Part shown: positions 1 through 64,000 of the stretch, piece by piece | How positions within the stretch are numbered: the stretch's first letter is position 1 | Layout of the letters: every line of letters starts with the position of its first letter | Assembly: GCF_048269865.1 (NCBI RefSeq) | Contig: NZ_JBLWUA010000009.1 | Coordinates: forward strand, 44,683 to 108,682 | Direction of reading: 5' to 3' | From: Parasphingorhabdus sp. | GTDB lineage: Bacteria; Pseudomonadota; Alphaproteobacteria; Sphingomonadales; Sphingomonadaceae | DNA: 64,000 nucleotides | Translations under genes and position numbers: made by a program | Notes under the pieces: model-generated | Seen by the model: the letters and a program-made list of their open reading frames with translations, nothing else | The model's database searches: none | What the model was told of the DNA's origin: nothing

Positions 1-1
1 C

Positions 2-520
2 GACAATGCGCGAGAAGTCGATCCTGTTACCAACGTGACTGTCGTTTCTCGCGAACCGAAACAGCGCCTGCGCGGATTTGAACTGGGTGCCAGCGGGGCG
101 GTAACTTCCGATCTGCTGCTGACGCTGAACTATTCCTATGTTGATGCGGAGATCACCGAAGCCTTCACGCGCTCCGGCGACCCGGATACCGCAGCTCTCG
201 GACAGCAGGTTCGCTATGTACCGAAACATTCCGCTAGTCTGTGGGCGGCCTATAAGCCGGTGGGGGGAAGTCTGAAGGGTCTGGAAGTTGGCGTTGGCGG
301 GAATTACCAGTCGAAAGTATTCCTCAACAGCCAGAATACGCAGGTCGCGCCATCCTATGTAGCGGTGGACGGGTTACTGGCCTATGATTTTGGAAATTAC
401 CGGATTGCAGTTAACGGTTATAATCTGACCAACAAGCTCTATTATTCGCAAGTGAACAGCAGCCGTGTTGTTCCTGCTGCTGGCCGGTCATTCCTGGCAA
501 GCTTTGGAGTTTCGTTCTGA
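2..520 (+). CDS. TonB-dependent receptor, C-terminal fragment (5' end outside the window)
   Basis: The frame is open from the window edge. It has a beta-barrel-like alternating pattern and a terminal aromatic residue (...ASFGVSF). piuC and PepSY genes follow it. Confidence 0.8.
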   Translation, partial: DNAREVDPVTNVTVVSREPKQRLRGFELGASGAVTSDLLLTLNYSYVDAEITEAFTRSGDPDTAALGQQVRYVPKHSASLWAAYKPVGGSLKGLEVGVGGNYQSKVFLNSQNTQVAPSYVAVDGLLAYDFGNYRIAVNGYNLTNKLYYSQVNSSRVVPAAGRSFLASFGVSF

Positions 521-549
521 ACCGGCGGTTCCAAGAAGAAAGTGATTAG

Positions 550-1233
550 ATGCTGTTACACATCCCGTCCGTCCTGAAGCCTGAAGAGGTACAACATCTG
601 CGCAAGACTCTTGCCGAAACAGAATGGGTGGACGGGAATGTGACGTCCGGCGCACAAGCGGCGCTGGCGAAGCATAATCTGCAAGTGCCAGAGGACGCAC
701 CGGAAGCCAAAGCCCTGGGCGAGATCATCTTGCGCGCCCTCGGCAGCAATGCGATGTTCAATTCGGCCGCCCTGCCCCATCGCGTCTTCCCGCCGTTGTT
801 CAACCGCTATGACGAAGGCATGGGCTTTGACAGCCATGTCGACAATGCAATCCGCTATATCGGTTCCGCGCGGCAGCGGATCCGGACGGACCTGTCCTCC
901 ACCTTGTTCCTGACCGATCCGGAGGATTATGATGGCGGCGAGCTGGTGATTGAAGATCATTATGGTGAGCAACGGGTAAAACTGCCTGCAGGCGACATGG
1001 TCCTCTATCCCGCCGATAGCCTGCACCGGGTCGAGCCGATTACGCGGGGCAGGCGGTGGGCGTCATTCTTCTGGACCCAGTCGATGGTGCGCGATGACAG
1101 CGACCGGGCCCTGCTCTACCGTTTTGATCAGTCGATCACCCTCGCCCGGCAAGAATTGGGCGACAAGCATACCAGCGTGCTCGGACTGACTTCAACTTTC
1201 CATAACTTATTGCGAAAATGGGCGGATTTATGA
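550..1233 (+). CDS. piuC: Fe(II)/2-oxoglutarate-dependent PKHD-type hydroxylase (PiuC/YbiX family)
   Basis: Full-length resemblance to E. coli YbiX as I recall it: MLLHIPSVL..., FNRY..., HVD..., DYDGGELV..., [15 protein letters not shown]..., ending ...[11 protein letters not shown]. Confidence 0.85.
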
Positions 1234-1946
1234 CGGTGACTTCCACGACGACGAAAAAGAGGAACCAGTCCGGACTGCTGTTTGTTCCGCGCCAATGGCA
1301 GCGGGCCGCTGCCATCCGCTGGTTGAAACGCACCCACGCATGGACGGGCTTTTGGGGTGCATTGCTCTTTTTGATGCTGGGCGTGAGCGGCATATTGCTC
1401 AATCACCGCAGCATCTGGAAAATCGAGACCGGCGAGCCCATCGAAGTGAGCGCAATGGATATCGCCGTTCCGGCCGGATCGATCAAGGACGAGGCCGCAC
1501 TGGGCAAATGGGCCCAGGCCGAATTCTCCCTGAATAGCGAACCGCGCCCGCCGCGAGGGAAAGGTAACCGCAGGGGAGAGAACAGGGATCGGGAATCCGC
1601 CAAACGGTTTATGGGCAAGGAACGCGCGGAAGCAAAAAAATGGGAATTGAGCTTCAACCACGCCAATGGCCGTCTCACCGTCGAACATGTGAAGGGCTCC
1701 GCCAGCGTGTCGGTCAAGCAAACCAGCCAGAACCTCTGGGGCTTCCTCAAAAATCTGCACAAGGCCTCTGGCGTCGGCCTGGCTTGGGTCTTGTTGATGG
1801 ACACGATAGCAGGAGCGCTTATCGCCATGAGCATCACCGGGTTTTTGCTGTGGACCAGATTGCACGGCAGTCGGCTGCTTGCCGGAGCCATTGTGGGTGG
1901 CAGTCTCGCTCTTTCCGTCACCGCACTCTGGCCATTTATGCTATAG
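1230..1946 (+). CDS. PepSY-associated TM-helix membrane protein
   Basis: ATGA stop/start overlap with piuC. N-terminal motif [30 protein letters not shown] and a C-terminal TM helix. An in-frame ATG at 1218 is an alternative start. Confidence 0.65.
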
Positions 1947-1975
1947 CTTTTTACCCGCGGCGCCTGACGCTTTCG

Positions 1976-3031
1976 CTATGTGTTTTTGTGCCGGAACCAG
2001 AAGCTCCATACGGCGAGACTGCCGAGCAACGTGAGAGTCAGGCCGGTGAGCGTCTGCAGCAGTTTATAGGCCCATCCACCGACCTTGGCGGCGTGCAGCG
2101 GATAAGCGAGATTGAAGGTCTTTAGCCCCACCGGATGCCGGTTCGCATCGCGGGAGTCGATCAGCCGAGCGGTGGCCGGATCGAACCAGAGCAAAGTGCG
2201 GCCATTGGGCAACCATTCCGACGGCTGCTTCATTCTGAGAGCGACCAGATCACTCGGCTCTCTGGGGAAGCTGGTGATACGCAGTTCCGCCTGCGGGAAG
2301 CGCTGTTCGGCGGTTCGGTATATGCTCGCCCAGTCGATGTTGTCCGCCGGTCCGCCCTTCACCTGTGGCGGCGCGGTGGCGGCCTGTATGTCCTCGATCG
2401 ATGACAAAGGCGAGAGCAGGAAATAGGCGACGGGACGCAAGGTCAGCATGACCCCGGTCAGCATGGTCAGGACAAGCAGCGGTGCCATCATGGTGCCGAG
2501 ATCGCGATGCTGGCGAATGATGGCGCTGCGGGTCATGCGCGCCGGCCACAGGCGCAGCTTGAAAGTTCTCCGGGTGCGCCACCACAGGATCAGGCCGGTT
2601 ACTACAAAAGCGAGGCCGATCAGCCCGGCGATGCCGGCAAACAGTTCCCCGGTATCGCCGATCAGCAGATGGTGGTGCAGATCAAACAGAAATGTCTCGG
2701 GCCTGTCCCAGGATGAGTTCCATCCGGCGAGGAACCGGCCCGACTGGTCCGCATAGAAGCCGCCGCCATCGGTATCGGACAGGCTGTTCAGCGCCAAGCC
2801 GTCATGCGCGAAGATGATATTCCGCGGCGTGCCCGAAGCCGATTCCAGCATGGTACCGGTGATGGCGGCATAGTGGGCCGCGCCGGATATCGGCGCCGCA
2901 TTGCCTCCGCCCAGCGTCAGTCCCAGATATTGCTCTTTCCAGAGCAGCAGGGTTCCGGTTGCTCCCAGCAGGGCGAGGAGCAACCCGATCAGGCCGCCGG
3001 TCCAGCGGTGCAGCCAGGCCAGCAGCCGCAT
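1976..3031 (-). CDS. PepSY-domain membrane protein (PiuB-like, iron-uptake associated)
   Basis: LHRWTGGLIGLLLALLGATG motif and several TM helices. The ATG at 3031 overlaps the TAA stop of the upstream TBDR by 1 nt (TAATG). The track ORF starts at a GTG at 3049. Confidence 0.75.
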   Translation of the reverse strand: MRLLAWLHRWTGGLIGLLLALLGATGTLLLWKEQYLGLTLGGGNAAPISGAAHYAAITGTMLESASGTPRNIIFAHDGLALNSLSDTDGGGFYADQSGRFLAGWNSSWDRPETFLFDLHHHLLIGDTGELFAGIAGLIGLAFVVTGLILWWRTRRTFKLRLWPARMTRSAIIRQHRDLGTMMAPLLVLTMLTGVMLTLRPVAYFLLSPLSSIEDIQAATAPPQVKGGPADNIDWASIYRTAEQRFPQAELRITSFPREPSDLVALRMKQPSEWLPNGRTLLWFDPATARLIDSRDANRHPVGLKTFNLAYPLHAAKVGGWAYKLLQTLTGLTLTLLGSLAVWSFWFRHKNT

Positions 3032-5172
3032 TAAAAGCGCCAGTCCCACCCCAGCGTGATCGTGCGTCCGCGGCCGGCGAAGAAACGATCATTGTCGGTG
3101 GTACGCACGGTGTCACTGTCGTAACTGATATAATATTCGTCGAACAGATTCTGGGCGGCCAGGCTGAAGGCACCCCAACCGGTCTCGTAACGCAGCAGCG
3201 CGTTGACGATGGTATAGCCTTCAAAATCGGCGCTGGCCGGTTGGCCTTCGAAGCGGCGGGAGAGATAATATTGTCCCTGCACGCGTGCCGACAAAGGGCC
3301 GCTCGCATAGTCGGCCGAGAGGTTGAGCCGGTCAGGCGAGATATTGCTGCCGTCGAGCTCATCATCGACCGCGCCGTCACCGTCGGTATCCACTCGCCCG
3401 CTGAGATTGCTGTAGCCGACGCCCAGTTTCAGGCCCGGCAATGGCGTTTCGACACCGAGATTGATTTCCAGCCCCTGGATCTCCACCGCCTCGCGGCGCA
3501 CGTCGAAAATGCCGTCTGCATTGAGCACCAACCGCTGGCCGAAATCGCTCGACGACCAGAAATAGGTCACACTCGCATCCAGTGGCCCGCGCTTGACCTC
3601 CAGCCCTAGTTCGCGGTTGTCGGAAATGATCGGAGTGACGTCGAGAAAATTGTCGATGCTGACGCCGGGAGTCGTGATCCCGCGCAAGATCCGTCCGACA
3701 TCGGGCACCGTATAGCCTTTCGAATAGCTGCCATAGGCGCGAATGCCTCGGACCGGCTCGATGATGATGCCTGCGTTGGGCAGCCATTTGTCAAATTCCG
3801 GACTGCCACCGGACACCGCAGTACTGCCAGCACTCGCGATGGTGGTGAAATCGTCCACCTTCAGCTGGACATTTTCCCAGCGGACGCCGCCAGCCAGTGT
3901 CACCAACCGGTCAAACAGGCCCAGATTGACCTGGCCGAAGGGTGCAAGGCTGCGAAATTGGGTTTCGGGCACCCAGGCACGGTCGGTCTGGACCAGAACC
4001 TGCTCGGTGCTGTCGAACAAAGTGTCAAAACCGGCCGTCACGGTCAGATCGCGGAGGATTTCGCGCTCATAGGTGACCTTCCCGCCGATTTTGCGCGAGC
4101 GGTTGGCAGACTGTTCGAACAGGTTGCCGGTCGGGTCGATGGCCGGATCCTGGAAGGTGCCAAAAACGCCGCCGCCAAACACGTCGCGCGACCGGTTGAA
4201 GAAGGCCTGCAGCGTAAAGGTACCGCCAGCGAGATCGTCATCCGTGAGCGACAGCGACACCAATTCGTTGCGGTTCGACGGTGGATCGCCGGGTGTGGAA
4301 CCGCGCACCGAGGTGGATGGAATATTGGCGGCGCGATCACCGCTGACGCTGACATAATTGGCATTGCCCTCAAGGCTGAACCGGTTAGCGACCAGTTCGA
4401 GCCGGGCGCTGTCCGACAGCTGGTAACCGAAGCGGCCGAATATCGACCAGCTGTCGCTGTCCTGGATATCGCCCTGCGTACCATCGACACCGACGCGGTT
4501 GCCGTCACCGTCAAAAAAGATCCCGCGGCGTTCCACGGTTGCACCGAGGCTCGCGTCGAAAGCTCCCGCCCGGTAGCTGACCAGACCGCCCGCCTTGCCG
4601 CCGAGCCCCTCGCCCTGGAAATCGTCACCGCCCGAGCCCTGCAGCAGCACCCGTCCGCTCAGGCCATCCTCGGAAGGGGCTCCGACCAGCACCTGATTGA
4701 TAACCCCGCCGGTGGCGCCGATGCCCTGCAACGCGTTCGAGCCGTAGATCAGCTCCACCCGGTCGACAAAAAACGGATCAATCGTATAGCCATCGCGCGA
4801 ACCGTCGCGGATCGGGGTCGACTGCGGCACGCCATTGATCGCGAACAAAGGGGCACGGCCGCGCAGGCTTTCGCCCGCTCCGCTCAGCTTTTGCCGGGTC
4901 GGAGAAAAGGAAGGCGACAGGGCCGATATCGCGTCGACCGTAGAACCGCTGATAGAAATCTGATCGGCCAGTTGCGCGCTATCGATGACATCGACCGTGA
5001 TCGGCAGGGCACTGACTGGCAGCTGGCTGCGGGTCGCGGTGACGATGATCGGCTGGTCGTCATCATTGGTACGGGCACGGTCCGACGATTGCTGTTGCGC
5101 GACTGCCGGCGTGCCGACAATGGCCAACGGGAGGATCGCCAGAGGCGTCAATGTCCAAAACAAGTTCTTCAT
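3031..5172 (-). CDS. TonB-dependent receptor (siderophore-type)
   Basis: Signal peptide MKNLFWTLTPLAILPLAIVGTPAVAQ, plug-region motifs (IIVTATR..., LRGRAPLFAINGVPQ), 713 aa, C-terminal ...LGWDWRF. Confidence 0.9.
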   Translation of the reverse strand: MKNLFWTLTPLAILPLAIVGTPAVAQQQSSDRARTNDDDQPIIVTATRSQLPVSALPITVDVIDSAQLADQISISGSTVDAISALSPSFSPTRQKLSGAGESLRGRAPLFAINGVPQSTPIRDGSRDGYTIDPFFVDRVELIYGSNALQGIGATGGVINQVLVGAPSEDGLSGRVLLQGSGGDDFQGEGLGGKAGGLVSYRAGAFDASLGATVERRGIFFDGDGNRVGVDGTQGDIQDSDSWSIFGRFGYQLSDSARLELVANRFSLEGNANYVSVSGDRAANIPSTSVRGSTPGDPPSNRNELVSLSLTDDDLAGGTFTLQAFFNRSRDVFGGGVFGTFQDPAIDPTGNLFEQSANRSRKIGGKVTYEREILRDLTVTAGFDTLFDSTEQVLVQTDRAWVPETQFRSLAPFGQVNLGLFDRLVTLAGGVRWENVQLKVDDFTTIASAGSTAVSGGSPEFDKWLPNAGIIIEPVRGIRAYGSYSKGYTVPDVGRILRGITTPGVSIDNFLDVTPIISDNRELGLEVKRGPLDASVTYFWSSSDFGQRLVLNADGIFDVRREAVEIQGLEINLGVETPLPGLKLGVGYSNLSGRVDTDGDGAVDDELDGSNISPDRLNLSADYASGPLSARVQGQYYLSRRFEGQPASADFEGYTIVNALLRYETGWGAFSLAAQNLFDEYYISYDSDTVRTTDNDRFFAGRGRTITLGWDWRF

Positions 5173-5223
5173 CTGTCTGCTAGCCCTATTTCCTGATTCG
5201 TTTGAACGCGGCGATTAGCCAGC

Positions 5224-5249
5224 AATTAATGCTATTGCAATTCATTCTC
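5224..5249. promoter_or_regulatory. Possible Fur-box-like AT-rich site upstream of the TBDR
   Basis: AATTAATGCTATTGCAATTCATTCTC lies about 55 nt upstream of the TBDR start. My hand alignment to the 19-mer GATAATGATAATCATTATC gives only about 10/19. Confidence 0.25.
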
Positions 5250-5435
5250 ACACCTAGCGAGGAAAGTTTTCTGCCAGGGTCGCGTCTTTGTCGGGCTGAT
5301 GGCTGGCGAAACACTGCTGGATGCAATGCAAGCCATGCTCTACGGCGCTCCACCGCCTGGCGTCGCCAAGCCGCGGTTCATCGGACGCGCCGATGATCCT
5401 TGTTCAACGGCACCTACGCGCTCTGGCGCCTTTGC

Positions 5436-5700
5436 TTACGTGTTTCTGCGCCGAAACCCGCGGCTCCATCCGGCGAGACTGCCCAGCAGAGTGAGACCCG
5501 GTGAGCATCTGAAGCGGTTTACAAGCCGATCCACCGGCCTGTTGCCGCGTGCAGCCGACAGGCAAGATTGAAGATCTTCAGAGCGACCGGACGCTGGTTC
5601 GGTTCGCTACGCGCTGGCAGCCGATCACACCGTCCTGCTGATGGGCGATATGTTTTCGAAGAACCAGATCGATCCAGACGTGAGATGAGAAGAAGTCAAC
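5436..5700 (-). pseudogene. Decayed 3' remnant of a PepSY/PiuB-like gene, paralogous to 1976-3031
   Basis: DNA is collinear with 1976-2150, for example ctccatccggcgagactgcccagcagagtgagacccggtgagc versus ctccatacggcgagactgccgagcaacgtgagagtcaggccggtgagc. The minus-strand translation LKIFNLACRLHAATGRWIGL*TASDAH... parallels LKTFNLAYPLHAAKVGGWAYKLLQTL... but has a stop and a frame break. Confidence 0.6.
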
Positions 5701-5933
5701 CGCTGGGGGAACCACGCCGAAGTCCGGCGAGTTCGACAGATACCGTTCGTACTTATTGTTTTGCTTTCGATTGCAAATATGAAGCTCCGGCCAAGCGATT
5801 GCTACGACTTTGTGGTGGTTATACCCGGACGACTTTTAATATCGAGTCAATTTGTGTATGCTTGGCCGTCGCTAAACTAGGAATATCTCGCGGATCGAAA
5901 GCAATTCGCAAATAGATTTTCAGGAGGACAATA

Positions 5934-6188
5934 ATGGCAAAGTCTAATCTACCGTCTGACGCGGAACGAGCCAGAATTTCCGAGCGGTTGTCTGAGGCCG
6001 AGACTTACGGCAAACCAAGAAACGTCTGGGTCGAAGACGGACATGTATTTGTCGAAGGCCATAACGGGGACGTGATCAGCATGACTCCTGAAGTTGCCAT
6101 CGAAATGGGTCGCCTGCTCGGCAATGCCGGGGCGGATTCGCTCATGAACAAGATCATGGACCCAAGAGGACCGGTCGAGCCTGCATAA
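5934..6188 (+). CDS. Small hypothetical protein (84 aa)
   Basis: AGGAGG lies 7 nt upstream of the ATG. It is an isolated ORF in a lower-GC stretch with no recognisable family. Confidence 0.5.
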   Translation: MAKSNLPSDAERARISERLSEAETYGKPRNVWVEDGHVFVEGHNGDVISMTPEVAIEMGRLLGNAGADSLMNKIMDPRGPVEPA

Positions 6189-6315
6189 AGGTCTGCAAAT
6201 CGACAACGGGATATACCGAAATAGAGTCATGTGTTGTCTATTTGAACGACATTTGAATTAATCAATATGTTAACCTTCAGTGCCCATAGAGTAAGATCAC
6301 CAGTGGAGAGCACTT

Positions 6316-8205
6316 TTGAGATTAACAGCTAAGCTGCCTTCGCAGTTAATACCAGATCTGCAGGCTGAACAATTTCGGAACCTTTGTAAGCAAGTCCCTA
6401 CACTTTACGGCGTGCTGTTAATCAACACGATCGTCTTATGTTATTCAGTATATGGTGCGGTACCGGCGTTATTGTCGATCGTGGTGCCGGGCATCTTTCT
6501 GTCACTGGTGGTAGTTCGCGCGACAATCTGGCTAGCCCGAAAAGATGACTCGCCCGGCGAAGAACGTATCACCAAATATTTACGGTCGACTACTGTGATC
6601 GCAGGCGTTGTCAGTATAGGGCTTGGCGTGTGGAGTGTGGCATTGCTGCAGTCGGACGGGGACGGACATTTCGTAACGCTGTTTATAGCTTTTGGTGCAA
6701 TTGCATGCACCTACTGTCTCAGCAGTCTCCCCAAAGCCGCCTTCGCCACTGTGTTTTGCTCGACTACTCCGGTCATCTTCGAATTGCTGACGTCCGGCGT
6801 CCATATAGAAATAGCCGCAGGCGTGAACCTGCTGCTTATTTTTCTCCTGATCCTGCGTCTGGTGATGCATCAGTATAATTACCTTATCGAGAGCGTCACA
6901 TCTCGCTCACAGGTCAAGGCGCTCGCATATTCAGATTCGCTGACTGGTCTGCCCAACCGCCGCGCTTTCACCGAGTGTCTCGAACAAACCGTCAACTCCG
7001 CATCCAAAAATGGCGAGGCCGTAGCCGTCGCACTGATCGATCTTGATGGCTTCAAAGCGATCAACGACACGTTCGGGCATGCCTCTGGCGATGACGTCCT
7101 GATCCAGGCCGGCGTCCGTTTGCAAAAGATATGTCAGGACTGTCAAATGGTCGCCAGACTGGGCGGTGACGAATTCGCCGTGTTGATGGTGGCAGACGAA
7201 GCGAGTGAGAAATTCGGTGACATAGGCAATAGACTGGTTCTGGAAATGAGCCGCCCATTCTCCTTGTCAGATTCGAACCTGCGGTTATCGGCATCTGTTG
7301 GACTTGCTAGCCCTTCCGAGCGGGATACATCCGCACTGGCGGTCATGTCGCGAGCCGACGTCGCCCTCTACGAGGTAAAAAACCGCGGCGGCAAGGCAAT
7401 GTCCTGGTTCTTGCCCACCATGGCTGAGCGTTTGAAGCGACGCATCATTATCGAACAGTCACTCCGGGAAACCAATCCCGCGCCGATGATCGAGGTTGTC
7501 TTTCAACCAATCTTCGACGTGCAGACCAAGAAAATTGCCTGCTTCGAAGCGCTAGCACGTTGGAACCACCCGCAACTTGGACTAATTCCACCGCTCGAAT
7601 TTATCGAAATCGCAGAACAAACGGACAGCATTGCTGCACTGTCTGAGCAAATTTTCGACGCTGCCATCCGCGAAGCAACGGGCTGGGACCCGGCAATAGG
7701 ACTTTCCATCAACCTGAGCGGGGTGGATCTCAGCCGAGCGAGCACGCCATTGATGATTTTGTCGCTATGCAACCGCTACGGTTTCGATCCAGCGCGGCTT
7801 GAGGTAGAAGTGACCGAAACCTCGCTGCTGTCGGACTTCGATACGGCTCGTGAACAGCTCGACCTTCTGCGTAAGACAGGGATCCGGATTGCTCTCGATG
7901 ATTTTGGCTCGGGGTTCGCGTCGATCACATATCTGCAGCAGATAAAATTTGACCGGGTGAAGATCGACGGCGAGTTGATCGCCGATATTATCCATTCTCG
8001 GGATGCACGGCGGCTGGTCCAGGGCATTATACAATTATGCTCGGCAATTGGCGCGCCCTCAACCGCCGAGAAGGTAGAGGGCAAAGATCAGGTTGCCGTA
8101 CTGGGGGGATTGGGATGCGATCGGCTTCAGGGCTACTATCTCTCTCCTCCGGTAAGCAAGGATAAGGCGCGGGATCTTGCAAACAGCCAAAAGCTTGCTG
8201 CCTGA
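6316..8205 (+). CDS. Membrane-anchored GGDEF-EAL protein (diguanylate cyclase/phosphodiesterase)
   Basis: About 190 aa of N-terminal multi-TM region, then SLTGLPNRRAF...RLGGDEFAV (GGDEF) and FEALARW...DDFGSGFAS...QGYY (EAL). The start is a TTG and no earlier in-frame ATG exists. Confidence 0.85.
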   Translation: MRLTAKLPSQLIPDLQAEQFRNLCKQVPTLYGVLLINTIVLCYSVYGAVPALLSIVVPGIFLSLVVVRATIWLARKDDSPGEERITKYLRSTTVIAGVVSIGLGVWSVALLQSDGDGHFVTLFIAFGAIACTYCLSSLPKAAFATVFCSTTPVIFELLTSGVHIEIAAGVNLLLIFLLILRLVMHQYNYLIESVTSRSQVKALAYSDSLTGLPNRRAFTECLEQTVNSASKNGEAVAVALIDLDGFKAINDTFGHASGDDVLIQAGVRLQKICQDCQMVARLGGDEFAVLMVADEASEKFGDIGNRLVLEMSRPFSLSDSNLRLSASVGLASPSERDTSALAVMSRADVALYEVKNRGGKAMSWFLPTMAERLKRRIIIEQSLRETNPAPMIEVVFQPIFDVQTKKIACFEALARWNHPQLGLIPPLEFIEIAEQTDSIAALSEQIFDAAIREATGWDPAIGLSINLSGVDLSRASTPLMILSLCNRYGFDPARLEVEVTETSLLSDFDTAREQLDLLRKTGIRIALDDFGSGFASITYLQQIKFDRVKIDGELIADIIHSRDARRLVQGIIQLCSAIGAPSTAEKVEGKDQVAVLGGLGCDRLQGYYLSPPVSKDKARDLANSQKLAA

Positions 8206-8327
8206 CGCTCTATTGATGCTGTTATCGTTTCGGGAAGCCATCGAAGCGCCGGAGACGGAACAAGCCCCGCAGACTGCCGGAAACGCTTGTACTTGCCATG
8301 CCGCTTTACTCCCCGTTGCCGATAGCG

Positions 8328-11300
8328 CTAATAATCCTTGCTGACGCGCACGTTGGCGCTTTGGCGGCCGAGGGTTGAGATGCTCGAGAGGATCGAAAGC
8401 CAGCGGGTGATCTGATATTCGAGCTGGGTCGCGCTATAGCCCTTGCCGTCGGTGATCAGCTCCACATAAGCGCGGCGAGTGATATATTTGCCTGCCGCGA
8501 TCGACGTTCCAGAGCCGGTTTCGGTGTCGGAGGGAAGGATGCGCAAGCGGTCGAGACCAACGGCCTTGCGCAGCTGGTTTATCGGATCCAGCCCGCCGCC
8601 GCTATTGAGCGAGGCCACCGCTGCCGCCAGCTGCACCGCTTCGGGTGCGGACAGATCGGCGATCGATGCGCCGAACAATATCCGCGAGAGCAGTTCGTCC
8701 TGCGGCAGCGCCGGGATGCTGGCAAAGGCGATTTCCGGTTCATTGCCCGTGCCGGTGACCTTGATCGTGGCATTGAGGCCAGTGAGGTTGGCCTCTGCCT
8801 CGATATCCAGATTGGGATCGACTGGCTGGTTGCCGACAAAGCGGATTGTGCCGCGTTCCAGGCGGAAGCGTCGTCCGGCGAAGGTGTAATTGCCCTGGAT
8901 CAGATTGGCCGCGCCGACCATCGCAAAATTGTCGACCGGCCCATAGATTTTGAGATCGGCGCTCCATTCGCTGTCCAGTCCCAGCCCCTCGACCCGCAAC
9001 CGGTTCGGGACTCTCGCGGACAAGTCAAAGCGCCAAGGCCGATCGCGAATCCGCACCGGCCGTTCGTCGGCACGACGATTGATCTCGCGCGTCCGGATAT
9101 CGGGGAGATTGGCAGACGCACTGGCCCGGCCAAAACGGAAGAAACTCCGGTTCAGGGTCACTTCACCGGAAATCAGGCCGCCGTCCGTCCCACTGCGAAT
9201 CTTGATCGGGCCGGTCACGGTGGCGGAAAAATCATCGCGTGCAATCAGGGCAGCGCGCTCGGCATTCACGTCCATCGTGATACCGATACCTTCGCCTCTA
9301 GCGACCGCAAAGTTGAAACTGCCGGCACCGCTCACCGTGCCGCCGCCAGCGGTAACGCCAGTCAGATTGGGTAAAACGAGACGCGAGCCGTCAAACCGGC
9401 CAACCGCCTTGATATTGGAAACGACGGTGCCCGTCAGAGGGCTTTCGAGGCGCGCGTTACTGGTCCTGACTTGCCCCCTGATCTTAGGATCGGCGAGACT
9501 GCCCCCGACATCAGCACTGGCCGCGACCGGTCCTGTCAGGTCAAAGGTTTCGACACCGGTAAGCCGCCAGAGGCTTTCCGCACCGCCGTTGAATCGCGCC
9601 TGGGCAAATAGCGGCTTGCGCAACAGCTCATCCTGCCAGCGGCCGCTACCGAGCCCCGTCACCCGCCCCTGAAAACGACCGAGAGTTTTGCCGTCCGGAG
9701 ATCTTATTATGCCTCGCGCTGCTGCATTGCTTTGGGATATGGAAATGTTGAGGCCGAGATCCACCGGGGCAGAGGTCAGGATCAGACCGGACCGAGTTAA
9801 TCCCTTGACTGTAAGTCTGGCATCTCCGACCGGCACTCGGGCGCCCGACTGGGTTAAGGTGACCCTGCCCTCGACGGTCCCACCGAGCCCGAGGGCGGGA
9901 TAGCCGATATCGAGCAGCGACAGCGGCATCTTTGTCATGGTCAGCTTAAGGCGGGATTCCCCGCTTCCCCAGCGACCGGACAGTCGGGCGGAACCGCTGC
10001 CGTAACTGATCGTGGCCGGAGAGGCCGTCCACCCGTCATCGACACGGCGAAGTTCGAGCGGGCGCACCAGCCGCAAATTACGGCCTTCAAACTGGCCGGC
10101 ACCCGTGATCCGGTAGCGATCGGGCGTGATATCCGCTTTTGCCAGAAACTCGAAGGTGCTGCCGCGGGTTCCGGCGATGTTGAAGGTTGCTGCGCCGCTG
10201 CCATCGGTCAGCTTGGCGTTGGCGGCAATCCGCCCGACGATCAGTTCGCCTCGGCTGATGCCCTGCGCGCGAAGGGTCGCATCGACGTTGGAGCGGCCAT
10301 CGATCAGCACGATATCCGCATCGAGTACGGCGCTACGGATGAAGACCGGCGGATTGCCATCAAAGCGCGCATTTTCGGCCTTGAGATCGGCGCGGATCAA
10401 CTGCTGCCCGTTGCCCGGCCGGAACAATATATCGCCATTAACGCCGCCGCCGCTGACCGTCAGCGTGCCGTCGAGGCCGGCTGCGGTGGGTTTGATCCTG
10501 CCGGTCGCCAGCGTGTCGGACACCAATATCCGGTCAACCTGAACCGCCGTATCCTGACCAGCGGTAATCAGCACGGTCCCGTCGCTGCTGAATGGTCCCA
10601 GCGTCGAACCACCGGACGCCGTATAGGCAAATCCGTCGGGTACCGGCACAAGCTTCAGACTGACGGCCGACAGGCCCGCAGCAGGTAGCGGACTGTCGAG
10701 CAGGAGCGCGATATCCGGCCGCGCCAGTGGTCCGTCGAGCTGCAGATCAAAGTCACCGTAGCTGTCCTGTGTGCCCGAACCCTGAATAGTAAAGGTCGCG
10801 GCTGCGGTCTGGCGTCCCGATCCGCGAAAGGCAATTTTCGGAGCGGTGACGGTGAGATTGGAAAAGCGCAAACGACCGTCCGGGCCGAGCGAAAGTCCAG
10901 TTTTCAGTTGCGGCAGGCCGCCGGCCAGTTCCCGCAGAAAGCCGATATCAAAGCGGCGAAGCCTAGCATTGACCTGCCCGTCGAGCGCAATTCGGCCAGG
11001 GCCGGGTCCGAGATTGATGTCGGCCACGATATCGGCCACGCCGACGCCGCGCACGGCGAAGCCCGGCGCGACAGCCGCAATATCAATGGCAAAATCCCCG
11101 GTCGACGGCTGCATTTCGAGATCCAGTGCTCCCTTCGCCGTGTTCGTCGCGACCCGAGCATTCTGGGCAAACAGCCGGTCGTTTTCGAGCCGGAGCACGG
11201 CGGATCCGGTAAAGCCGGAAAGCAATTGCTGCAACAATTCGCCATTTCCGATCAGGGTACTGACCGAAAGGTCGACCGGGATGTTCCAGCCTTTGGCGTC

Positions 11301-12497
11301 ACGCTGTCCCTCGCCTGCCCCGCGCACATTGGTGAGCAGGGTCTTGCCCAACGCCAATTGGGGCGCGGTCAGCAGATATTGGAAACGCAGGGCGGAAAAT
11401 TTTCCGTTCAGCAGCGCCTTCAGCTCAAAATCCTGCGCTTTCATATTGGCAGATAACGCCGAGGGATTGATCAGCCTGGACTCGATCCGCATGGCGTCCA
11501 GACTGTTCCGGGCAAGGTCAACGCCGCCGTTTGCGGTCAAGGACACGGCAGCCGAACGCGCTTCCAGATCCAGACTCACCAGACGGCTCTCCAGACTGGC
11601 CGTTCCCTTAAGCGTCAGATTGGGCGATGCCAGTTTGGCAGCAAGGCCGCGCGGCATCAGCGATCCGTCGAGCCTGCCCTCATAAGCGAACAGTCCTTCC
11701 TTCGCCTCCAGAACAATCTCGGCCAATGGCGTGCCATCGCTGAGCGCCTGGAGTTCGCCGTCCCATTGCCGCCAACTGCCATCGCCCTTGAGCGCGACCG
11801 TGAGATCTTGCTTGCGCCCGAACGCATTGGCGAGGACGCCGTCCGAGGGCGCGATGATCTCGGCATCGATATCAAGCTTTTGGCGCTCCGGTTCCGCGTT
11901 CAGAGCCAGAAACAGCTTATCGCCGCTGGCCGTCGTTGCCGCATCGAGATGGACCATGGCGCGCCCGGCCCTGATGTCAGCAGAACCCGAGAGATTGGCG
12001 AATTGTTCCGTGCCGGCGAGTGCTTTTCCGAGGACCAGATTGTCGGCCCGGAAGGCCCCGACATAGATATCAAAGCCAGGCAGCAACGGCTTATCCTCGC
12101 CGCTGTCGGTCAGGGCCGGCAGCCGGTCGAGCCGTCCCTTCTTTATCTCTGCGTCAGAAATATTGAGTTCGTTGAATATCCAGGCCAACGGATTCCAGTC
12201 GACGACGACGGTCTCGGCGCTGAAGAAACGGCCCTTCGGGTCGCTGAGCGTCAGCCCCTGGACTTCTGTATGGCCGTAGATTGATCCATCGATGGCCGCG
12301 ATACCGATCCGCAATCCGTCATCCGGGGCCAGCGATTCCACCTGTCTGATGATGAAGCGATGGCCGGATGCGCTGTCCAACCAGATCGCGGTACCGACCA
12401 GCAGGCCGATCACAAGCGCAGCCAAGGCTATCAGGCTGCGCACCGGCCAACGCCATGTCATCAGCTTGAAGCGCGGTTTGGCGGCATTCTCGGTCAT
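8328..12497 (-). CDS. tamB: Translocation and assembly module protein TamB
   Basis: 1389 aa with an N-terminal TM anchor, long beta-rich repeats and a DUF490-like C-terminus (...GKYITRRAYVELI...VRVSKDY). The gene directly abuts the tamA stop codon. Confidence 0.85.
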   Translation of the reverse strand: MTENAAKPRFKLMTWRWPVRSLIALAALVIGLLVGTAIWLDSASGHRFIIRQVESLAPDDGLRIGIAAIDGSIYGHTEVQGLTLSDPKGRFFSAETVVVDWNPLAWIFNELNISDAEIKKGRLDRLPALTDSGEDKPLLPGFDIYVGAFRADNLVLGKALAGTEQFANLSGSADIRAGRAMVHLDAATTASGDKLFLALNAEPERQKLDIDAEIIAPSDGVLANAFGRKQDLTVALKGDGSWRQWDGELQALSDGTPLAEIVLEAKEGLFAYEGRLDGSLMPRGLAAKLASPNLTLKGTASLESRLVSLDLEARSAAVSLTANGGVDLARNSLDAMRIESRLINPSALSANMKAQDFELKALLNGKFSALRFQYLLTAPQLALGKTLLTNVRGAGEGQRDAKGWNIPVDLSVSTLIGNGELLQQLLSGFTGSAVLRLENDRLFAQNARVATNTAKGALDLEMQPSTGDFAIDIAAVAPGFAVRGVGVADIVADINLGPGPGRIALDGQVNARLRRFDIGFLRELAGGLPQLKTGLSLGPDGRLRFSNLTVTAPKIAFRGSGRQTAAATFTIQGSGTQDSYGDFDLQLDGPLARPDIALLLDSPLPAAGLSAVSLKLVPVPDGFAYTASGGSTLGPFSSDGTVLITAGQDTAVQVDRILVSDTLATGRIKPTAAGLDGTLTVSGGGVNGDILFRPGNGQQLIRADLKAENARFDGNPPVFIRSAVLDADIVLIDGRSNVDATLRAQGISRGELIVGRIAANAKLTDGSGAATFNIAGTRGSTFEFLAKADITPDRYRITGAGQFEGRNLRLVRPLELRRVDDGWTASPATISYGSGSARLSGRWGSGESRLKLTMTKMPLSLLDIGYPALGLGGTVEGRVTLTQSGARVPVGDARLTVKGLTRSGLILTSAPVDLGLNISISQSNAAARGIIRSPDGKTLGRFQGRVTGLGSGRWQDELLRKPLFAQARFNGGAESLWRLTGVETFDLTGPVAASADVGGSLADPKIRGQVRTSNARLESPLTGTVVSNIKAVGRFDGSRLVLPNLTGVTAGGGTVSGAGSFNFAVARGEGIGITMDVNAERAALIARDDFSATVTGPIKIRSGTDGGLISGEVTLNRSFFRFGRASASANLPDIRTREINRRADERPVRIRDRPWRFDLSARVPNRLRVEGLGLDSEWSADLKIYGPVDNFAMVGAANLIQGNYTFAGRRFRLERGTIRFVGNQPVDPNLDIEAEANLTGLNATIKVTGTGNEPEIAFASIPALPQDELLSRILFGASIADLSAPEAVQLAAAVASLNSGGGLDPINQLRKAVGLDRLRILPSDTETGSGTSIAAGKYITRRAYVELITDGKGYSATQLEYQITRWLSILSSISTLGRQSANVRVSKDY

Positions 12498-14594
12498 CTA
12501 GAAAGCCTGCCCGAGAGACACATAGACGGCGATGCGAGAATCGCCCGGCTGCGGATTGATCGGGGTTCCGACATCGATCCGGATGGGCCCGAAATCGCTG
12601 TAATAGCGGACGCCGAGACCGGCCCCATAGCGCAAACCCGACATGTCCGGAGCGCTGCTGGTATAGACATTGCCAGCGTCGATGAACGGCACCACACCAA
12701 AATTGCCACCAAAGAAGCCGGTCTTTACCCGCGCTTCCAGTGAGAATTCGACCAGCGACCGCCCGCCTCCCGGGTCATTGTTGGAATCGCGCGGGCCGAT
12801 GCTCTGATAGCCATAGCCGCGCACCGATCCGCCTCCGCCGGAATAGAGCCGGCGAGACGGCGCGATCCGGTTGTTACCGGCCCCGACGATTGTCCCCACC
12901 CGCGCCCGGCCGGCCAGCACGATCTTGTCCGAAACCGGGAAATAGGCGCTGCCGTCAAACTGGCTGCGAACATAGAAAAAACTGCCATTTTGCAAAGATG
13001 CCTCTGGCGCAACGCGAGCCGTCAGGCGGAAACCTTGTGTTGGGTCGAGCAAATCATCGCTGGCATCAAATGTCACCAGCCCCGGCAGCGAGCCGATGAA
13101 AAATGTGTCGCGGCCCGTTGCTCCGGCAGGGCCGGTCACATCCGTTTCCCGCGATGCCAGCAGCTCGATGCCGGCCGACCAGCTCCACCGTTTCTGGTAG
13201 ATCAGGTTGCTCTGCCGTTCGATATTGGCAGCGACAGAGAATGTCTGCGCCTTGAATGCGGGACGATCGACGACGCTCAATGCCACCCGGCCATTCAGGA
13301 TATTGTCGCGGCGGCGGTAATTGTTGCGGCGATAGGCAATGCTGCCGGATTGTTCCTGCGTCGCGAGAACCGCGGTGGCCCGGATCAGGCCCTCCGGCGG
13401 GAAGAAATTCCGATGCTCCCAGCTCACCTCTGCCCGGGCGCCTTCGCCTGTACCATAGCCCAGTTCGCCCGCTATGGTGCGCAGCGGCGCCGGTGTCACG
13501 TCGACAGCGATATCCACCGCATCCGGATCGTCGCCAGCAACCGGTTCGACCGAGATCGTCGACACCAGACCAGTGGAGATCAACGCCCTGCGCAAATCTT
13601 CCAGATCCGAAGCCTGATAGAGGTCTCCCGGTTTGAAGCGGGCGATCATCTGGACATGATCGGGACCAAAGAGATCGGTCTGCTCCATCACGATCGAACC
13701 AAAATTGAAACGCCCACCCGGCGTTACCGGTACCGTGAGGTCACCGAGCCGGTCCGCATGATCGATTTCGAGCTCCGGCTCGGCGGTTTTGGCAAAGGGA
13801 TAGCCGCTCTCCGCCATCGCCACATCAAGCCGGCTAATCGCACTCATGATCGCGTCGCTGTTGACGACTGCGCCCGCCTGCAATCCGAAAGTCTCCCGAA
13901 ATTTTACGGGATCCGGCGGCACGGCAGTCTCCAGACCGGGCAAAGCGATATCATCGAGCTTGTACTGCGGGCCGGCCTGAACGTTGAACACCACATCCAC
14001 CCGCTCCGCCCCGTCGGCCTGGAACCTGGTCTGCACGACCGCATCATAATAGCCCTCGATCCGCAGCAAGCGTTCCACCAATTCGGTGTCGCTTTGCGCC
14101 CGCCGCTGGATCTGGGCGAAATTGGCATCGTCGCCGCGATATTCCTCAAGCACCGAAAGGATCTCGAAACGATCGCCAAAGGATTCTTTCAGTGTGTCGG
14201 GTAAGCCAGCAAAGCTGATCCGGTACGCTGTTTCGGCCATCGCATCGGTCGGGCGATATTCGTTGAGCGAAAGATCCTCCGCGATCCGGTCGGCGGCGGC
14301 CTGAAGCTGCTCATTTTCCCGCTCTTCTTCAGCAGTAAGGACAGGCGCACCCTCGTCGTCATCGCTCGTGTCGAGCGTCGGGACTGATACGTCATCGAGG
14401 TCGGGCCATTCTACGCCGAAGTCAGGGAATTCGGTCAGCGGCTGGTCCGGGTCGAGCGGCGTATCCTGGTCCCACTGCTCCTCTTCGTTCGCGACGGGCT
14501 GCTCCGCGGTCTGCGCCTGGACGGGCCGAAGGGGCGATCCCATCAGCGAAATAACCAGCATGCCAAGGCAGCAACGATATGCGGTTCGACCCAT
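12498..14594 (-). CDS. tamA: Outer-membrane Omp85-family protein TamA
   Basis: Signal peptide MGRTAYRCCLGMLVISLMGSPLRPVQAQ starts at an internal ATG. POTRA-like region plus a beta-barrel ending ...VYVSLGQAF. It is paired with tamB. Confidence 0.8.
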   Translation of the reverse strand: MGRTAYRCCLGMLVISLMGSPLRPVQAQTAEQPVANEEEQWDQDTPLDPDQPLTEFPDFGVEWPDLDDVSVPTLDTSDDDEGAPVLTAEEERENEQLQAAADRIAEDLSLNEYRPTDAMAETAYRISFAGLPDTLKESFGDRFEILSVLEEYRGDDANFAQIQRRAQSDTELVERLLRIEGYYDAVVQTRFQADGAERVDVVFNVQAGPQYKLDDIALPGLETAVPPDPVKFRETFGLQAGAVVNSDAIMSAISRLDVAMAESGYPFAKTAEPELEIDHADRLGDLTVPVTPGGRFNFGSIVMEQTDLFGPDHVQMIARFKPGDLYQASDLEDLRRALISTGLVSTISVEPVAGDDPDAVDIAVDVTPAPLRTIAGELGYGTGEGARAEVSWEHRNFFPPEGLIRATAVLATQEQSGSIAYRRNNYRRRDNILNGRVALSVVDRPAFKAQTFSVAANIERQSNLIYQKRWSWSAGIELLASRETDVTGPAGATGRDTFFIGSLPGLVTFDASDDLLDPTQGFRLTARVAPEASLQNGSFFYVRSQFDGSAYFPVSDKIVLAGRARVGTIVGAGNNRIAPSRRLYSGGGGSVRGYGYQSIGPRDSNNDPGGGRSLVEFSLEARVKTGFFGGNFGVVPFIDAGNVYTSSAPDMSGLRYGAGLGVRYYSDFGPIRIDVGTPINPQPGDSRIAVYVSLGQAF

Positions 14595-14717
14595 TGCCGA
14601 CCCTCTTAGCGGGGGATGATTCGCGATGCCAACGATTAAGAGCGCTGGCGCGGCTGGCCAGTCTTTTTCTGCGATATTCCGGGCTGCCGGAGCGTTCACC
14701 ACCTGCCCCTCCAGTGG

Positions 14718-15887
14718 TCACTGGCCGTCGCGCTCCCACAGCACTTCGCTTACCCCGATCAGCCGGGCCAGTCGCGCCAGCTCCGCTGCCAACCTGCTCT
14801 GCCGTGCCGCCGTCCAGCGCACTCCCGGTTCGGACCAGAATTGCGTCACGCGCAACCAGCCGGCAGACCGGTCCGCCTTGATTTCGATCCGGCCGACGAA
14901 ACGGTCGCGCTCCAGGATCGGATAGACATAATAGCCCCACTGGCGCTGCGCCGCCGGGACGAACATCTCGTTGCGGTAGGTGAAGCCGAACAGGGTCAGC
15001 AAACGGTTGCGATCCCGCACCACCGGGTCAAACGGATTGATGATCCGCAATCGCGCTGTTGGCGTCGCAAGAGCTGCGAGGCGCGCCTCGATATCTGGCG
15101 GAGCCAGTGCATCGCGCCATTGGCCGTCATGCGCCTGCAGTTTTACTGGCACCAGATCGTGCGCGCCTCGCGCCCAGCTTCTGACTTCCTTTGCATCGAC
15201 GGCGCCCCAGAAACGCTGAATTTCGCCAAGCGTGCCAAAAGCCAGCCGGTCGAGCGCGTTGCGGCACAGCCATTCGATCTGGGCCGCATCGTCGTGGACC
15301 GTCTCGCGATAGCGGGACGGGATCACCCGCTCTGCGAGATCGTAATATTTGGCGAAATTTGCGCGGTGCGAGGTCGCCAGTTCGCCGGCGTACCAGAGCT
15401 GGTCGAGCACGCGTTTGTGGGGCGGACGGTCCCACATCTGCTTTTTACCCTCGACCCTCGTGTCGAAATCATGGGTCGACAACGGCCCTTCCCGGGCAAT
15501 CCGGGCTTTGATCTGCTCGCCATTAATTGCGCGCACCGCCTTGCGAAACGAGGCATAGTTCGCGACCTTTTCGCCGAGACGCCGGAACTGGCGCTGCCAC
15601 ATCGGGTAAAATTCCATCGGCAGGACCGAGGCATCATGAGTAAAATGTTCAAACACCGCGCGATCCTGCCCCAGCAATTCGTCGATCATCGCTTCGCGGT
15701 AATTCTGGTTGCGGCTCCATAATATATGGTGATGGGCGCGGGTGACATTCTGGATGGTGTCGAGCTGGACAAAGCCGAGGCGGCGGATGGTCTCAATCAG
15801 GTTCAGGGGTCCGGTCGGTGTATCCGCTAGCGCCTGCGCGTTCAGCCAGAGCCAGCGCGCCTGCCGGTTGGGGATGCGCAGCGCCAC
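14718..15887 (-). CDS. Winged-helix DNA glycosylase-like protein (YcaQ/AlkZ family)
   Basis: N-terminal ...LGFVQLDTIQNVTRAHHHILWSRN... and the overall length match the YcaQ family as I recall it. GTG start 3 nt after the upstream DMT gene. Confidence 0.65.
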   Translation of the reverse strand: MALRIPNRQARWLWLNAQALADTPTGPLNLIETIRRLGFVQLDTIQNVTRAHHHILWSRNQNYREAMIDELLGQDRAVFEHFTHDASVLPMEFYPMWQRQFRRLGEKVANYASFRKAVRAINGEQIKARIAREGPLSTHDFDTRVEGKKQMWDRPPHKRVLDQLWYAGELATSHRANFAKYYDLAERVIPSRYRETVHDDAAQIEWLCRNALDRLAFGTLGEIQRFWGAVDAKEVRSWARGAHDLVPVKLQAHDGQWRDALAPPDIEARLAALATPTARLRIINPFDPVVRDRNRLLTLFGFTYRNEMFVPAAQRQWGYYVYPILERDRFVGRIEIKADRSAGWLRVTQFWSEPGVRWTAARQSRLAAELARLARLIGVSEVLWERDGQ

Positions 15888-15890
15888 CGC

Positions 15891-16826
15891 TCAGACCGCA
15901 GTGGTTTCGATATGGGCGAGCTTGCGATCGCGGCGAGTGGCCAGATAGCAGCCAGCCACGATCAGCAACGCGCCTGCCACGGTGGTCCACGTGATCGGTT
16001 CCCGGAAGAACAGCCAACCGAAGATCGCCGCCCAGACAAAGGCGCTATATTCCAGATTGATCAGATATTTCGCCTCGGCCCGCCTATAGCCCCAGGCGAT
16101 GAACAGGGCGGAGATTACCGACAGGACAGCACCGGCGCCGATATAGGGGAGTGAGGCGTGATCGGGCAGAACAGCGAAAAATGGTGCCAGCAGCAGGAAG
16201 CAGGCTCCCATTACGAGATTTTGCACGAAGCTGATTTCGATTGCTCCGGCCAGCAGCGCCTGCTGTCGCTGTATTACCAGATTGGCCGCATAGAGCACGG
16301 CAGAGGCCAGGATCGAAGCAATGCCGAGCAGAGCGTGCTGATCATATTCGCCGGATGCCCGGCCCCAGGCGATCACCAGAACGCCGCTGAAACCCAGCGC
16401 AGATGCATAGACCACCTTGCGGTGGATGGTCTCGCCAAGGAAAACTGCTGCAAGGTAGAGCGCAATGATCGGCGCGATAAACGACAGCGCTATCGCTTCA
16501 GCCAGCGGCACCCGCGCCAGACCCCAGAAAAACAGATATGACATCAGCACCATAATCAGGCCGCGCCGAACATGCACTTTGCGCGCCGCCGGTCCGGGCA
16601 TTTTCGGGCGGCCTGCAAAATAGAGGACCGAGACCAGTACCAGAGCAGCCAACACCCGCCAGAGCAGCGCGTTATAGGCGCCGAGATCGATCGACAGCCG
16701 CTTCATAACCACATCCATCATGGCGAAGGAAAGCAGGCCGACCAGCACCGAGCCCGTGGGCAGCAGGGGCGGCGCGTCCTCGGTTTGGCGGTCGGCAGAG
16801 ATCAAATCGGACATATGTTGTTCCAT
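15891..16826 (-). CDS. DMT-superfamily (EamA-like) transporter
   Basis: About 10 predicted TM helices in two EamA-like halves, 311 aa. Confidence 0.7.
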   Translation of the reverse strand: MEQHMSDLISADRQTEDAPPLLPTGSVLVGLLSFAMMDVVMKRLSIDLGAYNALLWRVLAALVLVSVLYFAGRPKMPGPAARKVHVRRGLIMVLMSYLFFWGLARVPLAEAIALSFIAPIIALYLAAVFLGETIHRKVVYASALGFSGVLVIAWGRASGEYDQHALLGIASILASAVLYAANLVIQRQQALLAGAIEISFVQNLVMGACFLLLAPFFAVLPDHASLPYIGAGAVLSVISALFIAWGYRRAEAKYLINLEYSAFVWAAIFGWLFFREPITWTTVAGALLIVAGCYLATRRDRKLAHIETTAV

Positions 16827-16869
16827 CAGCCCACAGTGTCGAAACCGGTTGCCTGCCGGTTGCCGCTAC

Positions 16870-16898
16870 GTGCTTCGACAGGCTCAGCACGAACGGGG
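16870..16898 (+). repeat. Single hairpin repeat module: GTGC-TTCGACAGGCTCA-GCAC followed by GAACGGGG
   Basis: It carries the same 13-nt loop core as the modules at 32997-33055 and 34617-34676. It sits in the intergenic region between the DMT and acyl-CoA dehydrogenase genes. Confidence 0.7.
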
Positions 16899-16945
16899 TT
16901 CAGACGCTCTGCTTATCCGCCCGGAAGCGGAAATGGCAAGCGGGA

Positions 16946-18088
16946 TCAGAGGCCCATTTGTCGGACCGCGAGGTCGCGCATGATCTCCTCAGAGCCGCCG
17001 CCAATCGCCATCACCTTGACCTCGCGATAGAAGCGCTCGACCGGGTTGCCGCGCAGATAGCCGGCGCCGCCGAGTATCTGCATCGCTTCGCTGGCGCAAT
17101 ATTCGAGATCCTTGGTGGCGCTGAATTTGGCTTTGCAGATTTGCGCGACCGGCATTTCGCCCTGATCGGCGAGCCAGCAAATCTGGTTCAGCCAGCCGTC
17201 GAGCCGGTCAACACGGGCCGACATCTCGGCGATTTTGTGGCGGATCACCTGATGCTTGATAAGCGGCTTGCCGAAAGTCTGGCGCTGCTGGGCGTAATCA
17301 ATCGCATATTCGAGCAGCACCCGCATCATGCCCAAACTCTGTGCGACCATGCCGAGCCGTTCGTGGTTGAAATTGTGCATGATCTGGATGAAGCCCCGGC
17401 CTTCTTCGCCAAGCATGTTCTCGGCCGGGACGCGCACCTCATCGAAATAGAGCGAGGCCTGGTCCGAGGCCCACCAGCCCATTTTCTTGTCCAGCGCGGT
17501 GCGGGAGAAACCCTCGGTATCTTTCTCGACCAGAAATAGCGAGATTCCCTCCAGGCCTTCGCCGCCTGTACGCGCACCGATGACATAATAGTCGGCGGTC
17601 ATGCCGCCGGTGATGAAGGTCTTGGCACCGTTGATCACCCAGTGATTGCCATCCTGGCGCGCGGTGGTCTGCATATTTGCGACATCCGAGCCGCCGCCCG
17701 GCTCGGTAATGCCAAGGCTGGAACCCTTGTTGCCGAGCACGATATCCTTGAGGATGCGGTCCTTGATGTCCTGTGACGCCAGCTTGTGGATCGGGCCGAT
17801 CGAGATCGAGCGACCGCCGAGCGCCGCCAGCGTGCCTCCGTTATGAGCGCGGGCCGCTTCCTCGGCCCAGGCAGCGCGCATGAAGATATCGTCCATGCCG
17901 AGGCCACCATATTTCTCGTCGACGCCAAAGCCCCAGACGCCGAGTGCGCCGACCTTCTGGTGCAGCTCCCAAGGGATTTCGCCCGCCTCGTCCCATTCGT
18001 TGGCGTGCGGCTGCAATTCGGTTTCAATGAAGCGGCGGCAGGTTTCACGAAACTGGCGGCGTTCTTCCGTCTCAAAGGGGCGTAGCAT
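16946..18088 (-). CDS. Acyl-CoA dehydrogenase
   Basis: 380 aa with typical ACAD blocks (...GITEPGGGSD..., ...ILGGAGYLRGNPVERFYREVKVMAIGGGSEEI...). Confidence 0.9.
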   Translation of the reverse strand: MLRPFETEERRQFRETCRRFIETELQPHANEWDEAGEIPWELHQKVGALGVWGFGVDEKYGGLGMDDIFMRAAWAEEAARAHNGGTLAALGGRSISIGPIHKLASQDIKDRILKDIVLGNKGSSLGITEPGGGSDVANMQTTARQDGNHWVINGAKTFITGGMTADYYVIGARTGGEGLEGISLFLVEKDTEGFSRTALDKKMGWWASDQASLYFDEVRVPAENMLGEEGRGFIQIMHNFNHERLGMVAQSLGMMRVLLEYAIDYAQQRQTFGKPLIKHQVIRHKIAEMSARVDRLDGWLNQICWLADQGEMPVAQICKAKFSATKDLEYCASEAMQILGGAGYLRGNPVERFYREVKVMAIGGGSEEIMRDLAVRQMGL

Positions 18089-18117
18089 CTCTCTCTCCCA
18101 AGAATTTAATCGACTGA

Positions 18118-18567
18118 TTAAACCTCTATCGCCTCCAGCGCCGAACGCAAGGGGGCGGGGAGAGAAACCGGACGACGCGTTTCGCGATCGACATAGACAT
18201 GGGTAAAGCTGCCGGCAGCGGAAGCAACCTCTTCGTCACCGCGAAACAGGCCGACGCCGTAGGTTACGCTGCTGTTGCCGAGCCGGTCGACGCGGATGCG
18301 GGCCATCACCTCGTCGGGAAAGGCGATCGGGGCGAAATAGTCGCAGCTGGTGTTGACGACCAGGCCGATGGTGGCACCGCCAGTGATATCGAGCGCGCCC
18401 TGCTCGACCAAATAGCGGTTTACCGCGGTGTCGAACCAGAAATAATAGATGGCGTTGTTCACATGACCATAGGGATCATTGTCGTTCCAGCGGGTGGTGA
18501 TCGCAGAACCTGTGCGGTAATCGGCGCGGACCGGTGGCTCTGCTCTCGGTTTTTTACCAGGCGGCAT
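18118..18567 (-). CDS. 4HBT/hotdog-fold acyl-CoA thioesterase
   Basis: TTRWNDNDPYGHVNNAIYYFWFD motif. The gene overlaps the upstream alcohol dehydrogenase by 14 nt. Confidence 0.75.
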   Translation of the reverse strand: MPPGKKPRAEPPVRADYRTGSAITTRWNDNDPYGHVNNAIYYFWFDTAVNRYLVEQGALDITGGATIGLVVNTSCDYFAPIAFPDEVMARIRVDRLGNSSVTYGVGLFRGDEEVASAAGSFTHVYVDRETRRPVSLPAPLRSALEAIEV

Positions 18568-19714
18568 CGTATATCCTTTGCGCGTCGGCGAGCGTCAATT
18601 CTCTGGGATTGTTGACGAGCAGCCGGGTCTGCAGCATCGCCGCTTCGGCCAGTTCGGTGGTGGCCTCCTGTTTGATGCCGATCTCGCGCAATTTGCGGGG
18701 TGCCTTCACCTTGACCGCGAGCGATTCCAGATAGTCGATAAATTGCTGGGCGCGGGCTTCCTCACTATTCTCGCTACCGCGCGGCACATCCAGCGCATCG
18801 GCCAGCTGCGCATAGAGCGGCGCGGCGGCTTCGAGATTGAACTGCATGACATGGGGCATGACCAGCGCATTGGAGAGGCCGTGCGGGACATGATAGATGC
18901 CGCCAAGCGGATAGGCGAGCGCATGGATCGCACCTACCGGGCTGTTGGCAAAGGCCTGGCCGGCGAGCATCGAACCGCGCAGCATCGCCTCTCGCGCCTG
19001 CATATTCTGGCCGTCAGAACAGGCGGTTTCGATATTGCCGGTGAGCAGTTTCAACGCCTCGATCGCCAGCATGTCGGAAACCGGGTTTTTTGCGTGCTGG
19101 CTAGTAAAGGCTTCAATCGCGTGCACCATCGCGTCGATGCCGGTGGCAGCGGTTACGTTCGCGGGCAGCCCGAGCGTCAGCGCAGGATCGAGCAGCGCGA
19201 CATCGGCGAACAGATGAGGTGAGACGATTCCGGCCTTAGTGGTCTCACCGGTCGTCAGGATCGAGATGGCAGTCACTTCCGATCCGGTGCCCGAAGTGGT
19301 CGGGATCAGGATGGTGGGCAGGCCCTTGCGTTCGAGCGCGCCGACGCCATAGATTTCTGCCAGCGGCTGGGCGTCGTCGACGGCAAGTGCAGCCACGACC
19401 TTGGCGGTGTCAAGCGAACTGCCGCCGCCGAGACCGATGACGATATCAACGTTCGCTGCCTTCGCGGCGTCGATCGCCTGCAAGACAATTTTCTCAGGCG
19501 GGTCGGGGACCACTGCATCGAACCGCACGCTATCGAAACCGGCGGACCGCAGGGTCTCTTCGACCGGACCAATCAGGCCGGCATCGACGATACCCTTGTC
19601 AGTAACGATCATTGGCCGGGAGGCTCGCAGGGCAGCGATCTGTTCAGGCAGCCGGGAAAGACAGCCCTCGCCAAAATGGAGCACGGGGACGGTCTGGAAT
19701 ATATAGTTTTTCAT
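18554..19714 (-). CDS. Iron-containing (group III) alcohol dehydrogenase
   Basis: GGGSSLDTAK and histidine-rich metal motifs. I chose the start MKNYIFQT at 19714 because the longer ORF would run into the terminator at 19750-19778. Confidence 0.85.
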   Translation of the reverse strand: MKNYIFQTVPVLHFGEGCLSRLPEQIAALRASRPMIVTDKGIVDAGLIGPVEETLRSAGFDSVRFDAVVPDPPEKIVLQAIDAAKAANVDIVIGLGGGSSLDTAKVVAALAVDDAQPLAEIYGVGALERKGLPTILIPTTSGTGSEVTAISILTTGETTKAGIVSPHLFADVALLDPALTLGLPANVTAATGIDAMVHAIEAFTSQHAKNPVSDMLAIEALKLLTGNIETACSDGQNMQAREAMLRGSMLAGQAFANSPVGAIHALAYPLGGIYHVPHGLSNALVMPHVMQFNLEAAAPLYAQLADALDVPRGSENSEEARAQQFIDYLESLAVKVKAPRKLREIGIKQEATTELAEAAMLQTRLLVNNPRELTLADAQRIYDAAW

Positions 19715-19749
19715 GAAATCAGTCTTTGCACCGATGGGTCTGTCGCGCA

Positions 19750-19778
19750 ATAAAAAGGGGCCGGAAAAACCGGCCCCT
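19750..19778 (-). terminator. Rho-independent terminator of the TBDR gene
   Basis: GGGGCCGG-aaaaa-CCGGCCCC hairpin. On the minus strand a T-run (TTTTTATT) follows it. Confidence 0.75.
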
Positions 19779-19818
19779 GATTGTCTGATGACAATTTGTC
19801 ACCAAATTTCCTGTATGT

Positions 19819-22362
19819 CTAGAACTTGCCGCGAAGGGTCAGGCCGTAGCTGCGTGGCTCCTGGACAAACGCCGAACGCGAGCCGGAACGCAGCACCGTG
19901 TTGAAGGTCACACCGCGGGTCACTTCGTTGGTCAGGTTGGTCACGAAGGCTTCGATGCCCCAGGTATCTTCTTGGCTACCGATACCGGCGCGCAGGTTGA
20001 TCTTGATATTGCCATCCTGATCATCGAACGGAACCGGAATGTTCGCTGCGAGATTTGCAGGATCAATCGCCTGGGTAGACGTCCGCCGATCACCTTCAAA
20101 ACGCATCTGCGCGTTCAGGAAGTATTTCAGGTTGGTACCAATTTCATTGGTATAGGTAGCCCCTGCAATACCTACGACGTCTGGTGCGTTGGTCAGCGAA
20201 TTGCCACACAAGGAGACAACGTTCGCTGCGGTTTGCGTCCCGGCACAATCATTAGGATAATTGGCATCGGTAATCGTCAAAGCCGCATTGACCGTGAAAT
20301 GGTCGCTCGGACGGATTGTCGATTCAATTTCCACACCCTGTGTTTCCGCCTTCGGCACGTTGAACGTCTGGAACTGGGCACCAGTGAATTCCAGAACCTG
20401 GAAGTTCGAGAATTCTTCGCGGAACGCCGCCACATTCAAGGTGACCGCATTGTCGAGGAATTTGGCTTTCAGACCGATTTCATAGGAGTCCACTTCTTCG
20501 GACAGGAAGCGCGGATCAGCGCCGCCAGCCGCAGCGGTGGAGTCGAGGTTGAAACCGCCCGACTTATAGCCGTGGGTAAAGCTGGCATAGATGTTGATCG
20601 GATCGGCAAAGGCGTAAGACACTTTACCTGTGTAGATCAGCTCATTGTCGCTGAACGTGCCGTTAAAGGTCCGCGGCGACGGCAGCACGGCTGCAAATGG
20701 TGCATCTGCCGGCGCGGTGAAGGCGAAACAACCCAGGCCGAAGAACGCATTTTGCAGGGCCGCTGGCAAGCCACTCAGGCCACCGCCAGGCGAGACCTGG
20801 CCAACGATTGCCGGACAAACAGGGTTGTTGTTGCCACCGCTTGCAAAACCACTGTCCTTGCTTTCATCCGAATAACGCAGACCCAGTGTCAGCTCGAGGC
20901 CATCGGTTACTTCAAGCGTGTTGTGCGTGAAGATCGACCAGCTTTTGCTGTTCTGGACATATTGGTTGTTGTTGGTGATCGTCGAAGGATCGAAGCCCGT
21001 GATATTCTGCAGCGGCGTGGCACCAAAGAAAATAGGGCTTGCGGGATTGAGGCTCGCGCCTCCGGTGGCACCCGCCAGAATCGCTCCCACGAGCCGGTCA
21101 TAATCTGCGCCCAGCGCAAATGACACACTCTGCGAAATGTCTTCCTTTGAATAATAGCCACCAACGAGCCAGTTCAAGGCGCCATCGAAAGCGTCACCCT
21201 GAATACGCAGTTCGTGTGTCATCGTTTCAATCGACGTACGGTTGTCGGTGACGTTGAAGACATCGAGACCCGAGAAATCGGAGTCATAGGCTTCGACAGC
21301 ATCATATTCGCGATAAGAACCGATGTAGATCAGATCCGCGCTGTCACTGAGCGGCACTTCAATTTCACCGGTCACGCCCCATTGATCAAAGGTCGTCTGT
21401 GGAGCGAAGTTGGCGGTGGCAATGCGATTGTCGGCCGCAATCTCGGCATTCGTCGTATCAAAAGGATTAGACGGAACAACCGGCGCTGCCATACCGCCAC
21501 GGACACCCAGGCCAACAGCGGCGAACAGGCCAGATGTTTCGAGTGGCGATTTCAGCACTTCAACAGCTGCACAGCAACCGGCGGAGCTTTTCGCATAATC
21601 GCCGATCAGACGGCCGCTGATGCCGCTATCAGTTTCAAAGCCGAGCTGGCCACGCACCAGATATTGATCGCTGCCGTTCGAGTCACCGACTTTTGCACCG
21701 GTCCGGTCGACGACGGTCACATAGCCATCACGCTGCCGATAGGCACCCGTGACGCGCAGAGCGAGATTGTCCTGAACGAGAGGTACATTGACGGCACCCT
21801 GCACGCTGTACAGGTCTCGATTGCCATAGGTGGCATTGGCGAAACCGCCAAATTCGTTGAGGTCGGGACGAACATTTGTGATGTTCAAGGCGCCGGCAGA
21901 GGTGTTGCGGCCGAAGAGCGTACCCTGTGGGCCGCGCAAGACCTCGACGCGTTCCACGTCGACGAATTCGGAAAGGGCAACGCCGGGGCGCGACTGATAG
22001 GCACCATCGATGAAAATACCGACAGCCGATTCAAAACCGATATTGTTGGATGTCGTACCGACACCGCGGATCCGCAGCACGACCGAGCCCGACGCCAGCT
22101 GGGCGTTGGACGTAGAGAAGCTGGAGGAGACATTGGTGATCTGGCCGACGCTGACGACGCCCTGCCGTTCCAGTTGAACCGGGCTGACCGCGGTCACGGC
22201 AAGAGGAATGTCCTGCACGTCCTGTGCGCGGCGCGTCGCCGTCACGATGATAACATTTTCGTCGAAAGATTCGGCTTCTTGTGTCGCGTCCTGCGCGTAA
22301 GCCGGTGTGGTCATGGCAGTTGTGCAAAGCGCCGCCATGAGGAATTTATTGATGATTTTCAT
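19819..22362 (-). CDS. TonB-dependent receptor
   Basis: Signal peptide MKIINKFLMAALCTTAMTTPAYAQD with GGGAGA 7 nt upstream. Plug motifs (IIVTATRR..., VLRGPQGTLFGRNT) and C-terminal ...LTLRGKF. Confidence 0.9.
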   Translation of the reverse strand: MKIINKFLMAALCTTAMTTPAYAQDATQEAESFDENVIIVTATRRAQDVQDIPLAVTAVSPVQLERQGVVSVGQITNVSSSFSTSNAQLASGSVVLRIRGVGTTSNNIGFESAVGIFIDGAYQSRPGVALSEFVDVERVEVLRGPQGTLFGRNTSAGALNITNVRPDLNEFGGFANATYGNRDLYSVQGAVNVPLVQDNLALRVTGAYRQRDGYVTVVDRTGAKVGDSNGSDQYLVRGQLGFETDSGISGRLIGDYAKSSAGCCAAVEVLKSPLETSGLFAAVGLGVRGGMAAPVVPSNPFDTTNAEIAADNRIATANFAPQTTFDQWGVTGEIEVPLSDSADLIYIGSYREYDAVEAYDSDFSGLDVFNVTDNRTSIETMTHELRIQGDAFDGALNWLVGGYYSKEDISQSVSFALGADYDRLVGAILAGATGGASLNPASPIFFGATPLQNITGFDPSTITNNNQYVQNSKSWSIFTHNTLEVTDGLELTLGLRYSDESKDSGFASGGNNNPVCPAIVGQVSPGGGLSGLPAALQNAFFGLGCFAFTAPADAPFAAVLPSPRTFNGTFSDNELIYTGKVSYAFADPINIYASFTHGYKSGGFNLDSTAAAGGADPRFLSEEVDSYEIGLKAKFLDNAVTLNVAAFREEFSNFQVLEFTGAQFQTFNVPKAETQGVEIESTIRPSDHFTVNAALTITDANYPNDCAGTQTAANVVSLCGNSLTNAPDVVGIAGATYTNEIGTNLKYFLNAQMRFEGDRRTSTQAIDPANLAANIPVPFDDQDGNIKINLRAGIGSQEDTWGIEAFVTNLTNEVTRGVTFNTVLRSGSRSAFVQEPRSYGLTLRGKF

Positions 22363-22517
22363 GTATATTCTCCCGTTGATCCCGCTGCCGTTGTCGCCAT
22401 TTTCCTGGGGGCTGGCTTGTTGTTCCAACAGCGGTGCTTGCGTCCGTCTGTTAATTGCTCCATTAAATCAAGCAGCGAAGGGCGGATACATGCCGATTCC
22501 GTGCAGAACGTTGCAAA

Positions 22518-22531
22518 AATGTTACAACATT
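22518..22531. promoter_or_regulatory. Zur/Fur-family-like palindrome AATGTT-AC-AACATT in a divergent promoter
   Basis: 6-nt inverted arms with a 2-nt centre. It lies 53 nt upstream of the DUF3604 start and about 156 nt upstream of the TBDR start. Confidence 0.4.
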
Positions 22532-22583
22532 CTGTGGAGAAAATCGCCAATATCAGTAGTCGCGTCCAGGGAGGGATAGTGCA

Positions 22584-24476
22584 ATGATATACAAATTTTT
22601 ATCTGTTGCCGCATGCTGTGCTGTTATCGGTGGCTGCTCGGGAGAGGAAGCCGTAGCGGAAGAAGCGCGGGTCGCTCTGACCTCCCCGGACACAGCCAAT
22701 CCCGACCGCGACGTCTATTTCGGCGACCTTCACATTCACACCAAGAACAGTTTTGACGCCTATATATTCAACGTCCGAACCACCCCCGATGATGCCTATG
22801 AGTTTGGCATGGGCGGTACAATCAAACATCCGCTGGGCTATGACCTGAAGCTGGAAGGGCCGCCGCTCGACTTCATGGCGGTCACCGATCACGCCGCTTA
22901 TCTTGGCCATCTTGAAGCTATGAATACGGACGGAACCGCTCTGTCGAAGCTGGATATGGCCAAGGCCATGTTCAGCACGGATCCCGAGAAAATCGTCGCC
23001 GCCTTTCAATTGATTGGCGGGGCGGTCCGGGACGGAGTGAAGATGAAAGGGGTCTATGATCCCGACATCGTGCAAAATGTCTGGCAGCAAACCGTGAATT
23101 CCGCCGATAAATATAACCAGCCCGGCAAGTTCACAACCTTTGCCGGTTACGAATATACTTCCGTTCGGGTGACCCGTGGCGAAGAGGGCGGGTTCGCCGG
23201 CGGCAATCTGCATCGCAATGTCATTTTCCGGGGCTCCGCTCCGGCCATGCCGTTCGCCACCCTCGATTCGACCAATCCGGAAGACCTGTGGACGTGGATG
23301 GATGACCAGCGCGAAGCCGGCAACGATGCCATATCGATCCCGCACAACAGCAATGTCTCAGACGGCGAGATGTTCAAGATGGAAACCTATGACGGCCAGC
23401 CACTGACCAAGGCCTATGCACTGAAACGGATGCGCAACGAGCCGATCGTCGAGATAACGCAGGTCAAGGGTACCTCGGAAACCCACCCGTCGCTGTCACC
23501 CAACGACGAATGGGCCGATTTTGAGATTTATGACAAGTTGCTGGGGTCCCAGGTGACGTCGAAAACGGCGAAAGGCGATTATGTACGCCAGGCGCTTGCC
23601 AACGGACTGAAGCTGGCGCTGACGATCGGGGCCGACCCGTTTCACTTCGGATTTATCGGGTCCAGTGACACCCATGTTGCGGGCGGATCTTTTGACGAGA
23701 AGAATTTCTGGTCCAAAATCGGCATTGTCGACGGCTCTCCGGAAGCACGGGGCTCCATTCCGCCGGGCGGCAAGAAGAGCTGGGAAGGCGTAACCGTCGA
23801 GCCTCGCGCGGCGAACTGGTTCTCGCGCTGGAGCGCCTCCGGCTATGCCGCTGTCTGGGCCGAGCAGAATAGCCGCGAAGCCATCTTCGACGCGATGCGG
23901 CGCAAGGAAACCTATGCGACCACTGGCACGCGCATCAAATTACGCTTCTTTGGCGGCTTCGGCTTTGATGAGGCTATGCTGGATGATCCGCAAATGGTCA
24001 GCAAGGCCTATAAGGGCGGTGTCCCGATGGGCGGCGATCTGGTTGGTGCGACCGCGCCCGGCTTTATCGTCTGGGCCATGCGGGATGCGATGAGTGCACC
24101 GCTGCAGCGAGTGCAGATCATCAAGGTCTGGAACGATGGTGGCGAAGCGAAAGAGAAAGTTTTCGATGTGGCCTGCAGCGATGGCGGCACCCCCAATGCA
24201 AATTTCCGATGCCCGGACAATGGTGCAAAAGTCGATTTGAGCAATTGCGCGATCTCGACCGACAAGGGTGCACCGGAGCTAAAAACCTTCTGGCGCGATC
24301 CAGAGCACAGAGCCGGTCAGCGAGCCTCTTATTATGTCCGGGTGCTGGAAAATCCGGTTTGCCGCTGGTCGACCTGGGACGCATTGCGGGCTGGCGTACC
24401 GCCCAATCCGGCCTTGCCGAAAACGATTCAGGAGCGGGCATGGTCGTCGCCAATCTGGTATGTGCCAACGGCCTGA
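22584..24476 (+). CDS. DUF3604-family lipoprotein (PHP-like metal-dependent fold, function unknown)
   Basis: Lipobox ...AVIGGC-SGEE, then YFGDLHIHTKNSFDAY and later HNSN/GSSDTH-type metal motifs. 630 aa. GGGAGGGA RBS. Confidence 0.7.
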   Translation: MIYKFLSVAACCAVIGGCSGEEAVAEEARVALTSPDTANPDRDVYFGDLHIHTKNSFDAYIFNVRTTPDDAYEFGMGGTIKHPLGYDLKLEGPPLDFMAVTDHAAYLGHLEAMNTDGTALSKLDMAKAMFSTDPEKIVAAFQLIGGAVRDGVKMKGVYDPDIVQNVWQQTVNSADKYNQPGKFTTFAGYEYTSVRVTRGEEGGFAGGNLHRNVIFRGSAPAMPFATLDSTNPEDLWTWMDDQREAGNDAISIPHNSNVSDGEMFKMETYDGQPLTKAYALKRMRNEPIVEITQVKGTSETHPSLSPNDEWADFEIYDKLLGSQVTSKTAKGDYVRQALANGLKLALTIGADPFHFGFIGSSDTHVAGGSFDEKNFWSKIGIVDGSPEARGSIPPGGKKSWEGVTVEPRAANWFSRWSASGYAAVWAEQNSREAIFDAMRRKETYATTGTRIKLRFFGGFGFDEAMLDDPQMVSKAYKGGVPMGGDLVGATAPGFIVWAMRDAMSAPLQRVQIIKVWNDGGEAKEKVFDVACSDGGTPNANFRCPDNGAKVDLSNCAISTDKGAPELKTFWRDPEHRAGQRASYYVRVLENPVCRWSTWDALRAGVPPNPALPKTIQERAWSSPIWYVPTA

Positions 24477-24493
24477 TCTGACGGGAAACTTGC

Positions 24494-25318
24494 GTGAAAA
24501 TATTCCGTGACCCAATCACGCATTTTGTCCTGATCGGACTGGCACTGGTCGCTTTAAACGCAATCTGGAACGGCTGGCAGGGAGAGCAAGGCCGCACCAT
24601 CATTGTCAGTGCAGCGGAGATCGGGCGGCTCGAACAAATCTGGGCTAACACCGCAGGGCGTGTGCCGACCGGAGCAGACCGGCAACAAATTATCGATCAA
24701 TATGTCCAAGAAGAAGCGCTTGTGCGTGAAGCCGAACGACTGGGCCTAGGCGATGGCGATACGATCATCCGCCGGAGGCTGGCGCAAAAAATGGCTTTTC
24801 TGGTCGGTGATGAAACCAAGATCGATGATCCAACGGATGCCGAATTGAAAGACTGGTTCGCCGATCACAGCGACCGCTTTGCGGCCCCCGAAATGCGTAG
24901 TTTTAACCATGTCTATTTCAGTCCGGAAAGACACGGATCGGCGGTCGAGGCAGCCGCCAAAACCGCGCTTGATCAACTACGGTCCGGCGCCGAATGGAAA
25001 GAGCTGGGTGATCCCTTCATCCAGAAACGCAGCTACGCCGCGGTGCCGGAACGGGAAGTCGCCAGACTGTTCGGACCGGAATTTGCGAAGGACATATTTA
25101 GGCTGGGCAAAGGCGAATGGAGCGAGCCGATCGGGTCTGCCTTTGGCCTGCATCTGGTCCGTATCGCGGCGATCGACAGCGCAGCGAAAGCGCGTTTCGA
25201 ACCCATTCGGGAGGAAGTGCTGGCTGCTTGGCAGGATGAACAGCGCACCAATGCCAAACGGGCGGCGCTTGAGGACCTGATTGGCCACTACAAGGTGGTC
25301 GTCGAGAAAACGCAATGA
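24494..25318 (+). CDS. Membrane-anchored parvulin-type peptidyl-prolyl isomerase-like protein
   Basis: N-terminal TM helix (ITHFVLIGLALVALNAIW). C-terminal rotamase-like block ...FNHVYF...GEWSEPIGSAFGLHLVRI. GTG start 18 nt after the DUF3604 stop. Confidence 0.65.
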   Translation: MKIFRDPITHFVLIGLALVALNAIWNGWQGEQGRTIIVSAAEIGRLEQIWANTAGRVPTGADRQQIIDQYVQEEALVREAERLGLGDGDTIIRRRLAQKMAFLVGDETKIDDPTDAELKDWFADHSDRFAAPEMRSFNHVYFSPERHGSAVEAAAKTALDQLRSGAEWKELGDPFIQKRSYAAVPEREVARLFGPEFAKDIFRLGKGEWSEPIGSAFGLHLVRIAAIDSAAKARFEPIREEVLAAWQDEQRTNAKRAALEDLIGHYKVVVEKTQ

Positions 25319-26316
25319 AGAGTAGCGAGCACTCATTGCTTCGCGGTGCTCTGGCGCTCTGGCTGTTGGCGCTGATACTGGCGATGCTGGCGAGCCCCGC
25401 TACGGCTCATGAAATCAGGCCGGCGGCGCTGACCATCAGCGAGCAGGCCGATGGCAATTTGTCCGTGATCTGGAAACAGCCGGTGTTGTCGGGACGCAAG
25501 CTCAGGATGCGGCCGATCCTGCCCGAGCAATGCGCTCCACCCGAACAGACGCAGCAGGAATTTACCGGCACCGCAACCGTTGAAAGCTGGCAGACCGCTT
25601 GCCGTCTTGACCGGGGCGAGATCAGAATCGAAGGCCTTGAACAGACGCTGACCGATGTCTTTGTCCGGGTGAAATTTGCAAACGGAAGCGAACTAACCAG
25701 GGTGTTGCGGCCGGCAAGCACGGGCTTTTCGCTGGCGAACGAAAGCGGAAACTCCCCGGCCAGCGCCTATCTGCGGATCGGCGCGGAGCATATGTTATTC
25801 GGCTGGGATCACCTTCTGTTCGTTCTCGGCCTGCTGTTGCTCACTCCGGTGCGCCGGATTTTATGGGTGATTACTGCCTTTACCGCTGGCCACAGCCTGA
25901 CACTGGCGATCACAGCGCTGGGCCTGTTCCGTCTGCCCAGCGGGCCGGTCGAGTTGTTGATTGCGCTCAGCATTTTCTTTCTGGCGGTTGAGGTTGTCCG
26001 CAAGCAGGCCGGCAAAACCAGTTTCACCATCCGCCAGCCCTGGGTCGTCGCGATGGCCTTTGGTCTTTTGCACGGGCTTGGATTCGCTGGCGCACTGTCC
26101 GAGATCGGTCTGCCCAGGGGCCAGGAAATCTGGGCATTGCTGCTGTTCAATCTGGGCGTGGAAATCGGCCAGATTCTGTTTGTCGCTGCGGTTCTGGCCG
26201 GTTACTGGCTGATCAGCCGCCTGCCCGTTGACCGGCAAAATTTGCTTTTCCGCCCTGCCCTCTATCTGGTCGGCTCGCTCGGCGCCTATTTTACGATGAC
26301 CCGTATATTCATCTGA
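25315..26316 (+). CDS. HupE/UreJ-family membrane protein with an extra N-terminal periplasmic domain
   Basis: ATGA overlap with the PPIase gene. The signal peptide ends ...ATA-HEIRP, so the mature N-terminus would be His. About 150 soluble residues precede the HupE_UreJ-like TM core (GWDHLLFVLGLLLL...AGHSLTLA...LLHGLGFAG...GVEIGQ). Confidence 0.7.
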   Translation: MKSSEHSLLRGALALWLLALILAMLASPATAHEIRPAALTISEQADGNLSVIWKQPVLSGRKLRMRPILPEQCAPPEQTQQEFTGTATVESWQTACRLDRGEIRIEGLEQTLTDVFVRVKFANGSELTRVLRPASTGFSLANESGNSPASAYLRIGAEHMLFGWDHLLFVLGLLLLTPVRRILWVITAFTAGHSLTLAITALGLFRLPSGPVELLIALSIFFLAVEVVRKQAGKTSFTIRQPWVVAMAFGLLHGLGFAGALSEIGLPRGQEIWALLLFNLGVEIGQILFVAAVLAGYWLISRLPVDRQNLLFRPALYLVGSLGAYFTMTRIFI

Positions 26317-26381
26317 AATCACTCTTGGCGGTTGATATGATCACCGTTAGAGAGAAGCGAACACAAGCTTAAGGACAATCT

Positions 26382-27068
26382 ATGCCGCAACTCATTCTGC
26401 TTCGCCACGGCCAGTCGCAATGGAATCTCGAAAACCGCTTTACCGGCTGGTGGGATGTCGATGTGACGGAAAAGGGGGTCGAAGAAGCAAAGGCGGCAGG
26501 CCAACTGATGAAAGAACGCGGCATTGATCCGAATGTCTGCTTCACCAGCATGCAGACAAGGGCGATCAAGACGCTCAATCTCGCGCTTGAGGAAATGGGT
26601 CGGCTGTGGTTGCCGGTGGAGAAAAACTATCGGCTGAACGAGCGTCATTATGGGGGACTGACTGGTCTCAACAAGCAGGAGACCCGGGACAAACATGGCG
26701 ATGAGCAGGTTCATATCTGGCGGCGCAGCTTTGATACGCCTCCACCGCCAATGGCATCAGACAGCCCATACCAGATGTCCAATGACCCGCGCTACAAAGG
26801 GATAGAAGTTCCGACTACAGAAAGCCTGAAAGATACGATCGCGCGCGTGTTACCTTACTGGAAGAGCCGGATCGCGCCCGAATTGCAGAATGGAAAAAAG
26901 GTTCTGATTTCGGCCCATGGCAACAGCCTTCGCGCGCTGGTCAAACATCTCTCCAAAATTCCGGATGACGAGATTACCGGTCTCGAAATTCCGACGGGCC
27001 AGCCAATTGTTTATGAACTTGATGACGATCTGAACGAGATCGAGCGCTATTATTTGTCCGAGCGATAG
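26382..27068 (+). CDS. gpmA: 2,3-bisphosphoglycerate-dependent phosphoglycerate mutase
   Basis: LILLRHGQSQWNLENRFTGWWDVD..., ERHYG, SAHGNSLRAL motifs. 228 aa. Confidence 0.95.
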   Translation: MPQLILLRHGQSQWNLENRFTGWWDVDVTEKGVEEAKAAGQLMKERGIDPNVCFTSMQTRAIKTLNLALEEMGRLWLPVEKNYRLNERHYGGLTGLNKQETRDKHGDEQVHIWRRSFDTPPPPMASDSPYQMSNDPRYKGIEVPTTESLKDTIARVLPYWKSRIAPELQNGKKVLISAHGNSLRALVKHLSKIPDDEITGLEIPTGQPIVYELDDDLNEIERYYLSER

Positions 27069-27069
27069 T

Positions 27070-27090
27070 CAGAGCGGCTAGGCCGCTCTG
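27070..27090. terminator. 9-bp GC-rich hairpin after gpmA, overlapping the 3' end of the convergent GGDEF gene
   Basis: CAGAGCGGC-tag-GCCGCTCTG starts 2 nt after the gpmA TAG. There is no strong T-tract. Confidence 0.45.
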
Positions 27091-27557
27091 CCGTTTGAGC
27101 CATATGTCGTGAATTCGGCCCGGGCCATCATTCCGTCGGTCGTATCCTGCGGCCCCATGCAGCAATAATCGATGGAAGCACCGAAGGGAATCCGCTCACA
27201 GGTATGGAAGATTTCCTCGCCGTTGAGATGGCTCAAGAGGAACGCGATCTTGTTCTCGACCTGATCGCCGTTCAAATGCTCAAACAGCAGGCCGAATTCG
27301 TTCCCTGCGATGCGCGCTGCCACATCACTGTCCCGAATCTGCCGTGTCAAAATTTTTGCCACACGCACCAACAGCGCGTCGCCGACTGTGCGGCCGTGCG
27401 CCGCGTTCACCACTTTCAAATTGGCAACATCGAGAAATAATATGGCACAATTGTCGCCATGGGTCACACATCGCTGACGCCGGTAGTCCAGGTTCTCTAC
27501 AAAAAAACGCCGGTTTGCTATCCCAGTGAGCGTATCCTGATAAGTGTACGGCTCCAT
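27078..27557 (-). CDS. Minimal stand-alone GGDEF-domain protein with a degenerate active site (AGNEF)
   Basis: 159 aa with no sensor domain. LTGIANRRFF...LFLDV...RDSDVAARIAGNEFGLL: RxxD lies 5 residues upstream of AGNEF. The C-terminal AD.A(M/L)Y.AK block is degenerate. Confidence 0.75.
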   Translation of the reverse strand: MEPYTYQDTLTGIANRRFFVENLDYRRQRCVTHGDNCAILFLDVANLKVVNAAHGRTVGDALLVRVAKILTRQIRDSDVAARIAGNEFGLLFEHLNGDQVENKIAFLLSHLNGEEIFHTCERIPFGASIDYCCMGPQDTTDGMMARAEFTTYGSNGRAA

Positions 27558-27596
27558 CTCCCATAGTCCTTTTTTTGGAACTTAAAAATTGACAAT

Positions 27597-27613
27597 GGAA
27601 ATATAATATTTCC
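27597..27613. promoter_or_regulatory. Perfect 17-nt palindrome GGAAATAT-A-ATATTTCC upstream of the degenerate GGDEF gene
   Basis: It lies 40-56 nt upstream of the start at 27557, inside a very AT-rich intergenic region. Confidence 0.3.
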
Positions 27614-27806
27614 AGAAGATGGTTTATTAAAATAGTTGAATAAATATATGATGTATTTTTATGATTAAATAATAAACTATTTTTAGAGGCGTTATCCTGC
27701 AGCCAATTATATTGCAGATGAAATTCTGAAGACTTTGTGAGATGCAAAACGAGCACCGGGCCTATGCTGCAAGGCGGCTGAACCGTCGTGCCGAAGCGCG
27801 GAACCT

Positions 27807-28379
27807 CTATCTGAACTCGTCTTTTGCATTGTACATCGCTGCATCGGCGCGAGACATCAGACCATCTTTCGTGTCCTGCGGACCAATGAAACAATAGCCG
27901 AATGAAGCACTCAGGGGCAAAGTGATGCCTGCATGGACAAGATTGGCCGATCCGAGCCGTGCGTTCAAAACGTCGATTTTGGCAACAACCTCATCGCCAT
28001 CCAGATGGTCGAGCAGCAATCCGAATTCGTCACCGCCGATCCGTGCCACCACATCTGTCGCTCTTGTATGGCTTTTCAAGATGTTTGCTAAACGGATCAG
28101 CAGCGCATCACCGGCAGCATGGCCGTGTTCATCGTTGACCGCTTTCAGCTTATCGACGTCAAGAAATACCAGGGCCGAATTGTCGCCATAGCGCCGACAT
28201 CGCTCAACGCGGTTCTCAAGGCTCTCGACAAAAAAGCGGCGATTTGAAAGTCCGGTAAGCACGTCATGATAAGCATGCTGCTTCATTTCAGCGAGATCCT
28301 CTTTCAGTGCAAATATTTCCCGCTCCAAGATAAGGCAGTTTGCACAATTATGATTATTGCTTGGCTGATGCTTTTGCAT
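27807..28379 (-). CDS. Minimal GGDEF diguanylate cyclase with a short N-terminal coiled-coil/CxxC leader
   Basis: 190 aa. NCANCLILEREIFALKEDLAEMK, then LTGLSNRRFF...FLDVDKLKAVNDEHGH..GD...RATDVVARIGGDEFGLL...ADAAMYNAK. Both the A-site and the RxxD I-site are intact. Confidence 0.8.
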   Translation of the reverse strand: MQKHQPSNNHNCANCLILEREIFALKEDLAEMKQHAYHDVLTGLSNRRFFVESLENRVERCRRYGDNSALVFLDVDKLKAVNDEHGHAAGDALLIRLANILKSHTRATDVVARIGGDEFGLLLDHLDGDEVVAKIDVLNARLGSANLVHAGITLPLSASFGYCFIGPQDTKDGLMSRADAAMYNAKDEFR

Positions 28380-28618
28380 TTTATTTGCGATTCCCGGTAG
28401 TGATGAGACCTATATTTGCATGTATTTCAAAGCACAACAGGGTTATCACATTATTTACGGCTTACTTGAGAAATGCTAGATCATTTGCTCTAAATTGGTA
28501 ACAATCCCGCCGACAACAACTTGCCGCGCGCTAATTTTCCCCCGCAATATGTGTCATTGCGTCGGCACCGATTCCCGACTAAACCGCATCGCTTCCGTAG
28601 CATTTGTCAGGGGTAAAA

Positions 28619-29107
28619 ATGGTCGAAGCACCTCCTCCGGTTGGAATCATCATGGGCAGCCAGTCCGACTGGGCAACGATGAAGCTTGCAAGCGATATCC
28701 TGCACGATCTGCAGGTCACGCATGAAGTGAAGATTGTCTCGGCCCATCGCACACCCGGCCGTCTCTATGACTATGCCAGCTCGGCAGCGGAACGCGGGCT
28801 CAAGGTGATTATTGCCGGTGCCGGCGGCGCCGCCCATCTTCCCGGCATGGCGGCATCGATGACCCGCATCCCCGTGCTCGGGGTTCCAATCCAGTCCAAA
28901 GCGCTGAGCGGCATCGACAGCCTGTTGTCGATCGCGCAGATGCCCGCGGGCATCCCGGTCGGGACGCTGGCGATCGGCGAAGCCGGTGCCAAAAATGCGG
29001 CGCTGCTGGCGACAGCGATACTCGCCAATTCTGACACGGCGCTGGCCGAGCGACTGGACACATGGCGCACGGCGCAGTCCGAATCCGTCGCGGAAGCGCC
29101 CGAATAA
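28619..29107 (+). CDS. purE: 5-(carboxyamino)imidazole ribonucleotide mutase
   Basis: [10 protein letters not shown]...VSAHRTP...[10 protein letters not shown] motifs. I prefer the ATG at 28619 over the TTG at 28604. Confidence 0.9.
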
Positions 29108-29116
29108 CCCGCCATA

Positions 29117-30187
29117 ATGAAAACACTCTCACCAGGATCAACCATCGGAATATTGGGCGGCGGTCAGCTTGGCCGGATGCTCGCCGTGGCAGCGGCGCAA
29201 TTGGGTTATCGCTGTCATATTTATGCGCCGGAAAAAGAGAGCGTCGCTGCGAAAGTCGCGGCAGAATTTACCTGCGCGCAATATTATGATTCTGATGCGC
29301 TGATCCCCTTCGCCGAAGCCTGTGATGTGGTCAGCTATGAATTTGAAAATGTTCCCGTCGGACCGCTGGAGCTGATCAAGGATCAGGTATCCCTGTTTCC
29401 GCCGGCTTCGGCTCTCAACATTGCGCAAGATCGTGTCGAAGAAAAAAATTATGCCTTGGCGCAAGGCGGCTTGACCGCACCCTTTGCGATCGTGAATAAT
29501 CGCAATGAATTGGAGGCCGCACTCGACAAAACCGGTTATCCAGCGATCATCAAAACCATTCGCATGGGCTATGACGGCAAGGGACAGGCGCGCGTCAAGC
29601 AGGGCGACAATCTGTCTCAGCATTGGCATGATACCGGTCGAAAACCGGCGATAGCAGAGGGTTTTGTATCCTTCAGCCACGAATTTTCAGTTTTGCTGGT
29701 GCGCGGACAGGATGGCGAAATTCGCTATTGGGATACGCCGCATAATGTTCACGAGGATGGCATATTGGCGGTCTCAACTGCTCCTGCGCCGCAAACCATA
29801 TTGGATCAGAAAGACGCCGCTCGAGCACTTGCCAGCAAGATGGCCGATGCAATGGATTATGTTGGCGTACTGACCTGCGAATTTTTTGCGAGTGATGACG
29901 GCCCGGTATTCAACGAGATGGCCCCGCGCGTACACAATAGCGGACATTGGACCATCGAGGGTGCGGTCACCAGCCAATTTGAAAATCATATACGGGCGAT
30001 TTGTGGCCTGCCGCTGGGCGACACCAGCCTCGCCGCAAAAAAAGTTGTGATGCACAATCTTATCGGTGCCCAGGCCGACGACTGGCAGGCGCTGCTGCGC
30101 GACGGGTCCAACCACCTCCACCTCTATGGCAAGGGCGAGAGCCGGCCAGGCCGAAAAATGGGTCATGTCACCAAAACATATTTCTAA
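29117..30187 (+). CDS. purK: 5-(carboxyamino)imidazole ribonucleotide synthase
   Basis: ATP-grasp protein (GILGGGQLGRML...YDGKGQ...MAPRVHNSGHWT...GRKMGH) immediately after purE. Confidence 0.9.
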   Translation: MKTLSPGSTIGILGGGQLGRMLAVAAAQLGYRCHIYAPEKESVAAKVAAEFTCAQYYDSDALIPFAEACDVVSYEFENVPVGPLELIKDQVSLFPPASALNIAQDRVEEKNYALAQGGLTAPFAIVNNRNELEAALDKTGYPAIIKTIRMGYDGKGQARVKQGDNLSQHWHDTGRKPAIAEGFVSFSHEFSVLLVRGQDGEIRYWDTPHNVHEDGILAVSTAPAPQTILDQKDAARALASKMADAMDYVGVLTCEFFASDDGPVFNEMAPRVHNSGHWTIEGAVTSQFENHIRAICGLPLGDTSLAAKKVVMHNLIGAQADDWQALLRDGSNHLHLYGKGESRPGRKMGHVTKTYF

Positions 30188-30222
30188 TTTGCAGTCTGCC
30201 GGATCTGCGCTAGTCGTCGCGC

Positions 30223-30717
30223 ATGAACCATCCTGAAATCATCTTCTTTCTCGCGCGCGCCGACAATGGCGTGATCGGTGACGGCGACTCCATCCCCTGG
30301 CACCTCCCCGAGGATCAGCGGCGTTTCAAGCGCCTGACGATGGGCAAGCCGATGATCATGGGGCGCAAGACCTTCGACAGCCTGCCCGGTCTGCTGCCGG
30401 GTCGGCGCCACATCGTGCTCAGTCGTGACGATAGCTGGGAAGGCGATGGCGCCGACGTTGCAAGCAGCGTGGAAGACGCGCTGAAAATGGCCAATGCACC
30501 GCATATCGCGGTGATCGGGGGCGCGGAGATCTACAAGGCGTTTCTTAACAAGGCCGACAAGATCGAGCTGACCGAAGTGCATAGCGAACCGGTCGGCGAC
30601 ACCACCATGCCGGCCTTTGACAAGGCGGTCTGGCAGGAAGTTGCGCGCGAAGATCATGACCCGAAAAATGGCAAGCCGGGCTACAGCTTCGTAACGCTGA
30701 AACGGAGGCTGCCTTGA
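30223..30717 (+). CDS. folA: Dihydrofolate reductase
   Basis: 164 aa with ...DNGVIGDGDSIPWHLPEDQRRFKRLTMGKPMIMGRKTFDSL... motifs. Confidence 0.9.
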   Translation: MNHPEIIFFLARADNGVIGDGDSIPWHLPEDQRRFKRLTMGKPMIMGRKTFDSLPGLLPGRRHIVLSRDDSWEGDGADVASSVEDALKMANAPHIAVIGGAEIYKAFLNKADKIELTEVHSEPVGDTTMPAFDKAVWQEVAREDHDPKNGKPGYSFVTLKRRLP

Positions 30718-31973
30718 AGAAATTCATCCTGACATTGCTGGCTCTTGTTGTGATTGCGATCGCTGCCTTTCTGATCTTCGGGCCAGCCTGGTTCGAAAAG
30801 CAGACCAATATGGTCGACGGCAAGCCGCTCCCTGAGATTAGCGCCGAAGCGCAGAGGTTGCATGACAGTCTGATGATCGTCGATCTGCACGGCGATACAT
30901 TGCTGTGGAAGCGCAAGATTACCGACAGCGCCGACTATGGTCATATCGATCTCAAGCGCCTGGAGGAGGGCAATATCGGGCTGCAGATTTTTTCCAGTGT
31001 GACGAAGACCCCGAGAGGCCAGAATTACGACAGCAACAGCGCCGATACCGATAATATCACGTTGCTAGCGATCAGCCAGTTGCAGCCGATGCGGACCTGG
31101 TTCTCGCTGCTCGAACGCCAGCTCTATCATGCACAGAAGCTGGACCGGGCGGTAAAGGACAGCGCCGGGGCCTTGGCAAAAATCAGCAATGCCGCCGATG
31201 TTGATGGCCTCGTCGAATTCCGCGCCCGGACCGGGAAACCGATTGGCGTGATGTTCTCGGCCGAAGGGCTGCAGACGCTGGAAGGCAAGCGCGAAAATCT
31301 GCAGAAACTCTATGACTCGGGCATGCGGATGGCTGGTCTGGTACATTTTTTCGATAACGAGCTGGCCGGATCGATGCACGGCGAGAAAAAGGGCGGGCTG
31401 ACCAAATTCGGCCGGACCATCATCCGCGACATGGAGCAGAAAGGAATGATCGTCGATATTGCCCATTCCAGCCATGCGACCGTCGCCGATATCCTGAAAA
31501 TGGCCAAGCGTCCGGTGGTCTCCAGCCATGGCGGCGTGCAAGCGGTGTGCGGGGTCAATCGCAACCTCACCGATGCAGAAATCAAGGGCGTGGCGGCGAC
31601 CGGCGGCGTCATCGGGCTGGGCTATTGGGATGGCGCGATGTGCGATACCGATCCCAAGACCGTGGCCAAGGCAGTCAAACATGTCCGCGATCTGGTCGGC
31701 ATTGAGCATGTTGCGCTGGGCAGCGATTTTGATGGCGCGGTGACGACGCGATTCGACACCAGCGGCGTGGTCCAGATTACCCAGGCGCTGATGGATGCCG
31801 GATTCACCGAAGCGGAAATCCGAGCGGTGATGGGGCTCAATGCGTTGCGGGTGATCAAGGCAGGAATTGAGCCGCTGCCGAAAGCTGTCGTCGTGCCACA
31901 GGGTGCCGTCACACCGGAGACACCGCTGGTGGTCAAGCCCGGCACCGATGCCCGCGAACTGGTGACCGAGTAG
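30714..31973 (+). CDS. Membrane-anchored M19-family dipeptidase
   Basis: TTG start with GGAGG 7 nt upstream, overlapping the folA stop. N-terminal TM helix, then DLHGDTLLW, VDIAHSS, SSHGG and ALGSDFDG motifs. Confidence 0.8.
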   Translation: MKKFILTLLALVVIAIAAFLIFGPAWFEKQTNMVDGKPLPEISAEAQRLHDSLMIVDLHGDTLLWKRKITDSADYGHIDLKRLEEGNIGLQIFSSVTKTPRGQNYDSNSADTDNITLLAISQLQPMRTWFSLLERQLYHAQKLDRAVKDSAGALAKISNAADVDGLVEFRARTGKPIGVMFSAEGLQTLEGKRENLQKLYDSGMRMAGLVHFFDNELAGSMHGEKKGGLTKFGRTIIRDMEQKGMIVDIAHSSHATVADILKMAKRPVVSSHGGVQAVCGVNRNLTDAEIKGVAATGGVIGLGYWDGAMCDTDPKTVAKAVKHVRDLVGIEHVALGSDFDGAVTTRFDTSGVVQITQALMDAGFTEAEIRAVMGLNALRVIKAGIEPLPKAVVVPQGAVTPETPLVVKPGTDARELVTE

Positions 31974-32038
31974 AGGCCTATCTGCGCTGGCGCTACGAAC
32001 TGGTTGAATGAAATGCAAAAGCCCGCAATAGCGATCCG

Positions 32039-32962
32039 ATGATCAGACTGAATGGAAAAGACCGGATCGAAGGCGACCTGCGCGGGGCGATCATTGCGCT
32101 CGGCAATTTTGATGGCTTTCATTTCGGTCATCAGGCGGTTGCGGGCAAGGCGCTGAGCTGGGCGCGGGAGGAAGGTCGCCCGGCGATTATCGCGACGTTC
32201 GATCCGCATCCGGTGCGTTTTTTCAAGCCCGACCTGCCGCCCTTTCGGCTGACATCGCTGGACCAGCGGCAGCGGCTGTTCGCCGATGCCGGAGCCAGCG
32301 CAATGCTGGTGTTTGAATTTAATGCGGCGCTGGCGACTACGACGGCGGAAGATTTCATCACCGATCTGCTGATTGATCGCTTTGGCGCAGCGGGCGTGGT
32401 GACCGGAGCGGATTTCACCTTTGGCAAGAGCGCGCAGGGTAATATCGATCTGTTGCGAGAAGTCGGAGCGGCCCACGGAATGACCAGTGAAGCGGTCCGG
32501 CCGATCAGCGACAGCGATGACGTGATCTCTTCCAGCCGGATTCGCGCGGCACTGAAAGAAGGGCATTGCGAAGAAGCGAACCGGCTGCTCACCCGGCCTT
32601 TCGCGATCCGGGGCGAAGTCATCCATGGCGACAAAAATGGCCGTTTGCTCGGCTATCCGACAGCCAATGTCGATATTGGCCAATATCTGCGCCCGCATTA
32701 TGGCATATATGCCGTGAAGGGCCGCCTGCCCGATGGCCGGGTGCTGAATGGCGCGGCCAATCTGGGTGTCCGGCCGAGTTTTGATCCGCCGAAGGAATTG
32801 CTCGAGCCCTATTTCTTTGATTTTTCGGAAGATCTTTATGGGCAGACGATCGAGGTCGAGCTGCACCATTTTCTGCGCGGAGAGCAGAAGTTTGACGATC
32901 TGGAGGCGCTGAAGGTGCAGATGGAGCGGGATTGCGAGCGGGCGCGGCAACTATTGGACTAG
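32039..32962 (+). CDS. ribF: Bifunctional riboflavin kinase / FMN adenylyltransferase
   Basis: ALGNFDGFHFGHQ..., FDPHP..., GYPTAN..., GIYAV... motifs. 307 aa. Confidence 0.9.
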   Translation: MIRLNGKDRIEGDLRGAIIALGNFDGFHFGHQAVAGKALSWAREEGRPAIIATFDPHPVRFFKPDLPPFRLTSLDQRQRLFADAGASAMLVFEFNAALATTTAEDFITDLLIDRFGAAGVVTGADFTFGKSAQGNIDLLREVGAAHGMTSEAVRPISDSDDVISSSRIRAALKEGHCEEANRLLTRPFAIRGEVIHGDKNGRLLGYPTANVDIGQYLRPHYGIYAVKGRLPDGRVLNGAANLGVRPSFDPPKELLEPYFFDFSEDLYGQTIEVELHHFLRGEQKFDDLEALKVQMERDCERARQLLD

Positions 32963-32990
32963 CAATATCCGTTGGTGGTGAGCTGCGCTG

Positions 32991-33080
32991 CCGTTAGCCC
33001 TGAGCTTCTCGAAGGGCGCCTTGCGACGGGAGGCGTGGTTCGACAGGCTCACCACTAACGGTTTTGAAGCAACCCCCGTT
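32991..33080 (-). repeat. Two-module hairpin repeat element, an inverted copy of the element inside ileS
   Basis: GCCC-TGAGCTTCTCGAA-GGGC (32997-33017) and GTGG-TTCGACAGGCTCA-CCAC (33035-33055). The reverse complement of 32991-33061 aligns with 34611-34682: the first 30 nt are identical and the last 29 nt match 27/29 (hand alignment). Confidence 0.8.
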
Positions 33081-33148
33081 ATCAGGCCACTTCACCCCGT
33101 GAAATCCCGCTTGCACACGGGCCCCGCCTCCCCTAATCCCCGGCGATC

Positions 33149-36124
33149 ATGACCGACACCAAAGCAGATTACAAAGACACGGTTTTCCTGCCGAAAACCG
33201 ATTTCCCGATGAAAGCCGGCCTTGCCCAGAAGGAACCGGCGATTTTGGAACGCTGGCAGAGTATTGGGCTTTATGAAAAGCTGCGCGAGGCCCGGGCTGG
33301 CCGCGAGAAATTCATCCTGCATGACGGCCCGCCTTATGCCAATGGCAATATCCATATCGGCCACAGTCTCAACAAGACGCTGAAGGATCTGGTGGTTCGG
33401 TCGCAGAGCCTGCTCGGCAAGGATGCGCCCTATGTGCCGGGCTGGGATTGCCACGGGCTGCCGATCGAATGGAAGATCGAGGAACAATATCGCAAGAAGA
33501 AGCGCAACAAGGACGAGGTTCCGGCCAGCGAATTCCGCGCCGAATGTCGGACCTATGCCGACAAATGGGTCGACGTTCAGCGCGAGGAGTTCAAGCGCCT
33601 GGGCGTGATGGGCCAGTGGGACAAGCCCTATCTGACGATGGATTATGACGCCGAAGCGGCGATTGTCACCGAGCTATTGAAGTTCGCCGAAGCGGGCCAG
33701 CTCTATCGCGGCGCCAAGCCGGTGATGTGGTCGCCGGTGGAGAAGACCGCGCTGGCCGAGGCCGAGGTGGAATATGAGGATATCGTCTCGACGCAGATTG
33801 ACGTGGCGTTCGAGATTGTTGAAGCGCCGAATGCGCCGGAACTGGTTGGCGCCCACGCGGTAATCTGGACGACGACGCCTTGGACGATCCCTGTTAATCA
33901 GGCTTTGGCTTATGGGGCGGATGTTGATTATGTCTTGGTCGAAGTAACATCTGCTGACGAGTTTGTTGAAGATGGCGAAGATCCGATCTTTGAAAACCAT
34001 TGGGGTGCATATCTCATTGCTGAAGAGTTGATTCCGGAATTTGCACAACGAACGGCGAAAGGCTTTGGCGGAACCACTAATCTGGAGAATAAGTGGAAAG
34101 GCAAAGGCTCCCAGCTCGCCGGTGCCATCGCCAAACACCCGATGGCGAACAAATTCCCGGACAGCGAATTCTACACCAAGCCGCGCCCGTTTCTCGATGG
34201 CTCGCATTTCGTCACCACCGATGCGGGTACGGGGCTGGTCCATATGTCACCGGACCATGGCGAGGATGATTTCGATCTGTGCAAGAAAAACGGCATCAAC
34301 CCGGTGTTCGCGGTCGAGGCCGATGGCGTCTATCGCCAGGACTGGGAATGGCTGCCGCGCGGCGACGAGCGCTCCGGCGGGGTGATCAACAAGAATTTCA
34401 ACGGTCCACAAGGCCCGATCTGTTCGGATTTGCGCGAAGCGGGCGCGCTGCTCTCGGCCAGTGCCGATTTTACCCATAGCTATCCGCACAGCTGGCGGTC
34501 GAAGGCGAAGATCATCTATCGCTGCACGCCGCAATGGTTTGTGCCGATGGATAGACCTCTTCCCAAAGGCATCTCGACTTCGCTCGATGCGAACGGGGAT
34601 GGGGGCAAGACCGTTAGTGGTGAGCCTGTCGAACCACGCCTTTCGGACGAGAAGCGCCCTTCGACAAGCTCAGGGCTGACGGACTCCGCAACCCTCCGCG
34701 AAGTCGCGCTGGACGAAATCCGCAACAAGGTGCGCTTTGTGCCGGAACGAGGACGTCGTCGACTGGAATCGATGGTCGAGGGGCGACCCGACTGGGTGCT
34801 GTCGCGCCAGCGGGCCTGGGGCGTGCCGATTGCGCTTTATGTCGATCGCAAGAGCGGTGAATATCTCAATGATCCGGCGGTCAATGCGCGGATCATCGAA
34901 GCGTTCAAGACAGGCGGAGCCGATGCGTGGTTCAATGCCGATCATCAGGAATTTCTCGGCAACGCCTATGCGCTCGATGATTATGAAGTGATCACCGATA
35001 TTCTGGACGTCTGGTTCGACAGCGGCTGCACCCATGCCTTTGTGCTGGAGAGCGGCAAATGGCCGGAGCAGCGCAGCCCGGCGGATCTCTATCTGGAAGG
35101 CAGCGACCAGCATCGCGGCTGGTTCCAGTCGAGCCTGCTGGAGTCCTGCGGCACGCGGGGGCGGGCGCCTTACAAGGCGGTGCTGACCCACGGCATGACG
35201 CTCGACAAGACCGGCAAGAAAATGTCGAAGTCGCTCGGCAACACGCTCGATCCGAAGAAGATCATCGATGTGCAGGGCGCGGATATTTTGCGGCTGTGGG
35301 CGGCGAGTGTCGATTTTACCGAGGACCACCGGATCGGCGATGAAATCCTGAAAGGGGTTTCGGACAGCTACCGGAAGCTGCGCAATACGTTCCGCTATAT
35401 GCTCGGCGGGCTGGGTGATTTTACCGACGCCGAGCGGGTGGCTGTGGCCGATATGCCGGAGCTGGAACGCTATATCCTGCACCGGCTGGCCGAGGTCGAT
35501 GCGGAGCTGAAGCGCCATGTCAACGACTTCGCCTTCGGTCCCTATATGCGGGCGCTGAACGCCTTTGCGCAGGAAGACCTGAGCGCCTTCTTCTTCGATA
35601 TCCGCAAGGACTGCCTCTATTGCGATGCGGCGGATGATCCGAAGCGCATGGCGTACCGGACGGTGATGGATATCCTGTTCCACGCCCTCACCCGCTATAT
35701 CGCGCCGGTGCTGGTGTTTACCGCCGAGGAAATCTGGCAGAGCCGGTTCCCGGATGAGAATGACTCGATCCACTTGAAGGAATGGCCGGACGTTGACGCG
35801 GGCTGGACCGATGCCGATCTCGCTGGCAAATGGCAGAAAATTCGCGATGCGCGGGAAAAGGTCACCGAAGCGATCGAACCGTTGCGGCGGGAAAAGACGA
35901 TCCGGTCCAGTCTGGAAGCGGAAGTTGTCTATCCGATGGCCGACCTGCCGATCAGCACCGATGAATTTGCCGAGCTGGCGATTGTGGCGGATGTCACCGA
36001 TGGTGCCGAAATCACCGTGAGCAAGACCGATAATCACAAATGCGGTCGCTGCTGGCGGTTGCTGCCGGAAGTGGAAGAGGATGGAGCGTTGTGCGATCGT
36101 TGTACGGAGGTTTTGGCGGAATGA
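33149..36124 (+). CDS. ileS: Isoleucine--tRNA ligase
   Basis: HIGH (PYANGNIHIGH), KMSKS (KKMSKS), RPDWVLSRQRAWGVP and a C-terminal Cys cluster (CGRCWR...CDRC). 991 aa, including a repeat-derived insert at 34553-34693. Confidence 0.95.
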   Translation: MTDTKADYKDTVFLPKTDFPMKAGLAQKEPAILERWQSIGLYEKLREARAGREKFILHDGPPYANGNIHIGHSLNKTLKDLVVRSQSLLGKDAPYVPGWDCHGLPIEWKIEEQYRKKKRNKDEVPASEFRAECRTYADKWVDVQREEFKRLGVMGQWDKPYLTMDYDAEAAIVTELLKFAEAGQLYRGAKPVMWSPVEKTALAEAEVEYEDIVSTQIDVAFEIVEAPNAPELVGAHAVIWTTTPWTIPVNQALAYGADVDYVLVEVTSADEFVEDGEDPIFENHWGAYLIAEELIPEFAQRTAKGFGGTTNLENKWKGKGSQLAGAIAKHPMANKFPDSEFYTKPRPFLDGSHFVTTDAGTGLVHMSPDHGEDDFDLCKKNGINPVFAVEADGVYRQDWEWLPRGDERSGGVINKNFNGPQGPICSDLREAGALLSASADFTHSYPHSWRSKAKIIYRCTPQWFVPMDRPLPKGISTSLDANGDGGKTVSGEPVEPRLSDEKRPSTSSGLTDSATLREVALDEIRNKVRFVPERGRRRLESMVEGRPDWVLSRQRAWGVPIALYVDRKSGEYLNDPAVNARIIEAFKTGGADAWFNADHQEFLGNAYALDDYEVITDILDVWFDSGCTHAFVLESGKWPEQRSPADLYLEGSDQHRGWFQSSLLESCGTRGRAPYKAVLTHGMTLDKTGKKMSKSLGNTLDPKKIIDVQGADILRLWAASVDFTEDHRIGDEILKGVSDSYRKLRNTFRYMLGGLGDFTDAERVAVADMPELERYILHRLAEVDAELKRHVNDFAFGPYMRALNAFAQEDLSAFFFDIRKDCLYCDAADDPKRMAYRTVMDILFHALTRYIAPVLVFTAEEIWQSRFPDENDSIHLKEWPDVDAGWTDADLAGKWQKIRDAREKVTEAIEPLRREKTIRSSLEAEVVYPMADLPISTDEFAELAIVADVTDGAEITVSKTDNHKCGRCWRLLPEVEEDGALCDRCTEVLAE
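34569..34682 (+). repeat. Three-module hairpin repeat element embedded in frame in ileS
   Basis: GCATC-tcgacttcgctc-GATGC (34569-34590), GTGG-TGAGCCTGTCGAA-CCAC (34617-34637) and GCCC-TTCGACAAGCTCA-GGGC (34656-34676). See the copy at 32991-33080. Confidence 0.8.
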
Positions 36125-36140
36125 GTGATACGCACTCACT

Positions 36141-36220
36141 CGTCATCCTGAACTTGTTTCGGAATCCCGCCGGGCTTGGCGCTCTGTCGAGAGAGATCCT
36201 GAAACCAATTCAGGATGACG
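36141..36220. repeat. Palindromic MITE/REP-like element between ileS and lspA
   Basis: The arms CGTCATCCTGAACTTGTTTCGGAATC and GATCCTGAAACCAATTCAGGATGACG are about 26-nt imperfect inverted repeats around a roughly 28-nt centre. It may also act as the ileS terminator. Confidence 0.7.
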
Positions 36221-36262
36221 ACTTGCTGCTTCACGATGGCGCTGTTTGGAACGGATTTTGAT

Positions 36263-36796
36263 ATGACCAACGCCGATCAAATCAAGAAATACCGCCGTGC
36301 CGGACTGGTCATTGCCTTTCTGATTTTTGCGCTTGATCAGCTCAGCAAATTTCTAGTGATGGAGCCGCTGCAGCTGCCCACCAGACAGCAGATCGAACTG
36401 ATGCCATTTTTCAACCTGACCTGGGCGGAAAATTACGGGGTTTCGATGGGCTTTCTCACCGCTTCCACCGACTTTCAGCGCTGGGCGCTGGTCACGCTGA
36501 CCGGCTTGATCGGTGTGGCTGTCTTTGTCTGGATGCGCCGGGAAAAGGCCAAATGGGACATTGTCGCGCTGAGCATGATTCTGGGCGGCGCGATGGGCAA
36601 TATCGTGGATCGGGCGCGACTCGGCTATGTCGCAGACTTTGCCGATCTGCATTTCGGCGATTTTCGGCCTTTCCTGATTTTCAATCTGGCTGACGCCTGT
36701 ATCAGCATTGGTGTCGTAATCCTGCTTGCGCGGGCGCTGCTTATTCGCGAAAAGACGGATCAGACAAAAGACGATGTTCAGCTTGACGAAAGTTGA
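36263..36796 (+). CDS. lspA: Lipoprotein signal peptidase II
   Basis: Start at MTNADQIKKY.... Four TM helices and the motifs NYGVSMGF and GGAMGNIVDR...DF. Conserved position after ileS. Confidence 0.9.
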   Translation: MTNADQIKKYRRAGLVIAFLIFALDQLSKFLVMEPLQLPTRQQIELMPFFNLTWAENYGVSMGFLTASTDFQRWALVTLTGLIGVAVFVWMRREKAKWDIVALSMILGGAMGNIVDRARLGYVADFADLHFGDFRPFLIFNLADACISIGVVILLARALLIREKTDQTKDDVQLDES

Positions 36797-36851
36797 CCTG
36801 TGTCAGGAGCGCGCTATCAGGCTCCGTAAGAGATTTTTGAGGGATATCATC

Positions 36852-37259
36852 ATGCGTAAATCCACCGTCGCCATCAGCCTTCTTTCGCTGGCCAGCCTGA
36901 CGGCATGTGGTTCGAGCGGTCTGTTTGACCGGGATCGGCCCGACGAATTTGCGGTTTCGCGCCAGCCCCCGCTGGTCATCCCGCCCGATTTCACGCTGAC
37001 CCCGCCACAGCCCGGTCAGCCTCGGCCGCAAACCGGTGGCCTGCAACAGCAGACCCTGGAGGCCATGTTCGGCGGTCCCCAATCACGCAGCATCACCGAA
37101 TCGGCAATCGTCGATCAGGCTGGTAGCTCTGACGCTGGAATTCGTTCGTCGGTCGGTGATCCGGAGACGTTCACGGTCGACAAGGGCAGCGTAACCCGCG
37201 ACATCATCGCCGCTCCCGAAGGCGATGGCCAGAACGCACAGGCCGCTACGCCGCAGTGA
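36852..37259 (+). CDS. DUF3035-like lipoprotein
   Basis: Start at MRKSTVAISLLSLASLTAC (lipobox LTAC), followed by DEFAVSRQPPLVIPPDFTLTPP. Confidence 0.65.
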   Translation: MRKSTVAISLLSLASLTACGSSGLFDRDRPDEFAVSRQPPLVIPPDFTLTPPQPGQPRPQTGGLQQQTLEAMFGGPQSRSITESAIVDQAGSSDAGIRSSVGDPETFTVDKGSVTRDIIAAPEGDGQNAQAATPQ

Positions 37260-37317
37260 TATTGGTGCTCCGCCGTTGAGGTGGAGCTTGGCGATATTTC
37301 CCGTTTTATGGCGCAGG

Positions 37318-37338
37318 GCTCCGCATCGAGTGCGGAGC
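37318..37338. terminator. Hairpin between convergent genes
   Basis: GCTCCGCA-tcgag-TGCGGAGC lies between the DUF3035 gene end (37259) and the DUF167 gene end (37354). Confidence 0.45.
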
Positions 37339-37353
37339 ACCGGGGCACTCTCT

Positions 37354-37644
37354 TCAACCCGGGATAGCGATGACCTTGATTCTGCTGGTCCCGCCGCGGA
37401 TGACTGCCAGCGATGTTTTGGGCAGGCCGAGTGCTTTGGAGAGCAGCTTTAGCACCGCCGCATTGGCCTTTCCGTTCTCTGGAGTAGCAGTGACGCGGAT
37501 CAGCAACAGGCCGTCCGGTCCGTTTTCTGCCGGAAGGCTGATGCTGTTTTCTCCTGCGTTGGGCGTGACTTTCACGGTCAGCTCGCCATTTTGGACGAGC
37601 GCCAGCAATTGGTCACGGGGAGGGAACAGGGATTTTTTTGCCAT
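37354..37644 (-). CDS. DUF167 (YggU-like) protein
   Basis: 96 aa with ...VKVTPNAGENS...IRVTATPENGKANAAVLKLLSKALGLPKTSLAVIRGGTSRIKVI. Confidence 0.75.
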   Translation of the reverse strand: MAKKSLFPPRDQLLALVQNGELTVKVTPNAGENSISLPAENGPDGLLLIRVTATPENGKANAAVLKLLSKALGLPKTSLAVIRGGTSRIKVIAIPG

Positions 37645-37658
37645 TGCCTTTTATCGAT

Positions 37659-37822
37659 CCCTTCTCCCGTGAGGGAGAAGGATAGGGAGCCTTATTCGCG
37701 AAACGGATTAGGCGGACTTGGATGAGGGCGTTCTTCCATCTGAAGCGCAGTGCACCCTCACCCAGCTGCGACTAGGCAGCAAGCTGCCAAGTCTGCGCGT
37801 CCCTCTCCCTTGAGGGAGAGAC
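37659..37822. repeat. Hairpin-bounded repeat element of about 160 nt
   Basis: CTTCTCCC-gtga-GGGAGAAG (37661-37680) and CTCTCCC-ttga-GGGAGAG (37803-37820) bracket a non-coding stretch between the DUF167 gene and purH. Confidence 0.6.
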
Positions 37823-37823
37823 C

Positions 37824-39416
37824 TTAGTGCCTAAAGTGCCGCATGCCGGTAAACAGCATCGCCAGGCCGGCTTCGTCGGCGGCGGCGATGACTTCGTCGT
37901 CGCGGATCGAGCCGCCGGGCTGGATCACTGCGGTGGCACCCGCCTCGACCGCAGCCATCAGGCCGTCGGCAAAAGGGAAGAAGGCGTCCGAGGCGACGGA
38001 CGACCCGATGGTGCGGGACTCGTCCCAGCCGGCTTTTTCCGCTGCATCCTTGGCTTTCCACGCAGCAATCCGCGCGGATTCGAGGCGGTTCATCTGGCCA
38101 GCGCCGACGCCTGCCGTTGCTCCGTCCTTGGCGTAGACAATTGCATTGGATTTGACATGTTTGGCGACCGTCCAGGCGAATAGGCAGTCGGCCAGTTCCT
38201 GTTCGCTCGGCTGGCGCTCGGTCACGCATTTGAGGTCATCGCGCGAGATATGCCCATTGTCGCGGGTCTGCAGCAGATAGCCGCCCGCGATATTCTTGAC
38301 ATTCATGCCGGTGCGGGCCGGATCGGGCAGTTCGCCGGTCAGCAGCAGCCGGAGATTTTTCTTCTTGGCAAAGATCGCCTTGGCGTCGTCATCAGCATCG
38401 GGCGCGCAGACAACTTCGGTAAAGATTCCGGTCATTGCTTCCGCCGCAGCGCCGTCAAGCGGGCGGTTGACGGCGATGATACCGCCGAAGGCAGAGACGC
38501 TATCGCAAGCAAGCGCTGCTTTATAGGCGTCAACGATATTGTCCGCGCTGGCGACACCACAGGGATTGGCATGTTTGACGATCACCACGGTCGGCGGGCC
38601 GTCGCGGAATTCGCTGACCAGCTCGAGCGCGGCATCGGCGTCGTTATAATTATTGTAGCTGAGTGCCTTGCCCTGCAATTGTTCGGCCTGTGCGATGCCG
38701 CTCGCAGACGGACCGTCGGGCAGATAGAGCGCCGCGCTCTGGTGCGGATTTTCTCCGTAGCGTAGCTCGACCGGGCGGCTCATGGTCAGTGGCAGCGTAT
38801 CAGGGAACATCTTGCCCTGGTCGACAAAGCCGAACCACTGGGCGATCATGCTGTCATAGCGGGCGGTCGCGGCAAAGGCCTTGGCGGCCATATTCTTGCG
38901 GAAGGCGAGCGAAGTGCCGCCGTCATTATCCTGGAGCTCGGTGAGCAGAGTATCGTAATCCGAAGGGTCGGTAACGATGGTTACGAAATCATGGTTCTTC
39001 GCTGCGCTGCGCACCATCGAAGGGCCGCCGATATCGATATTCTCGATAATCTCGTCGCGCTCGGCGCCCTTGGCGACGGTCTGGGCGAAGGGGTAGAGAT
39101 TGACGATCACCAGATCGATCCCGGCGATATCATGCTCTTCCATCGAGGCAACATGGCCGGCGTCATCGCGCCGGGCGAGCAAGCCGCCGTGGACTTTCGG
39201 ATGGAGCGTCTTCACCCGGCCATCCATCATTTCGGGGAAATTGGTCACGTCGCTGATATCGGCCACTTCCAGTCCCGCATCGCGCAGCGCCTTGGCGGTT
39301 CCACCCGTCGAAATCAGCGAAACACCCAAGGCCGCCAGTTTGCTGCCGAGTTCGGCCAGTCCGCTCTTGTCAGAAACCGACAGAAGCGCGCGTTTGATCT
39401 TAATATTTTCGGTCAT
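37824..39416 (-). CDS. purH: Bifunctional AICAR transformylase / IMP cyclohydrolase
   Basis: 530 aa. [11 protein letters not shown]..., STGGTAK..., [10 protein letters not shown]..., C-terminal ...[10 protein letters not shown]. Confidence 0.95.
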
Positions 39417-39418
39417 TG

Positions 39419-41206
39419 CTATCCCATATGTTTGAGCAGCCAGCCGGTGGCACCACCGCCCCTGCCCACTGCTCCGGAAATCACCATCTGCATCACGTCA
39501 TGGCCAATGCCCATGCCGTCAACCCAGACGCTTTCTTCCAGTTGAATTTCACCGCTGGTCGAGCGGAATTGCCATAAATTACCGTCTTTCAGGCGCAATA
39601 GCACGCCCTTGCCCTCTGAAATCAAGTCACTTTCGATATCCGGTCCCAGATGGAAGCGCAGCGCATATTGAATATCGGCCTTGCGGCGCCGGCGTTTCTT
39701 GCCATCGGGGATCAGCATATCTTCGCCGCGCAGCTCCAGCCCGTCGGAGCGCAGCAGCAGCAGCCGCTTGTGCACCAGCCCGAAGCGCTTTGCATAACCA
39801 TCGTGGCTGGCCTCCAGCCGGGTCGCGTTCTCGACGTCGCGCCGGAACAGTTCGACTTCGCTGACACCGCGCCCGAGCTTGCCGTCGGGCAATATCGATG
39901 TGCTGTTGCTGTCCTCTATGCAGAGCGTGCTGTGGGCTGCGGTGGTGCGCAGGCCCCGCGCGAGTGCTGCCGGGATCGTAGCACCGACCAGCCCCGCGCC
40001 GCCGCAATTGCTGATGATCCGGCAATCGCCATGGGAAAGTTCAAAGGCCAGGGTCGAGGCACAACCGGCAACCGCCATCCGCGCGATCGGCGGGGGCGCT
40101 GCGTCCAGAACCAGCACCGACCGGCCGGATGTCACTCGCTGATAGCCCCATTCCCTTGCCTGCCGCAAAGGTCTGGCACGGACACCACTGGCCTCGACGA
40201 CTTGCGCAATCTGTTCTGCCGACGTCGCGCCGCTGCCCTGCCAATTGCCCATCGTGCCGTCGAAATGGGTGAGCGCCGTCAGCGGCGGCACGGCCTGGTT
40301 GAGCGCCTCTTCCAGAAACGGCGGGGCATCGAATTTGCGTGCCAGATAGACTTGTTTCAGCATCGACAGCAGCACGACCGAGTCCATCTGCGTAATCGGC
40401 GACCGGGAGACGGCCCCGCCATCGGCAAAGAAAAATTCGCCCATCGCCTTTTCGAGACCGGCTTCGCCGACAATCTGGCGCACCCGGCCCTCGGGCAACA
40501 GCAAGGATGCGGCCACCACGCCGCTCCACGCCACCAGACGGCCCAGACTGGATTCGGCCTTGTCGGCAGTCCGGTCGAGATGGCGCGCGGTGCGGGCAAT
40601 ATTGTTGAGCAGCTTGGAGCGGTAGATCAGATCTCTGGACGACAGGATGAGCGGCGCGTGGCTGGCCCAGATCAGCAATCGCCAGCCGCAATTGTCGGGC
40701 CGCCAGGCCGGCTGACGGATCACGCCGCCATTGGCATCCAGCCACTGGTTCATCAGCTGTTCCGCTACCGGTACGGCCTGATCGCGCGACGCCGCGGTAT
40801 CTAGATCGCGCAGCCACTGGAAGCGATGCACATAATCCTCAAACTGCGGTGGTAGCTTGAGATTGGCGAAATCGATATTCTCGTGCTTTTTCTTGAGTCC
40901 GCGAAACAGGAAATGGCCGGCGCGCACGGCCATGCCCTGAACCCGGTCCCCTTCGACCGGATCAACCGGGACCGCCAGCAGCCGCAAGGGCAATTTCCCG
41001 GACAGGCGGAGCCGGTGCATCGGCATCCGCCAGGTCATCCGATAATAGAGCATCGCCACCTGCTCGGCGAGCGACTGGCCATGATCCCGATCGTGGCGGA
41101 GGGTCAGGCTCCGTCCTTCACCCGCGCTGTCATGTTCGTCGTGGGTGGATTGTTCATCCGGATCGCCGTCACCGAGATCCAGCCGGTCAGAACCGTCGGT
41201 CGTCAT
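39419..41206 (-). CDS. Heparinase II/III-family protein
   Basis: 595 aa, sandwiched between rpe (4-nt overlap) and purH (2-nt gap). The family call rests on overall recognition, so the function is uncertain. Confidence 0.55.
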
Positions 41207-41865
41207 TCACCCCTCAAACCGCTGATATTGGAAGCATAATGATCCGGACCACCCCTAAAGGTTGCGGTTCCGGCAACCAGCGTATCGGCACCGGCCGCGA
41301 TCGCCTTGGGCGCCGTGTTGAGATCGATGCCGCCGTCCACTTCCAGACGGATATCCTTGCCGGTGGCGGTGATCCGGCTGCGGATTGCTTCGATCTTGCG
41401 CAGCTGGCTGTCGATGAAACTCTGTCCGCCAAAGCCGGGGTTGACGCTCATCAGCAAAATCAGGTCGAGGTCCTCGATCAGATAGTCGAGAATGTCGAGC
41501 GGAGTCGCCGGGTTGAGCACCAGACCGGCCTGCTTGCCCAGCCCCTGGATCGTCTGAACCGTGCGGTGCGGATGCGGGCCGGCTTCCGGGTGAAAAGAGA
41601 TGATGTCTGCGCCGGCGTCGGCAAACGCCTCAAGATATTGGTCGACGGGAGATATCATCAGATGGACGTCAAAAGGCTTGGCACTGTGCGGGCGCAACGC
41701 TTTTACGACCGCAGGACCGATGGTGATATTGGGTACAAAATGGCCATCCATCACATCGACATGGATCCAGTCACAGCCAGCGCGGTCAATGGCCTGCACC
41801 TCTTCTCCCAGCCGAGCGAAATCGGCAGAAAGAATGGACGGGGCGATACGAATGCTGTCGGACAT
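41203..41865 (-). CDS. rpe: Ribulose-phosphate 3-epimerase
   Basis: IAPSILSADFARLGEE..., HVDVMDGHFVPN..., VNPGFGGQ... motifs. Confidence 0.95.
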   Translation of the reverse strand: MSDSIRIAPSILSADFARLGEEVQAIDRAGCDWIHVDVMDGHFVPNITIGPAVVKALRPHSAKPFDVHLMISPVDQYLEAFADAGADIISFHPEAGPHPHRTVQTIQGLGKQAGLVLNPATPLDILDYLIEDLDLILLMSVNPGFGGQSFIDSQLRKIEAIRSRITATGKDIRLEVDGGIDLNTAPKAIAAGADTLVAGTATFRGGPDHYASNISGLRGE

Positions 41866-41985
41866 GGCGCTTCCTTAAACTGTTTCCGGCCCTAGAATTT
41901 TTGGTCGGAGCAAGCAAGGCGCTAATCCGGTGCTGCCACAGTCCCTTGTGGACAATTTGGGGACAGGTTCACAATATGTAGAGGA

Positions 41986-43263
41986 TCAGTCTTTGCAGAC
42001 CAGACGGGCGATGAAGAAACCGTCGACATGGCCCTGCTCTGCCAGTGTTGTTGGCAGCGTGCGAACACAACCATTTTGGGTTGGCACTATATGCTCTGGC
42101 AGCTCTGCGACGGTCACCGGATCAATGGCAAACTGATCATGGCGTTCGAGAAAAGCTTCGATCTGCTCCTCGCCTTCTTCGGGTTCCAGCGAGCAGACGG
42201 CATACACCAGCGCCCCCCCGACTTTCACCCAGGGAGCGATGCGGTCGAGCAAGGCAAGCTGTCCTTCCGCCCGGTCGGCGATCTGCCGGGCACCGATACA
42301 ATGTAGCACGTCTGGGTGACGGCGGAAAATACCGGTGGCGCTGCACGGGGCATCGAGCAGGACCGCATCGGTAGGTTCAGCTGGCTGCCACTGCATGAGA
42401 TCGGCGATCACTTCTTCGGCTTGCAACTTTGTCCGCCCGAGATTGTCCTGAAACCGCTCCATCCGCTTCGCACTGCTGTCGACCGAGATCACCTTCCAGC
42501 CGGCGCTGGCCAGTTGCATCGTCTTGCCACCAGGAGCGGCGCACAGATCCAATATCGTCCGGCCCTTGCCTGCCCCGAGCAGCCGCGCAGCAATCGAGGC
42601 GGCGAGGTCCTGGACCCAGAACTGGCCTTCGTCGAAGCCGGGAAGCCCGGTAACGGGAAGATTTGGAGGCATGCGAAGCTGTTTCGGAGCGAGCTTCTCG
42701 CCCTCCAGCGCACCAATATCGTCCGTCTGAAAGCTGAGATCCAAGGGCGCGGGCTTGGCCCAGGCACGGTTCGCGGCGTGGGCCACGTCCTCGCCCCAAT
42801 TGTGGGTCCAGCGGTCAAGCGTTTCGCCCGGAATTTCCGGATATTCGGGCAGTTTCAGTTCACCCGATTCAACGCCGCGCATGACAGTGGAAAAGACGCC
42901 GTGGACGAGGCGGCGCGGGCCGCCATGAACGAGCGGCAAAGCGGTCGAAATCGCGGCATGTTGCGGCGTATCCAGAATCAGCACCTGCGCCAGCGCGATC
43001 CGCAGAGCCATCCGCGGCTTGGCATCGTCGGCCAGCCGGTTGCGGGTGGCGCTGTCGATCATCGCGTCGAGTGCGCTCATCCAGCGCAGAACATTGGCAG
43101 CGATATTGTGGGCCAGCGCCTTGTCAGAAGGGTTGGACAATTTGCCGGTCGCGGCAGGCATCGCCTGATCCAGCGTCTCACCGCGCCGGCAGACAGCATC
43201 GAGCAGACGGAGAGCGGACTGGCGCGTGGCGAGGCCGGGGATGGCTTTATTGGGCTGGTTCAT
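41986..43263 (-). CDS. rsmB: RsmB/Sun-family 16S rRNA (cytosine-C5) methyltransferase
   Basis: NusB-like N-terminus plus a SAM methyltransferase core (DLCAAPGGKT..., LLDAPCSATG..., GALVYAVCSL...). Confidence 0.8.
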   Translation of the reverse strand: MNQPNKAIPGLATRQSALRLLDAVCRRGETLDQAMPAATGKLSNPSDKALAHNIAANVLRWMSALDAMIDSATRNRLADDAKPRMALRIALAQVLILDTPQHAAISTALPLVHGGPRRLVHGVFSTVMRGVESGELKLPEYPEIPGETLDRWTHNWGEDVAHAANRAWAKPAPLDLSFQTDDIGALEGEKLAPKQLRMPPNLPVTGLPGFDEGQFWVQDLAASIAARLLGAGKGRTILDLCAAPGGKTMQLASAGWKVISVDSSAKRMERFQDNLGRTKLQAEEVIADLMQWQPAEPTDAVLLDAPCSATGIFRRHPDVLHCIGARQIADRAEGQLALLDRIAPWVKVGGALVYAVCSLEPEEGEEQIEAFLERHDQFAIDPVTVAELPEHIVPTQNGCVRTLPTTLAEQGHVDGFFIARLVCKD

Positions 43264-43294
43264 GGTTCAATTCCGCACTGGCTTGCCCCGGATC

Positions 43295-43375
43295 GCCGGG
43301 ACATGCGCAAACCGGATGGATTGCGCTGCCGCACCGCATAGACCTTCCCGCGTTTCGATCAAGCTTTTGGATGGG
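43295..43375 (+). repeat. 81-nt direct repeat, copy A
   Basis: GCCGGGACATGCGCAAACCGGAT...TTTCGATCAAGCTTTTGGATGGG. My hand alignment with copy B gives about 65/81 identity. Confidence 0.7.
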
Positions 43376-43477
43376 CGGAATGTGGCCGATGCAGAAGCAG
43401 CAGGCCAGCTTATCGGACGATTGCCGTCGTTCGCACGCTCGTTTTGTTACACGAAGGCAAACTTTCCCAACGTCATA

Positions 43478-43906
43478 CTACACCGCGCCATGGAGTATCG
43501 AGAAATATCCCGGCAGGACTTCACCCAGCTTGCTCTCACCCGACCGAGTTAGAGAAACTTCCCTCGATCTTGCGTCGTCCTCGCCGGCGGCAATTGCTAT
43601 CAGCCCGGACTCCTCCAAGGTCCGGAGTGTCCGCGTGACAACCGGTCGCGAGACGTCGAGCCTTTCCGCAATCTCGCTCGCGGACAAGGCTGTACGGTCC
43701 GGTTCGCGATCAATGAGGATCAGGATCAGAAAGCGCAATTGCGAGAGGTCATGTGTTGCAAAATAGGCTTCCAGCTTGCGGATCAGGAGGCTGCCGGTTC
43801 GCATAAGAGACAGCGCGCCAAGTACCCTGGCCGGGTCGACGCTGTCGAAGCGGTCCGCATATCCTTCGACCATTCGCCTGCTCGGCAAGCCTTTTAGAAA
43901 AAACAT
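43478..43906 (-). CDS. MarR-family transcriptional regulator
   Basis: The start at MFFLKG... avoids overlap with the upstream ABM gene. wHTH region ...SASEIAERLDVSRPVVTRTLRTLEESGLI.... Confidence 0.75.
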   Translation of the reverse strand: MFFLKGLPSRRMVEGYADRFDSVDPARVLGALSLMRTGSLLIRKLEAYFATHDLSQLRFLILILIDREPDRTALSASEIAERLDVSRPVVTRTLRTLEESGLIAIAAGEDDARSREVSLTRSGESKLGEVLPGYFSILHGAV

Positions 43907-43910
43907 AGCG

Positions 43911-44204
43911 CTAGCTAACCGGACGCAAGCGGATGATATCTGGCTCTTCCACCAGCCAGTCCTTGTAGGCTTCGAAAACCGCCTTGGTGTATGGCTGTTG
44001 ATGATGCGCTTCCAGAGCAGCTTCATCGCGCCACTCCTCATAAAGATGCAAGCTTCCGTCCTTAGCGTTTTCGCTCAACCGGAATGTGATGCAGCCCGGC
44101 TCGGCGCGGGTGCGATCGATGATCGCACAGATTGCATTGCGCGCCTCATCAAGATTCTCGGTGTGCGGCTTAATTTTTGCGATGACATTCAGTCGATCCG
44201 TCAT
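43911..44204 (-). CDS. ABM-domain (antibiotic-biosynthesis-monooxygenase-like / quinol monooxygenase) protein
   Basis: 97 aa starting at MTDRLNVIAKIKP..., with AAGGAG 7 nt upstream. ...LHLYEEWRDEAALEAHHQQPYTKAV.... Confidence 0.7.
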   Translation of the reverse strand: MTDRLNVIAKIKPHTENLDEARNAICAIIDRTRAEPGCITFRLSENAKDGSLHLYEEWRDEAALEAHHQQPYTKAVFEAYKDWLVEEPDIIRLRPVS

Positions 44205-44357
44205 GAGCACTCCTTTAGTTATCATGATAACTATATACAGACATTGCTTGTTTTTCAAGGGTCGTGCGGATCGTTGTCCGACCATATATCTGTGTCTGGC
44301 GAATCACGATGATCAAGGCACGAGGTTATAGGGTGATAGGCTGGACCAGCCACCGAA

Positions 44358-44438
44358 GCCGGGACATGCGCAGACCGGATAGTGTGCATTTTCTCATCGC
44401 ACGGATTTTCCTGCTTTTCGATCAAGCTTTTGGATGGG
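44358..44438 (+). repeat. 81-nt direct repeat, copy B
   Basis: GCCGGGACATGCGCAGACCGGAT...TTTCGATCAAGCTTTTGGATGGG. Same orientation as copy A, 1063 nt downstream. Confidence 0.7.
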
Positions 44439-44461
44439 GGCGCAGCGGGAAAATAAGACGA

Positions 44462-44497
44462 TTGACAATAAGTCGATATATATCGATATAACTGGTC
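44462..44497 (+). promoter_or_regulatory. Candidate padR promoter (consensus TTGACA) with an embedded palindrome TCGATATATATCGA
   Basis: TTGACA (44462-44467), a 17-nt spacer, GATATA (or TATAAC with a 19-nt spacer), then 5-7 nt to the ATG. No Shine-Dalgarno sequence. A 14-nt perfect palindrome sits at 44473-44486. Confidence 0.35.
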
Positions 44498-44806
44498 ATG
44501 CGAAAAACAAGAGCACCATCAAAGGCGACGAAACAGGCGCTGATAGCCTTGTTCAACGCGCCTGACAGCCTCCATGGCTATGAGATCATGCAACTTACCG
44601 GAATAAAGCCTGGCACCCTCTATCCCATGCTCGCGCGGCTGGAAGATCAGGGGATGCTGGCTTCGCACTGGCAAGAGACAACGGTGGGAGGGCGCCCTCC
44701 CCGCCATCTTTATGGATTGACGGACGCCGGACGTGCCTTGGCAAAGAGTCTGCTGAGCGACGGTCGTCAGACCGCCCCCTCCGATCTGCGGGCGAAGCCG
44801 ATATGA
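44498..44806 (+). CDS. PadR-family transcriptional regulator
   Basis: ...LHGYEIMQLTGIKPGTLYPMLARLEDQGMLASHW...RHLYGLTDAGR.... Confidence 0.85.
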   Translation: MRKTRAPSKATKQALIALFNAPDSLHGYEIMQLTGIKPGTLYPMLARLEDQGMLASHWQETTVGGRPPRHLYGLTDAGRALAKSLLSDGRQTAPSDLRAKPI

Positions 44807-45702
44807 TGCGGAATGCGCTGCAATGGGCGATCCTCAGGATTGTGCCCGATCATCGGAAAAATTGGGCGCAAGCGATGGTTGCGGAAATGGCAGCGATCGA
44901 ACGGGACAGGGAAGCCGTTGTTTTCGCGCTCAGTTGCCTGATGGCCTGTTGCCGCTTTCGCTTCGAGACAGTTATTTCAACCGGAAACAGAGGAAGCAGC
45001 ATGGTGAGAGACAGGTTTACAGTATTGGCATTCGCTTCGGGTCTGACGGCAGGGTTGATCGGTCTCGCCTATCTTCTTGTGTCCGGAGCGCCGCTGACCA
45101 TGGCGATCGTCAATGGCGGGGCGCTGATCGTCGGCATCCTGCTCGCTCCCTCGCTGAGGCTGTCCGCCCGGGCCACCGATCCGGTGGTATCTGCGACTGC
45201 ATTGATCGGCGCTTTCATTCTGCTGGGCACTGCCATTTTCGGGTACGCCATCGACGAAGCGAAGCGCTGGCTGTTGATCGGGCCGTTTTTCATTCAGACC
45301 AGTCTCATTCTTTTGCCGATGATCGCGGTATGCTTCGCCAGAGTTCAAAATCCGCGCACGACACTGGCGGTGGGCGTCGCGGCCTTTGCCATGGCGGCTC
45401 AGCCCGACCGGGCGATGGCGGCGATGCTGTTTGCGGCGATCGCCATCGTCGCCCTGATGCGGACGAACCGGCTGACTATTGCTGCGTCTATATTCTGCAC
45501 AATGACATTCGCTGCCACATTGGTGCTGCCCGACCGGCTGCCAGCGGTGCCCTTTGTCGACCTGATATTATGGTCTGCCTTTGATGTCAGCCTTTGGGTC
45601 GGTTTGGCGCTCTGGGCCGGATGTCTGCTGCTGGTCTGCCCGATCCTGATGGTTCCGAAGGACGAGCGCACCGTTGCGAATTATGTATTTGCTTCCAGCT
45701 GA
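44803..45702 (+). CDS. Polytopic membrane protein ending at an in-frame TGA, translationally coupled to padR
   Basis: ATGA overlap with padR. About 8 TM helices. Faint SEDS-like (FtsW/RodA) blocks: AKRWLLIGPFFIQTS and AAQPDRAMA. Confidence 0.55.
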   Translation: MMRNALQWAILRIVPDHRKNWAQAMVAEMAAIERDREAVVFALSCLMACCRFRFETVISTGNRGSSMVRDRFTVLAFASGLTAGLIGLAYLLVSGAPLTMAIVNGGALIVGILLAPSLRLSARATDPVVSATALIGAFILLGTAIFGYAIDEAKRWLLIGPFFIQTSLILLPMIAVCFARVQNPRTTLAVGVAAFAMAAQPDRAMAAMLFAAIAIVALMRTNRLTIAASIFCTMTFAATLVLPDRLPAVPFVDLILWSAFDVSLWVGLALWAGCLLLVCPILMVPKDERTVANYVFASS

Positions 45703-45726
45703 CTGACGCTGATCTCGGCTGCCGCC

Positions 45727-45915
45727 ATGGGTGCCTATCCGACCCCGATTGTTGGATATGGAGCCAGCGCGATTATCGGCTATTTCCTGAGTTTGATATT
45801 TCTGCAGCCCAAGCTGCGAGAGCCCCTGGCGGGAGGTGATGTCCTGGCCGACAGCGCCGATACCGACGAGGATCTGCCGCCGCTTCAAAACAGCGCGCCG
45901 TATCTGGTCCTCTGA
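45727..45915 (+). other. Same-frame continuation ORF (62 aa), possibly the detached C-terminus of the preceding membrane protein
   Basis: It is in the same frame as 44803-45702. The 8 codons between the stop and this ATG read LTLISAAA. The motif YPTPIVGYGASAIIGYF recalls the SEDS C-terminal P-x-P-x-V-S-Y-G-G-S. Confidence 0.4.
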
Positions 45916-45966
45916 GCGAATTTCAGCGCCGATCCGACCAGCGCTCTGGCTAACGAGGGGCGACCG

Positions 45967-46848
45967 TCAGCTTTGCGTTTGTTTCAAGAGAATATTGTCT
46001 TGGACCACAGCCTGTGTCGACAAGTCTTGCGATTGCCACTGCCCCTGCTCCAGAGCGAAGCCGACATGGCTTGCCCGCTGAAAGTCTTTGCCATTCCAGA
46101 CGATCACTTGCAGTTCCATCCGGTTGTCTTGCTCGACGTGCAGCCAGTTAAAGCTTTGCGGTTCCTGATTGCGCAAGCGGGTCGACGTGGCTGTGCCTGC
46201 CTGAATGACGAGGGTCGGCCCCGCATCCTTCGCCATTTTGCTCGCGGCCTCCGCATAAGTGCGGTGGAAATGACCCGCCAGCGTTAAATGAATGCCGGCG
46301 TCGGCTATCGCCTTGAGAGCATCTTCCTGCCGCCCCACCGCCTCACTAAGTTCATTGCCTTGCCCAATCGGCAATTCAAACAGCGGATGATGAGTCACCA
46401 GAATTCGGCTTTTATTGGCCGCAACGCCTCTGAATCGCTGTCGGATGAGCTGCATTTGCTCTGCGTTGATGCGCCCATCCTTGATCGTCAGCGACCGGGC
46501 GGTATTGATGCCCAAAATGGCGGCTTCGTCCGTCTCCGCCCAGGGGCAAAGTTCGTCTGAAATATGCCGTTTGTAACGGCCAAGCGGCGAAATGAATCGC
46601 CGAAATATATCATAAAGGGGAACATCATGATTGCCGGGAACGACCAGCAGCCTTTGGCCATTTTGCCGAAGCGCTTGCAGGTAATCGGCGGCATCCCGAA
46701 ATTGGCGTTCGCGCGCGCGCTGGGTGAGGTCCCCGCTGATAATGACCAGATCCGGCTGTTTTTCCTTCAACCAGTCAATTGTTGCGGCGACGATCTCCGG
46801 ATCATTGGCACCAAAATGAATATCAGATAAATGCGCGATCCGGGCCAT
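45967..46848 (-). CDS. Calcineurin-like metallophosphoesterase
   Basis: HLSDIHFG..., SGDLTQ..., GNHD..., HHP..., GHFH motifs. Confidence 0.8.
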   Translation of the reverse strand: MARIAHLSDIHFGANDPEIVAATIDWLKEKQPDLVIISGDLTQRARERQFRDAADYLQALRQNGQRLLVVPGNHDVPLYDIFRRFISPLGRYKRHISDELCPWAETDEAAILGINTARSLTIKDGRINAEQMQLIRQRFRGVAANKSRILVTHHPLFELPIGQGNELSEAVGRQEDALKAIADAGIHLTLAGHFHRTYAEAASKMAKDAGPTLVIQAGTATSTRLRNQEPQSFNWLHVEQDNRMELQVIVWNGKDFQRASHVGFALEQGQWQSQDLSTQAVVQDNILLKQTQS

Positions 46849-46919
46849 GAAGGTTCAACGGTCCAACCCTAAAGAAGTTTCATCGTGCATCCAATTATCC
46901 CCAGTGGCGTTGTCTACCC

Positions 46920-47807
46920 ATGAAAAACAATAATCTTCCCCGCGATGCTATTCTTGTGGTCAACGCTGCATCCCGCAAAGGAGAAGAACAGTTCAAGGAA
47001 GCGAAAGAGAAACTCGTTGAGGCGGGTATCAATCTGCTTGACGCCATCGACGTCGAGAATCCCGAAGAGATCCGCGCGACCGTCCGGCAGGCTATTCAGA
47101 CTGGTGCGCCGATGGTAGTCGTCGGGGGTGGCGACGGTTCGCTTTCCGGCGTCGTTGATGAATTTGTCGGCACAGATTGCGTCTTTGCCATTCTGCCGCT
47201 TGGCACCGCCAACAGTTCCGCACGCACGCTGGGCCTGCCGCTCGATCTAGAAGGCGCAATCGACGTGATCGCAAATGGGCGTCGCAAGCCGATTGATCTG
47301 GGAATGATCGACGACGATTATTTTGTCAACGCAGCATCTCTTGGCGTTTCGCCGATCATTGGCGAAACGGTCCCCGACAAGTTGAAACGCTATCTGGGTC
47401 GTTTCGGCTATCTGCTGTGGGCGATGAAATGCCTTGTCCATTTCCAGCCCTTCCGACTGATCCTCAACGATGGCACGACCGAGCACCGTTTGTGGTCGAC
47501 CGAGGTTCGGATATTGAACGGCCCCTATCATGGCGGTCTGGAATTGTCGGACAGCGCGGAAATCGACAGCGGGCAAATCGTTATCCAGGCCGTGGTCGGG
47601 AAGAGCAAGTTGAAGCTCGGCTGGGACTGGTATGCCAAGGCGTTCAAGCTGCGGGACAGAGATGCAAACACGCGCGAATTTACCGGTGCCTCCTTTCATC
47701 TGGCTACGAAACCGAAGCTCAAGATTTCAATCGACGGCGAAGTGCTCGCCAGTACGCCGGTGCAGGTCCGTATCGCGAAGAAAGCTGTAGAGGCCGCCTG
47801 TCCGTAA
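46920..47807 (+). CDS. DAGK-catalytic-domain lipid kinase (YegS/BmrU-like)
   Basis: VVGGGDGSLSGVV and LPLGTANSSARTLG motifs. 295 aa. Confidence 0.8.
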   Translation: MKNNNLPRDAILVVNAASRKGEEQFKEAKEKLVEAGINLLDAIDVENPEEIRATVRQAIQTGAPMVVVGGGDGSLSGVVDEFVGTDCVFAILPLGTANSSARTLGLPLDLEGAIDVIANGRRKPIDLGMIDDDYFVNAASLGVSPIIGETVPDKLKRYLGRFGYLLWAMKCLVHFQPFRLILNDGTTEHRLWSTEVRILNGPYHGGLELSDSAEIDSGQIVIQAVVGKSKLKLGWDWYAKAFKLRDRDANTREFTGASFHLATKPKLKISIDGEVLASTPVQVRIAKKAVEAACP

Positions 47808-47907
47808 AAGACGGGCGTCGCGTCTGAAGACGATTTCAGCGCGCGTCAGCCCTTTCGGGCCGAGCGATTGTAAAGCCTAAGTAGCCAACCTCCAACCGTT
47901 CGTCATG

Positions 47908-48807
47908 CTACCGCGTCGGATCGAGCGCGCTGGGCTTGCGCGGCCGGGCCATGCCGCCAGCGTCATCGGCTGACGGCGACCAGCCACCAGAGCCACCGCT
48001 TTGTGCCATCGCCTCGAGCGCCGCGATCCGGTCTTCCGTTGCCGGATGGGTCGAGAACATCTGACGCACGCCGCCGGGCACGATATAGAGCTGCGATGCG
48101 GCGGGATTGCGCTGCGCGACGGGGTTCGGTGTACGGGCAGCAACGCCGGATATCTTGGCCAGCGCAGACGCCAGCGACAGAGGCTTGCCGCTGATCTGGG
48201 CGGCTGCGGCATCGGCGCCAAATTCGCGGGTGCGGCTGATCGCCATCTGTACGATCATCGCCGCAAAGGGCGCGATCAGCACCGCCATCAGGCCCGCTAT
48301 GCCAGCGCTGCGGTCACGGAAGAACAGGCCGAAATTCGCCAGCATCGACACCGCACCGGCAATCGTCGCAACCATCGTCATGATCAGCGTGTCGCGGTTT
48401 TTGACGTGGCCGAGTTCATGCGCCATCACGCCTTCAATCTCGTCATGGCTGAGCATCTTCAGTAGCCCCGTCGTCGCGGCGACTGCCGAATGTTCGGGGT
48501 CACGACCGGTCGCAAAGGCATTGGGCTGGGCCTGATCAACAATATAGACTTTCGGCATCGGCAGCTGCGCGCGGCGCGCCAGATTCTGGACCATTTTGTA
48601 ATATTCGGGATGGCTGGCAGCATCGACCTCGACCGCATTGTGCATTTTCAGCACAATCTTGTCGGCGTTCCAATATGTGAACAGGTTCATGCCCGCCGCG
48701 ACGACCAAGGCGAGGATCGCCCCGCCGCTGCCGCCCAGCGAATAGCCAAGAACCATGAACAGCGCGGTCAGCGCCGCCAGCAGCATGGTTGTCTTCATGA
48801 AGTTCAT
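47908..48807 (-). CDS. htpX: Zinc metalloprotease HtpX
   Basis: Start at [13 protein letters not shown].... HELGHV zinc motif, four TM helices, and an N-terminal block typical of htpX. The longer track ORF adds an implausible 74-aa leader. Confidence 0.85.
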
Positions 48808-48892
48808 CGTCTCTACTCGCTTGAATATGTCTGTTACAGGTTCAATATAGGGTCTGAGGCGGGACGATTCAATTTGGCGGACAGGCGAAAAT

Positions 48893-49075
48893 ATGACCGA
48901 AAGCGATAGAAAACCCGGTGAGCGGCCAGCGCATGTGAAGCCACCCGCGCATCTTTCCAAAAGCAAGCCGGTGCCGGAGCCCGATCCGCTGGAAAAGGCA
49001 GACGAGATTGTCGAGGAAAAGGGGCCCACGCGCTATGGCGATTGGGTGCATAAGGGCATCGCAATCGATTTCTGA
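48893..49075 (+). CDS. DUF1674 (SDHAF4-like) small protein
   Basis: 60 aa ending ...[16 protein letters not shown], the characteristic C-terminal motif of the family as I recall it. Confidence 0.7.
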
Positions 49076-49197
49076 GGGCTGCGCGTCGCACGCCCCACGA
49101 CCGGACACCCGACGGTGCCCGGCATTTAAGCCTTTGCTCGCACGCGCTTTTATGGAAAGATCGGTAAACAGGCCGATTGCCGTGCGGGAGCGATAGT

Positions 49198-50331
49198 GTG
49201 AGCAAAGACAGCGCCAGGACCGATGGCCCCGAAACGGTCGCTCCGGAAAACAGAAATGTTCCGACCGCTGCGGCACCCGCCGAGAACCTGGAACCTGGCA
49301 GTATAGACATCAGCTTTTCGCCAGGCCTGGCGGAGTTTCTGGCAGCCAATGATATCGCGATCGGATTTACCTCCTATCAGACCGGCCGCCTGTATCTGAT
49401 CGGACGCGGACCAGACCAGAAGCTGGCGCTGCACGAAGCGGTCTATCCACAGGCGATGGGGCTGACCGGCGATGCCAACCGCATCTATCTTGGCACGCTG
49501 ACCCAGATCGTGCGGATGGAAAATGTACTCGACCCCGGTCAGACGGCCAATCAGGTGCACGACAAGGTCTTTGTCCCGCGCAATATGCAGACAACGGGCA
49601 ATGTCGACATTCACGAAATCGGCATTCAGGACAACGGCAAGATCGTCTTCGTCAACACCCGCCATAATTGTCTTTGCGAACCCAGTCTCACCCACAGCTT
49701 CAAGCCTATATGGAAGCCGGAGTTTATCAGCGAGATCGTGGCCGAAGATCGCTGCCATCTGAACGGACTGGCGATGGTCAGCGGCAAGCCGAAATATGTC
49801 AGCGCCGTCTCCCGTTCGAATGTCGACAAGGGCTGGCGGGATGACCGGGACGCTGGCGGCCTGATTATTGATGTCGAGAGCAATGCGGTCTTGGCCGAGG
49901 GCCTGTCGATGCCGCACAGTCCGCGTTTCCATAACGGTCGGCTGTGGCTGTTGAACTCGGGAACCGGCGAACTGGGCTGGCTTGACCCGGATCAGGGCGG
50001 CTTTGTACCGCTGGCCTTTTTCCCGGGATTTTTGCGCGGCCTGGCCTTTCACAACCACCATGCCTTCGTCACCTTGTCCAAGCCTCGCCACGGCCATTTC
50101 GAAGGTCTGGCCCTCGATGATCGACTAAAAGAAACCGATAGCGATGCCTGGTGCGGCGTTCAGATCGTCTCGCAGGAAGACGGAGCGGTCGCACATTGGC
50201 TGCGGTTCGAAGGCGCGATTACCGAATTGTTCGATATTTGTGTGCTGCCGGGGGTAGAAAATCCGATCACTCTCGGCCCGAATTCCGTCGAGATCAGGGA
50301 CTTTCTGACGATCGAGCCTACTGCTATTTGA
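49198..50331 (+). CDS. TIGR03032-like conserved hypothetical protein
   Basis: GTG start with GGGAG 7 nt upstream. Invariant-looking blocks: TSYQTGRLYLIG, RCHLNGLAM, SMPHSPRF, NSGTGELG, PGFLRGLAF. The family is named from memory only. Confidence 0.5.
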   Translation: MSKDSARTDGPETVAPENRNVPTAAAPAENLEPGSIDISFSPGLAEFLAANDIAIGFTSYQTGRLYLIGRGPDQKLALHEAVYPQAMGLTGDANRIYLGTLTQIVRMENVLDPGQTANQVHDKVFVPRNMQTTGNVDIHEIGIQDNGKIVFVNTRHNCLCEPSLTHSFKPIWKPEFISEIVAEDRCHLNGLAMVSGKPKYVSAVSRSNVDKGWRDDRDAGGLIIDVESNAVLAEGLSMPHSPRFHNGRLWLLNSGTGELGWLDPDQGGFVPLAFFPGFLRGLAFHNHHAFVTLSKPRHGHFEGLALDDRLKETDSDAWCGVQIVSQEDGAVAHWLRFEGAITELFDICVLPGVENPITLGPNSVEIRDFLTIEPTAI

Positions 50332-51529
50332 GAAGCCCATCGTTCTGCTTTGGAAGATGGAGAAATTCGGCAATCGCCCTTGCCGCTCGCTCCGATGGCA
50401 GATCGGGGCTTTCCATATCGAACGAATAAGCCAGGGCACGGGCCTGCACCTGTCGATATCGATCGGGTAACGGCGTGACTTCAGCAAGTGTCGCACCGAG
50501 ACGGCCGATATCATCGATCACCGGCCCAAAAGTCCAATGCTCGTAATTGGGATTGTCCCGCCATTTTGCATCATGGGAGTTGATAAAGATCGCAGGCCGG
50601 GGGGTCTGAATAAATTCGTAGATCTGGCTGCTGACATCGCCCAGATAGATATCGGCGCCGCGGGTATAGGTCATGTCGACGCTACGCGCGCTGCCGGTGT
50701 CGATATGGATATGGTCAAAATCGGCGTAGCGCGGGTCGATACGCTCCCGAAACCGGAGCAACCGATGCTCGACCGAGGCCAGCAGCTTGCGCTGAAACAG
50801 CATAACATGCGGCGCGAAGATCAGATTATAATCCCGCTGGTTGGCGAAATAGTCGAGAATCTGTTCACCAAAGCGGAACCAGGACGACAGCAACGGATCG
50901 AAATGGGGATTGTACAGCACGGTCGGCTTGTCATTGTCGAAAAGCTTTATCGGCGGGCGATCAGCATAAGCTTCAAATTTTGGATATCCGACAATCCGGT
51001 GATTGTCGGGGCGAATGACACCAGCCGCCAGCATCCGGTCGCGCGTCTTTGCACCGGGCAGCAGCACATAGTCGAACAGGCTTATCTCCTTTGAAAATCC
51101 GATCGAGCGGTCCCCGGCACCGTGGGGAAAGAAGATCAGCTTTGGCACGCTGTTTTGGGAATTTTTCTTGAGAAAGGTAGTTGTCGTTTCCGGAACCACC
51201 AGCGCATCAAAATTGCGGAACAACGCGGTATTTTGCTTCAGGCTGCTCAGACGCCCGAGCGGCGCAATATTGCCCAAAAGCCGCTCGAACAGCCGAGCGC
51301 CGGCGTGCGACCGGATTGACCGAAATACGGGTGGTGGACAGGCCGGATCCAGAAACTGCTCAACCGCCTGCTGTTGCCGGTCACTGGACGATATGACTTC
51401 CACCGAGGCGGTTGGTGCCAGCCGTTGCAGCGCGGAAATGATCGGTGCGATATGGGCCACCTGGTGCAGTTCATCATGGTTGAACAGAAAACCGATGCGC
51501 TGCGGCCGGGCCGATGGATCGGGCATCAT
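50324..51529 (-). CDS. Hypothetical GT-B-like transferase, possibly distantly TagB/TagF-like (CDP-alcohol/glycerophosphotransferase)
   Basis: KPTVLYNPHF..., NLIFAPHVML..., ADIYLGDVSSQIYEFIQTPRPAIFIN recall the TagF-family blocks (LYAPTWR, HP, SD.LITDYSS..FDF). The start is uncertain (ATG at 51529/51526; the track ORF runs to 51673). Confidence 0.4.
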   Translation of the reverse strand: MMPDPSARPQRIGFLFNHDELHQVAHIAPIISALQRLAPTASVEVISSSDRQQQAVEQFLDPACPPPVFRSIRSHAGARLFERLLGNIAPLGRLSSLKQNTALFRNFDALVVPETTTTFLKKNSQNSVPKLIFFPHGAGDRSIGFSKEISLFDYVLLPGAKTRDRMLAAGVIRPDNHRIVGYPKFEAYADRPPIKLFDNDKPTVLYNPHFDPLLSSWFRFGEQILDYFANQRDYNLIFAPHVMLFQRKLLASVEHRLLRFRERIDPRYADFDHIHIDTGSARSVDMTYTRGADIYLGDVSSQIYEFIQTPRPAIFINSHDAKWRDNPNYEHWTFGPVIDDIGRLGATLAEVTPLPDRYRQVQARALAYSFDMESPDLPSERAARAIAEFLHLPKQNDGLLK

Positions 51530-51777
51530 GTATATTTCATCGGCGTTCGACCCTATCTCTTGTTGGCCATGGGCGGAACCGGTCCGCGCTCGCTGCTCCT
51601 GCACATATTGCGCGCGGAAGTCCATGCGCTCGCGATCCCTAGAGCTCTGCCGAGCCCCGGGTTCCGGCGCCATCGAAACGCATATTGCTGCAGTCTGCTT
51701 TGCAAAAACGCCCGCTGCGGCTAAGGCGTTTCATGCGCACATATTTTCCGCGCAGGTCGCCATTGGAAATAATACGG

Positions 51778-52620
51778 ATGTCCGTGCTCGCAGCAAATGA
51801 TCCCGCTCTGCCGGTCGGTGGCGCACCGACGGATGCCAAACCGCTGTGGACAGCGATCATTCTGGCCGGACAGCGCCCTGAAGGCGATCCGATGGCGGTG
51901 CATTGCGACGTCCCCCATAAGGCGCTGATCGAGATAGCCGGCCAGTCGATGCTGGAGCGGGTTACCCGTGCGCTGATGGCATCGTCGGATGTCGGCAAGA
52001 TCGTGATCATGACCCAGTCACCCGAGACGCTAAAAACAGGCTTTGCGGCCGATCTGCTGGAGAGTGACAAAATCAGCTTCATCGTATCCAATGATGGCAT
52101 CGCCGCCAGCATTCACGAAGTTGCTGGCAGCGCGGTGGCACCTTGGCCGGTATTGGTCACTACGGCGGACAATGCACTGCTGACCACGGCCATTCTCGAC
52201 GGTTTCTTTCTGGGCTACACCGGCCAGGATGTAGCCGTGGGCGTGGTTGAACGCAAAACGATGCTGGCCGCCTATCCGGACGCGAAACGCACCTGGCTGA
52301 AATTCAGAGGCGGCGCGTATAGCGGCGCCAATCTATTCGCCTTGCACAATGCCGCAGCGAAACCGGCGCTGGCTCTATGGGCCACGGTCGAACAGGATCG
52401 CAAAAAGGGCTGGAAGCTCCTTTTCCCTTTCGGCCCCTGGTTGCTGCTGAGAGCGATCACCCGGACGATCAGCTTCAAAAATGCTATGGGAGCAGCGGGT
52501 CAGCGGCTTTTGCTGCGCGCAGAGCCGATCATATTGCCATTCGCCGAAGCGGCGATCGACGTGGACAAACAGAGTGATCTCGAACTGGTGACGAGCATAT
52601 TGGAGAAAAGATACGGCTGA
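51778..52620 (+). CDS. MobA-like NTP-transferase-family nucleotidyltransferase
   Basis: Start at MSVLAAND.... AIILAGQRPEGDPMA...HKALIEIAGQSMLERV... is a GT-A / NTP_transf_3-like N-terminus. Confidence 0.6.
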   Translation: MSVLAANDPALPVGGAPTDAKPLWTAIILAGQRPEGDPMAVHCDVPHKALIEIAGQSMLERVTRALMASSDVGKIVIMTQSPETLKTGFAADLLESDKISFIVSNDGIAASIHEVAGSAVAPWPVLVTTADNALLTTAILDGFFLGYTGQDVAVGVVERKTMLAAYPDAKRTWLKFRGGAYSGANLFALHNAAAKPALALWATVEQDRKKGWKLLFPFGPWLLLRAITRTISFKNAMGAAGQRLLLRAEPIILPFAEAAIDVDKQSDLELVTSILEKRYG

Positions 52621-52734
52621 CGCATATCGAGAATAATACAAAAATTATTGATTTATAATGGTATTCTTCCGCCATATCGCGATTTTGGTAAGGCTGCTTA
52701 TCTCGCCAAAGCCACGCATAAGGCAATCGAGCTA

Positions 52735-54063
52735 TTAACCCTCGGGTCCAATCCTCAGCACAACACTGTTCTCTTCATCCGTCACGGCATAGAGCAGTCC
52801 ATCGGGCCCTTGTCGCACATCCTTGAAGCGTTGATGCAGCGGATCAAGGAGCACCTCTTGGCGGACTTCCTGCAGATTGTCGTTGAACACGACGCGGATC
52901 AGCGCGCCGGTTCCATTGATTTGACCACGCCTAGCACTGGTCACGAACAAATTGTTCTTCCATTCGGGGAGAATGTCACCGGTGTAGAAGGTGATGCCAT
53001 TGGGCGCGATCGATGGCGACCAGAACATCATCGGTGCCTCTGTGCCATTGCCAACCGGATTTACCGGCAAGCTTGACCCACCATATTCGGTACCGAAGGT
53101 GAACCGTGGCCAGCCGTAGTTCCGGCCCGGCAGGATCTCGTTGAGTTCGTCTCCGCCCTGGGGACCGTGTTCCGATGCAACGATCCGGGCGGAGCGGGGG
53201 TCCATGGCGAGTCCAAGGGGATCACGGTGCCCATAGGTCCAAATTTCTGGTCGTGCACCTGCTGTATCAACAAAGGGATTATCGGTCGGGATCGCACCAT
53301 TCCGCGATATCCGCAAAACCTTCCCGTAAATATTGTCGGTCCGTTGGGCCGAATTGGTATCGCCAATACTCAACGCACCAACCGACACAAAAAGATCATC
53401 ATTCTGGCCGAAGAGGATACGCGATCCTCCGGTTCCGACTGCGACCTCCCCTTCGAGAAGGTCTTTCAATTTGGTCAGGCGCAGTCCGTGCAGTTCGCCC
53501 CGCGCCAATATCGTCGCCGCAGTAATCCGCTGTGCCGCGGGATCAAAGCCGACCGGTTTGTTATAGGTGAAAAAAACCTGCCTATTGGTCGCAAAGTCCG
53601 GATCGAGCGCTACAGCCTGAATGCCCAGAACATCGTCAGGATGGAGATGCGGCGCATCGAGATAAGAAGGTATATTTGCGATTGGCTGGGCGATCAGCTG
53701 TGGATCGGAGCCTGTCGCGCCGCGCAACAGGCGGAGGGCCACTCCCCTTTCCACTATCAAGGCATCGCCGGCAGGCAGGAGAGCCAGACCATAGGCATGC
53801 GAAAGTCCGCGCGCTATAATCTCAACCTTGACCCTGGCCTCTTCTGCAGAGGAAAAGATGAAAGGCCCGGCCCCCGGCAGTTCGGAAGGGACACCGACTT
53901 CCTTAACATCCGAGGAAAATGCCGGAGCTGCCGGGACCAATGCCAGCGCAGCAGTTAACCCGAGAACGGCCCCGCGAACCGTCAACCGGCCCCAATATTC
54001 TTCCACAAGCTTTACCAACGCCTTCTCCCCTGCCGCAGCACGACCGATCCGCGCTCGGCTCAA
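52735..54063 (-). CDS. PQQ-dependent (soluble) sugar dehydrogenase family protein
   Basis: Beta-propeller family blocks (...YGHRDPLGLAMDP..., EHGPQGGDELN..., GRNYGWP...). N-terminal signal-like region. The TTG start is uncertain. Confidence 0.7.
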   Translation of the reverse strand: MSRARIGRAAAGEKALVKLVEEYWGRLTVRGAVLGLTAALALVPAAPAFSSDVKEVGVPSELPGAGPFIFSSAEEARVKVEIIARGLSHAYGLALLPAGDALIVERGVALRLLRGATGSDPQLIAQPIANIPSYLDAPHLHPDDVLGIQAVALDPDFATNRQVFFTYNKPVGFDPAAQRITAATILARGELHGLRLTKLKDLLEGEVAVGTGGSRILFGQNDDLFVSVGALSIGDTNSAQRTDNIYGKVLRISRNGAIPTDNPFVDTAGARPEIWTYGHRDPLGLAMDPRSARIVASEHGPQGGDELNEILPGRNYGWPRFTFGTEYGGSSLPVNPVGNGTEAPMMFWSPSIAPNGITFYTGDILPEWKNNLFVTSARRGQINGTGALIRVVFNDNLQEVRQEVLLDPLHQRFKDVRQGPDGLLYAVTDEENSVVLRIGPEG

Positions 54064-54101
54064 CCTAGTCGACGCGCAGAACGAACGGTAATTGCAGAAA
54101 C

Positions 54102-54144
54102 GGCCAGTTCAATGCCATCTTGGGTCAGGCGGCCTGAACTGGCC
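54102..54144 (-). terminator. Hairpin downstream of ald
   Basis: GGCCAGTTCA...TGAACTGGCC form 10-bp arms with a 23-nt loop, and the T-tract is weak. Confidence 0.35.
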
Positions 54145-54192
54145 TGCATCAGTCGTGGCGCCGGGGCAGGACGTCACGAACATGCTGCTTGG

Positions 54193-55308
54193 TTAGGCGA
54201 TCAGCGTATCGACCGGGACATATTCATAGCCCAGATCATGCGCGACCGCCTCGTAAGTTACGTGCCCTTCGTGGACATTCAATCCGGCGGCTAGATAGGG
54301 ATTGGCTCTCAACGCAGCCTTCCAACCCTGATTGGCGATACGTAATGCGTGCGGCAGAGTAACATTGTTCAGCGCATAGGTGCTGGTACGGGCAACTGCG
54401 CCCGGCATGTTGGCGACACAATAGTGCACGATGCCATCAATGACATAGGTCGGGTCGTCGTGCGTGGTCGCGCGGGACGTTTCGAAACATCCACCCTGAT
54501 CGATCGCCACGTCAACCAGCACCGCGCCGGGCTGCATCGTCGAAAGCATATCGCGAGTCACCAATTTCGGTGCGGCAGCGCCTGGAACCAGCACCGCGCC
54601 AATCACCAGATCAGCTTGCGCCACCTCAGCAGCCAGAGCGGCACGGCCGGAAAACAGGGTGCGCGCACGGCCTTCAAAATGGCTGTCGAGCCGTTCAAGC
54701 ACCGCCGGATCACGGTCAAGAATGGTAACATTCGCACCCAGACCAACCGCCATTTGTGCAGCATTGAAACCGACGACCCCGCCGCCAATGACGACCACCT
54801 TGGCCGGCAGAACTCCCGGGACACCGCCCAGCAGCACGCCGCGGCCGCCATGAGCTTTTTCCAACGCCGAAGCGCCAGCCTGGATCGACATGCGACCGGC
54901 GACCTGGCTCATTGGCTTGAGCAGCGGCAAGGAATTATCTGCGCTTGTCACGGTTTCATAGGCAATCGCCGTAACCCCAGATTTAATAAGGTCGGCGGTC
55001 TGTTCTGCATCGGGCGCCAAGTGCAGATAGGTGTACAATATCTGTCCCTTGCGCAACTGCGCGCGTTCAACGGGTTGTGGCTCCTTGACTTTAACCACCA
55101 TTCCACATTCGGCGAAAATTTCAGAGGCGGTCGCCTTTATCGCGGCACCAGCAGCGATATACTCGTCGTCATCAGCACCAATGCCTTCGCCGGCACCGGT
55201 TTCCACCCAAACCTCATGCCCGTTGGCGGTCAGTTCGTGAACGCTTTCCGGCGTCAGGCCGACGCGATATTCATGATTCTTGATTTCTTTGACTGTACCA
55301 ACGCGCAT
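54193..55308 (-). CDS. ald: Alanine dehydrogenase
   Basis: [20 protein letters not shown]..., VIGGGVVG..., 371 aa. Divergent from an Lrp-type regulator, as is typical. Confidence 0.92.
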
Positions 55309-55440
55309 TGAAGTTCTCCCTCAGAATTAAAGAAGAAATATATAGAGATTTTGGCGTGAAGATTCTTGCCAAAGGAGTGGCCAGTTCGACGAAATATGGT
55401 AATATATCCCACTTAATGATGTTTTTACGGGATTTATTAT

Positions 55441-55896
55441 ATGGATCAGATCGACAAATCGCTGCTTTTTGCCCTGCAAGACGACTCGGCACGTTCCGTC
55501 GCGGAATTGGCTGAGTTTGTCGGTGCTTCCACTTCGGCCTGCCACCGCAGGATCAAATCGCTGGAATCGGCCGGCCTGATCATTCGCTACTCGGCCGTGC
55601 TCGACCCGCAACGACTGGGACTCAATCTCCAGGCATTCGTCGAAATCACCCTCACCAGCCAAAGCAGCGAAGCGATGGACGCTTTTGAGCAAGCTGTAGG
55701 GGAGTTCCGCGATATTTTGGAATGCCATCTGATGTCAGGGAATGCCGACTATATTTTGCGCATCGCAGCAAGCGATCTCGAACAGTTCGACCGAATTCAT
55801 CGCGATTGTCTGTCCCGATTGCCGGGGGTTAGTGCAATGCGGTCCAGTTTCGCCATCCGCACAATCAAGAGCTGGAGCGGATATCCGGCCGGCTGA
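55441..55896 (+). CDS. Lrp/AsnC-family transcriptional regulator
   Basis: MDQIDKSLLFALQDDSARSVAELAEFVGASTSACHRRIKSLESAGLI... plus a RAM domain. Confidence 0.9.
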   Translation: MDQIDKSLLFALQDDSARSVAELAEFVGASTSACHRRIKSLESAGLIIRYSAVLDPQRLGLNLQAFVEITLTSQSSEAMDAFEQAVGEFRDILECHLMSGNADYILRIAASDLEQFDRIHRDCLSRLPGVSAMRSSFAIRTIKSWSGYPAG

Positions 55897-55934
55897 CGCA
55901 AATCAGTGCAGGACACGACGACATTCCCCTGCGC

Positions 55935-55973
55935 AAAAAAAGAGCTCCGGAGCCGCTAGTGCGGCGCCGGAGC
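55935..55973 (-). terminator. Rho-independent terminator of the TBDR gene at 56029-58455
   Basis: GCTCCGGAGCCGC-tagt-GCGGCGCCGGAGC with one mismatch. On the minus strand TTTTTTT follows it. Confidence 0.7.
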
Positions 55974-56028
55974 AGAAAGTTGGACGAAGTTCGGAGAGGA
56001 AGAACTTCGCTGCAGATTGTGCGTCAGA

Positions 56029-58455
56029 CTATTTTCTGAGCGAGACCGTCAAGCCGATGGTGCGGGGACGGAAGGTACCGGCACGATAGTATATCGAGTC
56101 CGGAGTTTCATGGAATAGCGCCAGCAGAGGTTGACTGTTGGTAACGTTATTCACGAAGAGGCTGACATCCATGCTTGTATCATCGGAAAGATAAAATTTG
56201 CTTCCCAAACGCAGATCGAGCTGCGAGGTCGCTGGCGGACGCGGCAAGTTCGGATCCGTCAGCGGCGAGTTGAGATCGAGAGGCTCCTTGATCCGGCTGC
56301 TGTAGCTGAAATCGGCGCGACCATAGAGTTCCGCGTCTCCGACAGGCTGAACATATTCACCGTTGAGCTGGATTGTCCAAGGCGCCACTCCGGGGAACGG
56401 CTCGCCTGCTTTTCTGATCACGGTATTGCCTGGCCCCGGGATCGATGAGGTAAATCGCGCATTTACGTAGGAAGCCGAAGCACCCACGGTCAGCCCGGTG
56501 ATCGGCCGGATCGAAAGCGCCAGATCGACACCGTCAATCTTGGCAGTTCCGAGATTGAGCGTGGTCTGGATCGTACACTGTGGCAAGATGATCAGGGTCT
56601 GTACATTCTTCCAGTCAACCCGGTAGGCTGAAAGGTCAACTGCCAGCTTTCCATCAAACAGCCGATTTTTGCTGCCGACTTCATAGCTCCAGATGGAATC
56701 AGGGTCTACGTCGCGCGTAGTGTAAGGGTCGATCCCGATCGCTGCGGCGTCGGCAATACAGTTGCCGCCGACTGGTGGTGCAACACCAGATCCGCGCACA
56801 CCTTTGCTGGCGCTTGCGTAAAACAGATTGTTTTGATCAGCCTGGAAAGAGACGCCAAATTTCGGAGTGAAAGTCTTGCTGGTCGTATTAGCCGTGTCCG
56901 TCTGACCATCGCTGGAAAGGACCGGCCCTGCGCCAAAGCCGGTGAAGTCGTATTTCGCAATCGTATAACGCACGCCTGCGGTCAGCTTAAGCCGATCAAT
57001 GACTTCATAGTCAGCCTGGGCATAGGCAGCATATTGCTTGTCGCGGTGCTCGTTGCGCGCAAAATTCGAAAATTTTCCTTGATAGAGTTCGGTTCCGAAA
57101 AACGAATCGGTAAGACTGGCGAATGGCGCTTCGCCGATCGCATCCTGAAACAGATTGATCACGTCGAGCAAACGATCATCACTGGCCGCGTATTGATCAC
57201 GCACATATGACTTCTGGTAGAACAAGCCAGCGATCCAGTTCAGCCGATCGGACTGGTTATTATCCTGCAGACGCAGTTCTTGTGTAAATGCTGTCTGCTT
57301 GGTCTCATTCAATGTACTCGGCGCGTAGTTCTCGAAGCCTGCCGGGAACGGACCTCCGGTGAAGCCGCCCGAGAAGACGTAGCTCAGCGAGGTGTCGTCG
57401 TTGATCGTTTCCGTCGTGCGATGGAAATAGGACGTATCCGAAATCAGCGCTACGCCGCCAAGATCGAGTTCTGCCTTCAGGGCAGGCAAGGTGAACTTGT
57501 CTTTGCGCGGCTCCGCACGCTGGTTCAGGCTGAGACGCAGATCACCCGATTCACGGTTGGAAGTCGCCAGTTCGAACCTTGCTCCGTCGTTGATTTTGAG
57601 ATCCTGATGATAGATCGATGGCGTCACCGTGAGCATATCACCCAGCCGGAAGCCCAAAGCGAGCCTTGCGGAAAAACTGTCCTGGCTGTTGCTGTCCTTG
57701 CGAACCAGCTGCTTGGTGTAAGGATCAAGCCTGTCAATATAGCCGCCATCGCGCCTTAGCCACGCACTGGCCCTGAATGCGATCTTGTCTTGTACAATTG
57801 GCGCGCCCACGGCCACACCGCCTTCGTAACTCGCAGAACCATGTTTGGTGGTCGCCAATTCGGACCGCGCATAGACGCTCAAGTCATCATAATTGGGCTT
57901 GGGCATGATAAAGCGAATGGCACCGCCGACCGAACCGCTGCCGAACAGGGTACCCTGTGGTCCGCGCAACACTTCGACCCGTTCGAGATCAAACACCTGA
58001 GGATAGACATTTCCCAGCGACGGACTGACGCCAACCCGAGTCTGTACCGGCGTATCATCGATGTAAATGCCCGTGGTGGGAATTCCGGATTGGGAATCGA
58101 CCCCGCGGATTGCAATCGTCGTCTGGCCGGTGCCGTACACCGTCGCGCTCTGTCCAAATGTGATGCCCGGCGTTATCGAGGCAATATCAGCAATCGAACG
58201 GACGCCCTGGACGTCCAGTTCTTGCTGGCCCTTGGCGACGATGCTTGCCGGAGTTCGGCTGAGCACCGTTGATTTGCGGGTTGCCGTGACAACGATTTCC
58301 CCCGGGAATGCCGTCTCGCTATCAGAATTTTGAACATTGTCGGCCTGTGTGGCCTGTCCATATGCGGGCATTGCCATGGAGAGCGGAATAGCCGCGCTCG
58401 ATAACATAAAGGCTTTTATAAAAAGCGCACGGCTGTTGGTCTGGTTCCCGGTCAA
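56029..58455 (-). CDS. TonB-dependent receptor
   Basis: TTG start with GAGGGAG 7 nt upstream. Signal peptide ...AIPLSMAMPAYGQA. Plug motifs (IVVTATRK..., VLRGPQGTLFGSGS). 808 aa. Confidence 0.88.
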   Translation of the reverse strand: MTGNQTNSRALFIKAFMLSSAAIPLSMAMPAYGQATQADNVQNSDSETAFPGEIVVTATRKSTVLSRTPASIVAKGQQELDVQGVRSIADIASITPGITFGQSATVYGTGQTTIAIRGVDSQSGIPTTGIYIDDTPVQTRVGVSPSLGNVYPQVFDLERVEVLRGPQGTLFGSGSVGGAIRFIMPKPNYDDLSVYARSELATTKHGSASYEGGVAVGAPIVQDKIAFRASAWLRRDGGYIDRLDPYTKQLVRKDSNSQDSFSARLALGFRLGDMLTVTPSIYHQDLKINDGARFELATSNRESGDLRLSLNQRAEPRKDKFTLPALKAELDLGGVALISDTSYFHRTTETINDDTSLSYVFSGGFTGGPFPAGFENYAPSTLNETKQTAFTQELRLQDNNQSDRLNWIAGLFYQKSYVRDQYAASDDRLLDVINLFQDAIGEAPFASLTDSFFGTELYQGKFSNFARNEHRDKQYAAYAQADYEVIDRLKLTAGVRYTIAKYDFTGFGAGPVLSSDGQTDTANTTSKTFTPKFGVSFQADQNNLFYASASKGVRGSGVAPPVGGNCIADAAAIGIDPYTTRDVDPDSIWSYEVGSKNRLFDGKLAVDLSAYRVDWKNVQTLIILPQCTIQTTLNLGTAKIDGVDLALSIRPITGLTVGASASYVNARFTSSIPGPGNTVIRKAGEPFPGVAPWTIQLNGEYVQPVGDAELYGRADFSYSSRIKEPLDLNSPLTDPNLPRPPATSQLDLRLGSKFYLSDDTSMDVSLFVNNVTNSQPLLALFHETPDSIYYRAGTFRPRTIGLTVSLRK

Positions 58456-58917
58456 AATAAAACTCCCTCGTTAACTTAACATCAAAAATGCCGTCAATTT
58501 TAATATTTCAAGACGGTCAAAAGCGATGTGCCACCTCCCTGATGACGCCACCTACACACAAATCGGATTAGAACTTCGTCGATTCGCACAAATGGATAGC
58601 CTAATCACAAAATGTAAACAATACTGTATATTTACCTTTCTTTGTTTCACATTCGGTACAATTGAAACGATTTGGATATCGAGCTCAAAGGGCGAATGAA
58701 GATGCAGAACAGCAATATTGAACAAGCGTTGCGGACCCCGCCAGTATCAACCTTCAAGTTGCCACAGCATGCTCCAACTATCGCCAGAGGCCGCACCGTC
58801 GAGCGCAATGCCTACGCCAACAGCACTACCTGTTTCGATGTGTAGGCATGGCCTAAACCGGTGCGGAAGTCCGCAAGGGCTTACACAACGATACGAATCA
58901 CTATATGAATATGCATA

Positions 58918-58937
58918 CTTTAAGTTTAAAATAAAGG
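58918..58937 (+). promoter_or_regulatory. 20-nt motif CTTTAAGTTTAAAATAAAGG, copy 1
   Basis: 19/20 identical to 60399-60418. It lies about 180 nt upstream of the wHTH regulator gene. Confidence 0.4.
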
Positions 58938-59115
58938 CAAGGCGCGTTATCGTTAACCGGTCAACCTAAAACGATTCCGGGCCAGTGATAGGCTTTTAGC
59001 CAAAGGCCATTGCCGGATGGCTCAGCGTGACTACCATGGCGAAGGCCAGCGCACCGATCCGCGGGCCTGCAGACGGATTTATGAAGATTGTAACTGGAGT
59101 TGGGCGAATGGATAG

Positions 59116-60357
59116 ATGAAACCGAAACTGGAGAAAGATCTTCTAGCCCGTTTCGATAGTGAAACAGCCAAGTTTCGCGCGGTTCTGGCGAAGGGCCGTT
59201 CATCCAACCAAGTGGCGCTGTTCGATTTACTTGTTGAACGATCCATGGATGAAAGGTCGCCAAAAGAAATTGAGATCGCCCTCGCGCTATTCGGGAACAA
59301 GGCCTCTCTCGACACCAATACGGATTCGGGCGTCCGCGTCTATGTCCATCGCCTTCGTAAGCGCATTGATGATTACTACCGCGGGAAATCGGGGACCCGC
59401 CTGGTCATCCCCAAAGGCGAATATCGGATTCTGCTAGAGGATGTCGACGCTCCAGAGCCACACCTTAGCCCGCTAACCCGTATCATTCGGCTCTTGACGG
59501 TGAATCCGACGCTTAGCATTGGACTGTCGTTCATTCTGTGTGCAGCCCTGATTTTCGCGAACTGGCAGATGGAGATATGGCCCACCGACCGCTCCCGGAC
59601 GTCAGCCGCTGTCAATGCGCGACCCGACCTTTTTGCGGGAACCAACGCATGGCACGATCCACTATTTGCAATAGGTGACAATTTGCTGCTGGCCGAAACG
59701 GAAGACCAGCTCGTTATCCAGCGCATGATACTGAATCCCGAGGTCCAGACGCGCGAAACATTTGGTCGCTTTTTAATAGATCATCCGGAGAAGTTCTACG
59801 AACTCTACGATTTCGGCCTCAGATTTTCACCAATCGAAACAGTGGAGATTGCCTGGAAAGTACAGGAAGCGCTTTCGGCATCGACCATTGGCAAAAGAAA
59901 GGACGCAGCAATGATGCCGGTCTCATCGATCGGTACCGAAAAGCTGCAATCCCACGATATCATTTATGTCGGCAGGTTGTCGCAGCTGGGAATGCTACAC
60001 CAATATGCTTTTTCCCATTCGCGCCTGCGGCTGACAGCCTACGATCAGCTTACCGACAAACTGAACGGAACGGTCTTCAAAGGTCAGGTCTATGTCGCAA
60101 CAGGGGCCAACGCCAAGCCCGATTACGGCTATCTCTCTATACAAGCGAGCCCCGGAGGCCGCACGCTGGTGATTATGGCGGGGCTCGGTGATCGGGGAAC
60201 CGCAGCAATCGCCGATCTGCTGCACTCTCCCGAAGCCTTGGCATCGTTGAAGAAAAAATTGGGGAAAGCACGGCATTTCGAGGCACTATTCGAAGTCACA
60301 ACTCTGCCGAGCCGCCCGACAAACCGTCGCCTGATCCTGCTGAATCCTCTCTCTTAA
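59116..60357 (+). CDS. Membrane-tethered winged-helix (CadC/ToxR-like) transcriptional regulator with a periplasmic C-terminal domain
   Basis: N-terminal wHTH-like region (...VRVYVHRLRKRIDDYY...GEYRILL), one TM helix (LSIGLSFILCAALIFANW), and about 260 aa of C-terminal domain of unknown family. Confidence 0.55.
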   Translation: MKPKLEKDLLARFDSETAKFRAVLAKGRSSNQVALFDLLVERSMDERSPKEIEIALALFGNKASLDTNTDSGVRVYVHRLRKRIDDYYRGKSGTRLVIPKGEYRILLEDVDAPEPHLSPLTRIIRLLTVNPTLSIGLSFILCAALIFANWQMEIWPTDRSRTSAAVNARPDLFAGTNAWHDPLFAIGDNLLLAETEDQLVIQRMILNPEVQTRETFGRFLIDHPEKFYELYDFGLRFSPIETVEIAWKVQEALSASTIGKRKDAAMMPVSSIGTEKLQSHDIIYVGRLSQLGMLHQYAFSHSRLRLTAYDQLTDKLNGTVFKGQVYVATGANAKPDYGYLSIQASPGGRTLVIMAGLGDRGTAAIADLLHSPEALASLKKKLGKARHFEALFEVTTLPSRPTNRRLILLNPLS

Positions 60358-60398
60358 CAACAAGCTGCATATTATCGCTTGGCGCGCAATTGGTTTTC

Positions 60399-60418
60399 CT
60401 TTAAGTTTGAAATAAAGG
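60399..60418 (+). promoter_or_regulatory. 20-nt motif CTTTAAGTTTGAAATAAAGG, copy 2
   Basis: It sits immediately upstream of, and overlaps, the RBS of the hydroxylase gene (start at 60430). Confidence 0.4.
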
Positions 60419-60429
60419 AGAATGTTACA

Positions 60430-62730
60430 ATGCGGATAGCCTGTTTGGGTGGAGGCCCCGCCGGATTATATTTCGCGATTTCCGCAAAATTGCGCGATCC
60501 GGCACACGATATTCATGTATTCGAGCGGAATCGTTCGGGAGAGACCTTTGGCTGGGGCGTGGTTTTTTCCGATCAGACGATGACGAATCTGATGCAAAAT
60601 GATTCGGTTAGCGCCGAGAAAATGGCCAGCAGTCTTGCCCATTGGGACGATATAGAGGTGCAGGTTTCCGGCCAGTCCGTGATCTCTTCCGGCCACGGGT
60701 TCATCGGCATCGGTCGCAAGCGATTGCTCGAAATTTTGAGCGATCGTGCGAAGGCGTTGGGCGTCACCATTCATAACGAATTTCCGTTCGATGCCGACCT
60801 GACCCGTTTTTCCGATTTTGATCTGGTCGTAGCAGCCGATGGCATCAACAGCGAAGTGCGGACCGCCAATGCCGAAAAGCTGGGTGTCACCATCGACCAG
60901 CGAACCAACAAATTCTGCTGGCTCGGCACCACAAAACAGTTCGATGCCTTCGCCTTTCTTTTTGAAAAAACAGATGCAGGCTGGATATGGGCGCATGCCT
61001 ATCGCTTTGACGAGACCCACTCCACCTTCATCGTCGAATGCTCGCCGGAAACCTGGGAAGGCCTCGGCTTTGAAAATATGGAGCAGCCTGAATCGATCGC
61101 CTTGTGCGAAAAGATTTTCGCACGGCACCTGGATGGCCATCCCCTCATCACCAACGCAACCCATCTGCGCGGATCAGCTGCCTGGATCAATTTTCGCCGC
61201 GTGGTGTGCGAAAACTGGTCCTTCGATAATGTTGTCCTGCTTGGCGACGCCGCGCATACCGCACATTTTTCCATTGGTTCGGGGACAAAACTGGCTCTTG
61301 AGGACTCGATCAAGCTGGCTGAAGTCCTTGATCGACCGGGACTTGGTGACCGTGCAGCGCTAAAAAACGCGCTGAGCGACTATCGCGATCAGCGGCATAT
61401 CGAAGTGCTCAAGATTCAGAACAGCGCCCGCAATTCGACCGAATGGTTTGAAACGCTGGACCGCTATATCGGATTCGAACTGCCACAATTCGCCTATTCG
61501 CTGATGACCCGTAGCCAGCGGGTCAGTCATGAGAATCTCAGGATCCGTGACCCCGATTGGCTGGGCGGTGTTGAGCGCTGGTTTTCAGGCAACAACTTGC
61601 AAGAACATATCCCGCCACAACCAATGTTTACGCCTTTTACGCTGGGCGACATGCACTTGGCCAACCGGGTGGTGGTACCTGCAATGCTGACCTACAGCGC
61701 CGACGAGCAGGGATGCACGACAGCTTTTCACCCGGTGCATTATGGAGCGCGGGCATTGGGCGGTGCGGGGCTGATTATCACCGAATCCCTGGCGGTTTCC
61801 TCCGAAGGCCGAACCACCCTCGCCTGCCCCGGACTTTACGACGATGAGCAGCTGGAAAGCTGGCAACAGATTGTCACCTTCGCTCATCAGCACAGCAAGG
61901 CTCGAATGTGCGCGCAGCTCAGCCACGCCGGGCCACGCGGAAGTTGCCAGATACCGGAGGGAACCAAGGGCATGGATGTTCCGCTGGAGGATCCATGGCC
62001 CCTGATCGCTGCATCTGCTCAACCCTGGCGGCCAGGAGGCCTGGTTCCCAGGGCAGCGAATGATGCTGATCTCGACCGAATCTGTCAGAATTTCGTTTCA
62101 GCCGCGGAGCGTGCGGAAAAAGCCGGGTTTGACATGATCGAGATCCATGCCGGGCATGGAACATTGCTGGCGAGTTTTCTTTCACCCGCGCTCAATGCGC
62201 GGACCGACAGCCATGGCGGAAGTCTGCAGAACCGTCTGCGCTATCCGCTCCGTGTAGTTGAGGCCGTACGCCGGGTATGGCCTTCCTCGAAACCACTGGC
62301 CGTCCGTTTTTCGGCGAACGACTGGCTGGGCGAGCGGGGCATCACGCCAGCCGATGCAGTTGTCATCGCGCGCGCGCTTAAAAATGCCGGGGTGGACCTC
62401 ATCGATGTGTCCGCAGGCGAGACAAGCCCTGACGCAAAACCGGTTTACGGACGGATGTTCCAGACTCCCTTTGCAGACCAGATCCGCAACGAATCCGGGA
62501 TTCCCGTCATCGCGGTTGGCAACATATTTGAGGCTGATCAGGTCAACTCCATTGTCACAGCCGGCCGTGCTGACCTTGTGGCGATGGGGCGGCCCCATCT
62601 TGCCGATCCGGTCTGGACATTGCGCGCGTCGGCCGCAGCCAACGACCACACGCAGTTTGTCCCTTCCCCTTATATATTGGGACAGGACCAGGCACGCAGA
62701 CTTGCCGAAAAAGCAAAAAGCGCACAATGA
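60430..62730 (+). CDS. Bifunctional salicylyl-CoA 5-hydroxylase-type FAD monooxygenase / OYE-like NADH:flavin oxidoreductase
   Basis: Start at MRIACLGGGPAGLYFA (Rossmann GxGxxG) with AAAGGAG upstream. The N-terminal aromatic-ring hydroxylase is fused to a C-terminal Old-Yellow-Enzyme-like TIM barrel (...IEIHAGHGTLLASFLSP...). About 766 aa. Confidence 0.75.
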   Translation: MRIACLGGGPAGLYFAISAKLRDPAHDIHVFERNRSGETFGWGVVFSDQTMTNLMQNDSVSAEKMASSLAHWDDIEVQVSGQSVISSGHGFIGIGRKRLLEILSDRAKALGVTIHNEFPFDADLTRFSDFDLVVAADGINSEVRTANAEKLGVTIDQRTNKFCWLGTTKQFDAFAFLFEKTDAGWIWAHAYRFDETHSTFIVECSPETWEGLGFENMEQPESIALCEKIFARHLDGHPLITNATHLRGSAAWINFRRVVCENWSFDNVVLLGDAAHTAHFSIGSGTKLALEDSIKLAEVLDRPGLGDRAALKNALSDYRDQRHIEVLKIQNSARNSTEWFETLDRYIGFELPQFAYSLMTRSQRVSHENLRIRDPDWLGGVERWFSGNNLQEHIPPQPMFTPFTLGDMHLANRVVVPAMLTYSADEQGCTTAFHPVHYGARALGGAGLIITESLAVSSEGRTTLACPGLYDDEQLESWQQIVTFAHQHSKARMCAQLSHAGPRGSCQIPEGTKGMDVPLEDPWPLIAASAQPWRPGGLVPRAANDADLDRICQNFVSAAERAEKAGFDMIEIHAGHGTLLASFLSPALNARTDSHGGSLQNRLRYPLRVVEAVRRVWPSSKPLAVRFSANDWLGERGITPADAVVIARALKNAGVDLIDVSAGETSPDAKPVYGRMFQTPFADQIRNESGIPVIAVGNIFEADQVNSIVTAGRADLVAMGRPHLADPVWTLRASAAANDHTQFVPSPYILGQDQARRLAEKAKSAQ

Positions 62731-63248
62731 CCGAAAAAAATAAAGCACGAAGTGAAGGTAAGGCCATTACATTGTCAAATACGTCCAACGAAGAAGCCCT
62801 TCCTGCAGGGGCAGGATCTTCCGAACTGCGGATGTGGGTCAGGCTGCTGACTTGCGCCAAGATCGGTGAAAAACAGCTGCGTCGGAGATTTGAAGACGAG
62901 TTCAAGACCACCCTTCCCCGCTTTGATGTATTGGCCGCACTTCACCGGGTGCCAGAGGGCTTGCGGATGAGCGCCCTGTCACGAGCTTTGCTTGTATCAA
63001 ACGGGAATGTCACGCTCGTCGTCAGACAATTGCAGGAAAGCGGTCTGGTTAAAACACAGATCAACCCCGAAGATGCCCGATCCGCCATTGTATCCCTGAC
63101 CGCCGCAGGGAAGGAGCGATTCATGATTTTAGCGGAGGCGCATCATCGCTGGATTGCCGAAATATTCGACGGCGTATCAGAATCCGACATGGACATGTTG
63201 GCGCAACTGCTCGGTCGCGTCCGCTCTGAACTGAGCGCGGATCACTGA
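62727..63248 (+). CDS. MarR-family transcriptional regulator
   Basis: ATGA overlap with the hydroxylase gene. ...LPRFDVLAALHRVPEGLRMSALSRALLVSNGNVTLVVRQLQESGLV.... Confidence 0.8.
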   Translation: MTEKNKARSEGKAITLSNTSNEEALPAGAGSSELRMWVRLLTCAKIGEKQLRRRFEDEFKTTLPRFDVLAALHRVPEGLRMSALSRALLVSNGNVTLVVRQLQESGLVKTQINPEDARSAIVSLTAAGKERFMILAEAHHRWIAEIFDGVSESDMDMLAQLLGRVRSELSADH

Positions 63249-63250
63249 GC

Positions 63251-63667
63251 ATGTCATTCCAGACTTCTACCCAGGTCCGCTTTGCCCATGTTGATGCCGC
63301 CGGTATCGTGTTTTATCCGCGCTATTTTGAAATGCTGAACGGAGCAGTGGAAGACTGGTTCGCGCTGGCACTGGGCAGCGATTTCCGGACCATGCATCTT
63401 GAACGGGGTATCGGGGTCCCTTCCGTGCAAGTTGAAGCAGAATTTATGGCGCCCAGTATGCTTGGTGATGTGCTGACTATCCATATAACTCCGACGCGGG
63501 TCGGCCGAAGCAGCTGTTCTTATGAAGCGTTATTCTCTGCAGACGGAACGGACCGGATGAAAGCCAATGCCACCCTTGTCTGCATGGACATGGCCTCCCA
63601 GAAATCCACTCCCTGGCCAGATGAGATTCGTCTGCGCATGGTGGATGATATCGTTCCAGCCAACTGA
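63251..63667 (+). CDS. 4HBT/hotdog-fold thioesterase
   Basis: VRFAHVDAAGIVFYPRYFEMLNGAVEDWF motif. It starts 3 nt after the marR stop. Confidence 0.75.
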   Translation: MSFQTSTQVRFAHVDAAGIVFYPRYFEMLNGAVEDWFALALGSDFRTMHLERGIGVPSVQVEAEFMAPSMLGDVLTIHITPTRVGRSSCSYEALFSADGTDRMKANATLVCMDMASQKSTPWPDEIRLRMVDDIVPAN

Positions 63668-63719
63668 AGCAGCGCTTGCACCGCCGTGAAGCGGTGCAAG
63701 CGCGCGCAACCAACAATGA

Positions 63720-64000
63720 TCAGGCAGCAACGACGGGATGCCGCAAGGTTCCAATACCCTCGACGCAGGCAACAATCGTATCACCCGGCCAGAGAAATTC
63801 CTGGGGGTCGCGCCCGGCTCCGACGCCGGCAGGCGTTCCGGTGGCGATAATATCGCCCGGCTCGAGCGTGATGCCCTTGCTGATATCAGCGACCAGTTCA
63901 TCAACCTTGAACAGCATATGGCTGGTATTGCTGCGCTGTTTTTCCACGCCGTTTACGGTCAGCCAGAGGTCAAGAGTCTGGGGATCGGTAATTTCGTCGG
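63720..64000 (-). CDS. Fumarylacetoacetate hydrolase (FAH)-family protein, C-terminal part (5' end outside the window)
   Basis: The frame stays open to the window edge (...DLWLTVNGVEKQRSNTSHMLFKVDELVADISKGITLEPGDIIATGTPAGVG...). Confidence 0.8.
   Translation of the reverse strand, partial: DEITDPQTLDLWLTVNGVEKQRSNTSHMLFKVDELVADISKGITLEPGDIIATGTPAGVGAGRDPQEFLWPGDTIVACVEGIGTLRHPVVAA

Follow-up and report, generated by a model that had tools for sequence, protein, structure and literature searches.

Palindromic repeats read in frame within genes are already known, as Rickettsia palindromic elements (RPEs) and as intragenic REPs, and they are known even at the IleS site analysed here. Di Nocera et al. 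(2013, BMC Genomics 14:522; PMC3733652) described intragenic REP dimers, listed in a table, for the IleS of Erythrobacter litoralis (ELI_13550), a CGTC-1 dimer that spans residues 467-488, and equated the CGTC-1 and CGTC-4 units with RPE-6 and RPE-4, respectively. The RPEs themselves are presented in PMC10969869, after Ogata et al. 2000, as palindromes lying in frame in many unrelated, often essential genes, whose peptides are translated and were judged compatible with the fold of the host protein. The mobile unit of REPINs, according to Bertels & Rainey (2011; PMC3116915), is a pair of inverted REP hairpins separated by a short spacer, and singletons are remnants of dimers.

The DNA analysed here is a 64,000-nucleotide stretch from Parasphingorhabdus sp. 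(the window), in which the isoleucyl-tRNA synthetase gene carries a composite insert: half of one palindromic element (A) plus the whole of another (B). A first-pass annotation of the window had proposed that IleS tolerates a REP/MITE-like element in the form of extra peptide, and the analysis supports the proposal, the same element being found between genes, at a second IleS site and in unrelated proteins. That annotation missed the composite nature of the insert, the recurrence of insertions at this site across the order and the prior publication, including the REP dimer in a sphingomonad IleS.

The composite insert in ileS

The features discussed below are the following (coordinates of the window, strand, description and source):

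33149 to 36124, plus strand: ileS open reading frame of 991 aa, the host gene (ORF list; match to solved IleRS, E 1e-205)
34553 to 34693, plus strand: in-frame insert of 141 nt (47 codons), flanked by FVPMD and LREVALDEI (alignments)
34568 to 34596, minus strand: lone A arm, CCGTTCGCATCGAGCGAAGTCGAGATGCC, with tag, stem GCATC/GATGC and 12-nt loop (module scan)
34597 to 34610, plus strand: linker between the A arm and B, GGATGGGGGCAAGA, which differs among orthologues
34611 to 34639, plus strand: left arm of B, with CCGTTAG tag, stem GTGG/CCAC and conserved loop TGAGCCTGTCGAA (blastn, module scan)
34640 to 34653, plus strand: central spacer of B, 14 nt, divergent from the intergenic copy
34654 to 34682, minus strand: right arm of B, CCGTCAGCCCTGAGCTTGTCGAAGGGCGC, stem GCCC/GGGC (blastn, module scan)
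32991 to 33061, minus strand: intergenic B dimer in the ribF-ileS spacer, in the orientation opposite to the ileS copy (blastn)
16869 to 16896, minus strand: single B-type arm, CCGTTCGTGCTGAGCCTGTCGAAGCACG, in the gap between two minus-strand ORFs (blastn, module scan)

An isoleucine--tRNA ligase of Parasphingorhabdus sp. at NCBI matches the ileS product at 100% identity. The insert corresponds to residues 469-515 and encodes RPLPKGISTSLDANGDGGKTVSGEPVEPRLSDEKRPSTSSGLTDSAT, a hydrophilic peptide in which Pro, Ser, Gly and Glu are abundant; its coordinates, sequence and translation are as first annotated, its length is a multiple of three, and its 47 codons contain no stop. The extra stretch is a true insertion. 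Aligned by phmmer with IleRS proteins of solved structure, the product shows a break at query residues 466-523, with chain residues 414-425 opposite, and the QWF..SRQR segment is 94 aa long here versus 49-60 aa outside Sphingomonadales (80 alphaproteobacterial ileS loci). The loop at the position of the insert has only 3-14 residues in other alphaproteobacteria; the three-residue E. coli loop is consistent with the three-residue loops of SAR116 and other IleS. The NYA22 IleS illustrates the empty site, with 9 codons at this point (SEMEAAGGQ). Two papers name the IleRS domains (CP core, ED, CP2, CP3) without residue ranges. Translation of the insert would give tryptic peptides across it, such as TVSGEPVEPR and RPSTSSGLTDSATLR, as predicted from the sequence. 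The AlphaFold2 model of IleS built on a genus-level alignment is poor overall (mean pLDDT 46, pTM 0.29), so its low confidence at residues 475-512 carries no meaning.

Three REP-like modules make up the insert; each combines the tag CCGTYMG with a stem of 5 bp and a conserved loop of 11-12 nt. Scanning the window for this pattern gave exactly six modules, distributed over three loci in 64 kb: three modules in ileS and the rest at two intergenic loci. The first-pass annotation had split the insert into three hairpin modules; these are real units, recovered by the module scan and supported by the covariation of their stems, but the second and the third are not independent, being the two arms of one inverted dimer of 72 nt, element B (34611-34682). 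The A arm encodes GISTSLDANG, has a single exact copy within the window and is identical (29/29) in the window and in the ileS loci of the relatives L001 and L003; a complete, two-armed A occupies the same IleS site in the relatives L001/P0005 and P0003.

The B copies of ileS and of the ribF-ileS spacer share 87.7% identity over 73 nt (E 2e-13, blastn within the window). As had been aligned by hand, 34611-34682 resembles the reverse complement of 32991-33061, with the first 30 nt identical, 27/29 matches in the last 29 nt and a divergent centre. Both copies are head-to-head dimers with 12-14-nt spacers, and the 18-mer GTGAGCCTGTCGAACCAC occurs three times in the window at up to 3 mismatches versus 0.06 expected. 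B-type dimers also lie in the same ribF-ileS spacer of the relatives L001, L002 and L003. In the manner of a MITE, B has terminal inverted repeats (CCGTTAG...CTGACGG, with complementary arms), falls within 50-500 bp and does not code for a transposase. It folds as one long imperfect hairpin (z = -2.6 as RNA and -2.95 as DNA, against shuffles); Rfam at gathering thresholds gave zero matches in the 64-kb window. The tag of the right B arm in the window is CCGTCAG, and most arms carry CCGTTCG or CCGTTAG, a uniformity that is not independent for the metagenome-derived arms, where the tag was fixed by the scan pattern.

The B family and the turnover of the IleS loop

Beyond the window, B behaves as a repeat family. 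Around a fixed loop, the 4-bp stem shows covariation across 242 B-type arms (GCCC/GGGC, GGGC/GCCC, GTGC/GCAC, GTCC/GGAC, GTGG/CCAC), and it is fully paired in 209 of them. The arms are short stem-loops of the REP/REPIN kind, 29 nt long, with a stem of 5 bp and a loop of 11-12 nt. They are concentrated in Sphingomonadales loci (31 in 0.47 Mb) compared with other alphaproteobacteria (4 in 1.24 Mb), and the metagenome scan recovered at least 120 stretches with B arms, many of them head-to-head dimers, at least 24 of which could be parsed from metagenome loci. B is also found within the coding sequence of other proteins: TrpE, UvrA and a 2-oxoacid dehydrogenase E2, in all of which Pfam domains are recognised on both sides of the repeat; and an HsdS-like protein, for which Pfam supports only the domain upstream of it. 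At two IleS sites and in TrpE, UvrA and the E2 protein the repeat is, as in the RPEs, in frame and stop-free, and is presumably translated. When the 47-aa insert was the query of an exhaustive HMMER search, only three small ORFs (86-109 aa) were matched; these probably stem from intergenic copies called as genes and consequently provide no evidence for in-frame use. A word-indexed protein search with the B peptide in tandem (48 aa) gave no scored match, and a full-text literature search for the repeat DNA and the peptide strings returned chance primer matches only.

Turnover at the IleS site itself is extreme. The comparison with orthologues revealed close relatives without the insert or with other elements at the same position: A, B, a B variant, two C-type palindromes and others are found there in different lineages, all in frame and stop-free. 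At least five different palindromic elements occupy this loop across Parasphingorhabdus and other Sphingomonadales lineages, and within the genus its length ranges from 8 to 60 aa. A single ancestral loop peptide was considered and ruled out, unrelated palindromes being present at the site in neighbouring lineages. Two further IleS sites also carry inserted elements. Around residue 334 of IleS, L004 has the same 72-nt B core where its relatives have DKFPDS; comparing filled and empty states, the net gain is 81 nt for the 72-nt core and the flanks are remodelled. No target-site duplication or clean excision footprint was recognised at the sites compared, nor any direct repeat at site 334. CGTC-1-type peptides (MDPRLRGD, LDPSLRWGD) are found at the two other IleS hotspots in Parasphingorhabdus.

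The arrangement seen in the window is not confined to one assembly, since L003 (GCA_041748495.1), assembled independently, has the same A arm plus B with 3 synonymous differences in B, and in-frame elements are present at this IleS site in dozens of independent assemblies. These data, together with an ORF that is unbroken and has conserved IleS sequence on both sides of the insert, effectively refute a chimeric join through the repeat or a mis-called ORF, the suspicion having come from the tendency of repeats to cause misassembly and from a source that resembles a metagenome-assembled genome.

Origin of the insert

The best explanation for the insert is selfish palindromic DNA of the REP/REPIN kind that became fixed, in frame, at a permissive IleS loop, where it would be read as a hydrophilic peptide (probability roughly 0.85). 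The short hairpin modules, usually head-to-head pairs, would have their home between genes, and a RAYT-like transposase that works on hairpins in single-stranded form may mobilise them. The IleS loop would have received two dimers, one of A and one of B, and a P0003-like allele retains both; the lineage of the window would then have kept only the left A arm beside a complete B. The P0003 allele, with its complete A plus B, is known from its protein sequence and has no DNA on record, hence we infer this order of events at the protein level only. Selection would act as a filter: since only two of the six reading frames through B are open, and the one used encodes a polar peptide, copies would persist only if they are inserted in the right frame and lie in a loop or linker, where they would be nearly neutral for the enzyme. 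The nucleotide identity of B (94-96%) versus that of the host gene (83-88%; P about 0.05 and 0.004) is not what a purely neutral passenger predicts.

A bolder proposal, which we consider rather unlikely, is that the IleS loop following the editing domain is a preferred landing pad for hairpin repeats across Sphingomonadales, with existing hairpins attracting new ones, and that A and B constitute an undescribed class of REP. The nested and half-replaced elements and the two additional hotspots in the gene may reflect such a preference, and the result may be a surface peptide built from repeats and turning over rapidly. The variable stem, the strictly conserved 11-13-nt loop and the CCGTTCG tag may in turn define the class, the loop being a putative recognition site for a protein; such recognition would account for the higher conservation of the B copy in ileS relative to the gene around it.

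The same conservation could be read as a sign that the hairpins are kept in ileS as nucleic acid, the peptide being a by-product; possible roles include an mRNA pause between the editing domain and the second catalytic half, a processing or stability element and a DNA site bound by a protein. The element cores are better conserved than both the surrounding gene and the adjoining linkers, the dimer folds better than its shuffles, the stems covary and REPs elsewhere are thought to work as RNA or DNA elements. However, many close relatives have no hairpin at the site, or a quite different one, indicating that no particular structure is required there; the covariation belongs to the repeat family genome-wide and not to the ileS copy; and the conservation could equally come from recent spread or gene conversion. 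We therefore regard a nucleic-acid function of the ileS copy as improbable.

Less probable still is that the loop is an adaptively hypervariable patch on the IleS surface, for which repeats supply the raw material under diversifying selection by an inhibitor, a toxin, a phage factor or a partner. The extreme turnover at one site in one genus (at least five families, 8-60 aa), the two other hotspots in the same protein and the use of the same site in other Sphingomonadales genera and in E. litoralis would fit such selection, but the same repeats lie in linkers of unrelated housekeeping proteins, as expected from passive tolerance, and a hotspot can arise from an insertion preference for existing hairpins, leading to nested REP clusters.

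The locus offers a clean example, from a bacterium other than Rickettsia, of an essential enzyme to which repeat DNA presumably supplies protein sequence. Close relatives show the site filled, empty and layered, so the locus can be used to study how loop peptides originate from mobile hairpins, and how much insertion a class I synthetase can tolerate just after its editing domain. In practical terms, protein alignments and gene calls for sphingomonad genomes become inflated and confused where these repeats occur. The phenomenon having been documented before, even at this IleS site, no new question is opened; the recurrent hotspot and the repeat family with a conserved loop add modest interest.

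Comparison with described repeats

The REP dimers of Di Nocera et al. are among the closest known parallels to A and B: in both cases the elements are short palindromes, mostly arranged head-to-head and sometimes found in frame in housekeeping genes, where they encode 20-30 aa or more; the REP dimers are mostly extragenic, as A and B probably are. The CGTC-1 dimer of E. litoralis concerns the same enzyme, essentially the same position and the same bacterial order, whereas the insert described here is composite and longer (47 aa). Membership of A and B in CGTC-1 to CGTC-4 was rejected, their stem and loop dimensions being outside the definition: the CGTC families have an 8-9-bp stem that begins with A-T pairs and a 4-5-nt loop, whereas A and B have a 5-bp GC-rich stem and a conserved loop of 11-12 nt. 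The terminal tag is CGTC (or TGTC/CCTC) in the CGTC families; the modules described here carry CCGTT(C/A)G, and CCGTCAG in the right B arm of the window. The peptides of A and B (EPVE, STSSG, STSLD, LSLSK, FDKLR) are absent from the table of PMC3733652. Separately, a dimer at 36140-36221 in the window does fit the CGTC-family definition (8-9-bp stem beginning with A-T pairs, 4-5-nt loop).

With REPINs, B shares the inverted pair of hairpins around a short spacer and the occurrence of lone arms. The definition of REPINs (PMC3116915) includes a cognate RAYT transposase, and they are described as extragenic, whereas B is also intragenic. The RPEs, as described in PMC10969869, resemble A and B in being in-frame palindromic insertions that add peptide segments, and differ in their size (around 100-150 bp), probably in their sequence families, and in their host, an obligate intracellular genus as opposed to a free-living marine sphingomonad; unlike the RPEs, the elements reported here belong to many families that have hit one loop repeatedly.

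The extra codons of ileS

The features on which the analysis rests are the following:
33149-36124, + strand: ileS ORF, isoleucyl-tRNA synthetase, 991 aa (ORF list and protein match)
34568-34596: left arm of the palindromic element A, first module of the insert, encoding GISTSLDANG
16869-16896: single arm of element B in an intergenic gap, the third B locus in the window

An NCBI Parasphingorhabdus sp. protein matches the IleS of the window at 100% identity, and solved bacterial IleRS structures match it with an E-value of 1e-205 (HMMER). The 47 extra in-frame codons proposed in the first-pass annotation are borne out: the insert peptide (residues 469-515, nt 34553-34693: RPLPKGISTSLDANGDGGKTVSGEPVEPRLSDEKRPSTSSGLTDSAT) is encoded by 141 nt with 0 stops, and the PDB-chain alignment (HMMER) breaks exactly at the insert (query 466 to 523 versus chain 414 to 425), indicating about 46 residues without a counterpart in the solved structures. 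Loop length was measured as the segment from QWF to (R/K)PDWxxSRQR in 80 alphaproteobacterial ileS loci: 49 aa (equivalent to a 3-residue loop) in SAR116 and a number of further lineages, 55-60 aa in Rhodobacterales and further groups, and 51-101 aa across Sphingomonadales, the window having 94 aa. In strain NYA22 (IleS 91% identical to that of the window), the insert point has just nine residues, SEMEAAGGQ.

By sequence alignment, the insert would lie in the connective-peptide region, just past the return strand of the editing domain; the AF2 model (mean pLDDT 46) was unusable for placing it in the fold. From the open frame, free of stops, and the recurring in-frame states, we infer that the insert is translated.

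Repeat modules in the window

The relationship first noticed by hand alignment holds exactly: element B (34611-34682, 72 nt) and the ribF-ileS spacer stretch 32991-33061 match in reverse complement, with the first 30 nt identical, 27/29 matches in the last 29 nt and a divergent centre. Scanning the window for CCGTYMG followed by a perfect stem and the loop gave six clean modules (three in ileS, two in the ribF-ileS spacer, one at 16.9 kb), and three further, weaker matches, about the 3.4 expected by chance. The three hairpin modules originally described in the insert are thus confirmed. In each arm, a 5-bp stem and a conserved loop accompany a tag, which reads CCGTTAG, CCGTTCG or CCGTCAG. In the 242 B-type arms collected from all the DNA analysed, the loop TGAGCYTGTCGAA is constant, and the stems occur in at least five complementary forms, fully paired in 209 of these arms; this covariation identifies the small hairpin as the unit that is conserved. 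B's two arms can also pair with each other, and the minimum-energy fold of the insert consists of a small hairpin (the first module) and one long imperfect hairpin (B), with an RNA folding energy of -59.4 kcal/mol versus -48.1 for shuffles (z -2.6; DNA fold z -2.95).

Element B is 94-96% identical among the window and the loci L003 and L005, versus 83-88% for the ileS genes (binomial P 0.05 and 0.004), and all three substitutions that separate the B of the window from that of L003 are synonymous. Three strains share an identical 29-nt A arm, with variable adjoining linkers. The modest conservation excess of B may stem from a recent expansion, from gene conversion by other copies or from constraint acting on B itself.

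The spacer and ileS copies of B form a 1.55-kb inverted pair. B-type dimers are present in the ribF-ileS spacer of all the strains examined (L001, L002, L003), differing in stem variant and with two elements in some, making this intergenic site as dynamic as the intragenic one. Two other repeats lie downstream. A head-to-head palindromic dimer at 36140-36221, 16 nt past the ileS stop (TCGTCATCCTGAACTTGTTTCGGAATC ... GATCCTGAAACCAATTCAGGATGACGA), matches the published CGTC-1 REP description (CGTC tag, AT-starting stem, 4-nt loop); the longest lspA ORF takes its ATG (36215) from the right arm of this dimer, and translation of lspA therefore probably starts further 3'. An inverted repeat at 37264-37341 (24-nt arms, 79% complementary, GGTGCTCCGCCGTTGAGGTGGAGC / GCTCCGCATCGAGTGCGGAGCACC) lies just 3' of a long ORF ending at 37259.

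Insertion hotspots in IleS

In an alignment of 120 Parasphingorhabdus IleS proteins with 74% or more identity to the query, FVPMD and TLRE are 8 to 60 residues apart, and the site is occupied by unrelated sequence classes; with unrelated palindromes in neighbouring lineages, the alternative of a single ancestral peptide is rejected. Classes A, B and C were confirmed to be palindromic in the DNA sequence.

Table. Loop classes at the FVPMD-TLRE site.
A: GISTSLDANG...PFVSSEVETQ (locus L001, protein P0005 and related alleles)
A + B: complete A, then B (protein P0003)
A-left + B: window, L003
B variant: VRAEPVEAQ...PSTSSGRTD
C-type palindrome 1: PLPLAGGAGGGP...NPPLTPPASGRG
C-type palindrome 2: APPPPAAVPLPTPSAQGG...DGEGDHAQHGGG, about 120 nt
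C-left + B: left arm of C-type palindrome 2, then B (L005)
Non-repeat loops: several

Conserved IleS resumes with the Leu-Arg codons (CTCCGC), 11 nt past the right-hand junction of B, which has an identical position in the window, L003, L005 and L007. This common junction suggests one old insertion of B whose left side would have been remodelled later, an order of events read from sequence comparison. B-like, A-like or C-like peptides occupy the same site in other Sphingomonadales genera (for example Allosphingosinicella and a Sphingomonas MAG), with relatives lacking them. Several genera (Erythrobacter, Altererythrobacter, Sphingomicrobium and part of Parasphingorhabdus, including L019, L022, L024 and P0017) also have in common at this site a loop that is not palindromic, (D/E)LTHLPAKTPxEKxWExEGGAxD...ETLCxxP, about 33 aa long, which may represent the older loop state in Sphingomonadales.

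Repeat-derived peptides are also found in some strains at about residues 334 and 881, neither being present in the window's IleS. At site ~334 (KHPMAD|KFPDS|EFYTKPRPF), at least four different ones occur across Parasphingorhabdus strains (L004, P0036, P0076, P0108, P0113, P0117, P0119, P0120): B, the C-type LPFRGG...PNPSPEEEGL, and the CGTC-1-like RAGGSPSP...MDPRLRGD and SEGWNPS...PSLRWGD. Comparison of filled and empty versions of this site revealed no recognisable target-site duplication. At site ~881, after HLKEWP, a CGTC-1-type dimer peptide (GRPSEGWDP.QS..GLDPSLRWGD) is present in 17 of the 120 orthologues (P0031, P0032, P0038, P0040-43, P0046, P0047, P0049-52, P0060, P0068, P0073, P0082).

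The family in other genes and among known repeats

The 72-nt core of B recurs in the same frame (VSGEPVEPRLSDESRPSTSSGLT) at site ~334 of L004, where relatives have DKFPDS; together with the short NYA22 loop, such in-frame copies support the main reading, a REP/MITE-like element tolerated as a peptide of IleS. B has only two open reading frames out of six; the one used in IleS encodes a polar peptide with abundant Pro, Ser, Gly and Glu. The 0.47 Mb of Sphingomonadales loci contain 31 B arms, versus 4 in 1.24 Mb from other alphaproteobacteria, and a degenerate B-arm pattern recovered at least 120 metagenome stretches with B-type arms, many as head-to-head pairs 45-80 nt apart. Metagenome proteins with B-type repeats include TrpE (in frame between Anth_synt_I_N and Chorismate_bind, Pfam), UvrA (in frame between the interaction and DNA-binding domains, Pfam), a 2-oxoacid dehydrogenase E2 (lipoyl-domain linkers) and a type I restriction S subunit for which only the domain preceding the repeat is confirmed. 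In the metagenome loci L128 and L197, single stop-free frames run from a GIY-YIG-like N-terminal ORF through B-type arms into a downstream enzyme (MeaB/ArgK-like and RluD-like); these are either gene fusions via repeats or merely open intergenic frames.

GTAG- and CGTC-tagged REPs are abundant in alphaproteobacteria, sphingomonads included, and are for the most part extragenic and dimeric, some copies being intragenic, including in 'tRNA synthetases in ... E. lithoralis and S. alaskensis' (Di Nocera et al. 2013, PMC3733652). By residue numbering, the CGTC-1 dimer of Erythrobacter litoralis IleS (ELI_13550, residues 467-488, PMC3733652) would share one loop with the window insert. The A and B modules do not fit CGTC-1 to -4 as these are defined by stem and loop, none of the A/B peptides is in the table of that study (PMC3733652), and a literature text search for the repeats' sequences returned nothing relevant; the A/B family may therefore be undescribed. 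Rickettsia RPEs are the classic example of in-frame palindromic repeats (PMC10969869). The insertion of a REP-type repeat in frame within a gene is thus an event of a kind already described, to which this locus adds, as its only mildly novel aspects, the hotspot behaviour and a repeat family with a conserved loop.
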